Assembly (NCBI GenBank): GCA_964019335.1 | Contig: OZ025730.1 | Coordinates: 186,001-250,000, forward strand | Origin: Diplonema japonicum | Taxonomy: Eukaryota > Protista > Euglenozoa: Diplonemea | Reading direction: 5' to 3' | Length of the DNA: 64,000 nt | In this document: positions 1 to 64,000 of the stretch, piece after piece | How the letters are laid out: each line of letters begins with the position of its first letter | Position numbering within the stretch: position 1 is the first letter of the stretch | Made by a program: the position numbers and the translations under genes | The notes under the pieces: generated by a model | The model's database searches: none | Told to the model about the DNA's origin: nothing | Seen by the model: the letters and a program-made list of their open reading frames with translations, nothing else

Positions 1-2563
1 TGAGCTGCACGTCTTCGACAGTCAGGGCCTTCGTCATCCACGACGGACGGCGCTCTTTATGCAGCACCTCAAAGGCTTCTGAGACTTGCTTGGCATCGTC
101 AGCGTCCATCTCGATCCTTGTCGCGCCAGGGTACACCTTGGCACCGTTCAGCACTGAGTGGTACAGGAAACCCCTGCGGGTCTTCAGGTCGGTGACCTGT
201 TTGTGTAGATGCGGTTTGCTGCTGCTCATCTCCTCCAGCCTCGTGATACGTGCCAAGGATGGCAGTACTTCAGGGATGGTCAGCCTTTTGGCGAATCTGC
301 GGGACAGCATCACTTGGTTGTCTTCAACAGCATTGTCGGGCGAGATCACACTGCGACACGCTTGGTTCACACGCTTGCCCATCAAGTTCGTTCTGAACAG
401 ACCGCTCTTCTTCTCGAAGATCTGCTGCGCACCTTTGCCCGGCTTGTCGCCCATGCTGTCCGCCTGTGCGAACATGATGCGCCTGTAGCTGTCCTGCGCG
501 CTCCTCGCAACGAACTCGAAGGTACGCGGCCGTGCTTTCCAGAAGGCCAGTGTAGAGGACGGGGTGCCGTTGGCCTCCAAGCTAAACTCCTTCTTCAGCT
601 TGGATGACGACAGCTTGCTGCCGATCACAGTGAGGTTCTTGGAGCATGCAAGGAGGTTGCTTATCTGTTTCGTCTGGTCATCTGCTTGAACACCACCATC
701 ATCGCCCTCACGGAAGGGACGGAACTTGTTGGGCCCCAGTTCTACGATCCGGTGCATGAAAGCCTTCCAGTAGTCCTTGGGAGGGATACGGAGGTTGGCG
801 TCAACGCTGCCCGGCGACGAGCACACCTGGTAGAATATCTCGCCGAGGGACTCCTGCTCGCTAAGGAACAGCGCCTCGAGGTGCATCTTGATCTTGTGGG
901 GTGGAAGGTACACGTTGCCTCTGGGTGCGGCTTCCCTCATTGGTTTGCCTCGCCCCGTGCCATCCTTCTTGTGGTGCACAACCTGCCCACCGCCTTTGTT
1001 AATTTCGGTCTCAGACTTGAAGATAGCAAGCTCCTTCAGCATGCTTGCCCACGACGTGTGGCCCATCAGGCCCTCCTGGTTCTGCGCGACCTCGATGTTG
1101 CTGTCCATGTCCTTGCCCGACATGTCGTAGAAGATAGCTGTCTTCTTGAAGTCGGTGATCCGCTTCGGGTTTGCAAGCCCGCAGTGCCTGCAAGCAGAGC
1201 CCGAGGGCACTGACGTGATGAGCCTCCAGATGTCGTTGACGACCTCACGACGCTTGGAGAAGAAGCTGCCTGTGGGCGATCTTTCGTGCATGGGTGTCGT
1301 GACCTCCGCCTCTGCGATGTACTCGTACACGAATCGCATCAGGTCGATGCCTGCCTCGTCTGCCTCTGCTGCTGTGTATGTACACTTCTTGCGAGGTGCT
1401 TCTTCGTTCTCTTTCCCTTTGTCCTGGCCGGTTGCGTCCCATTTCGACACGGCGAACCTTTGGTCCATGACCTCCTCCAGGCCAGGCGTCCAGAGCCTTT
1501 CGTTGAGTAACCTCAGCGAGGCGACCCTCCTGCGCAGCTCGAAGGTGTTCATTCTCCATTTGTGGCACCACCAGCACTTCCCGCGGAGCATCGCGATGAC
1601 GTCGCCCCATTGCAAGGGGTTCACAAGCCACATGTCGCGGGGCATCTTGGAGTAGCAGTAGTGGCCGGGGCATGACGGGGATGGATCTGTGGTCACGGAC
1701 TCCTTCTTGACCTCGACACCGCATGCAATGCACATCATGAGACGAGCTTTCTTTTTGCCGTTCTCACCGCGCCCCATGCTGTGCGCAAGGGATTCGCCGC
1801 ATTGCGGGCAGCCGGGAAGCTTGCCTTCATTGCACGTCGCGCACCATATGTGCCATCTTCCTGCGTTTTCACCTTTCAGTCTGATCTCAACGGAGCCCAT
1901 GCGGGGGTCGTAGAGCCCACCGGCATGGAAGCATGATGGGAAGCCTTGCGATTCATCAGCGATGCGGCCTGTTCGTCGTTTGTCGAGATGCTTGCGGAGC
2001 TTGCGCTTGATCTCGTTGTAAGGCTCGGTTTGGTTTTGGGAGTTGAGCTCATCAAGGGCACGGGCGGTGAGCTGGGTCCCACCAGAGTGAGAAGACTTGG
2101 ATTTCTTGGAAGGTTTCGCTGGTTGCGTTCCAACATCAGATGCATCGTCTAGCCCTATGACGGAATTGATGTCGCTTCTGCCTTGTGAGCGTGCGCAGTC
2201 TGAGAGGTCTGTGTCAATGGGATCCCTGTGGGACATGATGGAGGCACGAGTTACTATTGTTTCAGCGTTTGTGGACGCAACACCGTCGTCGAGGGTTTCT
2301 CTGCTGCCCACGCTTCCTCGGTAGCTTGAGGAGCTGCCGCCTTCGCTTTCTCCCATCATGTTCCTCTTTTTTCTGTACTCGACGCCCCTAGACGGCTGGT
2401 TCAATGATCTCCTCACCCTGCCCTTCGCGCTGCTCAGCATCTGCTCGTCAGTCAAGAGCTGTAGCTGGATTGAGAAATCCGGAGATGCTTGTTCTTGCTG
2501 CAATAAATCCAACCATTGTGCTGGCCTGATGCCTGGCGTGCTGTCAGGAAGCTGACCCGCCAT
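1..2563 (-). CDS. RPA1: DNA-directed RNA polymerase I largest subunit, N-terminal part (runs off the window start)
   Basis: Absent from the ORF track because there is no stop in the window. Manual translation from ATG 2563 stays open and gives GGLYDPRMG, CATC...CPGH, LRGKCWWCHK, PNKFRP, EKKSGLFRTNLMGKRVNQACRSVISPD and VLNGAKVYPGAT, all Pol I A190-type motifs. Confidence 0.93.
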   Translation of the reverse strand, partial: MAGQLPDSTPGIRPAQWLDLLQQEQASPDFSIQLQLLTDEQMLSSAKGRVRRSLNQPSRGVEYRKKRNMMGESEGGSSSSYRGSVGSRETLDDGVASTNAETIVTRASIMSHRDPIDTDLSDCARSQGRSDINSVIGLDDASDVGTQPAKPSKKSKSSHSGGTQLTARALDELNSQNQTEPYNEIKRKLRKHLDKRRTGRIADESQGFPSCFHAGGLYDPRMGSVEIRLKGENAGRWHIWCATCNEGKLPGCPQCGESLAHSMGRGENGKKKARLMMCIACGVEVKKESVTTDPSPSCPGHYCYSKMPRDMWLVNPLQWGDVIAMLRGKCWWCHKWRMNTFELRRRVASLRLLNERLWTPGLEEVMDQRFAVSKWDATGQDKGKENEEAPRKKCTYTAAEADEAGIDLMRFVYEYIAEAEVTTPMHERSPTGSFFSKRREVVNDIWRLITSVPSGSACRHCGLANPKRITDFKKTAIFYDMSGKDMDSNIEVAQNQEGLMGHTSWASMLKELAIFKSETEINKGGGQVVHHKKDGTGRGKPMREAAPRGNVYLPPHKIKMHLEALFLSEQESLGEIFYQVCSSPGSVDANLRIPPKDYWKAFMHRIVELGPNKFRPFREGDDGGVQADDQTKQISNLLACSKNLTVIGSKLSSSKLKKEFSLEANGTPSSTLAFWKARPRTFEFVARSAQDSYRRIMFAQADSMGDKPGKGAQQIFEKKSGLFRTNLMGKRVNQACRSVISPDNAVEDNQVMLSRRFAKRLTIPEVLPSLARITRLEEMSSSKPHLHKQVTDLKTRRGFLYHSVLNGAKVYPGATRIEMDADDAKQVSEAFEVLHKERRPSWMTKALTVEDVQL

Positions 2564-3339
2564 TTTTTTTTTCTTTGTATCCCTCCCCTCGCTCACGTCC
2601 ACCTTTTTTTTTTTTTTTTTTTTGAATGAAAAAAAAAAATAATAATAATAATAATAATAAAAAACTGGTCGTTTTTTTTTTTTTGTATGGAAGAATAGAT
2701 GGAAGTATGGGTGGGGAAGGGAAGAGAGAATAAAAAAATTCACTATAATGGGAGGGGGGGGGGGAGAGAAGTGTCAGCAACGTCGCCCCCCCCCCCCCCC
2801 CCATCACCAAAGAAAAAAAAGAAGGAATAGGGAGGAAAAAAAAGAAGAAAAAAGAAAAAAAGAAAGAAGAGAAGAAAGAAAAAAAGGAATTTGTGGTTTT
2901 TATACTTTTTTACCCCCTTCTCTTTTTTGTTCTCTCCCCGCCTACGCTTTTTTTTTTCTTGCTGGGGCAAAGAAAAAAAGTTTAATCGGGAAGCTGAGAA
3001 GGGGGGGGGGGGGGGGGGGTGTGAAATAGAAAGGGGAACGAATAGAGTAAAATAGATGAAGGAAAGAGGATGGGATTTAAAAATCTTCTTTTTTTTTTTT
3101 AAACATCTCTGACATGCGGGCCTGCCTTTTTTATGATTTTTTTAAAGGTATGCCTTATCTATTCTTTCAAGGAGTCACCCTGGACGACTGTTACACAGGT
3201 GCCCGAGGGGTTGGGTCAAAAATTCCCGGCCATTTTGAAGTCTTCCTTGCTTTTTTTTTTCTTTTTTTTTTCTTTCCAAGCACCTTAGAAAATATGAGGC
3301 TGAAACAACGTATTTCAAAAAAGGATGGAAGGGATCTGT

Positions 3340-3370
<31 letters not shown>

Positions 3371-4034
3371 CATGAGCAGGTAAAAGAAAAAAAAAAAAAA
3401 ATGTTCCCCAAAGTTTCTTTTATCAACAAAGTCCCAAAAGCCTGTTTCATACGCACGCATTGAAAAAAAAGGGGAAAAAAAAGGAGAAAGAAGAACAAAA
3501 AAGCCTTTATACGGAAAAGTGGTTTTTTGAGGGGGTGTTTTTAAAAACAATAAAAGAAAAGGAATGGGGGGATCACCTCGCAGCCAAATTCTTTTTTTTT
3601 TCCCTTCTTCTTTCCTCCCGTTCACGAAAGATGTCATCAACAGGTGCATTCTTGCCCATTGTAATCAAAACCCGCTCAGCTGCAGAAAGGGCCTCCCCAT
3701 AAGGGGCAAAAAAAAAGAAATAACTGAATGAATAAAAAGAGAGTGAAGGAGAAGAATGAATAAAAAGAAAAAAAAGATGTTTTTGAAGGGAGCCTGCAGT
3801 ATGTGACAGGATCGCCTGAAAAAAAAAAGAAGGGAGAAAAAAATATATTTTTATATCATTAACATGATGGGAGAAGCAATTATGCAACAGCCCTGTTGCA
3901 CTGCATTTGGTCCCCCCTATCTATCTTTTGATTCCCCCCCCCCCCCCCCTTTTTTTGTTCTTTTTTCTCCTTCGTCTTTTCTTTCTTCTTCTTTTTTTTT
4001 CCCCCTCCCATTCTCTCGAAATCTACTCTCTTTG

Positions 4035-4068
<34 letters not shown>

Positions 4069-4614
4069 GCCCTTTCGCGCATGCAAGAAAAAAGAGAAAG
4101 GGGAAAAGAAGAGCAAGACAGCTTTTAGCTTCTTTCCCTTACCTGTTACGATTGGGAAAATGACACAACGAAGCGCCCGGGGGGGGGGGGGGGGATTGAA
4201 GAAGTAAAAAAATAGGAGGGAAGATGGGGGGGGGGGGGGAATGAGAACATGATCTTTTTTTTCTTTTTTAAAATGCACACCCTGCGCACTTTTTCGTTCT
4301 TTTTTTTTTTCTGATGCGATGAGAGTAGTCGCCCACCGGGAATATAAAAAAAAAAAATACTTTTTTGTTCTCCGATAGATGCATGTATAAAGAAAGAGAA
4401 AAAAAGTGGGGAAAAAAAAAAAAAAAGAGGGGTCTGAGAATCAATAGAGAACATCTCACTACTATTCAAAGTACTGTGCTAACATTTATCTTCAACCCCT
4501 CCCCCCTTTTTTTTCTCTTTTTTTTTAATTTCGCCTGTATAATCGACTGGAAACAAACTTAACCATACCTGTAATTTACAAGGGTTTAAATAGTTGGGGG
4601 TGGGGTAATTCTTT

Positions 4615-4845
4615 TTTCATTCTACTGAAATTACTTCACACACTCGGGGGCAGTGCTGATTCTCAGCTCACCTGCAGACGCTCCGTTACCAGACCAACAG
4701 GCTGCAATCCTGAGGTGGCAGCGACAGCGACAGCCCCTTTGCAACAAAAAAGAGAACAAAAAAAAAAAAAAGAAAATCATGTTCTGTATTGTGAAGTAAT
4801 TTCAATGATCCACTGCCAAGAAAATGACTTTACTCTCAGTTCCGT
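4615..4845 (+). mobile_element. Degenerate, internally deleted copy of the hairpin/subTIR element at 27901-28643
   Basis: Shares in the same order GAAATTACTTCAC-CACT-GGGGG, GTGGCA..CAGCGACAGC..CAACAAAA, GTGAAGTAATTTCA and C-GCCAAG-AAT--CTTTAC with that element. Confidence 0.6.
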
Positions 4846-4885
<40 letters not shown>

Positions 4886-5570
4886 TAAAAAAGGTGGCCA
4901 AAACAAAAACAAAAAAAAAAGAGTCGGTTGGTTGTTGTTTGTGCACAGCCGGGGTTAACCTGTAGAAGGATAAGCCTAGCAATGCTACCACTGCTCTTTT
5001 TAGCACTAACAATTCATTATCAATATATTGTTTTTCTTGTTCGTGCAAAAAAATAAAGAATAAAAATAAAAAAGAGGAAATATATTAAAAATAAAATAAA
5101 AACTTCAAAGAAAACTTTTTTCTTCGCCTGCAGTGAGGCACCTTAAAAAAAAAAAAGAAACACAATGCCACGTTAGCACTACCAGTTTTTCATAGCAGCA
5201 CAGAAAAATGTGTACTTTTTTTTTTTTTTTTTAATTTCTGTAAAATTTCAACTACCTACCGGACAAAGGCCAATACAGCAGGGTTAAAAGGGGGGAGGGG
5301 AAGAGTTGCTGTTCTGTCCGGGAAAAAAAAAGGAAAAAAAACGTCACGGGGTCCATATTTCTTCCCCGTCGGAAGAGAAACACGCCTATACATGTTGCCA
5401 TGTAAAGTAATTCTCTCTAATCAAACTCGGCAAAAAAAAAAAAGAAAGAAAAACAGCAGAGTATGGTTAGAAAGTCATCAGTTGCTTCTTCACTCCCCAC
5501 CCCTTTTGTGTTTTGAACGCTTATGAAAGAGAGGAAAATAAAAAAGAGAAGAGAATAATAATATAAAAAA

Positions 5571-6145
5571 AATAACTATTTATTGCCAACAAATAATGAG
5601 TCATTATTTAACTCGAGTTCCCGAATTTTTTGCACGAGGGCCCTGCGGGCCCTCGTGCAAAAAAACGGGTAACGAGTGTTAAATAATGGCTCATTTGGCG
5701 GCAAGTAAGTCGTTTTATTTCACTCTTCGTCATTTGAGTCACTCACTCTTCACTGCTTTCACTGCTGTTTTTTTTCACGCAGGTCAGCTTTTTGGGGATT
5801 TTCCTAAGGTAATACAGGGTAGCTATTTCGCCGTGGCATTTAAAGGGGAAGTAAGGCACTTATTCCCACTTTTAAGGGCTGGAATGGCCTCAGATGGCCA
5901 AAAATAGTCAAAATACCCCCACCCCAAAAAAATTTTTCAAGGGGTTGGGTGCATTTTTTTCCACGACAAGACCCATTTTTTCACTCTGAAGGGCCATTAT
6001 TTAACTGCAAAATCTCATTATTTAACTAGTTAAATAATGGCGATTTCGCGTTAAATAATGGCCGTTTCGCGTTAAATAATGGCCATTTCGCGTTAAATAA
6101 TGAGGCCCCTAGTGAGTGAAGAAAATGACGAAGAGTGAAATAAAA
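5571..6145. mobile_element. Non-autonomous DNA element with a long terminal hairpin and subterminal inverted repeats (Crypton- or Helentron/HINE-like architecture)
   Basis: Imperfect ~130-nt palindrome 5578-5710 centred on GAGGGCCC-TGC-GGGCCCTC. TTTTATTTCACTCTTCGTCATTT (5713-5735) is the inverted repeat of AAATGACGAAGAGTGAAATAAAA (6123-6145). Flanked by A tracts and free of the long homopolymers of the surrounding DNA. Confidence 0.75.
6030..6102 (+). repeat. 21-bp tandem repeat x3.5 (TTAAATAATGGCNNTTTCGCG) inside the hairpin element
   Basis: Units at 6030, 6051 and 6072, partial at 6093; inverted CATTATTTAAC copies at ~5995 and ~6016. Confidence 0.9.
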
Positions 6146-8441
6146 AAAAAAGTCTCCAAGTGCATCCTATTAGGCTCTTAGGACGACTTTAAAGTAAGGA
6201 TTTTTTTTTTTCCCACCAAAAAAAGAAAAAAAGCTTCCCCCTACACCGACTTACATAAGTCAGCGTTTTTTTTTTTTTTTTTTTTTTTTGGATTTCTACT
6301 TTAAAAGAATACTTTTGACGGGAGAGAGAAAGATACAGAAGAAAATGAGGCTTAAGCCATACTTCTAAAAAAAAAGGAAATGTATTTAAAAGTGTGTTTA
6401 AAAAAAGAGCCCCCCCCCCCCCCCCGTTTCAGAAATGAAAGCGCTCGTTTCTAAAAACGTTTACCTATGAAATTCTATATTCTTCGTTTTTTGCCGTTTT
6501 TTTTTTCCTTCTTTTTTTTTCTTTTGAACCCAATAGGTGCAGGTTAAGAAGTAAAAAAAAAAAGAAGTTTGTTCCTTCTAAAATGGAGGGGTGGAGAAAT
6601 CGCTGAAAAGTATATTTTCACCTCAAATATTTTCGAGTGAAAGGCCGCAGGCACATGGGGGGGGGGGGGGGGGGAGGGGACATACAAAATTAAAAAAAGC
6701 TTTCTTCTTACACTGTTGCCCTCCCCCGCCTTCCGTCTTCCTCTTGGTCCGTATGCGAAGAAGAGCAAGAGCACAAGATGTGCACTTTATGGACACTTGG
6801 AGGAAGAGGGTTGAAATGTGGTTGATTCAAGGGCTCGCATAAACAGCCCTTTTTTTTTTTCTTTTTTTTTTTTCTTCTTTTTGGCCTCGTCCAGTTGACT
6901 AAAAAGAAAAGGCCAAAAGGGTTTTTTTTGGATTTTCCTTTTTTTTTTTTTTGACAACGGACAAAGAAGAGAAAGAGAAAAAAAAAGGGGGGGAGGGGGA
7001 AATTGGGATAGTGTAACGGGTGTGACAAACAAGGATTCAGGAGAGGACCGAGTGTACCTCGCCAACCTTACGTGTTTGGTTTTCTTTTTTTTTTTTTTTT
7101 TTTTTTTTTTGAAAGCATTGTTTCCAACATTCCACAAAAAAAAAGAGGGGAATGGATGGGTGGGAGGTGGGGGGGGGGGGTTCTTTTTTTCTCTTATTTC
7201 TTTCCCCCTAGTTTGGGCCTCCAAGAGACCGGTTTTCCTAAAAAGCTGGCTGTACCTGAGATAAAAAGGTATGGGTTTTTATATATATATAAAAAAAAAA
7301 AAAGAGACATTTAAGGGTACCTGCGGTATGTGGCAGGACGCCTAAAAAAGAAGAGGGCATCGTTAGTACAGCCAGCTTTTCTCTATATATTTAATGTTTT
7401 TTTTTTTTTTTTTCCTTCTTCTTTCTTTCATTCTTTTTTCTTTTTGCCGCACAAAAAGCTTAAAAGGGAGGGTGGTTATTGGGTTTTTTTTTTTAAATAA
7501 AAGCTATTTATTGCTTTGCCCTGGCATCCCCCCCTCCTTTCTCATTCCGTTTCTTTGGGCACAAGCACAGGAATGAGTTCTACATCCTATAGTTGTATCT
7601 ATAAAAAAAAATTTTTTTTTTGGATTAAAGAAAATCGTTTTCTGACCGTGGCTTCTTTCTTTTTTTTTTTTTTTTTTTTTTTTTTTTGCGTATGATGATT
7701 CTTTTTTCTTTTTATGAAAAAAGTTTTCTTTTTATTTACGTTTTACTGAATTGATTTTTTCTTTCTTTTTTTTATATTTTTTTTTTTTTTAAATATGACC
7801 GACTCCCCCAGGTATGTGTCATTTTTCTTTCTTTCTACAATCCCTTGACAAATTCGGGGATCAAACAATAATTTGTCGTTTTTTCTTCTTCTTCTCTTCC
7901 CCCCCCCCAAAAAAAATACACCTCCCGTCTCACTCCTCTAGACACGAGAAGGAGGTGGAGGTACAGAACTTTTTATTATCTTTTCTTTTCTTTTCTCTTC
8001 TTCTCTTTAAGAGCACGCATAAAGGGAGGGGGGGGGGGGGGGGGGATAAGATTGGTTAGAAGAAAAAAAAGGCTGGGGGAGGAGGGGGGGGGAACTGCTT
8101 ACAAGAAAAGAAAAAAAAAATAACAACAAAAAAAAAAGGTAGACAAACAGCGAGGGCCCTTGAAACCCCCCCTTCACTACCTTTTTTTTTTTTTTTTTTT
8201 TTTTTTTTGGATTCGTGAACTAGTGGAAGGGAGAGGGATTGGGTAAGAGAATTTCTTTTAAAAGAAAAAAAAAAAGAAAAAAAGAAAACAACAAAAAGTA
8301 ATAAAGAAGCGCGGGGAGTGGACAACAAGAAAAATAATTCTCGTTTCTTGGGAACGAGAGAATCTTTACAAGGTCGTTGTACGGTCAGATCAGGATTTTT
8401 TTTTTCTTCATTTTTGCGCTCCCAATCCCTGCTTCTTTATT

Positions 8442-8488
<47 letters not shown>

Positions 8489-8831
8489 CATAACTTGTAC
8501 CCACAAACACATTTTCATTCTTTTTGGTTTTTTTTCTTTTTTTTTTTCTTTTTTTTTTTTTTTCTCTTTTTCATCCCCCTTTTTCGTTCGTTTTTTTTTT
8601 TTTTTTTATTTATTTATTTTGGAGAAGAGAGGGAAGGGGGGGAGGAGGAGGAACGGGGAAACTTAAGCTTCTCCAATAAGCAAGAAGGGCACCCGCCTGA
8701 AGTGGGTTTTTCCATTTCTTACTTTTACTTTTTTTTTTTATTTTCCCTTATTATTTTAATTCCCGTTAGATCACTATGATCAGGTGGGTACACGGCAGGA
8801 CCTTACACTGCTATTGGTGAACTTCAAGAAT

Positions 8832-8833
<2 letters not shown>

Positions 8834-8918
<85 letters not shown>
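8834..8918 (+). repeat. (AG)n microsatellite, ~42 units
   Basis: Directly visible. Confidence 0.97.
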
Positions 8919-8921
<3 letters not shown>

Positions 8922-9649
8922 GAAAAAAAAGGTTAGGGGAGGGGAAAACACATCCTAAGAAGGAAAGAAAGAGAAGGGTGGAATAAAGAAGAAAAGAGGG
9001 CGGGGGAACTATACAACCACGGTAGTTCTCTTTCCCCCTCCTCACCTTCCAGTCTCAATACTTTGCGTGTGACGTTCGTGGAAAAAAAAAAAAAAATTAA
9101 AATAATAACGGAATCGACTGTTTCATTTTTTTTTTTTTTTTTTTTTTGAAATTAAGAAAAAAACCCGACAGCATAAAGCTATCTTGGCAGGGGTTCACTC
9201 CTACTTCGCAAGAGTATCTGGTTTCGGCAGGGTAACGGTTTCCTTTTTTATTTCTTTCTTTTTTTCTTTTTGGGAGAGGGAGAAAGAAGAAGAAAGGGAA
9301 GGGGCAAAACAATGTCTATTCCCCAGGATTGATGTTAATATACTTTGTCAGAAGGTACCGCTACCGGGGAAAAAAAAAAAAAAAAAAAAAACCCACTCTC
9401 CTTTTTTTTTTTTTCATTTCTTTTTTTTTCTTCTTCTTTTTTAGCTGAATTTTAGTCACCGCTAATTTACAACAAAAAAAACCCCTCCCTCCCCCCCCCC
9501 CCCCCCCCCCCCCCCCCCTCAATGTATCCTTAGAAATCCTTTTAAAAAAAAAAATCAGAAAAGAATATTCTCTGACAACTTCTTTCCGAACGTTTTTTTT
9601 TTTCTTCTTTTTTTTTTCTTTTTTTTTTTTTTCTCTTTTCTTTTTTCTT

Positions 9650-11140
9650 TTAACCAGCCCTCCTCTTCGCTGACGCACGGTGCCGCGGAGCAGGCGATGG
9701 CATAGTAGCACTCGACAGGACAAACAAAGCCAAGCAGCTTGCTGACGCCTCTGAAGCAACCTGACGGAGTGAAGCAAAAGGCGACACCGACGCCTGCTCT
9801 TTATACTGAATCGCAAGCCTAGCAGCATGATGCGCCAGCCCAACCTCCTGAGGCGTGTATGCAAGAATCGTCCCTTCAGGCGACCAACGAGCCTCAACAT
9901 CGTCACCAGCAAGACGGAGCACAGGCTCATACTCCATAGGGCAGGAAACCTGTATGGAAATAATTGAATCTGTAGCGTCAGGTGCTGTGCAGTGCGCCGC
10001 CGACACAAGTTTCAGCCCTGGCACTCTTGGGAGCAAGGGGGACAACACACCGAGTTCGGCTGCTTCGCTAGCTTTTCTCCTGCAGCTCAATGGGATCACA
10101 GCGGCATTGGCCGTTCTCAGCACCTCGCCCCCCGCGTGAAGGACGTCATGACTGGGACGGACAACCCATAAGAACGCAGGAGGTTCGCCAAGCTCTTCAT
10201 CAACAATACGAAGATACCTGTAAACCAAAAGGGAGGTCCACACGTTGTTGGCAGCGTGGCGCTGGTGCATTGCGGAGAGGGTTTGGTGCCAGTCGCATGG
10301 CAGCATCTTCTGTTTCAAATACGAGCTTTCTGACGCAAGCCCGAAGTAAGCAAGCACGATGGGCGCTGTGCGGCCGAACCCACACCCACGCCTCACATGC
10401 TTCTCAACCCCCAGGCCTTCAGCACGCGCAGACAATGTCTCGCCGTAGCTAACGGTGTCAAAGAGCCCGTTGACATGCAGTCCCGCCTCGCCCAGCCTCA
10501 GCACATCAGGCGTTGTTTCATGAAGCCCCGAGCCCGACTTCGTGATAGAAGGGTTCGCAAGAAGCCTCACAAGGGTAGGAACGGACCCAGGGCTTTCGTA
10601 GAACCTCGACAAATGAACAAGGAGGATGAGCCCTTGCTTTTGATCGGGGCCGTCTGCGGAGAGTTGGAGCAGGCCAAGCCCGGCATCTTCGAGTTTAGAC
10701 TGCTGCGTGACGCCCTCTGTGTCGAGGCTGATGGTGTCGATGTTGTGCTGTGCGATCCATGCTAGGAGGCGCTGGGCGGCGATTTCGGTTTCTTCAGCGG
10801 TGATGCAGTAGGACAGGTTGCAGGTGGATGGGTAGATGGCCTCGATAGACTCGCAGCGTTCCCAGCGGCGCTTGTCTACCTTCTTCTTCGATTTCAGTTT
10901 CGAAGCAACGCAAGCGTCCGAGCACATGACGCCATCACCGTCCACGTGCCACACGTTGCCAACAGACTTTTCCCTACCGCAGAACCCGCACACCTTTGCC
11001 TTTGCGCTTCTGCACCCTTCCCGCAACACCCACCAACACATGTTGCATGTGTACCGCCCCATCTCACATATCATCGTCCCTTCCTGCATCCCGCAGCATC
11101 TGCAATACACGTCTTGTGCCTGCATGAGCGCTACAACCAT
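9650..11140 (-). CDS. DEDDy/WRN-like 3'-5' exonuclease domain protein with N-terminal Cys-rich zinc-binding motifs
   Basis: 496 aa. ExoI SLDTEG, LGLLQLS, LLANPSITKSG, and CDW...LSAMHQRHAANN in the ExoIII position. N-terminal CxxC pairs including CGFC...CSDAC. Confidence 0.8.
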   Translation of the reverse strand: MVVALMQAQDVYCRCCGMQEGTMICEMGRYTCNMCWWVLREGCRSAKAKVCGFCGREKSVGNVWHVDGDGVMCSDACVASKLKSKKKVDKRRWERCESIEAIYPSTCNLSYCITAEETEIAAQRLLAWIAQHNIDTISLDTEGVTQQSKLEDAGLGLLQLSADGPDQKQGLILLVHLSRFYESPGSVPTLVRLLANPSITKSGSGLHETTPDVLRLGEAGLHVNGLFDTVSYGETLSARAEGLGVEKHVRRGCGFGRTAPIVLAYFGLASESSYLKQKMLPCDWHQTLSAMHQRHAANNVWTSLLVYRYLRIVDEELGEPPAFLWVVRPSHDVLHAGGEVLRTANAAVIPLSCRRKASEAAELGVLSPLLPRVPGLKLVSAAHCTAPDATDSIISIQVSCPMEYEPVLRLAGDDVEARWSPEGTILAYTPQEVGLAHHAARLAIQYKEQASVSPFASLRQVASEASASCLALFVLSSATMPSPAPRHRASAKRRAG

Positions 11141-11338
11141 GTTAATGACTAACTAAGCTGTGGGGGGTGGAGGGGGTGGGGGTTTATAGGTATAAGGGAT
11201 AAAGAAGGTGAATTTAAAAAAAAAAAAAAAAGGAATGATGAGAGGGAACACTTTTGATGATAATAATATAATTTTCTTATTTTTTTTGTTTTTTTCTTTT
11301 TTCCAAACCCCCCCCCCCCCCTCACTCCCTCTCCCACC

Positions 11339-11878
11339 TCACATGAGCAACGCTGCGATCTGTTGTTCAGTGAGGTGCATGATCTGCTCACCACATATGG
11401 TGACCCTTGCTTTGCTGACGTCGCCCGTTCCTACAATCTTGACCAAAAGGGTGAGGGTGTCAGAAGAGGAGAACCTAACCTGTTGAAGGGCTGTCTGTGG
11501 TGCTGAGGGGGATAGGGTAGCAAGGGGGATGGTGATGGGTTCGGGGTGGGATAGAGGGTTGCTGTATTTTAGGGAGACAAACGCACGAAGGTCAATAGCC
11601 TCCTCTGGGCAGTCATGCAAGCAAATATTGTTTATGAAATAGTCCATGACGACCCCCGAACTGTTGTCCACCTCAAGGGGCGTCTCGTTCTTCATCACGA
11701 CACTCCAGGACATGGACAGCTCCTCCATCTCCCCCTTCGCTCCCACAACTTCCACTGCAGGCTGCTCCGCCGCCTTCACCTCTTTTTTCTCTTCCCAGAC
11801 ACCCTTCTCTGCCTTGCCCAATACCTTACTCCTTGCCTCTCCTACGCTCGCCCTTGACTCTCCCCTTTTCTTGACCAT
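11339..11878 (-). CDS. Nucleoplasmin-like (NPL) domain protein
   Basis: Likely start MVKKRG at 11878 after an A tract. Pattern WSVVM...INNICL...IPLATLSP...QTALQQVRF...VTICG fits the NPL beta-barrel. Confidence 0.65.
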   Translation of the reverse strand: MVKKRGESRASVGEARSKVLGKAEKGVWEEKKEVKAAEQPAVEVVGAKGEMEELSMSWSVVMKNETPLEVDNSSGVVMDYFINNICLHDCPEEAIDLRAFVSLKYSNPLSHPEPITIPLATLSPSAPQTALQQVRFSSSDTLTLLVKIVGTGDVSKARVTICGEQIMHLTEQQIAALLM

Positions 11879-12396
11879 TTTTTTTTTGTTCCCCTTCTGA
11901 AGGGGGGAAGGAGGAAATAATATGACATTTTCGTGTTGGGGGGCGGGGAGGGTGTGGGAGAAATAAATAAAAAAGGAAAAAAAAAGGATATAGAAAAGAA
12001 GGGGGGGGGGGGGGGGGGATATTGAGTGCCACGGCTTTTTTTTTAAATACAAATTGGAGGAGGCTGCGGAGGACTGCTGGAACCGAATTAAAAAAAAAAG
12101 AAGAAAAAAACACTAACATAAAAAGAAAAAGAGGAAGAAAAAAAAAACACTCGAAAAAAAAAAAAAACAGAAATCGTGGTAGTACTGTGGGGGGAATAAA
12201 AAAAAAAGAGGGGGTATATAATAATTAAAAAAAAAACCACACAAGGTTTCTTCTTCGTCTTCTTTTTTTTTTTTCAAACCAAAAAAAAAAAAAAAAAAAC
12301 CCCTTCTTTTTTTGATCCCTCCTCGCATGGCGCTCCTTCACACACTTCCCCTCCTCCCCCAATTTGTTTTCTCTTCTTCTTCTTCTTCTTTTTTTT

Positions 12397-12846
12397 CTAA
12401 TGCCTACTAGTATGAGACATAATATGAGGTGTGAAATCACCCACGTAGTAGTAAGGCGCCCGCGCCATCAGGTTGTCAATGGTCTTTTTTTTTTTTTTAA
12501 ATTTCGCCCCCCTTCCACATACCTCGTAGTTGTCATACGCTGAATCTCTGAAATTGTTGCGCAGATTTTGGACGTTCTCCTTGGGGAAAAATTGCTCCAG
12601 GCACTGGAAGTGTGCCTCTATTTTGTATCCGCAGTTCCCGTGCATATTTAAACACTGGTCCCTGTACATCCGTGTCGACCTACAGTGCTTCAACGCAGGG
12701 TGCTGCAGCTCACAAGGTTGCGCCCCTCTCCAATTCTTGTAGTCACTAATGGTGTTCTCAACCGTCCCCATCTTCCAAGGGGTTCTGCTCGACGGGTTCT
12801 CATCGACCAGAGGGTCATCATTGTGACGGCTGTTGCCCTGCCCCAT
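12397..12846 (-). CDS. Small twin-CX9C (CHCH-like) protein with N-myristoylation motif; probable intron 12484-12522
   Basis: MGQGNS start; C-ELQHPALKH-C and C-GYKIEAHFQ-C. A 39-nt in-frame GTATGT...A-tract-AG segment would otherwise encode VCGRGAKFKKKKK. Confidence 0.7.
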   Translation of the reverse strand: MGQGNSRHNDDPLVDENPSSRTPWKMGTVENTISDYKNWRGAQPCELQHPALKHCRSTRMYRDQCLNMHGNCGYKIEAHFQCLEQFFPKENVQNLRNNFRDSAYDNYEVCGRGAKFKKKKKTIDNLMARAPYYYVGDFTPHIMSHTSRH

Positions 12847-12976
12847 GCTTTTTTGGCTTCCCTCCTTTTTTTTTTTTTTTTTTTTTGTGTGGGAAAAAAT
12901 ATGGGTGTTGCGGGAAAAAAAAAAAAAAAAAAAACTCAACTTTTTTTTTTCTTTTTTTTTTTTTTTTTTCCCTTTA

Positions 12977-15900
12977 CTAAACGGGAGGGGGAGCTGGGTA
13001 TTCGTGGCTGTCTAATTTCGCACGCGACACGAGATGGTTTACAAACTCCCTCAAATGCACGATTTCTGCCTGCTGTTTGGTCATCTCCTCATTGTTCATT
13101 TCCACCTGCTGTATCACCTCAGCAATGTTCAAAGAATCCAACTTCGCGAGATCAAGTATCGAAGGCGCCGTTCGACATTTCGACGATTTCGCACTTTTTG
13201 CACGGGGCATCAAGGGCGTGCCTGTTGGGCTTGGAGAGGTCCCAGCAGCTTGCGGAAAACTCTTATTCTGAGATCGGAGATCAGCAACGCTCGCTTCTGC
13301 AACACGAACCTTCTCGAGGATGATCTTTTTTTCATGTCGGAGCTCGTTAATCTCACGGACGAGGAGGGAGTTCTCCGCGGTCTTGCGCTGGTTGTCCTGG
13401 CTCAAATTTTGTTCTCGTCTGCTTGACTGCTTCGTAACGGAACTCAGCTGTTTTTCAATATAAAGCCGTTGCCTGTGAAACTCATGTATAACCTTCCCAT
13501 CACTGTCTGATGTGTTTCCTTGTTGATCTTGAAACTTTTCTATTATACCACGAATCACGTACACCAACCGTTTTGGGCTGGATGTGGCGCCTTGTTGGGA
13601 CAGCTGGCGGAGCAGGCCTCTTATTAGAATTTCCTTCCCCTCGAGTTTTCGTTTTGTGGCGGCTGTTTCTTTGTGGACAACCGCGACTTTTTCGTCCTTT
13701 GCGGAGAGAGCTCGTGTGAGGGCTTGCCTGTCTTGGTCGATTTTCGCGATTTCAGTTTCCATTTCTTGCATTCTACTGTCCATTATTCTGATCTGTTCCT
13801 CCTTCGGAGCGACTTCTTTTCGCAGTTCGTTGAATTTGAACGCGAGGACGTATCGGAGCTTCTCTAGCTCCGCGGTTTGTTTTTTGAGTTCTAGTATTTT
13901 CTTCTCGCTTGTTGTGATGGTGTCGATACGGACGTCGATCTCTAGCCGAAGGGCGTCGTTTGCCTTCTCGTGTTCCTTGTTCTTCGTCTTCGCTCTTGCG
14001 AGCATGTCTGTGCGTGCTTTTAAATCTCTTTCCAATTTTTCGATTTCCAATGCGTTTTTCTCTTGCATGCGCTGGCCCATGTTCCATTGCAGCATGTCCT
14101 TGTCGCATTGGTCGTCTTTCTTTTCTTTTTCTGCTTGGTAGGTTTCTTTGACGTCTTGGATTTCAGCTTCGTACTCCTTCTCGAGGAGTTCGAGCCTCTC
14201 ATCTCCAAGAGCGCGTTGCGCATCGCCTTCTTTTTGCAGCTGTTGCATTTCCTTTTTAATGTTGGTCTCCAGCTCGACCAACCGGAGCTTTAAGCGTTCC
14301 TTTTCCTTGGCCCATTCTTTGCGGTAGATATGCAACTTATTCTCGTAGCGAACTGTCATGTCGTCCTTCTCGTCTTTCAGGGTTTTGTACCGCGATTCCA
14401 TCTCCTCGCCCTTGCTGCTGTACAGGATTTCAAGATCTTCCGCTGCTTTGAGGTGCAGGGATTCGTTGCTCTCCTCGCGTTCCCTCGCACTGTCGATGAC
14501 AGATTTTTTATCACGTTGGCACTCGTTGGATTTGCGGTGGTAGGTTTCAACGAGTTTCGCGGTTTCACCTCGCTTCTCCTCGACAAGTTTCTCGAATTTA
14601 AGCTTTAGCTTTTTCTTCTCTTGGTTTTGATGTGATTCTAGCTCTTCGTTGGCATCCGTCAGGTTCTGTATGGTGCTTGTCTGTTCGTCGAGTTCCTTCT
14701 GCAAAACATATGAAACATCCTCAAAGGTCGATTGGTTCACGAACCGCGTCTTGTCAACAGGGAGGTTCGGAGAGCCGACTTCGAACACGAACAATGATTT
14801 GTCCTCACCTACCGTGAACAGAAAGTTCTCATTGCTGCTCAGCAGTACAAAAACAACAGCGGATTGATGAGCTTCAAGGGTTAACAACGGTGCGTCACCA
14901 TCTGACATGGGCCATGGGTACACCAGTATCTGCCCGGTTATCGATCCAAGGAAGGCGCATTTATGAACAGTTGAAATGGCGCATTCTGCGGTGTGGGATT
15001 TGTTGTGAGCTTGTTTTTGCTGGACGACACCGAGGAGCACGGGGTTGGTGAGGGGAGGGTGGCTCACTTTGTCCTTTATCTTCTCGTTTTGAAAGGTCAT
15101 GGTCCGCAAGCAAACAGCGCCCTCTGGAAGGCCCATGTCGGAAACCTTGTTGGACCCCACCGCGAGGAGCATCTGAGTATCCTCGTCATATCGGACGCAC
15201 GAGTGCGCCACGGCCTTCGTCATGTTTTGCCGTAAATCGATGTTCTTGCATGTTTCAACGTTCCATAGATGGACTGCTCCTTCGTACCCCGCTGAGATGA
15301 TGTGTTGGTCATTGTTGGCCCATGTAATGCTGCGCACCATGGACGTGTGCCCCGTCAAAAACCCTATGCAACTGAAGTTGTAGCTGTTGTACAGGAATAT
15401 CTTGGTGACGACGGCCGCGGCGAAGAAATGCCCGCCTTTGGAAAAGGACAGCTCTTTGCAGTGCTTCACGGGGAATTCTTGAATGGGGTGCAGGGACTTC
15501 GACAGCACGGTGTACATCGCCATTTTGTACTTGAACGCAACCACCAAACACAGTCCCGACGGATGACACGCCACTGCAGACACCTCCTCATCGAAAATAC
15601 AGTCGATTTCAGTTTTTTTCCGCAGATAATTCCAAATCCGGACATGTTTGTCCGTTGACGAGGTGACAATGATACTTCTCTGGATGCAAACACTAAGCGA
15701 CGTGATGCTGTCAGAGTGGAACCCGGTCGACAACGGACGGAAGGCCTCCTCGGGGTCCATCTCCTTTTCAGGTTCTAAAATGTCTATATTCGACAGGCTG
15801 AACACGAACGCGGTGTTGTTGTTGCAGCAGCATATGATGCTCTCCTCGTTCGGGGAGACAGAGAGGGACACAATTCTGAACATATCGCTTGTTCGAAACG

Positions 15901-16831
15901 ATTTGTAAATGTGGAAATACGTCCCGTCAAATGTTCGCTCGAACAAGGATAGATACCCACCGTCACCCGCGCACACAAAACCTCTAGACACTGTTATGAT
16001 GCACCAGATCGACTGGTTGTCGGCATGCACTGCTTGGAGGACTTTCTTGCATTCGGAGTTTTCAATAACAACAATGTCGCCTTCCATGGTGGCTGCCACG
16101 ACTTTCTCGTCTTCGTACCAAGCGTGAGCGGTGTACCGGTACTCCCGCTTTTTCAACATTGGTTCAACAACACGAAGCTGGCTTGGAGCGTGGTGCTTCC
16201 ACAATTTAAAAGCTGTCGGTCCCGTTGTGCAGACAGTGGTAGGTGACCAAGGCGAAAACGACACCTGGGTGATTCTCGTGTTAACCTCCGCCATCGTAAC
16301 CAACCTACAAGGGCTTTTATCAAGCTGCCATATGTACACAAAAGCTTCCGGTGTGCTCGTTACCGTCACCAATAGTTTGTTGTCGCGCGAAAATGCCAGT
16401 GCGACAACAGGCTGCTTTGCTAGGTAAGACAGCGACAGTGCACGGACCTTCTTTGTTGTGACTAAAGAACTACCGGTTTCTTTTAAATCGACACTCCAGA
16501 TGGTGACTTCGTTCGCAGCTTCTTTGCTGTCATCTGTGAGACGCTCTGCCAGTGCAATATACTTGCGATTGTGTGCCACTGCGAATGTCATGATTTCCTG
16601 CGCTTTTGCCTGTTTCAATATGAACCGATACTGTAGGGTGTCGTAGTTGTAAACAGCCATGTGCCGGCCGATCCCGTAAAGCAGTACGCCGTCTGAGAGG
16701 TGTGCCACCTCGCCACCCCCGAAGCCGAGTGCTGTGTAGAAGGAAACGTCTACTGGGCTCCTTTCTTCCTTCACTGTGCCCCCAGGAACCGTTCCCGCAA
16801 GGGTCATATCCATCTCAGTATCGTCTTGCAT
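12977..16831 (-). CDS. CFAP57: Cilia- and flagella-associated protein 57 (WDR65)
   Basis: 1284 aa. N-terminal WD40 repeats (FHSDSITSLSVCIQRSIIVTSSTDKHVRIWNY) and a long C-terminal coiled coil (LKKQTAELEKLRYVL...ENSLLVREINELR). Confidence 0.9.
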   Translation of the reverse strand: MQDDTEMDMTLAGTVPGGTVKEERSPVDVSFYTALGFGGGEVAHLSDGVLLYGIGRHMAVYNYDTLQYRFILKQAKAQEIMTFAVAHNRKYIALAERLTDDSKEAANEVTIWSVDLKETGSSLVTTKKVRALSLSYLAKQPVVALAFSRDNKLLVTVTSTPEAFVYIWQLDKSPCRLVTMAEVNTRITQVSFSPWSPTTVCTTGPTAFKLWKHHAPSQLRVVEPMLKKREYRYTAHAWYEDEKVVAATMEGDIVVIENSECKKVLQAVHADNQSIWCIITVSRGFVCAGDGGYLSLFERTFDGTYFHIYKSFRTSDMFRIVSLSVSPNEESIICCCNNNTAFVFSLSNIDILEPEKEMDPEEAFRPLSTGFHSDSITSLSVCIQRSIIVTSSTDKHVRIWNYLRKKTEIDCIFDEEVSAVACHPSGLCLVVAFKYKMAMYTVLSKSLHPIQEFPVKHCKELSFSKGGHFFAAAVVTKIFLYNSYNFSCIGFLTGHTSMVRSITWANNDQHIISAGYEGAVHLWNVETCKNIDLRQNMTKAVAHSCVRYDEDTQMLLAVGSNKVSDMGLPEGAVCLRTMTFQNEKIKDKVSHPPLTNPVLLGVVQQKQAHNKSHTAECAISTVHKCAFLGSITGQILVYPWPMSDGDAPLLTLEAHQSAVVFVLLSSNENFLFTVGEDKSLFVFEVGSPNLPVDKTRFVNQSTFEDVSYVLQKELDEQTSTIQNLTDANEELESHQNQEKKKLKLKFEKLVEEKRGETAKLVETYHRKSNECQRDKKSVIDSAREREESNESLHLKAAEDLEILYSSKGEEMESRYKTLKDEKDDMTVRYENKLHIYRKEWAKEKERLKLRLVELETNIKKEMQQLQKEGDAQRALGDERLELLEKEYEAEIQDVKETYQAEKEKKDDQCDKDMLQWNMGQRMQEKNALEIEKLERDLKARTDMLARAKTKNKEHEKANDALRLEIDVRIDTITTSEKKILELKKQTAELEKLRYVLAFKFNELRKEVAPKEEQIRIMDSRMQEMETEIAKIDQDRQALTRALSAKDEKVAVVHKETAATKRKLEGKEILIRGLLRQLSQQGATSSPKRLVYVIRGIIEKFQDQQGNTSDSDGKVIHEFHRQRLYIEKQLSSVTKQSSRREQNLSQDNQRKTAENSLLVREINELRHEKKIILEKVRVAEASVADLRSQNKSFPQAAGTSPSPTGTPLMPRAKSAKSSKCRTAPSILDLAKLDSLNIAEVIQQVEMNNEEMTKQQAEIVHLREFVNHLVSRAKLDSHEYPAPPPV

Positions 16832-17995
16832 TTTCTTTTTTTGTTGGGTGAAAAGGGGGGGAAAAAAAAAGAGAAAATAAACTGATCTTTACGCAAGAAC
16901 AGTGGGGGGGGGGGGGGACTGGATTGTTTTGTTTTTGTTTTTTTGTTGGTATTTCTTTTTTTGGAAAAGTTTGTTTAAAAAAAAAAAATAGATACAACAG
17001 AGAGTGTCCGAACTAAGGTATTTTGGAATAACTTTTTTTTTTTCTCTTTTTTTTTTCTTTTTTTTTCTGGCAGGTTTTTTGCTTTTTTGGTGCTACTTAT
17101 GCATTTTCTTTTTTTTTTTAAACTCTTATTTTTAAAAAAAAAAAGTGGGGGGAGGGAGGGAAAATGCAAAGAAATACGCTTGCCAATATAAAAAGTTGAA
17201 GGGAAAAAAAGAAAGAAAAAAGAAAAAGAAAAGCTGAAAACAAGAACTCACACAGTTAATTACAGGATTCTTGGGGGTGAGGGGACAGTGGGGATGGGGG
17301 GGATAACAATGGGAAAAAAAAAAGGAAGAGGGAAAGCAAAAGAGGAACCGGCCGCTGTTGCACGTGCCGAGTAGGGAAAAAAAAACCTGGTGATAGTTAA
17401 TAACGTTGCCAAGATTCCCCTTTTCTTTTTTGTTTAGACAAGTCAAAAAGACTCGTTCCTGCAAAAAAAGAGAGAAAAAAATTAAACTTCCGGAGCGAGT
17501 GTGTGGGGTGGGATCAAAAAAATAAACGTAAGTTGGGCAGGGGAGGGGGGAAGAAAAAAAAAAGAAAGCATACAATTTAATGAATGTTTTCTGTTTCAAA
17601 AAAAAAAAATAAAAAAAATAAAAACCTTTTAGCGAACCAGAACATCACACACACAATTAATTTAAAAAAAATTAACCACACACACGAAGTTTTTTTTTCT
17701 TTTCTCCTTTTTCTTTTCTCCCCTACTTTTGTTTTAAAAAAAAAATTACACACCTCCTTTTTTTTTTCTTCTTTTCTTTCCCTATCTAGTACGCTGGGTT
17801 TTTTTCTTTTTTTTTTTTTTTTGTTTAATCAGGGGAAAGGGGAGGGGAGAGACGATTTGGGAACAACAACAATAATTCTTTTCTTTTATAAGAAACAGAG
17901 GGGGATATGGGAGGGGGAGTACACTTTTTCCTTTTTTTTTTCCCTTTTTTTTTTTCCTTTTTTCTTCCTCTCCCCCCTTTTTTTTTTTACCCCGC

Positions 17996-18434
17996 TCACG
18001 GACGCTTAGGGGACCCAGCATTGCTGTAACGAGGAGAGCCCACGGGACGAGGGTACCTACGGGAGGTACTGTAACCCCCCTCCGAGAAAATAGCAGGGGA
18101 TTTTGAAAGGCGGGACGGGGACCCAGCAACAGGCGACCCAGGGTCCTGCCCGAATTGGGAAAGGAACTCGTGACGGAGGTTCTCCAGCTCCTTGTTCCTT
18201 TCAAGGTAAACTCGTTCCTCCTCCTGCCTGACGAGGGCGTCCCTCTGCGTAGCAAGACGCGACTCCAAGAGAAGCACATCTCTACGGTGCTGAAGGTACG
18301 AATACCTTGCCTCGACCTCATCGTACTTTAGCCTAAGGTAGGCCTTCTCAGTGTCCTTCACCTTAACCGCTTCAAAGTAATCGTTCCCAGCGGAGTACAG
18401 GGCTTCGAAGACATGAGGGTGGCTGGCTGCAAAC

Positions 18435-18469
<35 letters not shown>

Positions 18470-19020
18470 CCCCTTCCCCATACCTTGGAAAATTCTGCGT
18501 AACTGAGAACCCCGTCCCTGTTGCTGTCAGCGTGCACAAAGAACTCGTCGACCATGGGCTCGGAGAACTCGAACAGACCCAGCACACTGAAGAATCGCTG
18601 CAGTTCATCCCTCTCCACATATCCATTCCCGTTCACGTCAATATCCTGGAAAAGCTGCCAAAGCTTCTCGCTGTTGTTCCCCGAAGGCAGGGATTTGATA
18701 GGTCGGGTGGAGGGTATCTGCGCCTGCATGTCCATCCTCGAGGGTGTGTCGTGCTGGAAGATGTAAAGCTGTGCCCACTCGTGCAGTTGGGTAGACGAGA
18801 GAAGGTCCACCCACCTCTGAAGAACTTCGTCGAATATTTGGATGTATTCCAACCTGAAGGCCTGCTTCTTCCTCCCCACCGGCTTCATCAGCCTGTGCTC
18901 GATCTGCAGCGTGCTCTCAACGTGCCCCACCAGCTCCGTCATTGACGGAACAGACGGGAACCCTATCTCAATGTTGTGCTTCGATTCATACAGCTCGCTT
19001 GCCACCAATAGGATAAACAT
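17996..19020 (-). CDS. BILBO1-like protein (BILBO1 N-terminal domain, two EF-hands, coiled coil); exons 18484-19020 and 17996-18433
   Basis: N-terminus aligns by eye with the trypanosome BILBO1 NTD (VASELYESKHNIEIGFPSVPS...FDEVLQRWVDL...QLYIFQ). EF-hands DVNGNGYVERDE and DSNRDGVLSYAE. The 50-nt GT-AG intron 18434-18483 joins the two ORFs in frame (FSK|FAASHP). Confidence 0.85.
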
Positions 19021-19362
19021 TTTTTTTTTTTTTTTTTTTTTTTACTCCTTTTTTTGGGGGGATGAAAGGAACACACGAAAAAAAAACTCGATAAAATTTC
19101 AGTGTGCATGGGGGTGCTCACTGTGAAAAAAAAAAAAAAAAAAAAGAATGAATGAGAAAAAGAAATCTAGCTTTTAAAAAAAAAAAATCTACTTTTGACA
19201 ATAAAAAAAAAAAAAAAAAAAAGGGAAAAGGAAATTAAAAAGAAGGAGCGACACCCCAATCATCACTGGTCTCGTCAAAGTTTTCCAACACCGGTTCGCA
19301 TGGAATGAAAACATCAACTGGGAGAAGGCTTTCTGTGGGGGGAGAGGGGTTCTTTTGCTATT

Positions 19363-19728
19363 TTATTCATTACCTTTAAAAGCTGGTGCGTGCCATTCAA
19401 TATCAGCTACCCCGTTCTGAGCCTGCTGTCTGGCTAGTTTCTTCGCAGCAGCTTTTGCACGGTCATTTGCTGTTGTCTCGGCGACACTGAACAGTGGGGT
19501 GCACGGGGTGAGGGGGGTCTTCGCCCCACCCCATCCCCTGCTCCCTGGCGTAGCACCCCCACCCGCCCCAGCCAGCCCCTGTGGCTTTGCTCCCTTTGGG
19601 GTTTCACACGGTGTGTTAGGACACCGCTCGCTCAGCGAAGCCCTCGGAACCCCCTCCTTACCCTTCCCTGGCGTGTATTGCCCTTGCCCTTGCCCCCATG
19701 CGAATACGTTGCTCCCTTGAGCTTGCAT
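19363..19728 (-). CDS. Hypothetical protein, 121 aa, Gly/Pro-rich with several TP motifs
   Basis: Coding-like GC-rich island between homopolymer spacers; ATG after an A tract; same strand as neighbours. Confidence 0.6.
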   Translation of the reverse strand: MQAQGSNVFAWGQGQGQYTPGKGKEGVPRASLSERCPNTPCETPKGAKPQGLAGAGGGATPGSRGWGGAKTPLTPCTPLFSVAETTANDRAKAAAKKLARQQAQNGVADIEWHAPAFKGNE

Positions 19729-19964
19729 GGTTTTTTTTTTTCTTTTTTTTATTTTCTTTTTTCTTCCCCTCTCTCCCTTTTTTGCTTATTCCCTGTTCAG
19801 CCCGATCAAAAATGGGGGGGGATCCAAAAAAGAAAACCAGAACAGATAAGTGTGTGGGTGGGATGGGATGGGATGTGCAATTGTATTAGAAAAGAAGCTC
19901 TCTCTCTCTCTCTTTCTCTCTTTCTCTCCCCCCCCCCCCCCTTCTATGTTTCAAATCTATCTAA

Positions 19965-20705
19965 TCAATCTTTCGGAGGTGTGCGGGATCTTGGGGGGTC
20001 GTCCTTCGAAGGGTCCTTAGGGGCTTGTTGTGCGGACTTTCCTGTGTAGGTTTTCTCCGTTCTAAGCGTGTCTGCCTGCAGCCATTGAAGCTCTGTAAGC
20101 TTCTTGGAGAAGGCGTCTTGGTCGCCGTTGGAGAGAAGCGGGGATCCATAAGAGGTGGCTAACTCGCTGGCTTCGGTGGAAAACCGGGTGAATCGAGGGA
20201 TTTTGTCGACTTTGCTGCAGCAGAAGCCGTTTGTCGGTGATGAGGCTAAGGAGAGACCAAGGGTGCTGAAGTACAATTCTTCTTCGAGGGGGATTTTTTT
20301 GGGGGGTTTTTTGGAGGGAGTGGCGTCTTTTTTTGCGGACTTCCCCTTCGCTGGTGTGCCTTTTCGTGAAGATTCCTTGGTCCGTTCTCTATCCCAGCAT
20401 TCTTTTTGATATTCTTCAAGCTCTAGCAGGAGATCTCCGTTGCATTCTGAAGCGTCCTCGAATGCAACAAAATGCACCAACCTGCTCACCATCCCCGCAA
20501 CCTCTTCGTCCACGCTAGTGTTCCCCCCCCTCTCCAAGATCTCATAACGGTTGTCACCCAAGCTCAACACTGGTGTGTAAACCGCATTGTTCTTTTTACC
20601 GCTGTTATTCTTCACGTGTTGAATATCCCCCGCTTTGGGTGGATCCTCCTCCCTCTCAATCTTGGTTCCCGCATCTTCAAGGGGCTCTTGGTCTAACGAA
20701 CTCAT
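19965..20705 (-). CDS. Hypothetical protein, 246 aa, charged
   Basis: Clean ORF filling a non-homopolymer island; A-rich start context. Confidence 0.7.
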   Translation of the reverse strand: MSSLDQEPLEDAGTKIEREEDPPKAGDIQHVKNNSGKKNNAVYTPVLSLGDNRYEILERGGNTSVDEEVAGMVSRLVHFVAFEDASECNGDLLLELEEYQKECWDRERTKESSRKGTPAKGKSAKKDATPSKKPPKKIPLEEELYFSTLGLSLASSPTNGFCCSKVDKIPRFTRFSTEASELATSYGSPLLSNGDQDAFSKKLTELQWLQADTLRTEKTYTGKSAQQAPKDPSKDDPPRSRTPPKD

Positions 20706-20793
20706 TTGGGTTTTTTTTTTCCCCCCTTAAATTTTCAATTCTTCTTCCCTGTGAAAACATAGGTGGGTGAGCCGTGTAGGCGGGTTATCAATA

Positions 20794-20829
<36 letters not shown>

Positions 20830-21102
20830 ACACGGCAGACAAAAAAAGAAAAATGGGACATTACCCCCTCCCCCCCCTAAGCTTACAACAAACCCTTCCC
20901 CCCCCCCTTTTTTTTTAAAAAAAGGAGAAAAAAAACTTAACTTAAACTTTTTTTTTGTAATACCCCCCCTTTTTTTTTACCAAAAAAAATCTTCACGTTT
21001 TCCAGCACTTCTTTGAGGAAAGGGGTGGGGCGGGTGGAACACTTTTTTTTTTTCTTTTTTTTTTTTTCCCGAGGGCCGCAACCACACTTTTTTTTTTTTT
21101 AA

Positions 21103-24100
21103 TTATTTTGTTAAAACAGCCTCTGGGTTGTAGCACCTTACAGGGAAGGTGTGAACATGTCGGGTAGAAGGGGTTGTCAGCTGTATCTGCAGCAGGATAA
21201 CACCTGGGGTGTGGGTGGCGAGAGAAAGGGTGTGCGTGTGTGAACCAGGAGTGAGAGAAGCGGTGGTGGTACCCTCGAAGGAAATCGCGTCCCCAAGACC
21301 AATGCTGGCAACGGTGTTGGGACGCGAGGACTTTTGAGAGAACCCGATGTGAACAGGGAACGAAGCAGAGGAAGACTGGTCGCTGCCCGTCCGAACAAGA
21401 CGGATTTCAACCTGGTAAAAAGTATTGATCTCCAGCCTGATCTCAGAAGTGTCGACAAAAGTTGACGCGCTCAGTACAGTCTGCCCTTCTTCATCTCCGT
21501 CCTCACGCTTCACCTCCATTTTGACAGATATCATTTCCACATCGGTGCCATCTTCCTCCAGGACCATTTCCCCTTTACGTTTCAACTGTTTAAGCTTTAC
21601 ATCCCCTGTCTCACCACCTCCTTTGATAGCAGGCGTGCAAACCGGTACCCTGCCCACCCGTTCCTCCCGCATCTTCCATTCCAAATAAACCAGCTCGGCC
21701 TTGACCGTTCCCGTGAATTGCAACAGTGGTATTAATATTTGAGCCGCGGTGTGAGCGGGTATGAAGATTTTTGAGGGTGTCGGGTGGAATTCCCGCGGGC
21801 ATTCTATCAGATTCTGGTCGTCGCGGACCTCGAGCTTCCTCGGGACGATGAACGGCTTGCTGACCCTGTCGGGATCGAGAAGGTGTTTCTGGTACTTATG
21901 GTTGACCAGGTATATGCCTGTTGTGAAGTGGTTCGTCACCTTAACCTCGAAGAACCTCCCGCACTCCGATTTTATGCAGCTGCTGCAAAACAAACCGTCG
22001 GATATGTTAATATGCAAAGGCAACGCGGCCTCTCGTTGACTGTAAATGTACGTTTCCCAGCTTCCTTCGAGGTTTCTAACAGCTTCCTTCCCGACCAGCT
22101 GTTTGTGTTCCTTCGACCGCCCGTAGAGGACGGTCAAGTCCGTCACGTGGGTCCGGTCGGACACTGGGAGGACAGGGGCTTCTATCTCCATTGGAACTTC
22201 GATTTCAGCCCCGGCTGCAAGGGGGAGCTTCTTGGCAAGCATTTCGGCGTCATACCGCACACAAGGCGACATCATGATTGCACCTTTCGTTTTTTTCGAT
22301 TTGTCGCTCAGGCTCATGGTCAAGATCTCCACAGGCAGGCTCCCGATGTTTTGTATCACAAGCGTGAACTTCGAAACCTGTCCAGTAACCAAGGATCTCA
22401 CGATGAAGTGCTCTGAGGCACCTTTTCTAAACACCGACAAAATGGGGATTTTATCAACAACCGGGACTTTCATCGATGGGTTTACTGGGAGTTGCAGAGG
22501 GCTGAGGTGCTTTGGCGGGCCGTCAACTGTTTCAGAGACAGACACCACGACATCCACGGCCGTGATGGTGAGCAGGCCCGGGTTGAGCGGTTGCAGTCCG
22601 ACTGTCACAGTGACCGATTTCTTCGCAGGGAGGATCACGTTGTCTTTGCAAATCACCCTTGCCATCTCCACCGTTCGCAGGCCCACTACTCCTAAGGTCA
22701 GCTGCAGGTTGAACGGGTTCGTAAGCGTTATATTCACCTGCCCGGTAGTCCCTGCTATCCATGAAATGGTGACAGCCTCCTTCTTCTTCAGATGGGGGTT
22801 GTACGAAAACACTTCCTTCCCGGTCCGCACGTTTTCATAAACCGGGCGGAGATGCTCTGCCAGCCTTTGAACCTCCAACGAGATCGGGAGCAACGGGGCG
22901 AGCGCCGGCCCAGTCTCCGCCTCCATCAAGCTCAGCAACACCGAATGGCACCATTGCTGGTCCACTGCGTCGGCATAGCGAGTTAAGGTGTACAAGGCCA
23001 GCTGGTGGTAGTACTTACAGTCCTTGTAGGTCTTTGAGATTTCCTGTGCGACCTGCATCATCTCCTTGAGAAGCACGAGCTGGAGGACGTCCCACCCTTT
23101 TGCACCGTCACCTTCGCACAGTTCAAGCTCCATGCGTGACTCGTTGAACTTGAGGGGGACTTTCAAAAGCTGCGCTGCTGGGATGTACAGTTTCAGAGAC
23201 CTAAGGGGGTCGTGTCTCATTTGTGACTGCTGTGCGGCGAGTCTGAGGAGGAGGACAGCCTTGCGGTGGCAGCCGATGGTTATGCATAGCTCGGCAAGTT
23301 TTGTGATGATAGCAGTTTGCTCTTGGAGCTGCTTGCAAGGTGCGTAGCAGTCGAAGATAGACTGCAAGACTGCCTGCCGCTCCTGACCGCCAAGCGTCAT
23401 GATGAACTTCGTGTACCGCAGCCCGGCTTCGATACGGAGCTGCGGTGTGCTGGTGCTGCTCTCGTAGTTCCGCACTGCATCTGAGAGGTATTTTGTCACC
23501 TCCTCCACCCACGGCTCCGTTGCCTGTAAGCCTTTAGGGACGCCGTTCTGTGTGTTGAGAGAGTACACTGCACAGGCAGAGCCTTCAAGAGCAGCAGCTT
23601 GCCATGCGGTGTCACCAGCACGGTCTGATGCTCCTGCAGATTGTTTGTAGTAGCTGTGCGCTGATTTGAAGTCGGACAGCAGCAAGCACAGGTCACCGCA
23701 GTGTTTCAGCCATCTCGCTGATTGTTTATCCTTCTGTTTTGACTCTTGTTTCTCCGAGTCAATGTATAGAGGCTTCTTCTGTGGGGAGTTCATCGTCTGG
23801 TGCATGTCCTGCACAACACCTGTCAGCACCTCGTGCACCAATGCGAGCATCTTCCGCTTCGTGGACCCCTGGCTGTCCCATGGGAGGTACCGTATGGTTG
23901 GGATCGAGTCGGAGGCGTCGTTTTCGTCCTTTCCAGGCTCGCTGTCGGGGTCCACCATCACGCATCGGCTTTGCGGGAATTTCTGTTGGAGCAGTTTGTA
24001 TTTGTGTAGAACCTCTTTGAGCTGGTCGCCGGTGTTCCGCCTGGCGTGGACCAACACCAGAACTGCAACGATTCTCTTCGAAGCGACGATGTCCTGCCAC

Positions 24101-24366
24101 TTGGAACGTGTCAGCTCGTTCACGATGGTCAGCTCGAACCTTCCATAGTTGAGGCACAGCTGGAACTTACCCCCACCGTCCATGTACTGGTGTGCCTGTA
24201 GCGCAGCAACGTCTGCCACATTCACACACTTTATGTCCGACAGCATGCCGCTTAGCACATCTAAAATGTATGGACTCATCTCACCCAGCTTCACAACAGC
24301 CACCCGCATGCACCGCATGCCCGAAATAGTGGCATGTGGGTCAGGGTCATCTACTGTGTGGTCCAT
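21103..24366 (-). CDS. TRAPPC9: TRAPP II complex subunit Trs120/TRAPPC9
   Basis: 1087 aa. RWLKHCGDLCLLL...AGDTAWQAAALEG, GCHRKAVLLLR, GWDVLQ, VFSYNP and ITLTNPFNLQL match Trs120 motifs. Confidence 0.85.
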   Translation of the reverse strand: MDHTVDDPDPHATISGMRCMRVAVVKLGEMSPYILDVLSGMLSDIKCVNVADVAALQAHQYMDGGGKFQLCLNYGRFELTIVNELTRSKWQDIVASKRIVAVLVLVHARRNTGDQLKEVLHKYKLLQQKFPQSRCVMVDPDSEPGKDENDASDSIPTIRYLPWDSQGSTKRKMLALVHEVLTGVVQDMHQTMNSPQKKPLYIDSEKQESKQKDKQSARWLKHCGDLCLLLSDFKSAHSYYKQSAGASDRAGDTAWQAAALEGSACAVYSLNTQNGVPKGLQATEPWVEEVTKYLSDAVRNYESSTSTPQLRIEAGLRYTKFIMTLGGQERQAVLQSIFDCYAPCKQLQEQTAIITKLAELCITIGCHRKAVLLLRLAAQQSQMRHDPLRSLKLYIPAAQLLKVPLKFNESRMELELCEGDGAKGWDVLQLVLLKEMMQVAQEISKTYKDCKYYHQLALYTLTRYADAVDQQWCHSVLLSLMEAETGPALAPLLPISLEVQRLAEHLRPVYENVRTGKEVFSYNPHLKKKEAVTISWIAGTTGQVNITLTNPFNLQLTLGVVGLRTVEMARVICKDNVILPAKKSVTVTVGLQPLNPGLLTITAVDVVVSVSETVDGPPKHLSPLQLPVNPSMKVPVVDKIPILSVFRKGASEHFIVRSLVTGQVSKFTLVIQNIGSLPVEILTMSLSDKSKKTKGAIMMSPCVRYDAEMLAKKLPLAAGAEIEVPMEIEAPVLPVSDRTHVTDLTVLYGRSKEHKQLVGKEAVRNLEGSWETYIYSQREAALPLHINISDGLFCSSCIKSECGRFFEVKVTNHFTTGIYLVNHKYQKHLLDPDRVSKPFIVPRKLEVRDDQNLIECPREFHPTPSKIFIPAHTAAQILIPLLQFTGTVKAELVYLEWKMREERVGRVPVCTPAIKGGGETGDVKLKQLKRKGEMVLEEDGTDVEMISVKMEVKREDGDEEGQTVLSASTFVDTSEIRLEINTFYQVEIRLVRTGSDQSSSASFPVHIGFSQKSSRPNTVASIGLGDAISFEGTTTASLTPGSHTHTLSLATHTPGVILLQIQLTTPSTRHVHTFPVRCYNPEAVLTK

Positions 24367-24420
24367 CCCTGTGTTTTTGTATTTGACAATGAGGGAAAAA
24401 AAAAAAAAAAAAAAAAAAAG

Positions 24421-25296
24421 TTATTTTTTTTTCTTTGTTGCTGTTTTCTTCCCGACCGCCTTCTTCGCGCTCACCTTGACGGTCGATTTTTCCTTTGCTT
24501 TCCGTTTTTTCGCAGCGGTTTCTAAGACGGCTTTCACGGGTGCGAAGGACGTCCTGTGGTGTGGAGTCACACCGAGCTTCTTGATAAGCTCGCGATGTTT
24601 CGCAGTGGGGTACCCCTTGTGCCGAGCAAGCTCGAACTCAGGGTGTTCTTTGTGCAGGACGTGCATGATCCTGTCGCGGGTTACCTTAGCGATGATAGAC
24701 GCTGCCGCAATGCACATTTCTTTGCTGTCGCCTTTTACAATGGAGTCGGCAGGGGTGGGGTGGTTGGAGGGGATCTTGTTCCCGTCTATGAGGGAGTGGT
24801 ACTGTACAGTGGCCTCTACCTGCTGGGGGGGCATGGTGTAGCATGTTGATGTGGAGGGGCAGTCTTTGCATTTTTTTTTCCGCCTCGTTTTGTTGTTCGC
24901 AACGAACGCCTTACACACATCACGCATGCCATCTAGCGTCGCTTGCAAAATGTTCCTCCGGTCGATGTGGTTCGGGCTTATGACGGCGACGGCCCACTTC
25001 ACCTCTTTGTTGGCTGTTAATCTCGCATAAACTTCTTCTCTTTTGGTCTCAGATGTCAGCATCTTGCTGTCGATTACGTCTTTATCTTTGAATATATTAG
25101 GCAGTACGCATCCCGCAACAACTACAGGCCCTGCCAGTGGGCCTCTCCCTGCCTCGTCCACACCTATCACCTTTATCTTTCCTTTGCGGTTCGCTTCTTC
25201 CGCGCTCCTTCCTATTCCCGTGGGCGGTTTTGGTTGTTTTTTCTTTTTCGGGGATGCCGGTGGTTTGTTGCTCGTTCTTTTTTTCGATACCACCAT
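24421..25296 (-). CDS. rnhB: Ribonuclease HII, bacterial RnhB-like
   Basis: IGVDEAGRGPLAGPVV, DSK, LIDGN, IVKGDSK...IAAASIIAKVTRD, HKGYPT...HRTSF. Lys-rich N- and C-terminal tails. ATG at 25296. Confidence 0.92.
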   Translation of the reverse strand: MVVSKKRTSNKPPASPKKKKQPKPPTGIGRSAEEANRKGKIKVIGVDEAGRGPLAGPVVVAGCVLPNIFKDKDVIDSKMLTSETKREEVYARLTANKEVKWAVAVISPNHIDRRNILQATLDGMRDVCKAFVANNKTRRKKKCKDCPSTSTCYTMPPQQVEATVQYHSLIDGNKIPSNHPTPADSIVKGDSKEMCIAAASIIAKVTRDRIMHVLHKEHPEFELARHKGYPTAKHRELIKKLGVTPHHRTSFAPVKAVLETAAKKRKAKEKSTVKVSAKKAVGKKTATKKKK

Positions 25297-25493
25297 TCCC
25301 CCCCCCCCCCCCCCCCTCCTTTTTCGAATCGATGTTTTTGCTGGAAACAATTAGTATATATATGAATGCACTAAAAGAGAACAAGAAGCAGGGAGGGGTG
25401 TGTTCCTGGAAGTGATGAGCCGCCCAATTAAAAAAAAAAAAAAAAAAAAAATGGGGCTTTGATTGCAACACTAGGTGGCGTTAAGCGTGCAAT

Positions 25494-25759
25494 GAAGCAC
25501 GAACTACCTACTTGATTACAGGGGGCGCTCCTCGGCCGAGCAGTAGCTTCTTCTGCGTTCCTTAATGTGTGCTCAACCCTAGCCGGGGCGTCCCGGGTAA
25601 CCAAGATTCTGCGCTCGTGCAGTTTGCTGCCTGTTCGTCACCCTGAGCATCTGCGTTACGTTCTTCCACTCGGGCGCTACCGGTGATGACCGACGAGGAG
25701 GTCAACAGCGAACAACACATCTGATGTACTTCTTATATTTCCATGTTATCCCCACCACC
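25494..25759 (-). mobile_element. Short dispersed repeat (~270 bp), copy 1, retroposon-like, headed by an HDV-like ribozyme
   Basis: Closely similar, same-orientation copy at 58797-59074; similarity begins at GGTGGTG on the minus strand. Confidence 0.75.
25617..25759 (-). ncRNA. HDV-like self-cleaving ribozyme (predicted), copy 1
   Basis: P1 GGUGGUG/CAUCACC; P3 ACC/GGU; L3 UCCUCGUC; P1.1 GG; P4 CGCCC-GAGU/GCUC-A-GGGUG; J4/2 CGAA (catalytic C at 25637); P2 GCUGUUG/CAGGCAGC with further extension. Confidence 0.8.
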
Positions 25760-26201
25760 AAAAAAAAGAAGAAGAAGAAAAGGGGAATGGCAGGATAAGG
25801 AGAGGACAGGGGGAGGAAAAAGGACCAATTTAATCGGCAACAATAACTAAAAAAAAATAGAATATCTACGAAGAAAAAGGAGGGAAAAAAAGGAGGGTTT
25901 GGTGACAGCAGAAGGACGAACAAAGGAGCACCTTCTTTTTTTCTTCTATCCTTAATTGCTTCTTTTGTTCTTCCTCCAAAAGGAAAAAAAAGAGAAAAAA
26001 GAAAAGGTCACGAGTTACGGACTATATGTGCTGCTGTATGGGGGGGGGGGGGGGGTGAACTAAAAAAAACAAATTGCCATCACGCACCAAATAGAACCCT
26101 ACCTGGTGATGAAAGGGAAAGAATAAAGAGGGGAGAAAAAAAAAAACACTTTCGTGGAACACTTTTTTATTTTATTTTTATTTATTTTTTTTTTTTTTTT
26201 T

Positions 26202-26843
26202 TCAAACACCCTCTGCAGGTTGTACCGCTTCCGGTGCCTTCTCTTGTTCGGGTGCTCCTTCTTGCTGAGGAGATTCTTGCTGTTGAGGGGCCTCCTGTAG
26301 AGGGGCCTCTTGTTGAGGGGATTCTTCCTGAACATGAGGCAATGTGGGGATTCCGCCAAGCATTGCTTCAATATATTGGAGGACAACTGTAAATTCTTGC
26401 GCGTTTCTTTTAAGCGCGAAGACTCCAGGGGATTCTTCTGCGGTCAGGAGGGTGGTGTCGTTGACGTCTGTCTTGAAACCAGCCCACTGTGAGATTTTGA
26501 GGGCATGGGGATCGGTGTGAAGCTCGACAATTTTGAGGAAGCGGAAGGAGGGCTGCGTTCTTGCGTAGTCCTTCAGGCATGTAAGAGAAATGTACAACCG
26601 TGTCAAAATTTCAATTCCTTCCTGCCTGCCACCATACACAGGGTGCAGCGATTTGATCTCCCCAGCCATCTCACAGGGGGGAAGAGAGTTGTACAACTCC
26701 ATGTCACAGACACCAGTGGCCTGGTTCTGCTGCCGTTCCTTCACAGGTGCCCCGAAACCCCCACCCCTCGTCTGCCCGCCTTGCTCCGGAGCGGCACCAC
26801 CACCTGCCGGCTTCTGATTGTCATCTGAAGAGCAGTTTCCCAT
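26202..26843 (-). CDS. Hypothetical protein with dual-acylation N-terminus (MGNCSS) and Q/E/P repeat tail
   Basis: 213 aa. G2/C4 motif typical of myristoylated plus palmitoylated membrane or flagellar proteins; ATG after an A-rich context. Confidence 0.75.
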   Translation of the reverse strand: MGNCSSDDNQKPAGGGAAPEQGGQTRGGGFGAPVKERQQNQATGVCDMELYNSLPPCEMAGEIKSLHPVYGGRQEGIEILTRLYISLTCLKDYARTQPSFRFLKIVELHTDPHALKISQWAGFKTDVNDTTLLTAEESPGVFALKRNAQEFTVVLQYIEAMLGGIPTLPHVQEESPQQEAPLQEAPQQQESPQQEGAPEQEKAPEAVQPAEGV

Positions 26844-27204
26844 TTTGTTTTCTCTCTCTTTTTTTTTTTTTTTTTTCTTCTCCTTTTTTTTCTTTACGGT
26901 GTGAGAACAGAATAAGAAAAATATTTTAAAAAAAAAAAGGTATCAACGGGGAGGGGTGGGGGGGGGGGACATTTTTTTTTGAGGGAACGTGGCAAGGTCT
27001 ATACAATTAATAATTATAATAATAATAAGAATAGGGGGAGATAAAAAAAAACCGAATCAAAAACCCAAATTACAACTTTTTTTTTTTTTTTTTTTTTTTT
27101 CATGGGCACTTTTTTTTTTTTTTTTTTTTTTTTTTTTGGGAAACCTGTATAAAAAAAAAGAGGGAAAGAAAAAAAAAAAAAAAAAAAAGAACCCCCCTCT
27201 CTGC

Positions 27205-27831
27205 TTACATCACACAGCAACCTTTTTTCTCCCCCCGTCCCCCTGTATCCGGCACTGGTTCCTGCTCATGACTTCTTGGCGTTATAGGACGCGGTAAGCG
27301 GAGCGCACCAAGGGGAGACCACGAGTTTGTTGTTGGGTTGTACATAGTGCCCTTCGACCGGAGGGAAGGGTCAGTTGGGGATGCAATGAAAGTGAAAGCT
27401 GTGGGGTAAGGCTGCTCACGAGAAAGAATGGGTGCTAACGTAACTGACAAGAAAGAAGGGATGAAGGAGGACACAGTGGAAGCTAGCTGGGAAGGGAGCC
27501 TGAGCTTGGAGGCAATTTTTGCCCAGTACATCAGATGCTCCGCCTGTGTAAAGATAACGACCCTTCCCCTTTTGATGTTTATAAGTTTGATTGCCTCTTT
27601 TCGTAATGTGCGTAAGTCAGGTGGCTGCAGAGGCATCTGTGAGCTGACTGGATCTATTAGCGTTATCCCTATTTCGGTCCCTCCTTGCAACCGCAACACT
27701 GCCCACCCGTGTGTAAGGTCTTCTTCGACGTCCTCCACAATCCGCCCTTCTAGAAATCTTCCTACCAGTTTCGGGTCACCGCCACCTACAGGTGCCCCTC
27801 TGCCTCGTTGATCTCGCCTTACCACCGACAT
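27205..27831 (-). CDS. Hypothetical protein ending in a CaaX prenylation motif (KKGCCVM)
   Basis: 208 aa ORF filling a coding-like island; basic residues plus CCVM at the C-terminus. Confidence 0.65.
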   Translation of the reverse strand: MSVVRRDQRGRGAPVGGGDPKLVGRFLEGRIVEDVEEDLTHGWAVLRLQGGTEIGITLIDPVSSQMPLQPPDLRTLRKEAIKLINIKRGRVVIFTQAEHLMYWAKIASKLRLPSQLASTVSSFIPSFLSVTLAPILSREQPYPTAFTFIASPTDPSLRSKGTMYNPTTNSWSPLGALRLPRPITPRSHEQEPVPDTGGRGEKKGCCVM

Positions 27832-27848
27832 CCCCCCTCTCCCTTTCC

Positions 27849-27900
<52 letters not shown>

Positions 27901-27906
<6 letters not shown>

Positions 27907-28643
27907 TTCACTCTTCAGAAATTACTTCACGCACTGGGGGGTCCATTACTTCACGCTAAATCTCATTACTACGGTGAAATAATGGCCTGTTTTCCGTGAA
28001 GTAATAGGGGGTTTCCGTTAAATAATATGCCTCGGTAGGCCAATTTTTGCCTCGGTTCGGTTCCCAGTGGGGCTACTTTTTCCTCTCAGTTTGCTATTTC
28101 CCCCCAGGTTCAGCTCAATTGGCCAACTTTTGCCTCGGCTCAGTTCCAAGTTGGACTACTTTTTCCTCCCAATTTGCCCACTTTTGGCTAGGCCTTGTTC
28201 CCAGTTTCTGGGGGTAACTCTTCTGTGGGTAAGGGTAACTTAGTCAGCTTACCCAAGCTCCCCAAAAGACTTCAAAATACCGAAGCAGCAGAAAAAAAAG
28301 GAGCCAGCGGCCGCGCCAGGTATGGGAAGGCCTGATTAGAGATGGTGACAGTGGCAATGCCAGCGACAGCGGCAGCTCTTAGTCAACAAAAGGAGGGAAA
28401 ACAACTTGTATTGTAACCTTTGTAACCCCTCTCTTGTTGTACCCCTTGTCACCCTGTTGTGCCCCTCGTGGTGAAGTAATTTCAGAGTGTCGTGAAATAA
28501 AACCACTTACCTACCGCCAAGTAATGCTTTACCGACCTCTCGGTTCCGCATTTTACCATCTCGGGCCCTGCGGGCCCTCGACGGTAAAATGCGGAACCTC
28601 GAGGTAACGGTAAAGTCATTACTTGTTGGCAGTAAATAGCTAT
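27901..28643. mobile_element. Second hairpin/subTIR non-autonomous DNA element, opposite orientation to 5571-6145
   Basis: TTTTATTTCACTCTTCAGAAATTACTTCAC (27901) is an imperfect inverted repeat of GTGAAGTAATTTCAGAGTGTCGTGAAATAAAA (~28471-28502). A long hairpin ~28505-28640 follows, centred on GGGCCC-TGC-GGGCCC (28563-28577). Flanked by T tracts. Confidence 0.75.
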
Positions 28644-29333
28644 TTTTTTTTTTTTTTTAATTTTGAAAACTTTGTGGAAGTGGTGAGAAATAAAAAAAAA
28701 ATGCGAATAAGTATTCTTTTTTTTCATTTTTCATTTTTGGGGATCCCAGAAACAATTTGATTTCTTTTTTTTTTTATATAAAAAAAAACCCCCCCCTGAT
28801 ATATATTATTTATTTTTCTTTTAGAAAAGAGAACGTTCCTACACTGGAAGGGCATTTTCTTTTCTCTTTTTTTTTTTGTTTCTCTTTTTTTGCTTCAGAA
28901 GAAGCGTTTCGGGGATCTTCTTTTTAAAATGTGGTTCTTAAAAAAAGAAAAAAAAAAACCTTCATTTTCAAGGTGCTGCGATATGCGGGCTAGCATGGTG
29001 TGCAAACCGCACATATATTCTCTTTTGAACGATGTGAGGCTAACGTAACTCGTAGAAGAAGAAAAAAAAAGCAAAGGGGGGAGAAAATCACTCTGGACCC
29101 ATCATGAAGAAAGGAAGGACACGATACATAAGAAGGTTGTAGTGCGTGCACTCGAGAGACAGCAGACTGCAGATTGCAGGGAGTAAAATAGCAGTTAAGT
29201 AGAGAGAGTTAGTTCAAAGGGATCGCTGAAGGTTGCACCATATGGTGGTCATAAGGGTGCTCCAGAACGAGCTCCGTTTAAGAATTTAAAATTTAAGAGG
29301 TGAGGTTCTTTTCTTTCTCTTTTGAGGGAGCGT

Positions 29334-29370
<37 letters not shown>

Positions 29371-30481
29371 AGCAGTGCGTTTTTGCCTGTTCCCCCCCCT
29401 TGTTTTTGCCTTACGGGGAAGGGGAGAACTTCGGCAAAAGGAATCACACGCAGAAAAGAACACAACGTTTTTTTAGTTTTGTTTCTTTAGTTTTCTGTTT
29501 TGTTTTGCTTGTTTGTTTTCTTCACTTGCTTTATGATTATTTTTGGTCGGTAGCCTCCCCCCCCACAAAATATCTTGATCCGTCCCTGCACCCCGCAGTG
29601 GAAATCATCGGAGAAAGCAGTGGAGATAACATAAAAATATATTCTTGCGCTGTTTTTACAGTTGAAAAAAAAAAAAAGAAAAAAAGCAGCATGCAACTTA
29701 GTACACGTGAATAGTGTAGTGGATGGGAATATTTTATGTAACGATAAAAACACGAGAAAGAGCACGAATCCAATGAGGTTGTATTTTGGACATGTTCAGT
29801 ATTTGTTTTTTTTTTTTTTCGTTTTTTGTTTTTTCTCCTACCCTGGAGATTGTTTCCAGAAGTTTCCAGCCCGGCACTAGTTTGTGATCCTGTCAGTGTC
29901 ACATTAAAAAAACGAACAAAAAAAAAAACCCAAACAAACAGGTCTATTGTGGAATCCCAAGCTGCGTGTCCTGTGCTACAGTGCAGTGCTACACAAACAC
30001 ACCCTTCGAGGGGTGCCAACGGTGCATGGCTCGCGATGCCTGCGAGTAATGAGGGAGAGAAAGACGCCACACTCGGTGACCTTTAACGCGGAAGGAAGAG
30101 GGAAAAAAAAAAAAAAAAAAAAAGAAGAAGTTGGACATTAAAAGGTTAAAGGTTCACGTTCACCAGATGTCCTACGACACCCCGCAGGGGGGCGCACGTT
30201 GGACTTCAACAAACAAACAAACAAAAAACTCAACTTGGCATGCAGTGAAGGGACATCATTTTTGCTCTGCGTAAGAGCTGGCAGTACTGGGTATCTCTCA
30301 GTTTCGGACAAGAGGCACCCTTCAAGGGCTCCTACTAGCGTCCTAGTAGGTCGGAGAGTACCGTTCCCAACCACAAAAAAAAAAAAATTTTTTTTTAAAC
30401 AAATCAATATGATAGGAAACGAAGTGGCCAGGGGGGAACGAATAAAAGTTTTTTTTTCTTTCTTTTTCTTTTTTTTTTTTC

Positions 30482-33400
30482 TCACCTCCCCACTGCCAAG
30501 GACCTGTCTAGGTCGTTGACCATAGTGGCAAGGTGGGAGGAGGGGTTGGCCATGAGCACCTGAGGCGGGCCCATCTCCGCTACAGAACCCTTGGACATAA
30601 CAATGACACGGTCGGAATCGATGACAGTGTGGAGCCTGTGGGCGATCGTGATAACGGTGCAAGATGTAAACTCCTCCCGAACCACACGCTGGATGTTAGC
30701 ATCTGTGACAGGATCGATGCTGGAGGTGGGCTCGTCCATGACCATCACCTTCACGTCGCGCAACAGTGTCCTAGCCAGGGAGATGAGCTGCCTTTGCCCA
30801 GAGCTCAGAGTGTCTGCCCCAGCGCCCACAGTCGTCGACATGGGTAAGTCTTCCAAGCCCACTCGCTTCAGAGCCCCGCTCACTTCTTCGTCTGAATGTT
30901 CATCGAAGGGGTCCAGGTTCGTCCTTACAGTCCCTATCATGAGAAGCGGCTCCTGCGGTATCATCCCCAGTCCCTTTCTCAACATTTGAAGCCCGACTCC
31001 TTGAATGTCTTCTCCGTCCACCAGAACCCTTCCTCTTGTCACATCTACCAACCTGAACAGCACCACAGCCAGGGAGCTCTTCCCTGCCCCTGTGCGGCCC
31101 ACTACCCCGATTCTCTCGCCCGACTTGATTTCTAGATTGATCCCATTCAGAGCAGGGGGCAGCCCCTCCCTGTACGTCAGAGAGACGTCTTCGAACGCGA
31201 TGCTCCCTGTATTCGGCCATCCCGGCTTGTCTGTTGGGAGATGCCATTCGGGTTCCTGTGTCACCTCTTCGCCCTTGTACTGCAGTAGCCTCTCCAAACT
31301 GGTCATGCAGATCCTGAGCACGGAGAATGTGAATGAAAAGTACAGCAGGAAATACGGCAGCAGGAAGCAGTAGGTCAAAGCCAGCCCGAGCTCACTCGCC
31401 GAGAAGGAGCTGGGGCCCCACAGCATGTACACTCCTGTGCACGTGGAGATCAGGGTTGCGATGGTGTAGCACCACATGTTCTGCCACGCAATGACGCCAG
31501 CGGAGAGGAAGTTGTATCGTGTCATGATGTCCATTTTGTGTCCGAGGCTCCTGCGGGAGTGGTCGGTGAAACCCATGACGCGTAGCACGGTCCTGCCCTG
31601 ACCGTTGATTGTCTCACCCATCCCCGTGAGGACAGGACCCATGGCCTGGTTGGCAAGGCGTTTCAGGTCTCTGTTGGTGGCATCAGCAGCTTTGATCTGA
31701 AAGAGGTACAGTATGACAGTAAGCACCAACACCACAGAGACAGGCGGCACCACAATGATCATGATCGCGAACAGGACGAGGACCGTGCAGGCAAAGTTAA
31801 TACTGTGCTCGAAGAACTGCGACAAGAAGTTGTCCACAGTCGACAAATCGGAGCTCAACCGTGAGATGATCCTCCCGGAAGGCGTCTCTTGGAACCAAGC
31901 AACGGGTGCGTGGAGGAGCCGTTCCAATACCAGGTTGTGCAGGGTGTTGCCCGCCTTTTTGGTCGCCCTCCCAAAGAACACACTGCTGATCATGAGGCAA
32001 ACCACCAACATCACACACCCACCTCCGTAGATGGGTGCATACAGGTTGATATCCGGCTTCGACTCGTTACCCACCTTTAGGTTCTCCCGTTCCAGCAGCT
32101 CCTTCTCGTCGTAGTAATCCTCATCATTCTCGATCCACAAGGCCAACCACCTGTCGGAAAAGCCCATGAACAGGTACGCCACCTGGCACAGCAAAACACC
32201 CGTTATGATGTTCGCCCGTCCCATCGAGGCAACGTACTCCTTGTACACAGAGTCGGAGATTTCGCCCTTTTCTTTCTTCTCCGTCCTGAACAGCTCAGCG
32301 GAGACCTTCTGCTCCTCCTCGGTGCCTTGTGTGGCCTTTCCCTGAGCATTGGCGGTGTTCTGCGACTGGGACCCAGCAAGCTTCAGCTCCGATTGTGTGA
32401 CAAAGGCATGGAGGACACCCTCGAGGGCCATGACCTCCTGGTAGGTGCCCTGCTCGGAGAGGACACCGCCAGACATGACGAGGATCTGATCGGCTTCTGG
32501 GAGGAAGTGCAATTGGTTGAGAGCAACCAACACGCAGCACCCTTTGTCGTGGGCGAAGGACACCAAGGACTCAAAGATAGTCGCAGCAACAGTGGAGTCA
32601 ACCGCTGCAAGCGGGTCGTCCAGTACAAGCAGCTTGGGGACACCGTACAGCACCCTGGCGACTGAGACACGCTGCTGCTGCCCACCGGACAGCGTGATGC
32701 CCCTCTCCCCGATGGCCGTCATCGCCCCTGCCGGCAGCACATCCAAGTCTGCCCCCAGCGCTGCTCCTGTAATTGCGTCGTAGAACCTTTCTTCGTTGTA
32801 CTCCCGCCCCATCAGAATGTTGTCCTTGATCGTCCCGCACACTACAAATGCACGCTGCGGTGCGTACCCGATGTCGTTGTTCGCATTAACCCTCCCCTCC
32901 TCCAGCGGCATGTCTCCGAGTATTGCCGATATGAGAGATGTCTTCCCGTTCCCTACTTGGCCCACCACTGCCGTCACCTTACCCTTCTCTGCTTTTAGTG
33001 ATGGGACCTTGACTTCGAAGGCAGACGACTCCCACCTGCACACAGCGTTCTCTATCTCTACACCTTCACATGTAGGGCGTGCTTCGACACCCTCCGCCTC
33101 GAGGTAGTCAGTGAGGCGGTTGAGCGCGACAGTAATGGAGGCTGACAGTGTGATGCCAATGGGTGACGATGTCAAAGCAAGGCGCAGTGACTGGAAGATC
33201 GTGATACCGGCAAAGACCCTCGCCGGTTCCAGCTGCTCGCCCATCGCAGAGAGAATGATGAAGGTGCAGCACGCGGCGAGGATGGGACTAGCCCTCCCAA
33301 CTTGGATAGATGTCATGTGCAACATTCGCGTCTTTTGTATGAAACCCGATTCATGCTGTCGCGAGGCCATTACGGTGTTCAAGAAGTTCTGTTCCCACGC

Positions 33401-34330
33401 GCAGTACTTGATGGCCTTTATACCCTCGATAATGCGTGTGGTGATGGCGATCCTTTCGTCTGCAGCCTCGAGGGCAAGTTCCTCAACATCCTTGGTCACT
33501 GTGGCGAGGTATATGGTGAAGAGTAGGATACCGACGATGATGGCAAGGCCGAAAGAGCACACCCACCCCAGTGTGATGTACAGCATAATAATGCCGCCGA
33601 CGATGGAGAAGGCGGACATGGGGAGCAGGCAAAGTTGTTTGAAACTTTCGTACGTCTTGATGATATCGGAGCCGAGGATGGATTTCTCGTTGTTGTCAAG
33701 AGGCAGTGCTGTGTGGGCCTTCCAGTGCAGCAGCGACGTACAGGTCACCAAGTAAGCGGACCCGAAGTTGTCATTGAAATACTGTCTTGAGGCGCTTGTC
33801 GCCACTCCCTCCGCGATCAGCGTCGCAGTCAGACCAGCAATGTAATATGCCTGTGTCTCGTCAATGGTGGCATCGTCTTTGATGGAATCAATGAGAAGCA
33901 ACAACAGTAGAGGTTTCACCACAGTCCCGAGAAGACCTTGTGCGACAGACCACAACAGGCCTTTTAAAAGCAACGGCCACCACATATTCCGCAGGACCCG
34001 GAACATAGATGGTGGCCTCGATGCGGCTCTGGCTTTTTCAACTTCGGCTTCCCACGCCTCTATCGCAGAAGGGCCTACTGCATCCATTGTGTAGGCTGGT
34101 GGGAGCTTTGGAGCTTCCTTCCCCGAGAGGGCGTCTCTGGACAGTCCACCGAAGACCAATGGCGTCATCCACCACATGAGATGTCTTGAGAGCGCGTTGC
34201 ATTCGTCAGGACGCACGCCGTTGTCATCTTCGATGGGGTCGTGCTTCGCTTCAGCTTTGTAGTTCATCCATTTCCCGCATAGGTGATGCTCGTGCTCGTT
34301 TTCCCCGTAAGGTGCAGTAGTCTCGACCAT
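30482..34330 (-). CDS. ABC transporter subfamily C (MRP-like, short form without TMD0)
   Basis: 1282 aa, TMD-NBD-TMD-NBD. Walker A GQVGNGKT and GRTGAGKS, signatures LSGGQ and LSSGQ, ITIAHRL. Confidence 0.95.
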   Translation of the reverse strand: MVETTAPYGENEHEHHLCGKWMNYKAEAKHDPIEDDNGVRPDECNALSRHLMWWMTPLVFGGLSRDALSGKEAPKLPPAYTMDAVGPSAIEAWEAEVEKARAASRPPSMFRVLRNMWWPLLLKGLLWSVAQGLLGTVVKPLLLLLLIDSIKDDATIDETQAYYIAGLTATLIAEGVATSASRQYFNDNFGSAYLVTCTSLLHWKAHTALPLDNNEKSILGSDIIKTYESFKQLCLLPMSAFSIVGGIIMLYITLGWVCSFGLAIIVGILLFTIYLATVTKDVEELALEAADERIAITTRIIEGIKAIKYCAWEQNFLNTVMASRQHESGFIQKTRMLHMTSIQVGRASPILAACCTFIILSAMGEQLEPARVFAGITIFQSLRLALTSSPIGITLSASITVALNRLTDYLEAEGVEARPTCEGVEIENAVCRWESSAFEVKVPSLKAEKGKVTAVVGQVGNGKTSLISAILGDMPLEEGRVNANNDIGYAPQRAFVVCGTIKDNILMGREYNEERFYDAITGAALGADLDVLPAGAMTAIGERGITLSGGQQQRVSVARVLYGVPKLLVLDDPLAAVDSTVAATIFESLVSFAHDKGCCVLVALNQLHFLPEADQILVMSGGVLSEQGTYQEVMALEGVLHAFVTQSELKLAGSQSQNTANAQGKATQGTEEEQKVSAELFRTEKKEKGEISDSVYKEYVASMGRANIITGVLLCQVAYLFMGFSDRWLALWIENDEDYYDEKELLERENLKVGNESKPDINLYAPIYGGGCVMLVVCLMISSVFFGRATKKAGNTLHNLVLERLLHAPVAWFQETPSGRIISRLSSDLSTVDNFLSQFFEHSINFACTVLVLFAIMIIVVPPVSVVLVLTVILYLFQIKAADATNRDLKRLANQAMGPVLTGMGETINGQGRTVLRVMGFTDHSRRSLGHKMDIMTRYNFLSAGVIAWQNMWCYTIATLISTCTGVYMLWGPSSFSASELGLALTYCFLLPYFLLYFSFTFSVLRICMTSLERLLQYKGEEVTQEPEWHLPTDKPGWPNTGSIAFEDVSLTYREGLPPALNGINLEIKSGERIGVVGRTGAGKSSLAVVLFRLVDVTRGRVLVDGEDIQGVGLQMLRKGLGMIPQEPLLMIGTVRTNLDPFDEHSDEEVSGALKRVGLEDLPMSTTVGAGADTLSSGQRQLISLARTLLRDVKVMVMDEPTSSIDPVTDANIQRVVREEFTSCTVITIAHRLHTVIDSDRVIVMSKGSVAEMGPPQVLMANPSSHLATMVNDLDRSLAVGR

Positions 34331-34437
34331 GCCTCCTAGATGAAAGGAGTGTTATGTATGTGGGAAGAAGAAGGAAAAAAAGAAATAAAAAACCAAATCA
34401 CGGAAGCGAAAGGGGGGTTAATAAAAGTAATAAGGGG

Positions 34438-34836
34438 TCAGGTAACGTGAACAGTAGTGAGGTGGACCTTGTCGGGGGCTGTGGTCCGGGGTTTGCAGCA
34501 CTTCGACGCCAGCACACCGAACACCAAGATGCCTGCTAAGAATAGAAAAACCAAAAGAAATGCTTCTGCGCTGAGCTTTGCCGAAGCTGAGAGGCGGCAG
34601 TTCAACACCACGTCTGTAATCTCAACAGGGCATTGTTGAGGTTCAGCGAGTACAATGGCACCGCTGACTTCGTCCCTCCTACACTCCGATCCAAGACATT
34701 TTAAACACTCCCGCACCTGGTGGCACCACACACAACCTGCTTCTTCACAGCAATCTTCGTGTTTTCTTGCTTCACAAGCACCTTCCCCCTTCACGACTCC
34801 TAGCGCCATCGTCATTATTGCAAGTGTAAATAACAT
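34438..34836 (-). CDS. Small type I membrane protein: signal peptide, Cys-rich PSI-like ectodomain, one TM helix
   Basis: 132 aa. C...CC...CVWC...C pattern; hydrophobic AFLLVFLFLAGILVFGVLA followed by KCCK. Confidence 0.65.
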   Translation of the reverse strand: MLFTLAIMTMALGVVKGEGACEARKHEDCCEEAGCVWCHQVRECLKCLGSECRRDEVSGAIVLAEPQQCPVEITDVVLNCRLSASAKLSAEAFLLVFLFLAGILVFGVLASKCCKPRTTAPDKVHLTTVHVT

Positions 34837-35330
34837 TTGTATTTTCTTTTGTTCCCTTTCTTGTTTTTATTGTCGTGTAGAAATAGAATGAAAAAGGAGG
34901 GGGGGGTGAGCTAAAAAAAGTGAGAAGAAAAGGAGTTAAGGAAAAAGAAGAAGAAGAAAAAAAGATAGAGTAACCCTTTTCTTTTTTTTCTCTCATTCTT
35001 GGACATCCTCAGTGTGCACGGATAGAGGTTGCACACGACACATGGTATTGCAACATCTCTCCCCCCCACCATCCCTCCCCCTTCCAAACTCGTGATAAAG
35101 GACGGGGAAAAGAAAAAAGAAGAAAAAAGAAATAAACACACTAAAAATCGACGAAAGGGGGGGGGGGGGGATCAAATATGAAGGAGGGGGAAGACAGCGC
35201 GCCTTCAGGTAGAAGGTATAAAAAAACACCTTTAAGTGCAAGAAACGGCAAAGGTGTTGCACAGCATGCCTTCTCTTCCCATCCTTACTATTTCACCCCC
35301 CTCCCCCCCTTTTTCTTTTTCTTCGTACGT

Positions 35331-37372
35331 CTACTCCTTAATCGTGAACTCCTTGAGTGCGTCCTCCCATGTGAGACGACCGGTGCAAAGTTTGCTGAGC
35401 ACGGTGGCGGCTTCGTCAGTCGAGACGAAGATCTGTCGTATTTTTTTTTTTGTCAATTCACATACCTGCTTGGTAGAATCTCTCTCCCTGAGGGTGACCT
35501 TCTTCTCCGATTCTGTCTGCTGGTCGATTGTAATATCGAAGGGAACACCAATCTCGTCAGCCCTGGCGTACTTCTTGCCGATGGCCTGCGAACCATCGTC
35601 CACCTTGTAGCTGACACCCATCGAGGAGAACTCAGCCCTCCACATGGTGATGAGGTCCTGGCACCACTTCTCCTGTTTTTAAACGAAACGATACTAAATT
35701 GACAAGTAAGCCATACCCTGAAAACAGTCGGCGAGAGAGGCATGATGCTCACCTTGTACGGTGCAATCATTGCAGGAAGGGAGAACACTGCCCTCTTCTC
35801 GTTCTTGTCGTCTTTGCTCTTTTTGCCGCCCTTGGCGTCAGCAGCAGGGGCATCGCCTTCCTTCTTCTCTTCCCTTCTGACCCAGTACACCTGCTCCAGA
35901 AGCGCGTAGACAAGCCTGCCCACACCAAACGACGGCTCGATGACGCTGGGCGTGTAGTTCCTGCCTTCGACTGTCTTCACCACCTTCTTGAAGGACACCA
36001 TGTTGCGGGTCAGAGTCAGTGTCTTGCTCACGACGGTGCCCTTCTCGTTGACGTCGATGGTGATGTCGATCTTCTCGTTGGTGGCGAGCTCCGCCTCCAT
36101 CTTCAGTGCCTCGTCCTCGGGCAGCTCCTCAAGGTACTTCATCACGTCCTTGGAAACGGCACGGAAGGTCTGGCTCACGATCTTCTTCACGATGCCTCTT
36201 TCCAGAACATCCACCTTCTTCGGTGTGTCGTACTTCTCATAAGCCACGAATTCGGTGTTCCTCTCCTTGCCGTGCGCCTTCAGGTCGAAGCAGCTCCTGT
36301 CTGCGATGCCCACGCACTCAACCCAACCGAAGCTGGTGAGGGCCTCGAGGTCCCAGCAGTCGCAGGCGTAGTGAGCCATCTCGCTGATCTTGTGCTGCCT
36401 GAACCTGATGAACTTGATACCGATGGCGTGCACGAACAGCTTCACCCTGCCGATGAAGTAGGCAAGCGTCTCGTTGTCGATGAGGCCCTGCTCCACTGCA
36501 TCGCCCAGCTTCATCATGACAGGCTCGTCTCTCTGCTCCTGAAGGTGCTTCGGCCACAGGCACACCTCCAGGTCGCTCACAGTGTGGAACTTCGGGCAGC
36601 TCTTGTCGTCGGGGTTCACGAAGTGCTCGATCTCCGCCAAGGTGAACTCCCTGACACGGATGAGGTTGTTCCGGGGGGCGATTTCGTTCCTGAAGGCAGT
36701 GCCGATGGCGGCACCCGCAAAGGGCATCCTGCCACCGTTGAACTCAAGCATTCTCTTGAAGTTCAGGAGGATACCCTGAGCAAGCTCGGGGCGGAGGTAA
36801 CCCGTACGATCACCAGCGGGGCCGATGGGGGTGGGGAACATGAGGTTGAAGTCCTTGGGCTCTGAGAGGGGGTTGTTGCTGGGGGACATGACCTTGTGCT
36901 TTGCGAGGACCTCCTTGAACTCGGGGATCTTCATGGATTCAGCATCGGCCATGAGGTTGGTGAGGTCCTTCTTCTCCTCTTCGCTGAGCTTGTCCTTCTT
37001 CTTAGGGTCTTCAAGCTTCTTCTTTGCCCACTCTTCAAGGTACTTGTCCAGTCGGTAAAGGTCCTTTGTGACAGTGTCCTGAACCATGACGTCGGTGAAC
37101 TTCTTGGTGTGGCCGGAGGTCTTGAAGACTTCCTCGGGGGTCAGACAGGTGGTGTCCACCTCAAGCATGTTCTCTTCCAGCACGAAGTGCTGTCTCCACA
37201 GGTTGATGAAATTGTGCTTGATCTGGCAGCCCACGGGACCGTAGTCGTAAATACCCGCCACGCCACCATAGCAGTCGAAACCCAGACCGTAGAGGAACCT
37301 TCTCTTGCAAGTGTCTTCGAACTCCGCTCTGTTGAAGTTGGGGAGCTCCGTGGGCAGTTTTGTCGCCGTCAT
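35331..37372 (-). CDS. GARS: Glycyl-tRNA synthetase (eukaryotic alpha2 type); introns 35673-35716 and 35433-35465
   Basis: YDYGPVG, YLRPELAQG, FRNEIAPR, VIEPSFGVGR, IGKKYARADEIGVPF. The 44-nt intron restores frame (PTVFR|EKWCQD); the second, 33-nt intron is in frame. First plausible ATG at 37372. Confidence 0.95.
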
Positions 37373-37539
37373 TTTACTTACTGTGCCTGTGCAGGCTGTT
37401 CTTAGTGTTTTTCGAAACGTTTTCTTTTTCCCTTTCCCTGGAGGGGGTAAAAAAAAAAAGGAAGAAAAAAAAAAAAACAACAAAAAGTAAGGGATCATCA
37501 AAAAAAAAAAAAAAAAAAAAAAAGAGTCCGTTCTTCCTC

Positions 37540-37803
37540 CTAAATTAAACCCTTCGCTTTCGCAAAATCTTTGCTTGCGATCGTTTTCCAATTCTTGCCC
37601 CGGTACGCCTCGCTGTGCGACATCCTCGGGAGCGTGATGCGCTTGGCGTTGATCATCTTCTGCTTTTCCAGTTTCGCCGCCCGCCCGCCATGCGGGACCT
37701 TGTCGTTAATAAGTGAAGGCGGCTTTCCTTTTGTACCGAGCTCGGACCAAAGATTAGGAGGAGCCGCTTCGTGCCCAGCACATTGCGTGCACCAACCTGA
37801 CAT
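37540..37803 (-). CDS. Hypothetical small basic protein, 87 aa (MSGWCTQC...)
   Basis: Coding-like island preceded by a poly(T) tract, CAG and ATG; no recognised domain; start uncertain. Confidence 0.5.
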   Translation of the reverse strand: MSGWCTQCAGHEAAPPNLWSELGTKGKPPSLINDKVPHGGRAAKLEKQKMINAKRITLPRMSHSEAYRGKNWKTIASKDFAKAKGLI

Positions 37804-37910
37804 GTGTGTGTATCTGCAAAAAAAAAAAAACAAAGTACCACCAAAGACCAAAAAATCGGGGTATAACTCATGTACAAACAAACAAAAATCAAAAAAAAAA
37901 AAAAAAAAGT

Positions 37911-38402
37911 TCAAGGTTCATTTTCCCTCGCGATGTCGATAAGCGCCTGGAGTTCCTGAGCGATGGGGGTGGAGGGGAGGTGCAGACGGAGAGGGGATAC
38001 TTCGGGTATATCGTGAGGAGTTGGATGGAAAACTTTTCCCGCAAGGTGTGGAAGAGGTGCATCCCTTGCAATGGGCGGGGGCAGCCGCTGGGCGCCGGTA
38101 ACTAGCAGCGCGGAAAGTTTTGCAGACGCGACGCGCATCTCGTCCACGATTCTCCTTTGCTCCTCCATGACAGTGTCTTGCTGCCTGAGGACTTCGCTGC
38201 ACATTCTGTGCAGTGCTTTTGCCTCGCTCACCCTGTTTTCTGCCCTCTCAACCACTACGCTTGTCAGTAACGCCATATCCCTTACACCAAACACAACATT
38301 GCCAAAGTCCTCTTCCACTGCTGCGCTTAGAACCACCACCTTCGACCTCTCATCGGGGTACGGCAGCGTGCACAGCACTCTTATCGTTTCTTGTGAGGAC
38401 AT
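37911..38402 (-). CDS. Hypothetical protein with central coiled coil, ~163 aa
   Basis: ORF from MSSQE; heptad-like middle region. Confidence 0.6.
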   Translation of the reverse strand: MSSQETIRVLCTLPYPDERSKVVVLSAAVEEDFGNVVFGVRDMALLTSVVVERAENRVSEAKALHRMCSEVLRQQDTVMEEQRRIVDEMRVASAKLSALLVTGAQRLPPPIARDAPLPHLAGKVFHPTPHDIPEVSPLRLHLPSTPIAQELQALIDIARENEP

Positions 38403-38688
38403 ACCATGCCTCTCCTGTGTTGTGGGTGAGGATAAAGAAGGTGAAAAAGTTCTTCTTTTTTTTTTTTTTCTTTTTTTCTCGCGCATCGATACAAACTAAG
38501 GAAAGGAGAGGGGAAAAAAAAAGGGAAAAAAAAAGGAGGGGATGAGAAAACTATCAATATTTCCCCACCCCATTCGATGCAGCAACAAAAACAAAAACAA
38601 AAAAAAAAAAAAAAAAAACAAACAAAATGACAAAAAAAAAAAATGTCCACGCAACTCTTTTTTTTTATTTTTATTTTTTTTTTAATGA

Positions 38689-40002
38689 TCATTGCAACGC
38701 GGCAACCCACACGTCCAGTTCCATCACATCGAGGTTCTTCAAGAAGCCCCGTTCTTCCTCCAGCATGAAGGTCACCGCCTGCGAGGTGTGGGTTTCCTTC
38801 AAGGGTGATGCCACAGGCGACCACTGAGTGGAGAGCTCAGCCGACACAATCGCTTTAAGAAACTGCGCCTGCGCGACAACAAAATCAGATTTCATCTGCA
38901 ACATTCCCACAAGCAACGCAATCGATTCCTTCATGTTCTGCGATACCTTGGGAGGTGCCTCCAAGGACAGCCCAACCCCTTTGTGGTACCCTTTACACGG
39001 GTAGATCGACCATTTTTCAAGGCACATATTTTGTGTTAACATCCCAATTCCCGTTGTTTTCCAAGTGCTGAGGCTTTGCGGGGTAGCCCATGGGATGAGC
39101 TCCAACATGCCCAGCAGCGAATCAAACATTTCCATCAACCACACGGTGTCCGACGAAACATTTCCATTTGCGTCTGACATTGGGGAGAACTTGTACTCGA
39201 GGTTTCTGTTCCTGTCTAAGACGAACCCGTACCATAGAAGCAGTTCATAGTTGGAGTAGGTCCCGTACTTTAAAAGAATCTGCGATCCAGCCGGGCATGT
39301 GGAAGCAGTGGTGACCTCAAATCGCTGGCGTTGCTTTATAAACTCAGCATTGTGGCCACCGCAGTCAGTGTAGTTAAAGTAGTCCAGCCATGGTATCATA
39401 GCCCAAATATCGTTTGACCTTTCGTTAACGCTGTGGTAGAACCCGCGGGACAACAGCGAGCAGTAGAATTTGCGAAACTCCTTGAATTTCAATTTTTTAA
39501 GAGCCTCGAGGCGTAACCGGTCGGGTTTAGGCAAGCTGGACGGGATGGCCTTGTTTTTGATGATCGCGAGTGTTTCTTGGTAAAGGGCATCGAGCGCCTT
39601 GCGTTCTTCAAGAACCTTGCTGTGTCTGCGTCTTGACGCAGTCAGTATTTTGATTTCGTCGTCGGTGGCTTCGAGTAGTGTGTCATATGCCTGGGGAAGC
39701 CTGCTTACCCATGGGTGCCAAGCAGAATTTTCATCGCGGTCCTCGTGTGCTAGAAACAGAGGGATGAGCCCCAAAGGCGAAATGGTATCGTCGTAAATAT
39801 GCCGGAACACCACGTGCTCCCTCGCGCACCTTGTGGTAAGCATCATCGTCATCGGAACGGAGGCCACAACGGTGCCTGGCGGCACGTCGGCCGTCACCAC
39901 CACGCCCACCCCGCCCCCCATCTCGGGGAGCTTCTTTGTCACCACTTCCGGTTTTATCCGGCATCCCTTCGATTCCACCCACCCTCTTAGGAAATCACTC
40001 AT
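38689..40002 (-). CDS. SET-domain protein methyltransferase, SETD3/SETD4/LSMT-like
   Basis: GGVGVVVTADV, WHPWVSRLP, MIPWLDYFNY, QILLKYG...NYELLLWYGF. ATG at 40002 after an A tract. Confidence 0.85.
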   Translation of the reverse strand: MSDFLRGWVESKGCRIKPEVVTKKLPEMGGGVGVVVTADVPPGTVVASVPMTMMLTTRCAREHVVFRHIYDDTISPLGLIPLFLAHEDRDENSAWHPWVSRLPQAYDTLLEATDDEIKILTASRRRHSKVLEERKALDALYQETLAIIKNKAIPSSLPKPDRLRLEALKKLKFKEFRKFYCSLLSRGFYHSVNERSNDIWAMIPWLDYFNYTDCGGHNAEFIKQRQRFEVTTASTCPAGSQILLKYGTYSNYELLLWYGFVLDRNRNLEYKFSPMSDANGNVSSDTVWLMEMFDSLLGMLELIPWATPQSLSTWKTTGIGMLTQNMCLEKWSIYPCKGYHKGVGLSLEAPPKVSQNMKESIALLVGMLQMKSDFVVAQAQFLKAIVSAELSTQWSPVASPLKETHTSQAVTFMLEEERGFLKNLDVMELDVWVAALQ

Positions 40003-40278
40003 TTTTTTTTTTCCCACCTCCCCTGATTTCGCCCTTTTTTTTTAAAATTCAAATTTAAAGATAGTAGGGGGGGAAAAAAAGAAGAAAAAAAAATACAATC
40101 AAAAAAAAAAGGGTTTTAAAACACGAGAGAAAGAGAACCAAAAGAGCGGCGAACGCGGCGGCATTTTGAGAGGGCGAGAAGGGGAAAAAAAAGGGGGGAG
40201 GATTAAGATAAAAAAGGATCCCCCTGTTTTTTTTTTTTTTTTTTCTTTTTTTCTCTTCTCTTGTTCTTTCCTTCCTTA

Positions 40279-41235
40279 TTAATCCTCGATGTAGGAGAGG
40301 ATCAAGGCGGGATTTGACGCGAACTCGGATTTGAATTTTTCTATGAGGGGGTGGTCTTGTTTAACCGACAGAGGCTGCGTGGCAGGGTGGGCAAGGGGAA
40401 GGGTGGAGGGGGGACGTTGTTCCAGCTCCACCACAGAATCTTCCTTGTCCAGGTCGATAACGTCATCGGCAACAACATCCACATCTTCCACGATTTCTAC
40501 AGGTTCTTCTTCTGTTTTTTTCTGTCGCTTGGCGGCCGGTTGGAAGAACGACTGTATTGTCCTAACGTTCTTCTTGGCCCCCTTTTCTTCAAGGGAAATC
40601 TCCTGTGTACACTCGGGAGTGTTAAACGATACTTTTCCGACATTTTTCGACACGGGGTGCCATTTCAAGTCCATCTCCTGTCTTGTCAACATCTCCTGAC
40701 AGTCACTGAGGGAAACTTTGCATGATATCCATTTTGAGATGTCATCCTCGGTGTTTAGGATGACCGGCATACGGTCATGGATCCATTTCAATGCGGGCGT
40801 GACAGATGTGGTGATGACAACAAAGGTGGCTTGTGTTTCATCATATAGAGCAGCAATGGGGAGAAGCGTTTCTGATGAGTGGTGCAGGTAGTATGGTTGT
40901 TTGTCCTTAGCGGTTTCCCCTGCGTGCCACTCGTAGAAACCAGTGAGGAACATTACGCATTTTTTTAGTTTCCTGAAGGTGGCTTTTTCAGCCACGCTCT
41001 CGCCTCTGGCATTGACTACGAACCTCCCTTGAAACCCGGTCAGGCCCCACCTTGCACACCACATCTCCGCGCCTGTTGCCCCTTCCCTCAACACGGGGAA
41101 GGAGGAACCTGGGGCCACGTTGTACCTGCCCCCTTCCCTGCCTTCGCTTTCCCCCAACGGCTTCCCACCAAGCCTTTTTTGTATCGCAGCGTGATACGCC
41201 TTCGGTTCCAGTGTACAAGCTCCACGGCCACACAT
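40279..41235 (-). CDS. HMCES: Abasic-site processing protein HMCES (SRAP domain)
   Basis: True start MCGR at 41235 (catalytic Cys2); RYNVAP, NARGE, GFYEW, IHDRMPVIL; PIP-box-like TIQSFF. Confidence 0.93.
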   Translation of the reverse strand: MCGRGACTLEPKAYHAAIQKRLGGKPLGESEGREGGRYNVAPGSSFPVLREGATGAEMWCARWGLTGFQGRFVVNARGESVAEKATFRKLKKCVMFLTGFYEWHAGETAKDKQPYYLHHSSETLLPIAALYDETQATFVVITTSVTPALKWIHDRMPVILNTEDDISKWISCKVSLSDCQEMLTRQEMDLKWHPVSKNVGKVSFNTPECTQEISLEEKGAKKNVRTIQSFFQPAAKRQKKTEEEPVEIVEDVDVVADDVIDLDKEDSVVELEQRPPSTLPLAHPATQPLSVKQDHPLIEKFKSEFASNPALILSYIED

Positions 41236-41607
41236 TTTTTTTTTTTTTTTTCCTGTTTGCCTTTTTATCAAAGCACAAGTGGGCCTTATTTTCCAACGAA
41301 ATATTTTTAACGAGTTCAAGGAGCAGCTCTTCTATAAGGGCGGCGCTGGTTGCAGTTGGGTTTCGTGTTGACTGCATTCGTGAGCGGTGGTTTGTCCCCC
41401 CGAATATTGATTGACGGACAAAAAAAAAAAAAAAGAAAAACGACTACTAAAATATGAGAAAAAGAAACATTTCAAACTAAGCACGGAGGAGGGGAGGGAT
41501 ATGGTCCGAAGTACGGGTATTTGTCACAAAAGAAAAAGAAATGTGCACAAATATCGCATTGCAGAATCATAAACGACACGAAACCTGGAAAGGCGGTCGG
41601 TCCCCTC

Positions 41608-44600
41608 CTAGTCATGCTGGGCGAGGCCCTTGATGACCTTGTAGAGGTTCAAACGTTCGTTGTTTTGCAGGGAGACGAGGTGAACGCGGTTGGAGTGCTC
41701 TGCCTCTTCTGTGAGGGAAAAAGAGAGTGTGTTGGAACGCGCGACCACGAGGGTAAGGTTGTGGATGAAGGTAGCAGAGAGGTACTCATAGGTTGTGTGC
41801 TCGTCTTCTCTAATATCCCTGCGGTCTGTGAGCTCCCCTAGGTGAAGCACTGCACAGGGATCGACATCATCACAGCTGCGCTGGCTGCTCTGTGAGCTGA
41901 ATGTGACATCTGAAGAGCCCCACGAGCCTGTTTCCATTCTGATCAGTACTTCGGTCTGCCCTATTTCGATGGCGTTCCTTGTGCTGACTTGTTCCTTTTC
42001 GTACTTATCTCTCCACAGCCCCTCCACGGCTATCATGACTTTCATAGCCACTGTCATATCTTGTTCTCCCCTCTCTCTTACTTCCCTCCCTTCCATGTGT
42101 CTCCTTAGCAGGTCTTCTGATTCTTCCACTTCCATCACGCGTAGGCTGTTCAGCCACTCCACCGCACAGTCTATCCACAGTGTGTTCCTTGCGTCCTGTT
42201 CTCTCCCGTGCATTGCTTCCCTCTCGTTGATGTGCGTCACGTCTCTGTCGTAATGGTTCATAACCCTTGCGAAATGCTCTTTTTCTTCCACTGCCAAGGC
42301 AGTTCTGCGCAAGATTTCAGTTTTGGCTTCTTCCAAATAAAGCAGCGCACGTTCTTGTATAGTTTCGTGCGCACCCCTGTGCCATGTCTCTTGAAGGCTG
42401 ACAGCAGAGCACAGGTCGCTGTCAGAAACGTGTGTCAAGGCATCCCGGTGGAGCCCTTCCTCAATGTCAAGCAAGTTTGTAACATACTGACGCTGTATGA
42501 GGGTTGCCCTGAAGGTATGGTGTATGACGAGCTTTTCCTCTGTAGCTTGGAAAACGACGAAAGCCCTGGAGGAGTGTTCTAACGCGGCCCATGACCGTCT
42601 TAAGAGGGAGTGGGCACAAACATTGTGCAGCATCTTTGAGACGCAGCACCTGGCGACAAACATGTTGCGATGAATATTAATTTTCATAACCGCCGTGTCT
42701 TCTATGATGCAGTCCAGCAGTTCGTGCCATTCCGTGACAACTGCCTTCCTGGCTTGGCTCTCTTTGATGCCCACAAACTCTGCCTCTTCCTGTCCCAGTA
42801 CCACGCTTCTGTGCATAGTTTCTTGTGACGTCATTATTTGTGTCAATGTGCTAAGATTTACCATTTGAACACCAAGTCTTGAAAGCGTCTCCTCTACTTC
42901 AGAACAAAGCTGCTGCAACATGCACCTAGAGACTCCTTCGCGTCTGTCTATCCATGCGAGGCAGCTTTCAAAACACGAGACGAGCCCTTCATTGGCAATA
43001 GAGCCTCTTTGGACCACCTCTTGCGCAGAAAGCTGTTGCATGTCAATCGAGAGACGTAGAAAGGCCTCATGAGCACCAACAACACGAAGCACTTGGCATG
43101 CTTCCAGCCGTAGTATACCCGCAGCGCCTTGTGCCCACATGTTGTTTAAGCTGCTTCTTAACAAGTGGCGCCACGCAAACAACTCGGTGAAACACACCTC
43201 CAGCCGTCTGATGTGCTCCAGGGGTTCAACAAACTTGTTCAAGCATGTCAGGTGGATGTGGATGATTTGCTGCCGTGCATTGGTCTCCCGCATGAAGAAC
43301 TCTTGCACTGACTCAGCGAGGTGGCACATAAGAGACTTTACCTGTACAACCTCAAGGAACATCTTGTTACGGGTGTCTTCGAATTCGACAAAGACAGTAT
43401 CAAGATGTAAGTGCAGAGCAGCTGCTTCACGTGCTGTGCATTCAGCATTCCATATGTCGGCCCTTGCAGAGTGGTATGCTAGCAAGCAGAAACACTGTTG
43501 CAAGTTTCTATCAATGCTCTCACGCGTAAAGGACTCTAGTACACCGACCAGCCGTAAAGCAGATGCATGGCAATTCGATGTGGCGCTCTCCCTATCGCGT
43601 CTCTCTTCAGCTTCAGTGGTATGCAACGTCCTAACAGTAGCAAAGGACAGCGCTGTGGTGCGTGAGGCTACTTGCCTTGTGCAAAGCTGCCAACGTGCTG
43701 CTGTCTCTGCCACTAGTAGACATGTCCTGTTCTCATCACAGATGGTTTCGAATTCTCCACGTTGCCTTACATCGATGATATCGTGAAGTTCCTTCTCGGC
43801 ACTGCACAAACTCTGCAAAGCGCATTGCTCGGCTGCTTCTACGATACATCTGGCACAACCCTCCACGCCCTCTGCCCACTGCTTATACAAATCCCGCTGT
43901 GCCATTGCCTGAGGGAACGCAACCTGCCACAAGACGTAGAGCTCGACGTGATGCAGCAGCTCGCCACTCTCGATCAGTTCTCGCCGGTGATCCTGTTGGC
44001 TGTTCAGTAGGCTGTTCCGCGACACAGCTTCACTGTACATGATGTGCGCTGATCCATTCCTCGTGCGCTTATAGATATACCTTGTGTTGTGTTCGCAGGA
44101 CACGACAGCTTCACGGACGCAGGCCTCCTTTTCAAGGAAGGTGTGCATGACAAACAGCATGTTTTGAAGGAAGTGACCTTCCCTCTCGAGGAGCGTGGCG
44201 TGCTCGTATTCCTCGGCTTGCAAAGAGGCGCGGGCCGTGTACTCCGAGAATGTCAGGGTTGTGCTGCTTGAGGCGAAACTTCTTTCAATAGAAGTGTTCC
44301 ACGAGACAACGGCTGCCATGCTAGCCGCACAGCACACGACGGAGGTGATCACACAATCCATCTCCGCAACAAAAGAGTCTAGTAACGTGCCCAGCATCTT
44401 GAAGGCTTCGTTGATGGTCACTTCTGCCCTTTGGCGGGCTCGCAGAAGTTCCAACCGCCCTCTCTCCTCCATTGCGATCAATGCCGACCTGACACTCCTA
44501 TCCCTTTGCGTCCGTTCTCTTAATGAACGCCTCTCATGCAGCAGCTCCACAGCTCCACGCTTCTCTTCGCTCTCAATCCGTACCATTCGTGCATGGTAGT

Positions 44601-46734
44601 CGCTCATGAGGTGCTGCACAATGCCGTCCATCAGTTCCTCGTGATCACTTAAAGATTCCTCTTGAGGTTCCACCTCCAGCACTTTTACGGGTTCTTTCAC
44701 AACGGGTACAAACTCTTCCTCCTCCTCCTCCTCCGATAACGCAGGAGACGGGGGCGACGAAACAGGGAGCAAGCGGATCCGTTGCAGTTCGTTGTAGAAG
44801 GCAACGCACGTCGCGGTGGTTTGCGCGCAGTCCGCCTCGAGGGCGTTTCTGTCTCTCGACTCTTCGATCGCCAATGCCCTCCTTGCACGGGAGTGGTGTG
44901 GGTCTGGGTCCAAAGACTTACACGAAGCATCGCTCTTGTCGGAGTCCCTCATCAGCCAGCTGGTCGGTGAGTTCATGATGTCGTCGTGCCGCTTGTGGTA
45001 CTTAGCTGACTCGACAGGTGACATGGGACGCGGGCTGCACCCATGTGTCGTTAAGACCCGCCCATGCAACGTGGGGCACCATTTGTGTACAAACTTTCCC
45101 TGAAGTCCTCCTGTGAAGCGGGTCGTGTCCAGCTTCATTATTTCCCTGCTGACAGGTCGACGGGCAGGCTTTGGCTTGATCGTCTCCGACTTGCTCTCCG
45201 GCTCAGCACCGCATTGTATTTCAACAGGACCACAAACTTGCGGTTGCTCTGCACTTTCCTCATCGGGAAAAACTGAATGTGCTCCTTCCACTGCGTCAGC
45301 AGGCACCACCTGAAGCCCGTCGCGGGGGGTTGGCTCTGAAGGAGTGCACTCGGAGGCAATTTGACACCAGGAGACGCTCCTCCACCACTTCTGTATTTTA
45401 ACAGCCATGTGAATGGGGCAAACTGATTGTTGTGCGGGAATATCAGAAATCGAAGTCTCCACAACAACCGGTTTTTGCTCGACCTGCTTGGACTCGGCCT
45501 CGGGGTGCACGTTGGCGTCCTCATCGTCCGAGGGGGGTGCAGGATGGCTGTCGAAGTTCATATTCCAGGAGAACACTTCGTGCATAACGAGGAACCCTCC
45601 TTTGCAGACAACAACCTGCGGCATGTGCCGCGAGGTGTCGTAGGCAGGGAAACACCTGTTGTACGTGAGGTGGGGCGGGGTCGGGATGGACATCACACGC
45701 TCAAAGAACATGAAACAATCCGTTACAACATGGCCGCGGGCGATGTCCTCCTCCAAGCAAACAGACCCTACAGCAGCATAAGAGACAACATAATGCTTTG
45801 CGGAGTTAGTGGAGTGAAGGATGGGCTTGTCGGTCAGCTCAACGGAACGAGCGCTGCCGGGAGAGGCAAGGTTGGGGTCATCGAGCACCGACTCATGATC
45901 GTGAACTGGCTTGAACAGTCTGTGTGATGTAACCATTGCAATGCGCAGCCTGTCGGGGTAGGTGGAACCTTTCCAGTCAGGACACGTGCGACATTTTTTG
46001 ATAACCTCGTTGGGAAGCATGCCGAGGTGCTTCTTCGAGGACGAAGGGGTGCCACCACCGCCATGCCGCCACCATGTTGAGATTTTATTAACCGCAGCAG
46101 TGCGTTGCAGATTGGAAGGGTCGAAGGGCGGCTGTTTGGATTTAGAATCGTTGCTGAAGACCTCAAAGGCCTTGCAAGACTGATTGATCTTCAAGACAGA
46201 TGTAATATTACTCCGCCAACGACGGCGGGCGGCTGCTTCTTCATTAACTTTTGACTGGGTTATGACATGCCGTTTGAATAAAGCTTTTAAGGCGTCCTCA
46301 TTAGCATGGGCTCCTCCGTGGCTGTCGCCCAAGGATGTCATTGACATGGAGGGTGTTCGCGGGCGAGGGATGTCAAGGCTTCCGTCGGCAAGTAGAGGGA
46401 ATGCGTTGTCGGCGTTGGAACGCAACTTTTCCAACAATTTTGCGTCGTGTTTTAGTATCTCTTGTTCGTTGGGTAGCTGGGCAGATTTGGTGCATGCTAC
46501 CGCGGCTTCGTGCATCTGAGATGCCTTCTCTATCATCTCTTTGCCCACCAATGTCGCCAGTTGTATCTGAGATTTGAACCCTTCCCATTTCATGAAAGCC
46601 GACAGGCTGCTGTCAACATAGCTTTTCGCGTGATCGCGCCTGGCACTGGCCTTTGTCTTCCGTCTGGGTGAGTAGCACGCTTGCTTTTTCGTCACTCTCG
46701 GCGAGGTTATGTTTTGCTTCTTGATCACAGGCAT
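41608..46734 (-). CDS. Large hypothetical protein (1708 aa) with IQ-like motifs and degenerate helical E...R repeats
   Basis: Uninterrupted 5.1-kb ORF; AVNKISTWWR and AVKIQKWWR; C-terminal half has recurring ExxxR motifs. Confidence 0.8.
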   Translation of the reverse strand: MPVIKKQNITSPRVTKKQACYSPRRKTKASARRDHAKSYVDSSLSAFMKWEGFKSQIQLATLVGKEMIEKASQMHEAAVACTKSAQLPNEQEILKHDAKLLEKLRSNADNAFPLLADGSLDIPRPRTPSMSMTSLGDSHGGAHANEDALKALFKRHVITQSKVNEEAAARRRWRSNITSVLKINQSCKAFEVFSNDSKSKQPPFDPSNLQRTAAVNKISTWWRHGGGGTPSSSKKHLGMLPNEVIKKCRTCPDWKGSTYPDRLRIAMVTSHRLFKPVHDHESVLDDPNLASPGSARSVELTDKPILHSTNSAKHYVVSYAAVGSVCLEEDIARGHVVTDCFMFFERVMSIPTPPHLTYNRCFPAYDTSRHMPQVVVCKGGFLVMHEVFSWNMNFDSHPAPPSDDEDANVHPEAESKQVEQKPVVVETSISDIPAQQSVCPIHMAVKIQKWWRSVSWCQIASECTPSEPTPRDGLQVVPADAVEGAHSVFPDEESAEQPQVCGPVEIQCGAEPESKSETIKPKPARRPVSREIMKLDTTRFTGGLQGKFVHKWCPTLHGRVLTTHGCSPRPMSPVESAKYHKRHDDIMNSPTSWLMRDSDKSDASCKSLDPDPHHSRARRALAIEESRDRNALEADCAQTTATCVAFYNELQRIRLLPVSSPPSPALSEEEEEEEFVPVVKEPVKVLEVEPQEESLSDHEELMDGIVQHLMSDYHARMVRIESEEKRGAVELLHERRSLRERTQRDRSVRSALIAMEERGRLELLRARQRAEVTINEAFKMLGTLLDSFVAEMDCVITSVVCCAASMAAVVSWNTSIERSFASSSTTLTFSEYTARASLQAEEYEHATLLEREGHFLQNMLFVMHTFLEKEACVREAVVSCEHNTRYIYKRTRNGSAHIMYSEAVSRNSLLNSQQDHRRELIESGELLHHVELYVLWQVAFPQAMAQRDLYKQWAEGVEGCARCIVEAAEQCALQSLCSAEKELHDIIDVRQRGEFETICDENRTCLLVAETAARWQLCTRQVASRTTALSFATVRTLHTTEAEERRDRESATSNCHASALRLVGVLESFTRESIDRNLQQCFCLLAYHSARADIWNAECTAREAAALHLHLDTVFVEFEDTRNKMFLEVVQVKSLMCHLAESVQEFFMRETNARQQIIHIHLTCLNKFVEPLEHIRRLEVCFTELFAWRHLLRSSLNNMWAQGAAGILRLEACQVLRVVGAHEAFLRLSIDMQQLSAQEVVQRGSIANEGLVSCFESCLAWIDRREGVSRCMLQQLCSEVEETLSRLGVQMVNLSTLTQIMTSQETMHRSVVLGQEEAEFVGIKESQARKAVVTEWHELLDCIIEDTAVMKINIHRNMFVARCCVSKMLHNVCAHSLLRRSWAALEHSSRAFVVFQATEEKLVIHHTFRATLIQRQYVTNLLDIEEGLHRDALTHVSDSDLCSAVSLQETWHRGAHETIQERALLYLEEAKTEILRRTALAVEEKEHFARVMNHYDRDVTHINEREAMHGREQDARNTLWIDCAVEWLNSLRVMEVEESEDLLRRHMEGREVRERGEQDMTVAMKVMIAVEGLWRDKYEKEQVSTRNAIEIGQTEVLIRMETGSWGSSDVTFSSQSSQRSCDDVDPCAVLHLGELTDRRDIREDEHTTYEYLSATFIHNLTLVVARSNTLSFSLTEEAEHSNRVHLVSLQNNERLNLYKVIKGLAQHD

Positions 46735-46896
46735 AGGGAAGGGGGCTCACCCTGTGGAATCGTGATATTATTTCTTGTTTTTTTTTTTTTTATTTTATTT
46801 TGTCAATAAAAGAAAATACGGGGAAACTCACTTTGATGTTACCAAAGAATTACACTGGCACAAGATGCTTTTCTCTCTCTTTTTTTTTTTAAAATA

Positions 46897-47387
46897 TCAA
46901 TCCAACTCAGCAGATGTTGGTTTCAATTCGTGTTGTTGTTGTTCTTGTTCTTCTTGGGGTTCCCGTGGTTTTTCTTCGACTGGCTTTGATTTTTCAATCT
47001 CAATTTTTGCAATCTGCCTCCCGGGGATGATCACCGACCGATGGTGGTTGGTGCGTGTGACCGTCTGCTCCTCACCAGAAGCCTTTTTGATTTTCTGTGG
47101 ATATTGTGGATTTTTCTTTTTAAAAAAAGAGGGAAAAAAGAAAATGTTACCTTTTCGATTTTCTCGACTGCCTCGTGCAAAATCAAATTCCCTCCCCCAT
47201 CTATGCAGATTGCCACTCCTATTAAGGTCCTGTCATCAGGCAATGTCACACGTATCAACCTGTTCAACCATTTCGACACCACGGCCTCCGCCCCCTTTTG
47301 CGTTGGCGTTGCCTCTCTGATCACCATCTCTGGGTTCACATACGACTGCTTGACGGCTGCAGCGGGCGGTGTTGACGACACCTCCAT
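46897..47387 (-). CDS. NAA38: Sm/LSm-fold protein, NatC auxiliary subunit-like; intron 47095-47150
   Basis: Sm1 WLNRLIRVTLPDDRTLIG...CIDGGGNLIL. Removing the 56-nt GTAACA...CACAG intron yields Sm2 SVIIPGRQIAKIEI and a stop at 46897. Confidence 0.78.
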
Positions 47388-47491
47388 TTTCTTTCCCCTC
47401 TTTCCTGAAGCCGGCTTATAGGGGTTTAGAACAACAATAAACAAAAGAAAAAAAAAAAACTCAAATAACCAGTACTTTGCGAAAAAAAAAA

Positions 47492-48508
47492 TTATTTTTT
47501 CAACCTCCCAAGGGCTTTCCAGGGTTTTTCGGCGGTGCTCCTCGCAGTGGCGAGGGTATATTTATGTAATAGTTTCAAATGCGATGCGAGAGCTGCAATG
47601 GGCGTCAACGTCGAGTCCGAATAAGCACACGCAGGGCACGTGATCTTCTCATACAGTGCCTTCTCCGCGGTGCTGGGAATAGTGGCGGGGTCCAACGCGT
47701 GGATAGAGGAAAGGTGCGAGTGAAGACTTTGCAAATCCGTGCGAGAAAATGAAAGACAGCAACCAGTTTGCGCGGACACCGGGCAAAGTATAGTAGGTTC
47801 TGTATAGACAGGAGGTGGTGGAGGTGGCTTCTTCACCTTTGCTGCACTTGCGGCAGGCGGTGCAACAGCTCGTCTCGTCCTCATCGTCGATATACTATGC
47901 CTGTACCCACCGTAAGCATCCACATCTACAATATCACCTGTAGTCTTGCTGCCTGCGTTCTGCTGCGGTGGAGTGTTTGAGACTGATACACCTGATTCTA
48001 TTTTGCTGATGGGAACGACTGTGATTTCAAAATCGTTTTTCGCTTGGCTTGGAACGGGCAATGCGGCAGGCCGTTTTGCGGCGGGTGCTGAAAAATTAGT
48101 TGTGCTGTTGCTGCTGGGGCGTTTTACCGGTTTTCTCGCCGCGCGTACTGTGTGTTGTTTCTTTTGGTGGTTTTTCGGGATTGAGAATCCCGGAATGTCA
48201 GTGAGCACTAATGGGACCATGTTGCAGTGGCCGTGAGGGTGGTATACAAGCGGTGCTTCACTGAAGATATCTGATTGTTTGAAGAATCCTCCAGGTTCCT
48301 GTCCTTGTCCTCCCCTTGCCGCTGTTTTGTAAGATTGTATCAAAGCGTTTTCCCATTCCGTGGCCCCCGCCCTACCTTCCACTCCCTCAGGGCCTGTCGC
48401 TCCCAATGTTTTCGCTACCGATTGGATCCTTTCCCATTCTGGTAAGACCTCCCATTGTTCCATGTCAACGTCGCTGCTTTGACTGTCTCCCCAACCGAGG
48501 GTTCCCAT
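47492..48508 (-). CDS. Protein with two C-terminal C2H2-like zinc fingers
   Basis: 338 aa; CP...C...LHSHLSSIH and CPAC...LASHLKLLH. Confidence 0.75.
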   Translation of the reverse strand: MGTLGWGDSQSSDVDMEQWEVLPEWERIQSVAKTLGATGPEGVEGRAGATEWENALIQSYKTAARGGQGQEPGGFFKQSDIFSEAPLVYHPHGHCNMVPLVLTDIPGFSIPKNHQKKQHTVRAARKPVKRPSSNSTTNFSAPAAKRPAALPVPSQAKNDFEITVVPISKIESGVSVSNTPPQQNAGSKTTGDIVDVDAYGGYRHSISTMRTRRAVAPPAASAAKVKKPPPPPPVYTEPTILCPVSAQTGCCLSFSRTDLQSLHSHLSSIHALDPATIPSTAEKALYEKITCPACAYSDSTLTPIAALASHLKLLHKYTLATARSTAEKPWKALGRLKK

Positions 48509-49818
48509 TTTTTTTTTTTTTTTCCCTAATTTTTTTTTTTTTTCCTAATTTTTTTTTTTTTTCCTAATTTTTTTTTCTTCCCGAGGGGTTTTGCTCTGCA
48601 GGGAGATAGTTAAAAATCTTAAGGGCTTCGATTTGAAGAGCAACTAGCGAATGCACCAAGCAGGTCTTTTCCAGCATATAGCCTGTACGTGAACTCATGG
48701 AACAGGAGAACGGCGACGTTGGAACTGTCAAGGACGGGGTCTGGATCAAAAAGAATTTTTTAAAAAAATAAAAAAAGACGAATTTGAAGGTTATAAAGGA
48801 TACCCGGTAAAGAACACCCGGGGGGAATGGGAAGGATGGAAAAAAAAGAGCGGGGGAAAAAAAGAATTTTTTTTTTGAGTACAACTAACAAACAGAAAAG
48901 AAGACAGATTCCTTTTTTTTTTTTTTTTTTTATTGCGGGAAGAAAAGAGGCAGGAAAAAAGAGAGATTTAATTTTGCGTGTGTTCTTTCTCTCTCTCTTT
49001 TTTTTTTTTTTTTTTTTATTGTTTCACATAAATATACCCCCTTGAGTAAACAGGGAGAATTTTCATGGGGACAGGGACGGGAAGGGGGAGGGGATGGGAG
49101 GATGAGGGAGGTTTTTTTTCCTTCTTCTTTTTATGTCTCGTTCTTGGCACAGACTGCTTTTAATTTATTTTTCTTTCCTTCTTTTGACAGGGAACAGGAA
49201 TACCATTGGGGGGGGGGGGGGGATAAACACCTATTAACAAAATGGAGGAAACGATGGGGTATGGGTGAGTTTTATGGTTTTCTTTTTTTTTTCTTTTTCT
49301 AAAAATACTTCAAAGCTGATTACATGTTGCATTCATTCCCTCATTCCCGCCATTTCTTTTCGACAAATAGCAATTTTCTGTCACTCTAACACGGGGGATG
49401 TACAAAAGGATAAACAGCTAATAAAAAAAAAAAATCGACTGCACGGTATCTTGTCTTTCAGTTCGTTTAAAATGGCCCTTGCGTCCCTTACTTTTCTTTT
49501 TTTTTTATTAAAAGAAATAGTGGGAGCACACAGTGCTCATTCCCAGATAACGGGAGAAAAGAGAGTGGGAGGGGAGGGGGGGAAGAAGAAGAAGAAAGAA
49601 TAGGGGGGGGGGGGGGGAAATACTAAAAAAACCCCCCTGTTCGCGAGCGATGGAAGAAAAAAAAAAAAGATGGGTAGAAGAAGAAAAAAAAAACCCCCCC
49701 TTCATGATTTTTTCTTCTTTTTTTTGTTTTCTTCCAACTAGCGCAAGTGAGAATTTCTTTTTCTTGCGTTTCACCCCTCCTACCTCTTCTTCCCCCTATT
49801 TCCCTTGCAGTCTCTCTT

Positions 49819-49851
<33 letters not shown>

Positions 49852-50254
49852 TTTGTAATAATAATCGTAAGGGTGATGGTGGGGTGGGGAGGAGAAGAAA
49901 CCAAAGCAACATCCCGCAGAAAAACTAAAAGAACCGGCTTCGATTTATTTATTTTTCTCCCCCCTTTTTTTCTTTTTTCCTTTCTCGCAATAAATAACAA
50001 TTTCATTTACAGCCAGCTGCCAAGACACTGTGTTTGCGGCGATTCAGAAAATAAAAGGGTGGGGGAACAAATTCCAATTTATATACTCATGAAATGTTAC
50101 ATGAAGCAAATTCTTACCCAGACCGGGGGTCCCCTGTACGCATCCTTGACGACACACCACACCACACACACAACCCCCAATCTCCATATATAATATATAA
50201 TATGTTATTCTATTTTGTTCTTCCTTTTTTTTTTTTTTTCCCCACACATAAACT

Positions 50255-53200
50255 CTATAAAACTAACGGCTGGTAAGATGAGTGGTTCCCAGCATAGGAA
50301 GGGTTGGTAATGTAAGGAGAAGAGAAGGAGACAGGATGTCCAGGTGGCGCGGCTGGGGACGGGTTCACGGAAGGTCGAGCTGAGATGTACCTTGGTGTGG
50401 CATACGTCCGCACGAACGGCGTTGGCTTGGACTGGTAAGAAACAGGGAGCGGGGGGGAATGGAAGGAAGACGCTGCTGTAGGACGGGGTTGCGATGCAGC
50501 GGTGGACACAGGTTGCTGCTTGCTAGGGTTGGTCAACCCAAACGCCCCGAACAAAAACGACTGTGCCACCTTATGCGCCTCGCTCCCCCATTCCGGCGGG
50601 CTTCCCTTCAAGGTGGCACTACTCTTCATAGGGCTATCATTGGCATGGATCTGCTTTGTGACGACTGTCACAGTTTTAAGACCTTTACCCTTCGCTTGGT
50701 TGAACCCACGTTGCATGTCAGCAGCGCTGGTGACAGGAACACCATCAACAGTAGTGATGATGTCACCTGAGCGAATACCAGCTTCTTTACAAGGCCCTTC
50801 TACTGCTACTGCATAGACACCTAGATCCTGGTTGGTATCGTAGTCCAACCCGACTGCGCCTTTTGTCAGACTGACCTCGTGGATTATTTGGTTTCCAGAT
50901 CTTGACCCGTACTCCAAGCCTTTGTTGAAGTGGTCGCGGAGTTCCCATCTCCTGTGCCGTTCGTTGTCGGGAAGATGTGGGGAGTCGGAGTACTGTGAAG
51001 GGGGCTCAGGAATGTCGCCTTTTTCTAAAGCGTCGAAGTTCTTTCTTATCTGTTGTTCTCGTTCCTCGTGGAGGAGGCCTTGGTACTCGGCTTGATTGCC
51101 GCCTAGAGCAGCGATTACCTCGTTGAACTGGATGTACTCTTTGCCGCCGGCTGCGAGGAATATTTGATCGGTTTCATGGTCGCTTGGTGTGTACCCAAAC
51201 GCGGAGTTCATGAACTTTTTGAAGTGTTTCTTGTCCATGGTGCCCGAGTTGGTCTTGTCGTACCGCTGGAACTCTTTTGCTAGCTTTATTTTTTCCTCCC
51301 TGTCGAGGCCTTTCAACATGGACACGGACCGGTTCCCTTGGACCTCCCGTGACGCGTCGTACCCAGGCGCGCTTGGTTTGTTCACGTTGGACATTTTTGC
51401 AGCGCTGTCGTTGCCGGCGGCGATGCTTTGCTTGCGGACCTTTTCGTCGCCTTTTTCTTTGAGCTCCTTTTCCATCCCGCGGAGCGCGTAACAGAGCATG
51501 AAGTTGAAGACAATTCCAATGAGCAGGCACACACCGACAACAATGGAGTAGCTGAACACCCGCGGGAAATACTCTTCAATTTTCTCCTGAATAGAAATCT
51601 TGCACGCGTCCGAGTACTTCGCGTTCGTTGCCTCACAGTTGTCAGGACAGTGCAGGGTCGAGGTCAGCCGTTGACAGTTTTCTTCGTACCCGCTGCACGA
51701 CAGCATTTTTTCTATCGCGCAGGCGCGGCTTGGGTAGTCGGTCACAATGTCCTCCCACAGATCTTTGAGGAATGTCGACGCAGAGTGGCTGTCATCTCCA
51801 ACAGAATCGGAAAACCACTTCGAAAAGTACGCGATGGTGATGGTCGCCCCAAGACACAGTATCAACACAACCCCGTTCACACCCAACAAATACTTGCTTC
51901 GGTACCATGCTGCCCAGAAGCCTAAGAACGCGATGATGTAAAGAACCAACGCTGTGATCCCACCTGGTACAAGCAGCCATTTCCCCAAACCGTCGAACTG
52001 TGTGTATAAGTACAGCGCGACCCCCAAGGTCGCCATCGACATGATCATGATGACCACTGCTGTCCCCATCATGATGTTGCGGATGACAACGTACTTCTTC
52101 TTGAAGTTGACTTTGAAGATGGGGCGGACTTTTCCGTTCATTTTGTGCCGCCATCTGGTCCATGCTTTGCACCAAAGCATCAGGGCGGAGACACCAGCAC
52201 CGATGCCGAGGTACAGGACGTACGATTCATACTTTTCTAATGAATCGGTGGCCGCGTCGGCGCCGGTGCTTTCATGAGAGGTTGTGGAGAAGTTTAAGGT
52301 GCAGTTTCCTCCTGGTTTGCACTCTGCCACATAACCTGTATCAGGCGTCACGGGAGCTTGGAAGAACGACACACCACCACGGCATTCTGGCAGCGATTCA
52401 TCAGTACAGTAACACTTCCATCGTGACAGTGATCCTGTCGAGTTGTTTATTGCGGGCACTACTTTGATTGTGAAATCCCTGGTTTGGGTCATCGCTGGTA
52501 CCCTGCGGTCTTGTAAAACCCAGTCGGTAAGATCAGTAACGGTAGCGGTGATGATGTTGTCGCCGATGCCCAGCGAACCCGCCGTGATTTCTATCGATGC
52601 ACCGCAGGTACCCTGTGTGCACAATGCGGTTGAACCCTTCGCCCACGACACACCGAAGTTTCCTTTCGACAACAGTTTTGCGTTCAAATGCAGTACTATA
52701 CTCTGCCCTGTGGCGAGGTGTACTATTTCATCTGGTAGCGGACACGACGGCCACATCAGTGACATTGTGCTTGCGTACATTTCAAGCGTCACTGCTTCTC
52801 TACACACAGGGCACATCCTACCGTCGGTTAGCTTTCCCATCAAACAGTTTGTGGAGGGTTTCTTGTAGTTGGAGTACCCGCACGGGGTGACGGGGTTTGC
52901 AAGCATGTTAAGGGACGTGTCAGTTGTTGATTTGTCTATCCAGCCCTGCCAAGGGATGGTTGTTGATTGTGGTGAAACGCAATTTTTCAAAGCTACGATC
53001 GACGGCTCGGTGATCTGCATGTCGTACTCATCGAAGAGGTCGCCCCATGCATGGCCCAGCTCGTGGAACAGAAGCGAGGCAAATTTTTGTTTTTGCGTTG
53101 CGTCGTTAAAGTCGAACCCGTTGTAAAAACACCCGATTTTTGCGCTGGGTGAGTATAAACCACCGCCGCCGTATTGGTTGTCATTGACAAGAACTGCAAT

Positions 53201-54076
53201 GACGGTGTTTCTCTTGTTGAGGGTGCGTGGTTTCGCAGGGCTTGTCTCGGCGAGGTTGAGAACCTTTTGCGTGTCGCAAAACAGGTACCTGGGATTCGTC
53301 TTCCCGTACCCGCATCCTAAATTATCGGATTTTGTGATCCCATCCGCGGGTTTCGATGCCCCCGACTCTGGAGACGGCTGCCACACAGAAAAAACATTCA
53401 CTACATCGAAATATCTATAGAAGGGAACAGATGCTTTGAAACCGGTGATGGGCGGGAATTTGAAAAGCTGTGTAACGTGATCGACATCTGTGGCGAATTT
53501 TGCCTTCTCTGCGGTGGTGTACCCTGATGGGAGGAGCACGAGATTGTTGACAGCAGATGTGGGGCCGATGGTCTGAACGTTTGTGTGTTCGATGCCTGTT
53601 TGAAGGATGTCAGCAAAGCGGTGATCTGAAGGGTTGATTTGGCTGATAGTTTTTGATGAACTTGCATGGCCGGTGATTTCCAGATAAATGCAGATTGATG
53701 GGATGATGATGATGCTTGCAGTACCGTGGTGGTGGAGTGTGAATGTGCCTTTCATCGTGCCAGTGTTGTGCGAAGTTTCGCCCTCTTCGTGGTGGATTTT
53801 CGGGTTTGGGATTCTGACCCCGATTCTTACCCCGCTTGGAGCAACGCATTCGACGTCGATTTCATGGTTTTTTCTTCCTCTCCCGAGGCTTTTCCACCCA
53901 TCGTTCTCGTTAGCCCATTCGTATGGATTTCCTGTTACCTCTTGCCCCGTCCATATTGAGTCCGGGGCCGTTACGTCATCGCCTTCAAATCGTAGGAGTA
54001 CTGAAACTGCTTCTTCTCCAAATGCAGGAAGGGCCAGTATCCACACGAATGCCACTGAGGTTGTCCATCCCCGCAT
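50255..54076 (-). CDS. Membrane protein: signal peptide, peptidase M64-like zinc metalloprotease, TM, tetraspanin-like 4TM module, EF-hand, PDZ-like domain, Pro/Ser tail
   Basis: Start MRGWTT at 54076. SGYT...KF..D, PFYRY...NVF, YGGGG, HELGHAWGDLFDEY, CLM...MCPVCRE. Four further TMs with a Cys-rich loop. DKTNSGTMD loop; GAVGLDY...AGIRSGDIITTVDG. Confidence 0.85.
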   Translation of the reverse strand: MRGWTTSVAFVWILALPAFGEEAVSVLLRFEGDDVTAPDSIWTGQEVTGNPYEWANENDGWKSLGRGRKNHEIDVECVAPSGVRIGVRIPNPKIHHEEGETSHNTGTMKGTFTLHHHGTASIIIIPSICIYLEITGHASSSKTISQINPSDHRFADILQTGIEHTNVQTIGPTSAVNNLVLLPSGYTTAEKAKFATDVDHVTQLFKFPPITGFKASVPFYRYFDVVNVFSVWQPSPESGASKPADGITKSDNLGCGYGKTNPRYLFCDTQKVLNLAETSPAKPRTLNKRNTVIAVLVNDNQYGGGGLYSPSAKIGCFYNGFDFNDATQKQKFASLLFHELGHAWGDLFDEYDMQITEPSIVALKNCVSPQSTTIPWQGWIDKSTTDTSLNMLANPVTPCGYSNYKKPSTNCLMGKLTDGRMCPVCREAVTLEMYASTMSLMWPSCPLPDEIVHLATGQSIVLHLNAKLLSKGNFGVSWAKGSTALCTQGTCGASIEITAGSLGIGDNIITATVTDLTDWVLQDRRVPAMTQTRDFTIKVVPAINNSTGSLSRWKCYCTDESLPECRGGVSFFQAPVTPDTGYVAECKPGGNCTLNFSTTSHESTGADAATDSLEKYESYVLYLGIGAGVSALMLWCKAWTRWRHKMNGKVRPIFKVNFKKKYVVIRNIMMGTAVVIMIMSMATLGVALYLYTQFDGLGKWLLVPGGITALVLYIIAFLGFWAAWYRSKYLLGVNGVVLILCLGATITIAYFSKWFSDSVGDDSHSASTFLKDLWEDIVTDYPSRACAIEKMLSCSGYEENCQRLTSTLHCPDNCEATNAKYSDACKISIQEKIEEYFPRVFSYSIVVGVCLLIGIVFNFMLCYALRGMEKELKEKGDEKVRKQSIAAGNDSAAKMSNVNKPSAPGYDASREVQGNRSVSMLKGLDREEKIKLAKEFQRYDKTNSGTMDKKHFKKFMNSAFGYTPSDHETDQIFLAAGGKEYIQFNEVIAALGGNQAEYQGLLHEEREQQIRKNFDALEKGDIPEPPSQYSDSPHLPDNERHRRWELRDHFNKGLEYGSRSGNQIIHEVSLTKGAVGLDYDTNQDLGVYAVAVEGPCKEAGIRSGDIITTVDGVPVTSAADMQRGFNQAKGKGLKTVTVVTKQIHANDSPMKSSATLKGSPPEWGSEAHKVAQSFLFGAFGLTNPSKQQPVSTAASQPRPTAASSFHSPPLPVSYQSKPTPFVRTYATPRYISARPSVNPSPAAPPGHPVSFSSPYITNPSYAGNHSSYQPLVL

Positions 54077-54354
54077 ATGGATTGGGGGGAGGTGATCCTT
54101 TTTATTGTTTTTGATGGGGACGGAGTGAGGAGGAAAAAAAAAAAAAAAAAAAAAAATAACAATCATTTTTTTTTTTGATAAAATAAAAAATAAATAAAAA
54201 TATAATGACGGCCAAAAAAAAAGGGGGGGGTGTTTTGTTTTGTTTTTTTTTATAAAAAGAAATAATATGATGATGAAAAAAAATGAGTGGGGGAAAATAA
54301 AAAAATAAAATAAAAAATGAAGTAGAAAAAAAAAAAAAGGAAAGAAAGAAAACA

Positions 54355-55057
54355 CTATTTTTTAACTTTTTTCCGCATAATTTTCTTTGGTTTAGATGCG
54401 GGTGCGGTGGGAGAGGAGGTGGGGGTCTTTCTCTTCAGGGGGATTTTCTTCTTCAGCTGTTTTTTCTTTGGCTTCTCTTCCTCCACCGGCAGGGTCGCGA
54501 TTTCTTCGTTGCTTGTCTCCTCTACTCGGTTGTCCTCATCTTCTTCATTAAGCTCAAACTTTTCGTCCGCTTCTTGCTCTATTTTTTCAATTTCCTTTTC
54601 GCCCTTTTTGCCGTGGTGTCCCAACTGCCTCACCTCCTCCTCTTCAGATTCTTCCTCCTTCTTCCCTTCGTTTTTGTTCCACTCCAGCCCGCCCGCCACC
54701 GACAGGAACGATAGGGTGTGCCTATTGTGCTCACCGACTCTTTTTTTTTTTTTTTTTTTTTTTTAAATCCCCTTCATACTTAGCAAGGTCGGCTGTTCGT
54801 TTCACGATATTTTGATGAAGAAGCTTCAGTGCAGCTTGCAGTTGACCGTCAGCAGGTGCAGAGCTTGTAGTAGCTGTTTTGTGTGGTTTAAAAAAAAAAA
54901 GAAAAGAAAAAAAACTTACCCGCCGCACGCTTCTGCAGATACGCCCCATGCCTGCTCAAAAGATGGCACACCCACCTCAACACACGTTCTACATTGTTGT
55001 TGTCAGCCAGCTCTTTGCTCAACAGCTCGATGACGGGGACTAACAGCTCCTGTAAAG

Positions 55058-55088
<31 letters not shown>

Positions 55089-57647
55089 CTTCTTTTTTTT
55101 TTTTCTTTTTTAAGTACCGTAGAAATGTTATCAGTCACGAAAGGGATCTCCTGCTCGGGGACCCCGTGCAGCACTCGCGTGCACACGTCGGCGTCGTTGA
55201 GGTGCAAGCTCTTCAGCAGGGCGACGATGAAGTTCCCCTTCTCAAGCTCGCCGTAGACTTCCTAGGTTTAGGTTTAGGTGTGTATTATTTATTTCTTCTT
55301 TTTTAAATCATTGCACACACCATTGGTGTCAGCCCCATGGACAGGAACGTCGGGTTGAAACGCTTTGCGTCTACTTCGGTTGAAAAAAGAAGCAGTCCGT
55401 CGGTGGTGGCAGCGGCCCATTCCTTCCCGGTGGGGGAGAACATGACACACTTGGACCTTGCGATGGGACGGGTCTTCTTGCGCTTGCCTTGGTCGCCTCG
55501 CTGCGCACCAGGCAGCCGGGTCACCTTTCGCACACCATCTTCAGAATCGGAGTCAGCAAGATCAAGATTGTTAATGTTACCAGCGTCAGTGTTGGCTCTG
55601 TAGTCGTAGACATCAGACATGCCGTCCAGCGATCTGTTGTTGGTGACCTGCCACTTTGTGAGGAGGTGCGATTGGTTGGCACCGTACAACGCAATCCACT
55701 TGCTGTTGCCTCCCAAGAGGATGCCGTGGTTGTCGGGCGACCATGATATAGTGTTGAAGTGCCTTGCGGACTGTCCTGTGAAAGGGTTCGTCGCTTCTGC
55801 CGACCGCCAACCACCCTTCACGTCCCTATGCACGGAGATCGTCTTCAGCGGCACGATGTCCGTCGTGTCCTCTGTGCTGTACAGCGACATGTCGCCGTTC
55901 AGCGTCAGCACGCACAGTTTTAAGCCGTCCGGCGAGAAACGCAGCGTGATGACCTCCGAGTTGAAGACAATGGCCTCTGTCGTTGTCATCCCGCCTGTTG
56001 TTACCTTTGCCGTGCTGCTGGCGTAGACGCCCCACACCCGAACTGTCTTGTCCCATGATGATGATGCAAATACTGTTCCAGACTGGTGGAAGTCGATTCC
56101 TGAGATGGGTCCTTCATGTCCTGAGAACACTTCAAGGACCTGCCCCGTCTGCGTCGACCACAGATAGATGTCAGGCTCGGTCAGCGAGCCTCCGACAACA
56201 AGCTCGCCAGACGGGTCCAGGGCAAAGCAGGAGATCTGTGCAGACACAGGCGGCTGGAGTACTCTGAACTGTCTGTACCTCTTCAGGTCGTACCCCCGGA
56301 TGGTGCCGTCTGCCGATGCAGACCACAGCGTCTGGTTGTTGGAGAACCGCACCTCCGACACCGGTCCCTGGTGGTCCCTGAAGGTTGCGAAGCAGAACCC
56401 GGTGCTGCCGTTCCACACCTTCACCTTCCCGTCGTCGGAGGAGGTTGCAAGCACAGCACCGTCCGGTGAGAACGCCACCGTCGAGACATCGTGGTAGTGC
56501 GACTGCTGCTTCAGGACGTATGTCTCGCTCTTCCATTCCCATACAAGAAGCTGGCCGAGCTTCTCGCTGCCAAAGGCGACCCAATCGCCCTGCCTGTTGA
56601 CGGACACGCTTGTGATCTTCTGCTCTGTGATAGACAGTGTGTGGATGCACTTCACCTCAGGGATCGTTGTGTAGACCCCGAAGACACCGTTTTTGAACCC
56701 CGCGAAGAGCAGTCCCGACGACGTGTGGTACTCGATGTTCTGCAGACGCGCATCGTGCTCGAGGAAGAACTTCTTCTTGATCTGCCAGTTCTTGAGCGTC
56801 AGCTCGGGGGAGCTGGGTTTTTTCTTCTTCTTCGCCCCTTCTTCTTCTTCTTCCATTTCCTCGCCTTCCTCGTTCTCTTCCTCCTCTTCTTCTTCTTCTT
56901 CCTCTTCATCTTGGTTCTTGGCGAGAAGAGGTTGATACCTATCACGATCGGTCATCTGCCAAATGGCAATGGTGCGATCAGAGGATGCACTGAGGATGGT
57001 GGTGTTGGAAGAGGAGGTGAAGAAGGAGTTGATAACAGGGCAACGATGCGCCGCAAGAGTGACATGTGGTTTCATGCCGAGATGGGTACCCTCTGCGGCC
57101 ATCTGAGCGTGGAGAGAGGGCTTTTGCAGAGGAACAACACGCACAGAGCAGTCCTCGCTGGAGAGCAGGAGGTACCGGTCGCACGACGACCATTTCACAG
57201 ATGTGACGTCACCAGAACAGACCTGTATTTTCTTGAGGAGGTGGACGGAACGGTATTGAAGGACTTTGTTAGGCGGTGTTGACCACACTTGGACTTCTCT
57301 CCCGTTCACCACCGCTACGTATCTCTCGTTGTTGCTGATCTTGACCATGCTTGTGCCTGCCTTGAAGTTTATCACTTCCAAGGCAACCTCGGCCTCCCAG
57401 TTTATGAAAACTCCTCGTCCGTCATCGTCCACCACAACCATGAGGCCTTCATTGATGCTCAGATCCATGCATCTGATGTCTTTCAGGCACTCGAAGGGCG
57501 AGGCTTTGTTTACGGATTTCACCAGATCGTACCTGCCTACCCTGTTCCCCACCGGGGATAAGAGTTCCTTCCCCGAGCTTGTAAAAATTAAATTCCCTTG
57601 ATTGTAAACCGCCCCGCAAAGGTTCAAAAATTTGTAATCCGTTCGCA

Positions 57648-57648
<1 letters not shown>
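54355..57648 (-). CDS. PWP2: Periodic tryptophan protein 2 (Utp1); exons 55321-57648, 55118-55261, 54920-55049, 54780-54873, 54355-54739
   Basis: MRTDYKFLNLCGAVY, LGQLLVWEWKSETYVLKQQSH, FSPTGKEWAAATTDGLLLF. Four GT-AG introns (59, 68, 46, 40 nt) restore the Utp12-like C-terminal domain and join the 54355-54699 ORF in frame. Confidence 0.92.
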
Positions 57649-57679
<31 letters not shown>

Positions 57680-57730
57680 GTTTTTTTTTTTTTTTATGAA
57701 GACTATCTGGAGCCCCCCGCGACCCCTCGT

Positions 57731-57776
<46 letters not shown>

Positions 57777-58796
57777 TGCATCATGGAAAAACAAAGAGGA
57801 AAAAATATTCATAAGTTTTTAAAAAAAGGGGGGGGTCAGGTTGAGCAAAAAAAAAAAGAAGAAGAAAACTTGGGAAGGACAAAAAAGAGGAGGAAAAAAA
57901 AAAAAGAAGAAGAAAGAAAAAAGAAAAAAAAAAAGAGTGTTTTTTTACGTTCCTTTGGTAGTCTGGGAAGTATAAGTAAGGAGGGGAGAAAAAAGTTTTT
58001 TTTTTCAAAAGCAGGAGATCAGTGGAAGAGAGATCTCACTCCTTTGGCAACACTTTTTTTTTTTTTTTTTTTTTTTTTGCCTGATCGCCCAGCGACTGTG
58101 CATTGTTCATTTTTATTTTGAATTTTTTTTTCCATTTTTTATCCCGATTTAAAGAAAATGGGGGGGGGGATGTAATGGGGAAAGGGAAGAAATTGGATTA
58201 AAAAGCACCTTAAGAGAGGGAGACAGGGAGGGACTGTAAAAAAAAAGGAGGGGAGGGGGGAGTTTTCCAATAAGGAAAGGGAGGATGAAACATAAAAAAT
58301 ATAATAAAAAAAAAATATAAGGAAACGGGGTTGTGTAAAGAAGAAAAAAAATGGAACGTTTATATTTCATTTTCTTTTTAGAAACAAGAAAAAGGAGCAA
58401 AAAAAAGAGGAAGAAAAAAAAAGGGGGGAAGAAGGTGTGGGGGGAAAAGATGGATTTTTTTTTTATATCTTCTAAGAAACGTTGGTGACTCAATCTTATT
58501 TTGGCATTTTGGCCAAATACCTGGAGGTATATCACTCCACAAACGTTAGCACTGCGAGGGTGGCTATTTTCTTTTCTATATGGTTTTTTTTTTTTTTTTT
58601 CTTTTTTTTTTTTCTTTTTTTTTCAAATCCCTCTTTACGCCCGGAGCCTTGGCTAAGCTTTTTTTTTTTTTCCTTTTTTTTTTCTTTCTTTTGTAATTTT
58701 TTTTTTTTTTTCATTGTTGTTTAGGTAGGGGGGAAACAAAAAACGTTCGTGCAAAAAAAAACTCGATGTAAAGGAAGCCGGTGGGGGCACCCTGCA

Positions 58797-59074
58797 CAAG
58801 CACCATTTACTTGATTACAGGGGGCGCACCTCGGCCTAGCTGTAGCTTCTTCTGCGTTCCGCGTCGTGTCCTTAATGCGTGCGGTGTGCAGCTCAACCCC
58901 AGCCGGGGCGCCCCGGGTAACCAAGATTCTGAGCCCGTGTAGTTTGCTGCCTGTTGGCCACCCAGAGCATCTGCTTCTTCCACTTGGGCGCTACCGGTGA
59001 TGACCGACGGGGAGGTCAACAGCGAACAACACATCTGATGTACTTCTTTATATTTCCATGTTATCCCCACCACC
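58797..59074 (-). mobile_element. Short dispersed repeat (~280 bp), copy 2, headed by an HDV-like ribozyme
   Basis: Homologous to 25494-25759 with small indels. Confidence 0.75.
58937..59074 (-). ncRNA. HDV-like self-cleaving ribozyme (predicted), copy 2
   Basis: Same P1, P2, P3 and P1.1 as copy 1; L3 UCCCCGUC; P4 CGCCCA/UGGGUG; J4/2 CCAA (catalytic C at 58957). Confidence 0.8.
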
Positions 59075-59214
59075 TGGAAAAAAAAAAAAATAAAAAAAGC
59101 TCATTATGATGGGGGGGCCCCCACCAAAAAGAAGGAAAATGGGGGACGAAACTGATATGCGCGTCATTAGAAAAGTCCTAAGGAAGCTCTCACGCGCAAT
59201 CAACTCCAACAAAA

Positions 59215-59273
<59 letters not shown>

Positions 59274-60024
59274 GTACACCACCTGCAAAGAGGTACTTGA
59301 GGGAGGAAGTGAGGATGAAAAGAAAATACAGGAGAAAACAAAAAAAAAAAAACAAAAAAGAAGAAAAAAAAAAGAATCGAGAAAGTAGAAGGGGGGAGCG
59401 GGAAGAGAAAAAGAAAACTTTTTTTTTACCCCTCTTTTTTTTTTTGAAATTCTCAAGAGAGTGCGATTTACATAATAATTCGTTTTTCTTCCCAGCATCC
59501 CTCTTTTTTTTTTTTTTTTTTCTTCTCCCCATGAGATCTTCATCGTGAACCCTCTTGCAAAACCGGAATCCTGAAAAAAGTAAATGAGAAAATACAAAAA
59601 AATAAGAAATTAAAAAAAAGGGGGGGGCAACAATTTTTTATGATGTTTTTTTTTTTTTTTTTCTTTTGAATTTAATGTTTCCTACCTAAATGGGGTGTTT
59701 CTTGTCCCGGTGAAAGTGTTTTGGAAGTGCACCGTCCTAAATATGGGAAGAGAAATAACAAAAAAAAATTTAAAAAAGAAATTAAAAAAACAGGCGGGTT
59801 CTCGTGCTATGATTGTTCCTACCTGAGGGGAAAGTAAGTATATAAAAAATGACAACGAAGAAATTAAAAAAAAAAAAAAAAAAAAAAAACAGGATTCCAG
59901 GGAGTGTCACGGGTTCTCGATTTAAATATTTCTTCATAACACACTTTTTTTTTGTTTTTAGTTTTAGTTTTTTTTAAAAAAGTTTTCACCCTCTCCCCCT
60001 CTCTACTTTCTCAAAAAAAAAAAC

Positions 60025-60060
<36 letters not shown>

Positions 60061-60277
60061 CCATTCTATAATTTTTTTTTTTTCCCAATAAAAACCAATC
60101 CAGAAAAATAAAAATAAAAAAATAATAAAAGGTGACGGGTACCCTTCCATGGGATGCCCCACCACCTTAATTTTTTAATTTTTTTTTTTCCTCCTTCGTG
60201 TACTCTCCCCACCCTCCCCTCCCCATGCTCATCTTAAGATTGTATTGCACAAAATATATGTTAAAAAAAATGGCGTG

Positions 60278-60328
<51 letters not shown>

Positions 60329-60358
60329 GAAGAAAAAAAAATCTTTTTTTTTATTTGT

Positions 60359-63300
60359 TTAGTCAAGTTTCAAGGCCTTAGCGATCCCGGCCTGAAGGGC
60401 CTCACAGTTCTTCTTCGCATCACCAAAGTACATACGCGTGTTGTCGTTGAAGAAGACAGGGTTGTCCACACCAGCGTAGCCGGAGCCCATAGAACGCTTC
60501 ATAACGAAGCACTGGGAGGCCTTCCACACATGGCAAACAGGCATTCCAGCGATGGCAGAGTTGGGATCGTCAAGAGCAGCAGAGTTGATGGTGTCGTTGG
60601 CACCAATGACAAGGGATACGTCGGTGTCAGCAAAATCCTCGTTGATCTCCTCCATCTCAAGCACGATGTCATAAGGAACAGAGGCTTCTGCAAGAAGGAC
60701 GTTAAGCTGTCCAGGCATCCTACCGGCAACAGGGTGCACGCAGAACCTCACCTTCACCCCGTGGTCCCTCAGCATCTGTGTCACGGCGGCGATGGCGTAC
60801 TGACCCTTGGCCATGGCCAGACCGAACCCGACTGTGATGACAACTGACTTCGCGCTTAAAAGTGTCTCAACGACATCATCGGTCATGATCTCCTTCACCT
60901 CACCCGTGTACACCTTGGCCTCGCCTGTCCCTGTCCCAGATGTGCCGTACCCGCCGAAAATCACGTTGAAGATGCCCCTGTTCATCGCCACGCACATGAT
61001 GTGCGACAGGATGGCTCCGCTGCTGCCCACAAGCGCACCCACGATCACCAGCAGGTTGTTCTGCAGCAGGAAACCCTCCGCCGCCATCGCCCAACCCGAG
61101 TAACTGTTCAGCACAGTGATGGCAACCGGCATGTCAGCACCCCCGATGCCCGCAACAAGCGTGAAACCCAAGATCGACGAGAAGGCCATGTTCCCCCACA
61201 GGTACGCTACAAGCTCCGGGCTGTTCGGGAGCGTCATGAACTGGAACAGACCAGCGGCGATGAGACCGCCCATAGTGGAGTTGAAGGCGTGGAAACCGGG
61301 GAACTTAAGAGGCGCGCCGCCCATGTAACCGCTGAGCTTCCCGAAGGCAACACAACTTCCTGTGAAGGTGAGACCACCGAGGAAGGTGCCCACGTAGATG
61401 GCCGCCTTGTGGAAGTTCGCAAGAGGATCAGCGTCATAGTGGGGGACCTCGTGGATGAAGCTCCCGATGCAGACGGCAGACGCTGCAACACCAACAAAGG
61501 AGTGGAACAGGGCAACCATCTGAGGCAGCTCCGTGAGCTCGATCCTGTTGGACCCGACGTACCCAGCAAGACCACCCACAGCCATCGAACCAAGCATCAC
61601 GCTCATGAGACCAGGATCCACGATGTTGACGAAGCCAGCGATGGTGGTCCCGCACCCGATACCCACACCAGCAATACCGTACGCAGTGCCTTGACGGGCC
61701 GTGTCCTGCGCACTCAGACCGCTGATGGACAGAATGCAGAAGGTGGACGCAGCAAGGTACGACATGGCCTGCACACCTGTGCCAATGCCGCTCAGCTGCA
61801 TGGCGCACGATGCTGCAAGGAACGCACCTGCGGGAATGTAATACAATTGGTTGTACTCCCTGGGGTCGGAGTCCCTGCGGAACATGGCAAGCATCTTAAG
61901 TGTGATGTTGAACCCACCAGCGATGTTCACGCTGGACAGCAACACCGCAGTCGCAGACAGACCCAGCACCATGGGGTTCATGGCAGCAAGGGAGGCACCG
62001 GGGGACCCGAGAACAGCTAGACCACCGATGACAACGAGACCCGAGATGGCGTTGGTGACAGCCATCAGGGGCGAGTGGAGGGCAGGCACCACACCCCACA
62101 CCACCTGGTACCCGACAAGGACCGACACTGCGAAGGTGGTCGTTGTGGCCACCAAAGCAGGCGGCGCAGTCGCCCCGATCATGGCCAAACTACCAAGCCC
62201 GACACCCATCCATTTCGCAACGCTCATTGTCTCGTTGTATGGCTTTGTAATAAGCCTGTACTTTTCATCGGCGGCGGCCTTGGCTAAGTCAGCAGCCTTC
62301 TTTGCAGCGACTTCTTCCTGTGTTGAATATTGTAGTTACTCAAAGAAAGCGGCGTACCTCGGAAGGCGGGGGCGGGGGCGGCTTGGTGGGTGCGGGCCAC
62401 AGAAGCTCATTACCCTTGGTAACGGTGAAGGCCCTGGTGACTTCGTCCTCAAGATCGACGAAGAAGGACTGCTCGTCCTTGGGCTTGTGAGTGAGGAGGA
62501 ACTTCGTAAGGTTGTTGCTGTACAACGTGGAGGACTGGTTGGGCAGCCTGCTGGGGAGGTCGGTGTACCCGATCACTCTGACACCGTTGTCAGTGATGTG
62601 GAGCTTGCCTGGTTGGGTGTAGCCGCAGTTGCCGCCTGCCTGCGCAGCAAGGTCCACGACGACAGACCCAGGCTTCATGGTGTCTACCATCTCCTTGGTG
62701 ATGAGGATGGGGGCCGTCTTGCCGGGGATGAGGGCAGTCGTGATGATGATGTCCACTTCTTTAGATTGCTCTGCGAACATCGCCATCTCGGCCTTCACGA
62801 AGTCCTTGCTCATTTCCTTGGCGTAGCCACCAGCACCATCTTCCAGCTCGAAACCCTTCAGTTCAAGGAACTCACCTCCCATGGACTTCACCTGGTCCTT
62901 CACGGGCGGCCGGGTGTCGAAGCACCTCACGATGGCACCCAGCGACCTGGCGTGTCCAATGGCCGCGAGACCTGCAACACCACCACCAATCACTAGAACC
63001 TTGGCAGGCGGGGTCTTTCCAGCAGCAGTCATCTGGCCACACAGGAACCTGCCGAACTCATTGGCCGCCTCCACAACAGCCTTGTACCCCGCGATGTTAG
63101 CCATGGACGAGAGGGCGTCGTAGGTCTGTGCCCTCGAGATGGTACGGGGGACACAGTCCATGCTGAAGCTCGTGATGTTCCTGACTTTGATCTTCTCGAC
63201 GAGCTCAGCGTTCTGAGCAGGTTGGATGAAGGAGATCAGCGTGCTGCCGTCCTTCATGAGGTCCACCTCGTGGGTCCCCGTAGCAGGGTTCACCTGAGGG

Positions 63301-63707
63301 ACGTTGATCTTGCAGATGATGTCGGAGCCCAAAGCCGCTTCGTTGTTAACGATTTTCGCACCAGCAGCCGTGTACTGCGCGTCGGGAAAGTCAGCAAGGC
63401 TCCCAGCGCCAGACTCGACGTTGACGGTGTAGCCCTGCTTCACAAGGCTTGCCACAGAGGTGGGAGACACGGCGACCCTCTTCTCAGCCTCGAAGCACTC
63501 CTTCGGCACACCGACTGTCAGCTCCGTGAAAGGCACGGGGCCGGTCTTGCCGAGAAGGTGCGATGCGGCTGCGGTGCTGTAGCACCTCAGTCCAATCGGT
63601 CTCATTCCGACAGGCTTGAACCCCATCGTCATGGACTGCAGCTGCGGCTGCTCACGAAGAGGCGCAAAGGGCATCGCCCTGCGCATGAATCGACCCGCCA
63701 TCGCCAT
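60359..63707 (-). CDS. NNT: Mitochondrial proton-translocating NAD(P) transhydrogenase, single chain dI-dII-dIII; intron 62318-62357
   Basis: Arg-rich presequence; GGGVAG; [15 protein letters not shown]; [18 protein letters not shown]; GYAGVDNP. The 40-nt GTACGC...CACAG intron fuses the two ORFs in frame (PPSE|EEVAAK...MSVAKW). Confidence 0.96.
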
Positions 63708-63851
63708 CCCCGGAAAAGGTCAGAATTCCTGTAATGTTATGAGAACAAAAAAATAAAATAGGAAAAATAAAAAAAAATAGGGGTGGGGAGGAACAGGGTG
63801 GGAATTTAAAGGGCGGGGGGGAGGGGGGAGAAAAAAAAACTGTTAATCGTG

Positions 63852-64000
63852 TTAATCTATCTCTTCCTCCCGTTCCATAACATCCTTGCTGTCTTCCGCC
63901 CAGAGTGCCATGTTGTCACGGATTAGTTGCATGATCAACGTGGATTCCTTGTAGGCCTCCTCGTCCAAGGATTCCAGCTCAGGGACAGCTTGATCGAATG
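63852..64000 (-). CDS. 14-3-3 protein, C-terminal fragment (gene starts beyond the window)
   Basis: Manual translation [48 protein letters not shown] matches the 14-3-3 helix 9 signature. Confidence 0.92.

What the first reader, a model, noticed from the sequence alone, without database searches (positions are those of the whole stretch)
25617..25759. HDV-like ribozyme at the exact 5' end of an apparently unrecognised short retroposon-like repeat
Seen (minus strand): the repeat starts GGUGGUG, which pairs 7/7 (one GU) with CAUCACC at 25688-25682. Every element of the nested double pseudoknot follows in the right order: P2 5' GCUGUUG, P3 ACC, L3 UCCUCGUC, P3' GGU, P1', GG for P1.1, a P4 hairpin, J4/2 CGAA, then P2' CAGGCAGCAAACUGCAC. 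Established: the HDV antigenomic core reads ACC-UCCUCGC-GGU, and HDV-like ribozymes define the 5' ends of R2, RTE and trypanosomatid L1Tc/ingi/SIDER retroposons. The sequence does not resemble the Pr77 hallmark as I recall it. Inference: a distinct ribozyme-headed element family whose 5' boundary is set by self-cleavage.
Basis: partly seen in the sequence, partly recalled or inferred. Interest (0 to 1): 0.9.

Follow-up and report, generated by a model that had tools for sequence, protein, structure and literature searches.

The report
Self-cleaving-ribozyme fold heading a short retroposon
A roughly 330-base mobile repeat, present about a thousand times in this marine flagellate genome, begins exactly with a sequence that folds like the hepatitis-delta-type self-cutting RNA; this is a known way for such elements to trim their own 5' end, here in a lineage where it seems undescribed and not yet shown to cut.

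Summary
On the minus strand, G1 = 25759. A strict descriptor hits only copies of this repeat (0.027 expected per shuffled window).

The repeat is a non-coding retroposon of 326 nt plus a poly(T) tail, with about 700-1,460 copies and two or more subfamilies. It inserts into sense-strand poly(T) tracts of a diplonemid-like genome, not a trypanosomatid one. APE/RT LINEs in the same genome also end in T-runs.

The constant sequence starts at G1. The A-rich bases in front of G1 also appear in front of 5S rRNA retrocopies. Five 5S-repeat chimeras join at G1. So the RNA template starts at G1.

About 5% of copies instead carry the spliced leader, joined one base downstream (AG|G2). That is a second route to a 5' end.

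Points against:
- Rfam gives no hit.
- The first P1 pair is G-C, not the G·U wobble.
- There is no statistical covariation.
- No autonomous element with this 5' end was found.

Verdict: probably a real ribozyme-headed SINE, a new member of a known kind (NARTc, SIDER, R2 SIDEs). Other readers of this scan noted the same family elsewhere in this genome.

The parts
25753..25759 (-). P1 5' strand, GGUGGUG (positions 1-7). The proposed cleavage is between 25760 and 25759.
   Evidence: first constant base of the family
25710..25752 (-). J1/2 insert (positions 8-50). It can form a 10-bp peripheral hairpin, 9-18/41-50 (P1.2-like). Alternatively 42-50 can extend P2.
   Evidence: peripheral P1.2 domains are known in large HDV-like ribozymes (PMC4908430)
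25703..25709 (-). P2 5' strand, GCUGUUG (51-57)
25689..25702 (-). P3 ACC, L3 UCCUCGUC, P3' GGU (58-71). C62 and C63 are the P1.1 partners. U61 and G66 stand at the positions of the L3 U·G reverse wobble.
25680..25688 (-). P1 3' strand CAUCACC (72-78), followed by GG of P1.1 (79-80)
25639..25676 (-). P4 hairpin (84-121): 10-bp stem, A116 bulged, 17-nt loop
   Evidence: the subfamily changes fall in the loop or keep pairs
25634..25638 (-). J4/2, ACGAA. C123 at 25637 is the candidate catalytic cytosine.
25617..25633 (-). P2 3' strand (127-134) and its possible extension (135-143)
25452..25616 (-). Non-coding body of the repeat. This copy lacks 18 nt of the 326-nt consensus.
25430..25451 (-). 22-nt T-run tail. 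Its length varies from 4 to about 30 nt among copies.
25760..25781 (-). Upstream pyrimidine tract (target poly(T) tract). In most copies, together with the junction A and G1, it forms a polypyrimidine tract followed by an AG splice acceptor.
58753..59074 (-). Second copy, subfamily B, with G1 = 59074. It has the same ribozyme region and a different 3' module. Private changes are U64C in L3 and G124C in J4/2.

Best explanation
The stretch is the 5' head of a non-autonomous, poly(T)-tailed retroposon (SINE-like). The consensus is 326 nt from G1 to ...CCCCA, followed by a T-run. The host is a diplonemid-like euglenozoan.

Copies lie in the sense orientation inside the poly(T) tracts between genes of polycistronic units, so they are transcribed as part of long host transcripts.

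The first 134 nt fold into an HDV-like double pseudoknot that cuts the RNA immediately 5' of G1 (between window 25760 and 25759). This would give the retroposition template a defined 5'-OH end free of host sequence.

APE/RT LINEs of the same genome also end in T-runs. They are inferred to supply the machinery: an A-run of the nicked target primes on the U-tail, and one to a few mostly A-rich extra bases are added at the 5' junction.

A minority of templates are instead trans-spliced at the AG formed by the junction A and G1. These give spliced-leader-headed copies.

Shown: the fold, the boundary at G1, T-tails on the SINE and a LINE, the chimeras, and the spliced-leader-headed copies.
Inferred: cleavage activity, co-transcription, and which LINE mobilises the element.
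For: - Fold and its rarity by chance.
- L3 UCCUCG and J4/2 CGAA match the HDV core as I recall it (from memory, not tested).
- The U and G of L3 that form the reverse wobble are present; their conservation in HDV-like ribozymes is stated in PMC3774820.
- Family size: 1,459 first-look candidates at 87-97% identity, 678 exact 5' ends, and 365 copies with exact L3/P3'/P1'/P1.1 and J4/2/P2' motifs.
- Boundary: G1 is constant and the upstream sequence is unrelated between copies.
- 5S rRNA retrocopies carry the same kind of extra bases (CA, AAAT, A-runs) before their known 5' G.
- Five independent 5S-repeat chimeras join at G1.
- Variable, non-templated 5' junctions are what R2 shows when its ribozyme cuts at the element's own end (PMC3774820).
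- T-tails: SINE; a LINE with a 2,064-aa APE+RT ORF.
- Subfamily B differs in the ribozyme region only in loops or in pair-keeping ways: 89:116 goes G·A to G·U to A-U, U45·G140 becomes U-A, and A122G.
- The ribozyme region is about 3-fold less divergent than the body.
- Large J1/2 domains are known in active HDV-like ribozymes (PMC4908430).
Against: - No cleavage or RNA-end data.
- Rfam finds no HDV-family match even at E <= 10 on 101 nt.
- G1 pairs with C78 rather than U. A review calls the G·U wobble essential in HDV (PMC8495972), although L1TcRz cleaves before a C1 (PMC3185411).
- There is no statistical covariation, because the copies are too alike.
- The nested MFE is no better than shuffles.
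- The lower divergence of the 5' region may reflect CpG-rich hot spots in the body rather than selection.
- No LINE with this 5' end was found.
Confidence: 0.7

Rival explanations
1. The 5' end at G1 is a transcription start, from an internal promoter or Pol III-type transcription that ends in the T-run. The HDV-like fold would then be coincidental, vestigial or inactive.
For: - The element ends in a T-run and has no internal run of three or more T (consensus), so Pol III could transcribe it.
- G1-C78 replaces the G·U wobble.
- There is no Rfam hit.
- In L1Tc the same 77 nt are both promoter and ribozyme (PMC3383444), so a promoter role need not exclude the ribozyme.
Against: - A full descriptor match with G1 exactly on the family boundary is expected about 2e-7 per position.
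- LINEs with long ORFs also carry T-tails, so the tail is a retroposition feature and not a Pol III terminator.
- Rfam found no match to any family, tRNA, 7SL and 5S included, in the stretch that holds the element.
- A/B boxes were looked for only by eye and none was seen.
Confidence: 0.15
2. The boundary is set by spliced-leader trans-splicing at the poly(T)+AG acceptor, and the ribozyme-like fold is irrelevant.
For: - AG precedes G2 in about 70 of 100 listed copies, behind a T-run.
- Spliced-leader-headed copies of this repeat exist (L032, L033, L034, L048).
- Other retroelements here start with the spliced leader (L065).
Against: - Only about 5 of 100 listed copies carry the spliced leader.
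- A spliced RNA starts at G2 behind 39 nt of leader, so leader-less copies starting at G1 are not its products.
- The T-run and the A are not copied from RNA: 5S retrocopies show the same junction pattern.
- The 5S-repeat chimeras join at G1 without any leader sequence.
Confidence: 0.08
3. The match to the HDV-like architecture is a chance resemblance in a repeat whose ends are set by something unrelated.
For: - About 26 chance matches are expected genome-wide, extrapolated.
- There is no covariation statistic.
Against: - The match lies exactly at the family's first base.
- It also shares unscored features: L3 UCCUCG, CGAA, a stable P4, and a P1.2-like hairpin.
- The subfamily differences avoid the core.
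Confidence: 0.07

Closest known systems
NARTc/L1Tc (L1TcRz) and SIDER elements of trypanosomatids
   Same: Short non-autonomous retroposons of a euglenozoan with polycistronic transcription. An HDV-like ribozyme occupies the first bases and cuts at position +1 of the element (PMC3185411, PMC4035085).
   Different: - No similarity to the Pr77 segments that could be compared.
- The ribozyme is 134 nt with a 43-nt J1/2, against 77 nt.
- It starts with G, not C.
- P1.1 has two pairs, against one.
- The tail is poly(T), not poly(A).
- The host is diplonemid-like.
R2 ribozyme and R2 SIDEs (Drosophila and other animals)
   Same: - A 5' HDV-like ribozyme releases the element from a co-transcript.
- Cutting at the element's own end goes with variable 5' junctions carrying non-templated bases.
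- Non-autonomous derivatives keep the ribozyme (PMC3774820, PMC3414825).
   Different: R2 is site-specific for 28S rDNA. Here insertions are dispersed in poly(T) tracts, and no autonomous element with the same head was found.
Large HDV-like ribozymes with a J1/2 peripheral domain (drz-Agam-2 type)
   Same: A long J1/2 able to form a helix (P1.2) between P1 and P2 (PMC4908430).
   Different: Sequence unrelated. Here 42-50 could alternatively extend P2.
LINE-mediated chimeric retrocopies (for example U6-L1 or 5S-containing chimeras in mammals; recalled from memory)
   Same: A small Pol III RNA is joined head-to-tail to the 5' end of another retroposed RNA, as expected from template switching at the end of the template.
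   Different: Here the acceptor RNA is 5S rRNA. The donor always ends at G1 of the repeat, with 0-2 extra bases or the 5S U-tail between them.

Membership tests
HDV-like self-cleaving ribozymes | Nested double pseudoknot in the order P1, P2, P3, L3, P3', P1', P1.1, P4, J4/2, P2' | tested here: met
   94% of cells paired across 33 copies, against 27-51% when the partners are slid (the structure was derived from this sequence)
HDV-like self-cleaving ribozymes | P1 of at least 6 bp starting at the cleavage site, with G at +1 | tested here: met
   7/7 pairs and G1; the 6-bp minimum and invariant G1 are stated in PMC8495972
HDV-like self-cleaving ribozymes | G1·U wobble closing P1 at the cleavage site (typical of HDV and CPEB3, but not universal) | tested here: not met
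   G1-C78 is a Watson-Crick pair. The wobble is called essential for HDV. L1TcRz, an accepted active member, yields a product starting at C1. I therefore treat the wobble as typical rather than defining.
HDV-like self-cleaving ribozymes | P1.1: two bases after P1' pair with L3 | tested here: met
   G79, G80 with C63, C62
HDV-like self-cleaving ribozymes | L3 U and G that form the reverse wobble, and a cytosine in J4/2 followed by purines | tested here: met
   U61, G66 and C123-G-A-A are present in the sequence. Their roles are inferred from HDV.
HDV-like self-cleaving ribozymes | Mg2+-dependent self-scission giving a 5'-OH and a 2',3'-cyclic phosphate | not testable with these tools
HDV-like self-cleaving ribozymes | Match to an Rfam HDV-family covariance model | tested here: not met
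   No hit at gathering score or at E <= 10. These models carry no pseudoknots, and the long J1/2 insert is likely to cost score.
Non-autonomous non-LTR retroposon (SINE/SIDE-like) | Short, dispersed, high copy number, with unrelated flanks | tested here: met
Non-autonomous non-LTR retroposon (SINE/SIDE-like) | Simple-repeat 3' tail of variable length, shared in kind with resident LINEs | tested here: met
   T-run of 4 to about 30 nt. LINE L065/L016 ends in (TA)nT(n). The tail is T rather than A.
Non-autonomous non-LTR retroposon (SINE/SIDE-like) | 3' end shared with a LINE partner | tested here: inconclusive
   Variants in L077 and L078 share 17-21 nt with the L065-type LINE tail, and subfamily B shares 9-10 nt. 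The tail of subfamily A (the window copy at 25759) matches none of the LINE pieces held.
Non-autonomous non-LTR retroposon (SINE/SIDE-like) | Target-site duplications | tested here: inconclusive
   Both flanks are T-runs. Several copies share T(n) plus 1-3 bases on both sides by eye, but low complexity prevents a clean test.
Pr77-headed L1Tc/ingi clade | Sequence similarity to the 77-nt Pr77 hallmark | tested here: not met
   Only the primer-derived parts of Pr77 (about 44 of 77 nt) could be compared, by eye. No similarity was seen beyond 7 nt.

The most novel reading that the evidence does not exclude
This genome runs an undescribed style of retroposition. LINEs and SINEs carry U/T tails and integrate into the sense-strand poly(T) tracts that serve as trans-splicing signals. 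One family uses two competing 5'-end makers one base apart: HDV-like self-cleavage before G1, and spliced-leader addition after G1. Each new insertion rebuilds a poly(T)+AG acceptor in front of the ribozyme. Four of the five 5S-repeat chimeras lack a terminator between the 5S part and the repeat. They could serve as Pol III-driven source genes whose promoter-bearing 5S part is cut off by the ribozyme.
Probability: 0.3. Interest if true: 0.75.

Novelty: new member of a known kind. Interest (0 to 1): 0.6.

Why it matters
If the RNA cuts itself, it extends ribozyme-headed retroposons to diplonemids, an abundant but little-studied group of marine protists. It would also add a natural HDV-like ribozyme with a G-C pair at the cleavage site and a large J1/2 domain.

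With several hundred apparently intact copies sitting between genes of polycistronic units, such ribozymes could also cut host precursor RNAs at many intergenic sites.

The setting is an unusual and testable system for how retroelements obtain defined ends without their own promoter: T-tails, insertion into poly(T) tracts, spliced-leader-headed copies and 5S chimeras.

Tried and rejected
- Rfam at gathering score on the whole window, and at E <= 10 on 701 nt and on 101 nt: no HDV-family hit.
- Metagenome scan with the core pattern: 18 unrelated GC-rich contigs and no relatives.
- Covariation on 33 copies: none, because the copies are too similar. The G101/C105 to A101/U105 change lies in the P4 loop and is explained by CpG transitions.
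- Nested MFE versus shuffles: not informative.
- Plus-strand orientation with a poly(A) tail: considered. Rejected because spliced-leader-headed copies fix the RNA sense and LINE ORFs run into T-tails.
- Search for an autonomous element with this head: fetched LINE 5' regions show ORF1 but no ribozyme; OTU-bearing elements gave nothing; none of the 100 listed 5' ends lies upstream of a listed RT hit.
- A second family with a partial HDV-like core (L069-L072) lacks a P1 partner and was not counted as support.

Full report
**What is there.** Read on the minus strand, the sequence from 25759 downward begins GGUGGUG. Number that G as 1, so position n = 25760-n. The HDV-like elements then follow in the canonical order:
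- P1: 1-7 with 72-78 (CAUCACC, 25688-25682), 7/7 pairs with one G·U.
- J1/2: a 43-nt insert.
- P2: 51-57 with 127-134, 7 bp with one bulged G. It can be extended by 42-50/135-143.
- P3: ACC/GGU.
- L3: UCCUCGUC.
- P1.1: G79, G80 opposite C63, C62.
- P4: a 10-bp hairpin, 84-93/111-121, with A116 bulged.
- J4/2: ACGAA, with C123 at 25637.

These were checked.

**Is it more than chance?** I wrote a descriptor with only canonical requirements:
- G1 and a 7/7 P1.
- A 3-bp P3.
- L3 with CC at positions 2-3.
- GG directly after P1'.
- CNAA followed by a 6-bp P2.

In about 260 kb of this genome it hit copies of this repeat and nothing else. In 150 dinucleotide shuffles of the window it occurred 0.027 times per window, both strands. 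That is roughly 2e-7 per position. A match whose G1 falls on the first base of a repeat family is therefore very unlikely to be accidental. The descriptor was written after seeing the example, so the figure is approximate.

Against this, three results are weak or negative:
- The nested minimum-free-energy fold is not better than shuffles. This is expected for a pseudoknot.
- Rfam finds no HDV-family match at any threshold tried.
- The J1/2 region can form a 10-bp hairpin, 9-18/41-50. Active large HDV-like ribozymes with such a P1.2 domain are described in PMC4908430.

**The element.**
- The stretch heads a dispersed repeat with 1,459 first-look candidates. The scored ones are 87-97% identical.
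- There are 678 exact matches to the 5' end.
- 365 copies have exact L3/P3'/P1'/P1.1 and J4/2/P2' motifs.
- The consensus runs 326 nt from G1 to ...CCCCA, followed by a T-run of 4 to about 30 nt.
- The window copy equals the consensus over 1-150.
- The second window copy (G1 = 59074) belongs to subfamily B. This has the same first ~265 nt but another 3' module.

**The host and the orientation.** All long ORFs of the window lie on the minus strand. The genome's spliced leader differs by two bases from the Diplonema leader listed in PMC3795323. One marine metatranscriptome holds part of the stretch. The host is therefore diplonemid-like, not a trypanosomatid.

- Some copies carry the spliced leader fused to G(G)UGGUGGGG (L032, L033, L034, L048).
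- A LINE with a 2,064-aa endonuclease plus reverse-transcriptase ORF itself ends in (TA)nT(n) in the sense orientation.

Retroposons here are thus T-tailed and sit in T-tracts.

**Where does the RNA template start?** Upstream of G1 the copies are unrelated, usually a T-run. The base before G1 is A in about 70 of 100 listed copies. That could mean the element starts one or two bases earlier, or that a poly(T)+AG splice acceptor is part of it. Two controls argue otherwise.
1. Retrocopies of 5S rRNA, whose 5' end is known, show the same kind of extra bases between the T-run and their first G: CA, AAAT, A-runs, or a single A in a 5S-5S dimer.
2. Five independent 5S-repeat chimeras join the 3' end of 5S to G1. 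What lies between is A (three cases), CA (one case) or the 5S U-tail (one case).

This is the signature of template switching at the end of an RNA that starts at G1.

R2 elements whose ribozyme cuts at the element's own end likewise have variable 5' junctions with non-templated bases (PMC3774820).

About a fifth of the listed copies share the upstream sequence AC(C/T)TTTATCTTCTTTTTCAG. In the two arrays read, these copies lie in degenerate tandem arrays, and the repeat there has lost P1.1, P4 and J4/2. They are segmental duplicates, not retropositions.

**A second 5'-end route.** About 5 of 100 listed copies are headed by the full or partial spliced leader, joined at AG|G2. The junction A, G1 and the target T-run therefore act as a trans-splice acceptor one base from the proposed cleavage site. 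Spliced-leader-headed LINEs and relic double leaders (L046, L051) show that spliced RNAs are regular retroposition templates in this genome.

**Conservation.**
- Within 31 copies the ribozyme region is 1.7% divergent against 5.5% for the body. The body's CpG-rich stretches may explain part of this.
- Subfamily B differs in the ribozyme region by an extra A in the J1/2 loop, a 6-nt deletion in the P4 loop, A122G next to the catalytic C, 89:116 going G·A to G·U (L087) to A-U, and G140A turning U45·G into U-A.
- Another abundant variant changes only the P4 loop.
- No change hits the core, but the formal covariation test is empty.

**Weak points.**
- G1 pairs with C78, not U. A review calls the wobble essential in HDV (PMC8495972). 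The active L1Tc ribozyme, however, leaves a product starting at C1 (PMC3185411).
- Cleavage is untested.
Two local scripts read the window file whole on the closed machine.
- No LINE with this head was found.
- A LINE-type tail is shared by some variants but not by subfamily A.
- No relatives turned up in metagenome contigs.

**Known or new?** Ribozyme-headed non-autonomous retroposons are established: NARTc and SIDER (PMC4035085) and R2 SIDEs (PMC3414825). The library holds no paper combining diplonemids and self-cleaving ribozymes.

I file the element as a probable new member of that kind. Its unusual context is the T-tail, insertion into T-tracts, and an overlapping splice acceptor.

Other first-stage notes on this genome describe the same family and system. 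I used them as leads only.

Noticed in passing
genome-wide; L031-L052, L065: 217 dispersed copies of the 38-39-nt spliced leader head unrelated sequences. One is an APE+RT LINE with a 2,064-aa ORF (L065). Many lie near contig ends. L046 and L051 carry the leader followed by a second partial leader (TTTCTGTACTTTATTG), as expected if a leader-headed copy was re-spliced at the leader's internal AG.
   Followed up: partly
G000 C7:253645, C66:292572, C73:124747, C84:118205, C86:158126, C85:29185: 5S rRNA has been retroposed into T-runs several times, with extra A-rich bases at the 5' junction. One 5S-5S head-to-tail dimer is joined by a single A.
   Followed up: partly
G000 C23:616860, C24:138919, C73:124622, C86:158253, C91:25504 (L020, L085, L087): Five 5S rRNA-repeat fusions. 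Four have no T-run terminator between the 5S part and the ribozyme, so Pol III could read through and the ribozyme could cut off the 5S part. The three read in full have internal deletions in the 5S part.
   Followed up: partly
L069-L072 (C5:508147, C18:490249, C64:106053, C106:219737): Another dispersed family starts (A)GGGGGTTACTGGG behind a T-run. About 57 nt in, it has a partial HDV-like core: P2 GCUCGUC/GACGAGC, P3, L3 UCCUCGGA, GG, a UUCG mini-P4, and CGAAGA. No P1 partner exists at its own 5' end. In L071 a fragment resembling the 5' end of this repeat lies just upstream and would pair.
   Followed up: partly
L077 (C1:651900-653400), L078 (C8:839100-840500): Degenerate tandem arrays mix a GGACTGGACC-type satellite with copies of the repeat that lack P1.1-P4-J4/2. 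By eye these copies seem rich in C>T and G>A changes, which would fit methylation-driven decay.
   Followed up: no
contig ends, e.g. C24:159-36478, C8:846991-856460, L073-L075, L107-L109: Subtelomeric elements with ORFs of 2,000-3,000 aa that contain an OTU domain (112 OTU hits). Spliced-leader-headed sequences starting GTCGTTCGTG... lie near the same contig ends. In C24 they repeat every 10,659 bp.
   Followed up: no
flanks in L005, L018, L026, L044: A further repeat ending ...GGGGGGCTTGTCCTGTACTTTGAG plus a T-run. New insertions often sit in its tail.
   Followed up: no
window 25350-25430: The repeat's T-tail lies about 80 nt upstream of the 309-aa ORF at 24421-25350 (minus strand). It may serve as that gene's polypyrimidine tract for trans-splicing.
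   Followed up: no
L059 around 2940-3130: A spliced-leader-headed short insert (GTGTCCGACCGTGCC...) followed about 170 nt later by an A-run, inside a LINE copy. Some leader-headed retrocopies may therefore be A-tailed.
   Followed up: no
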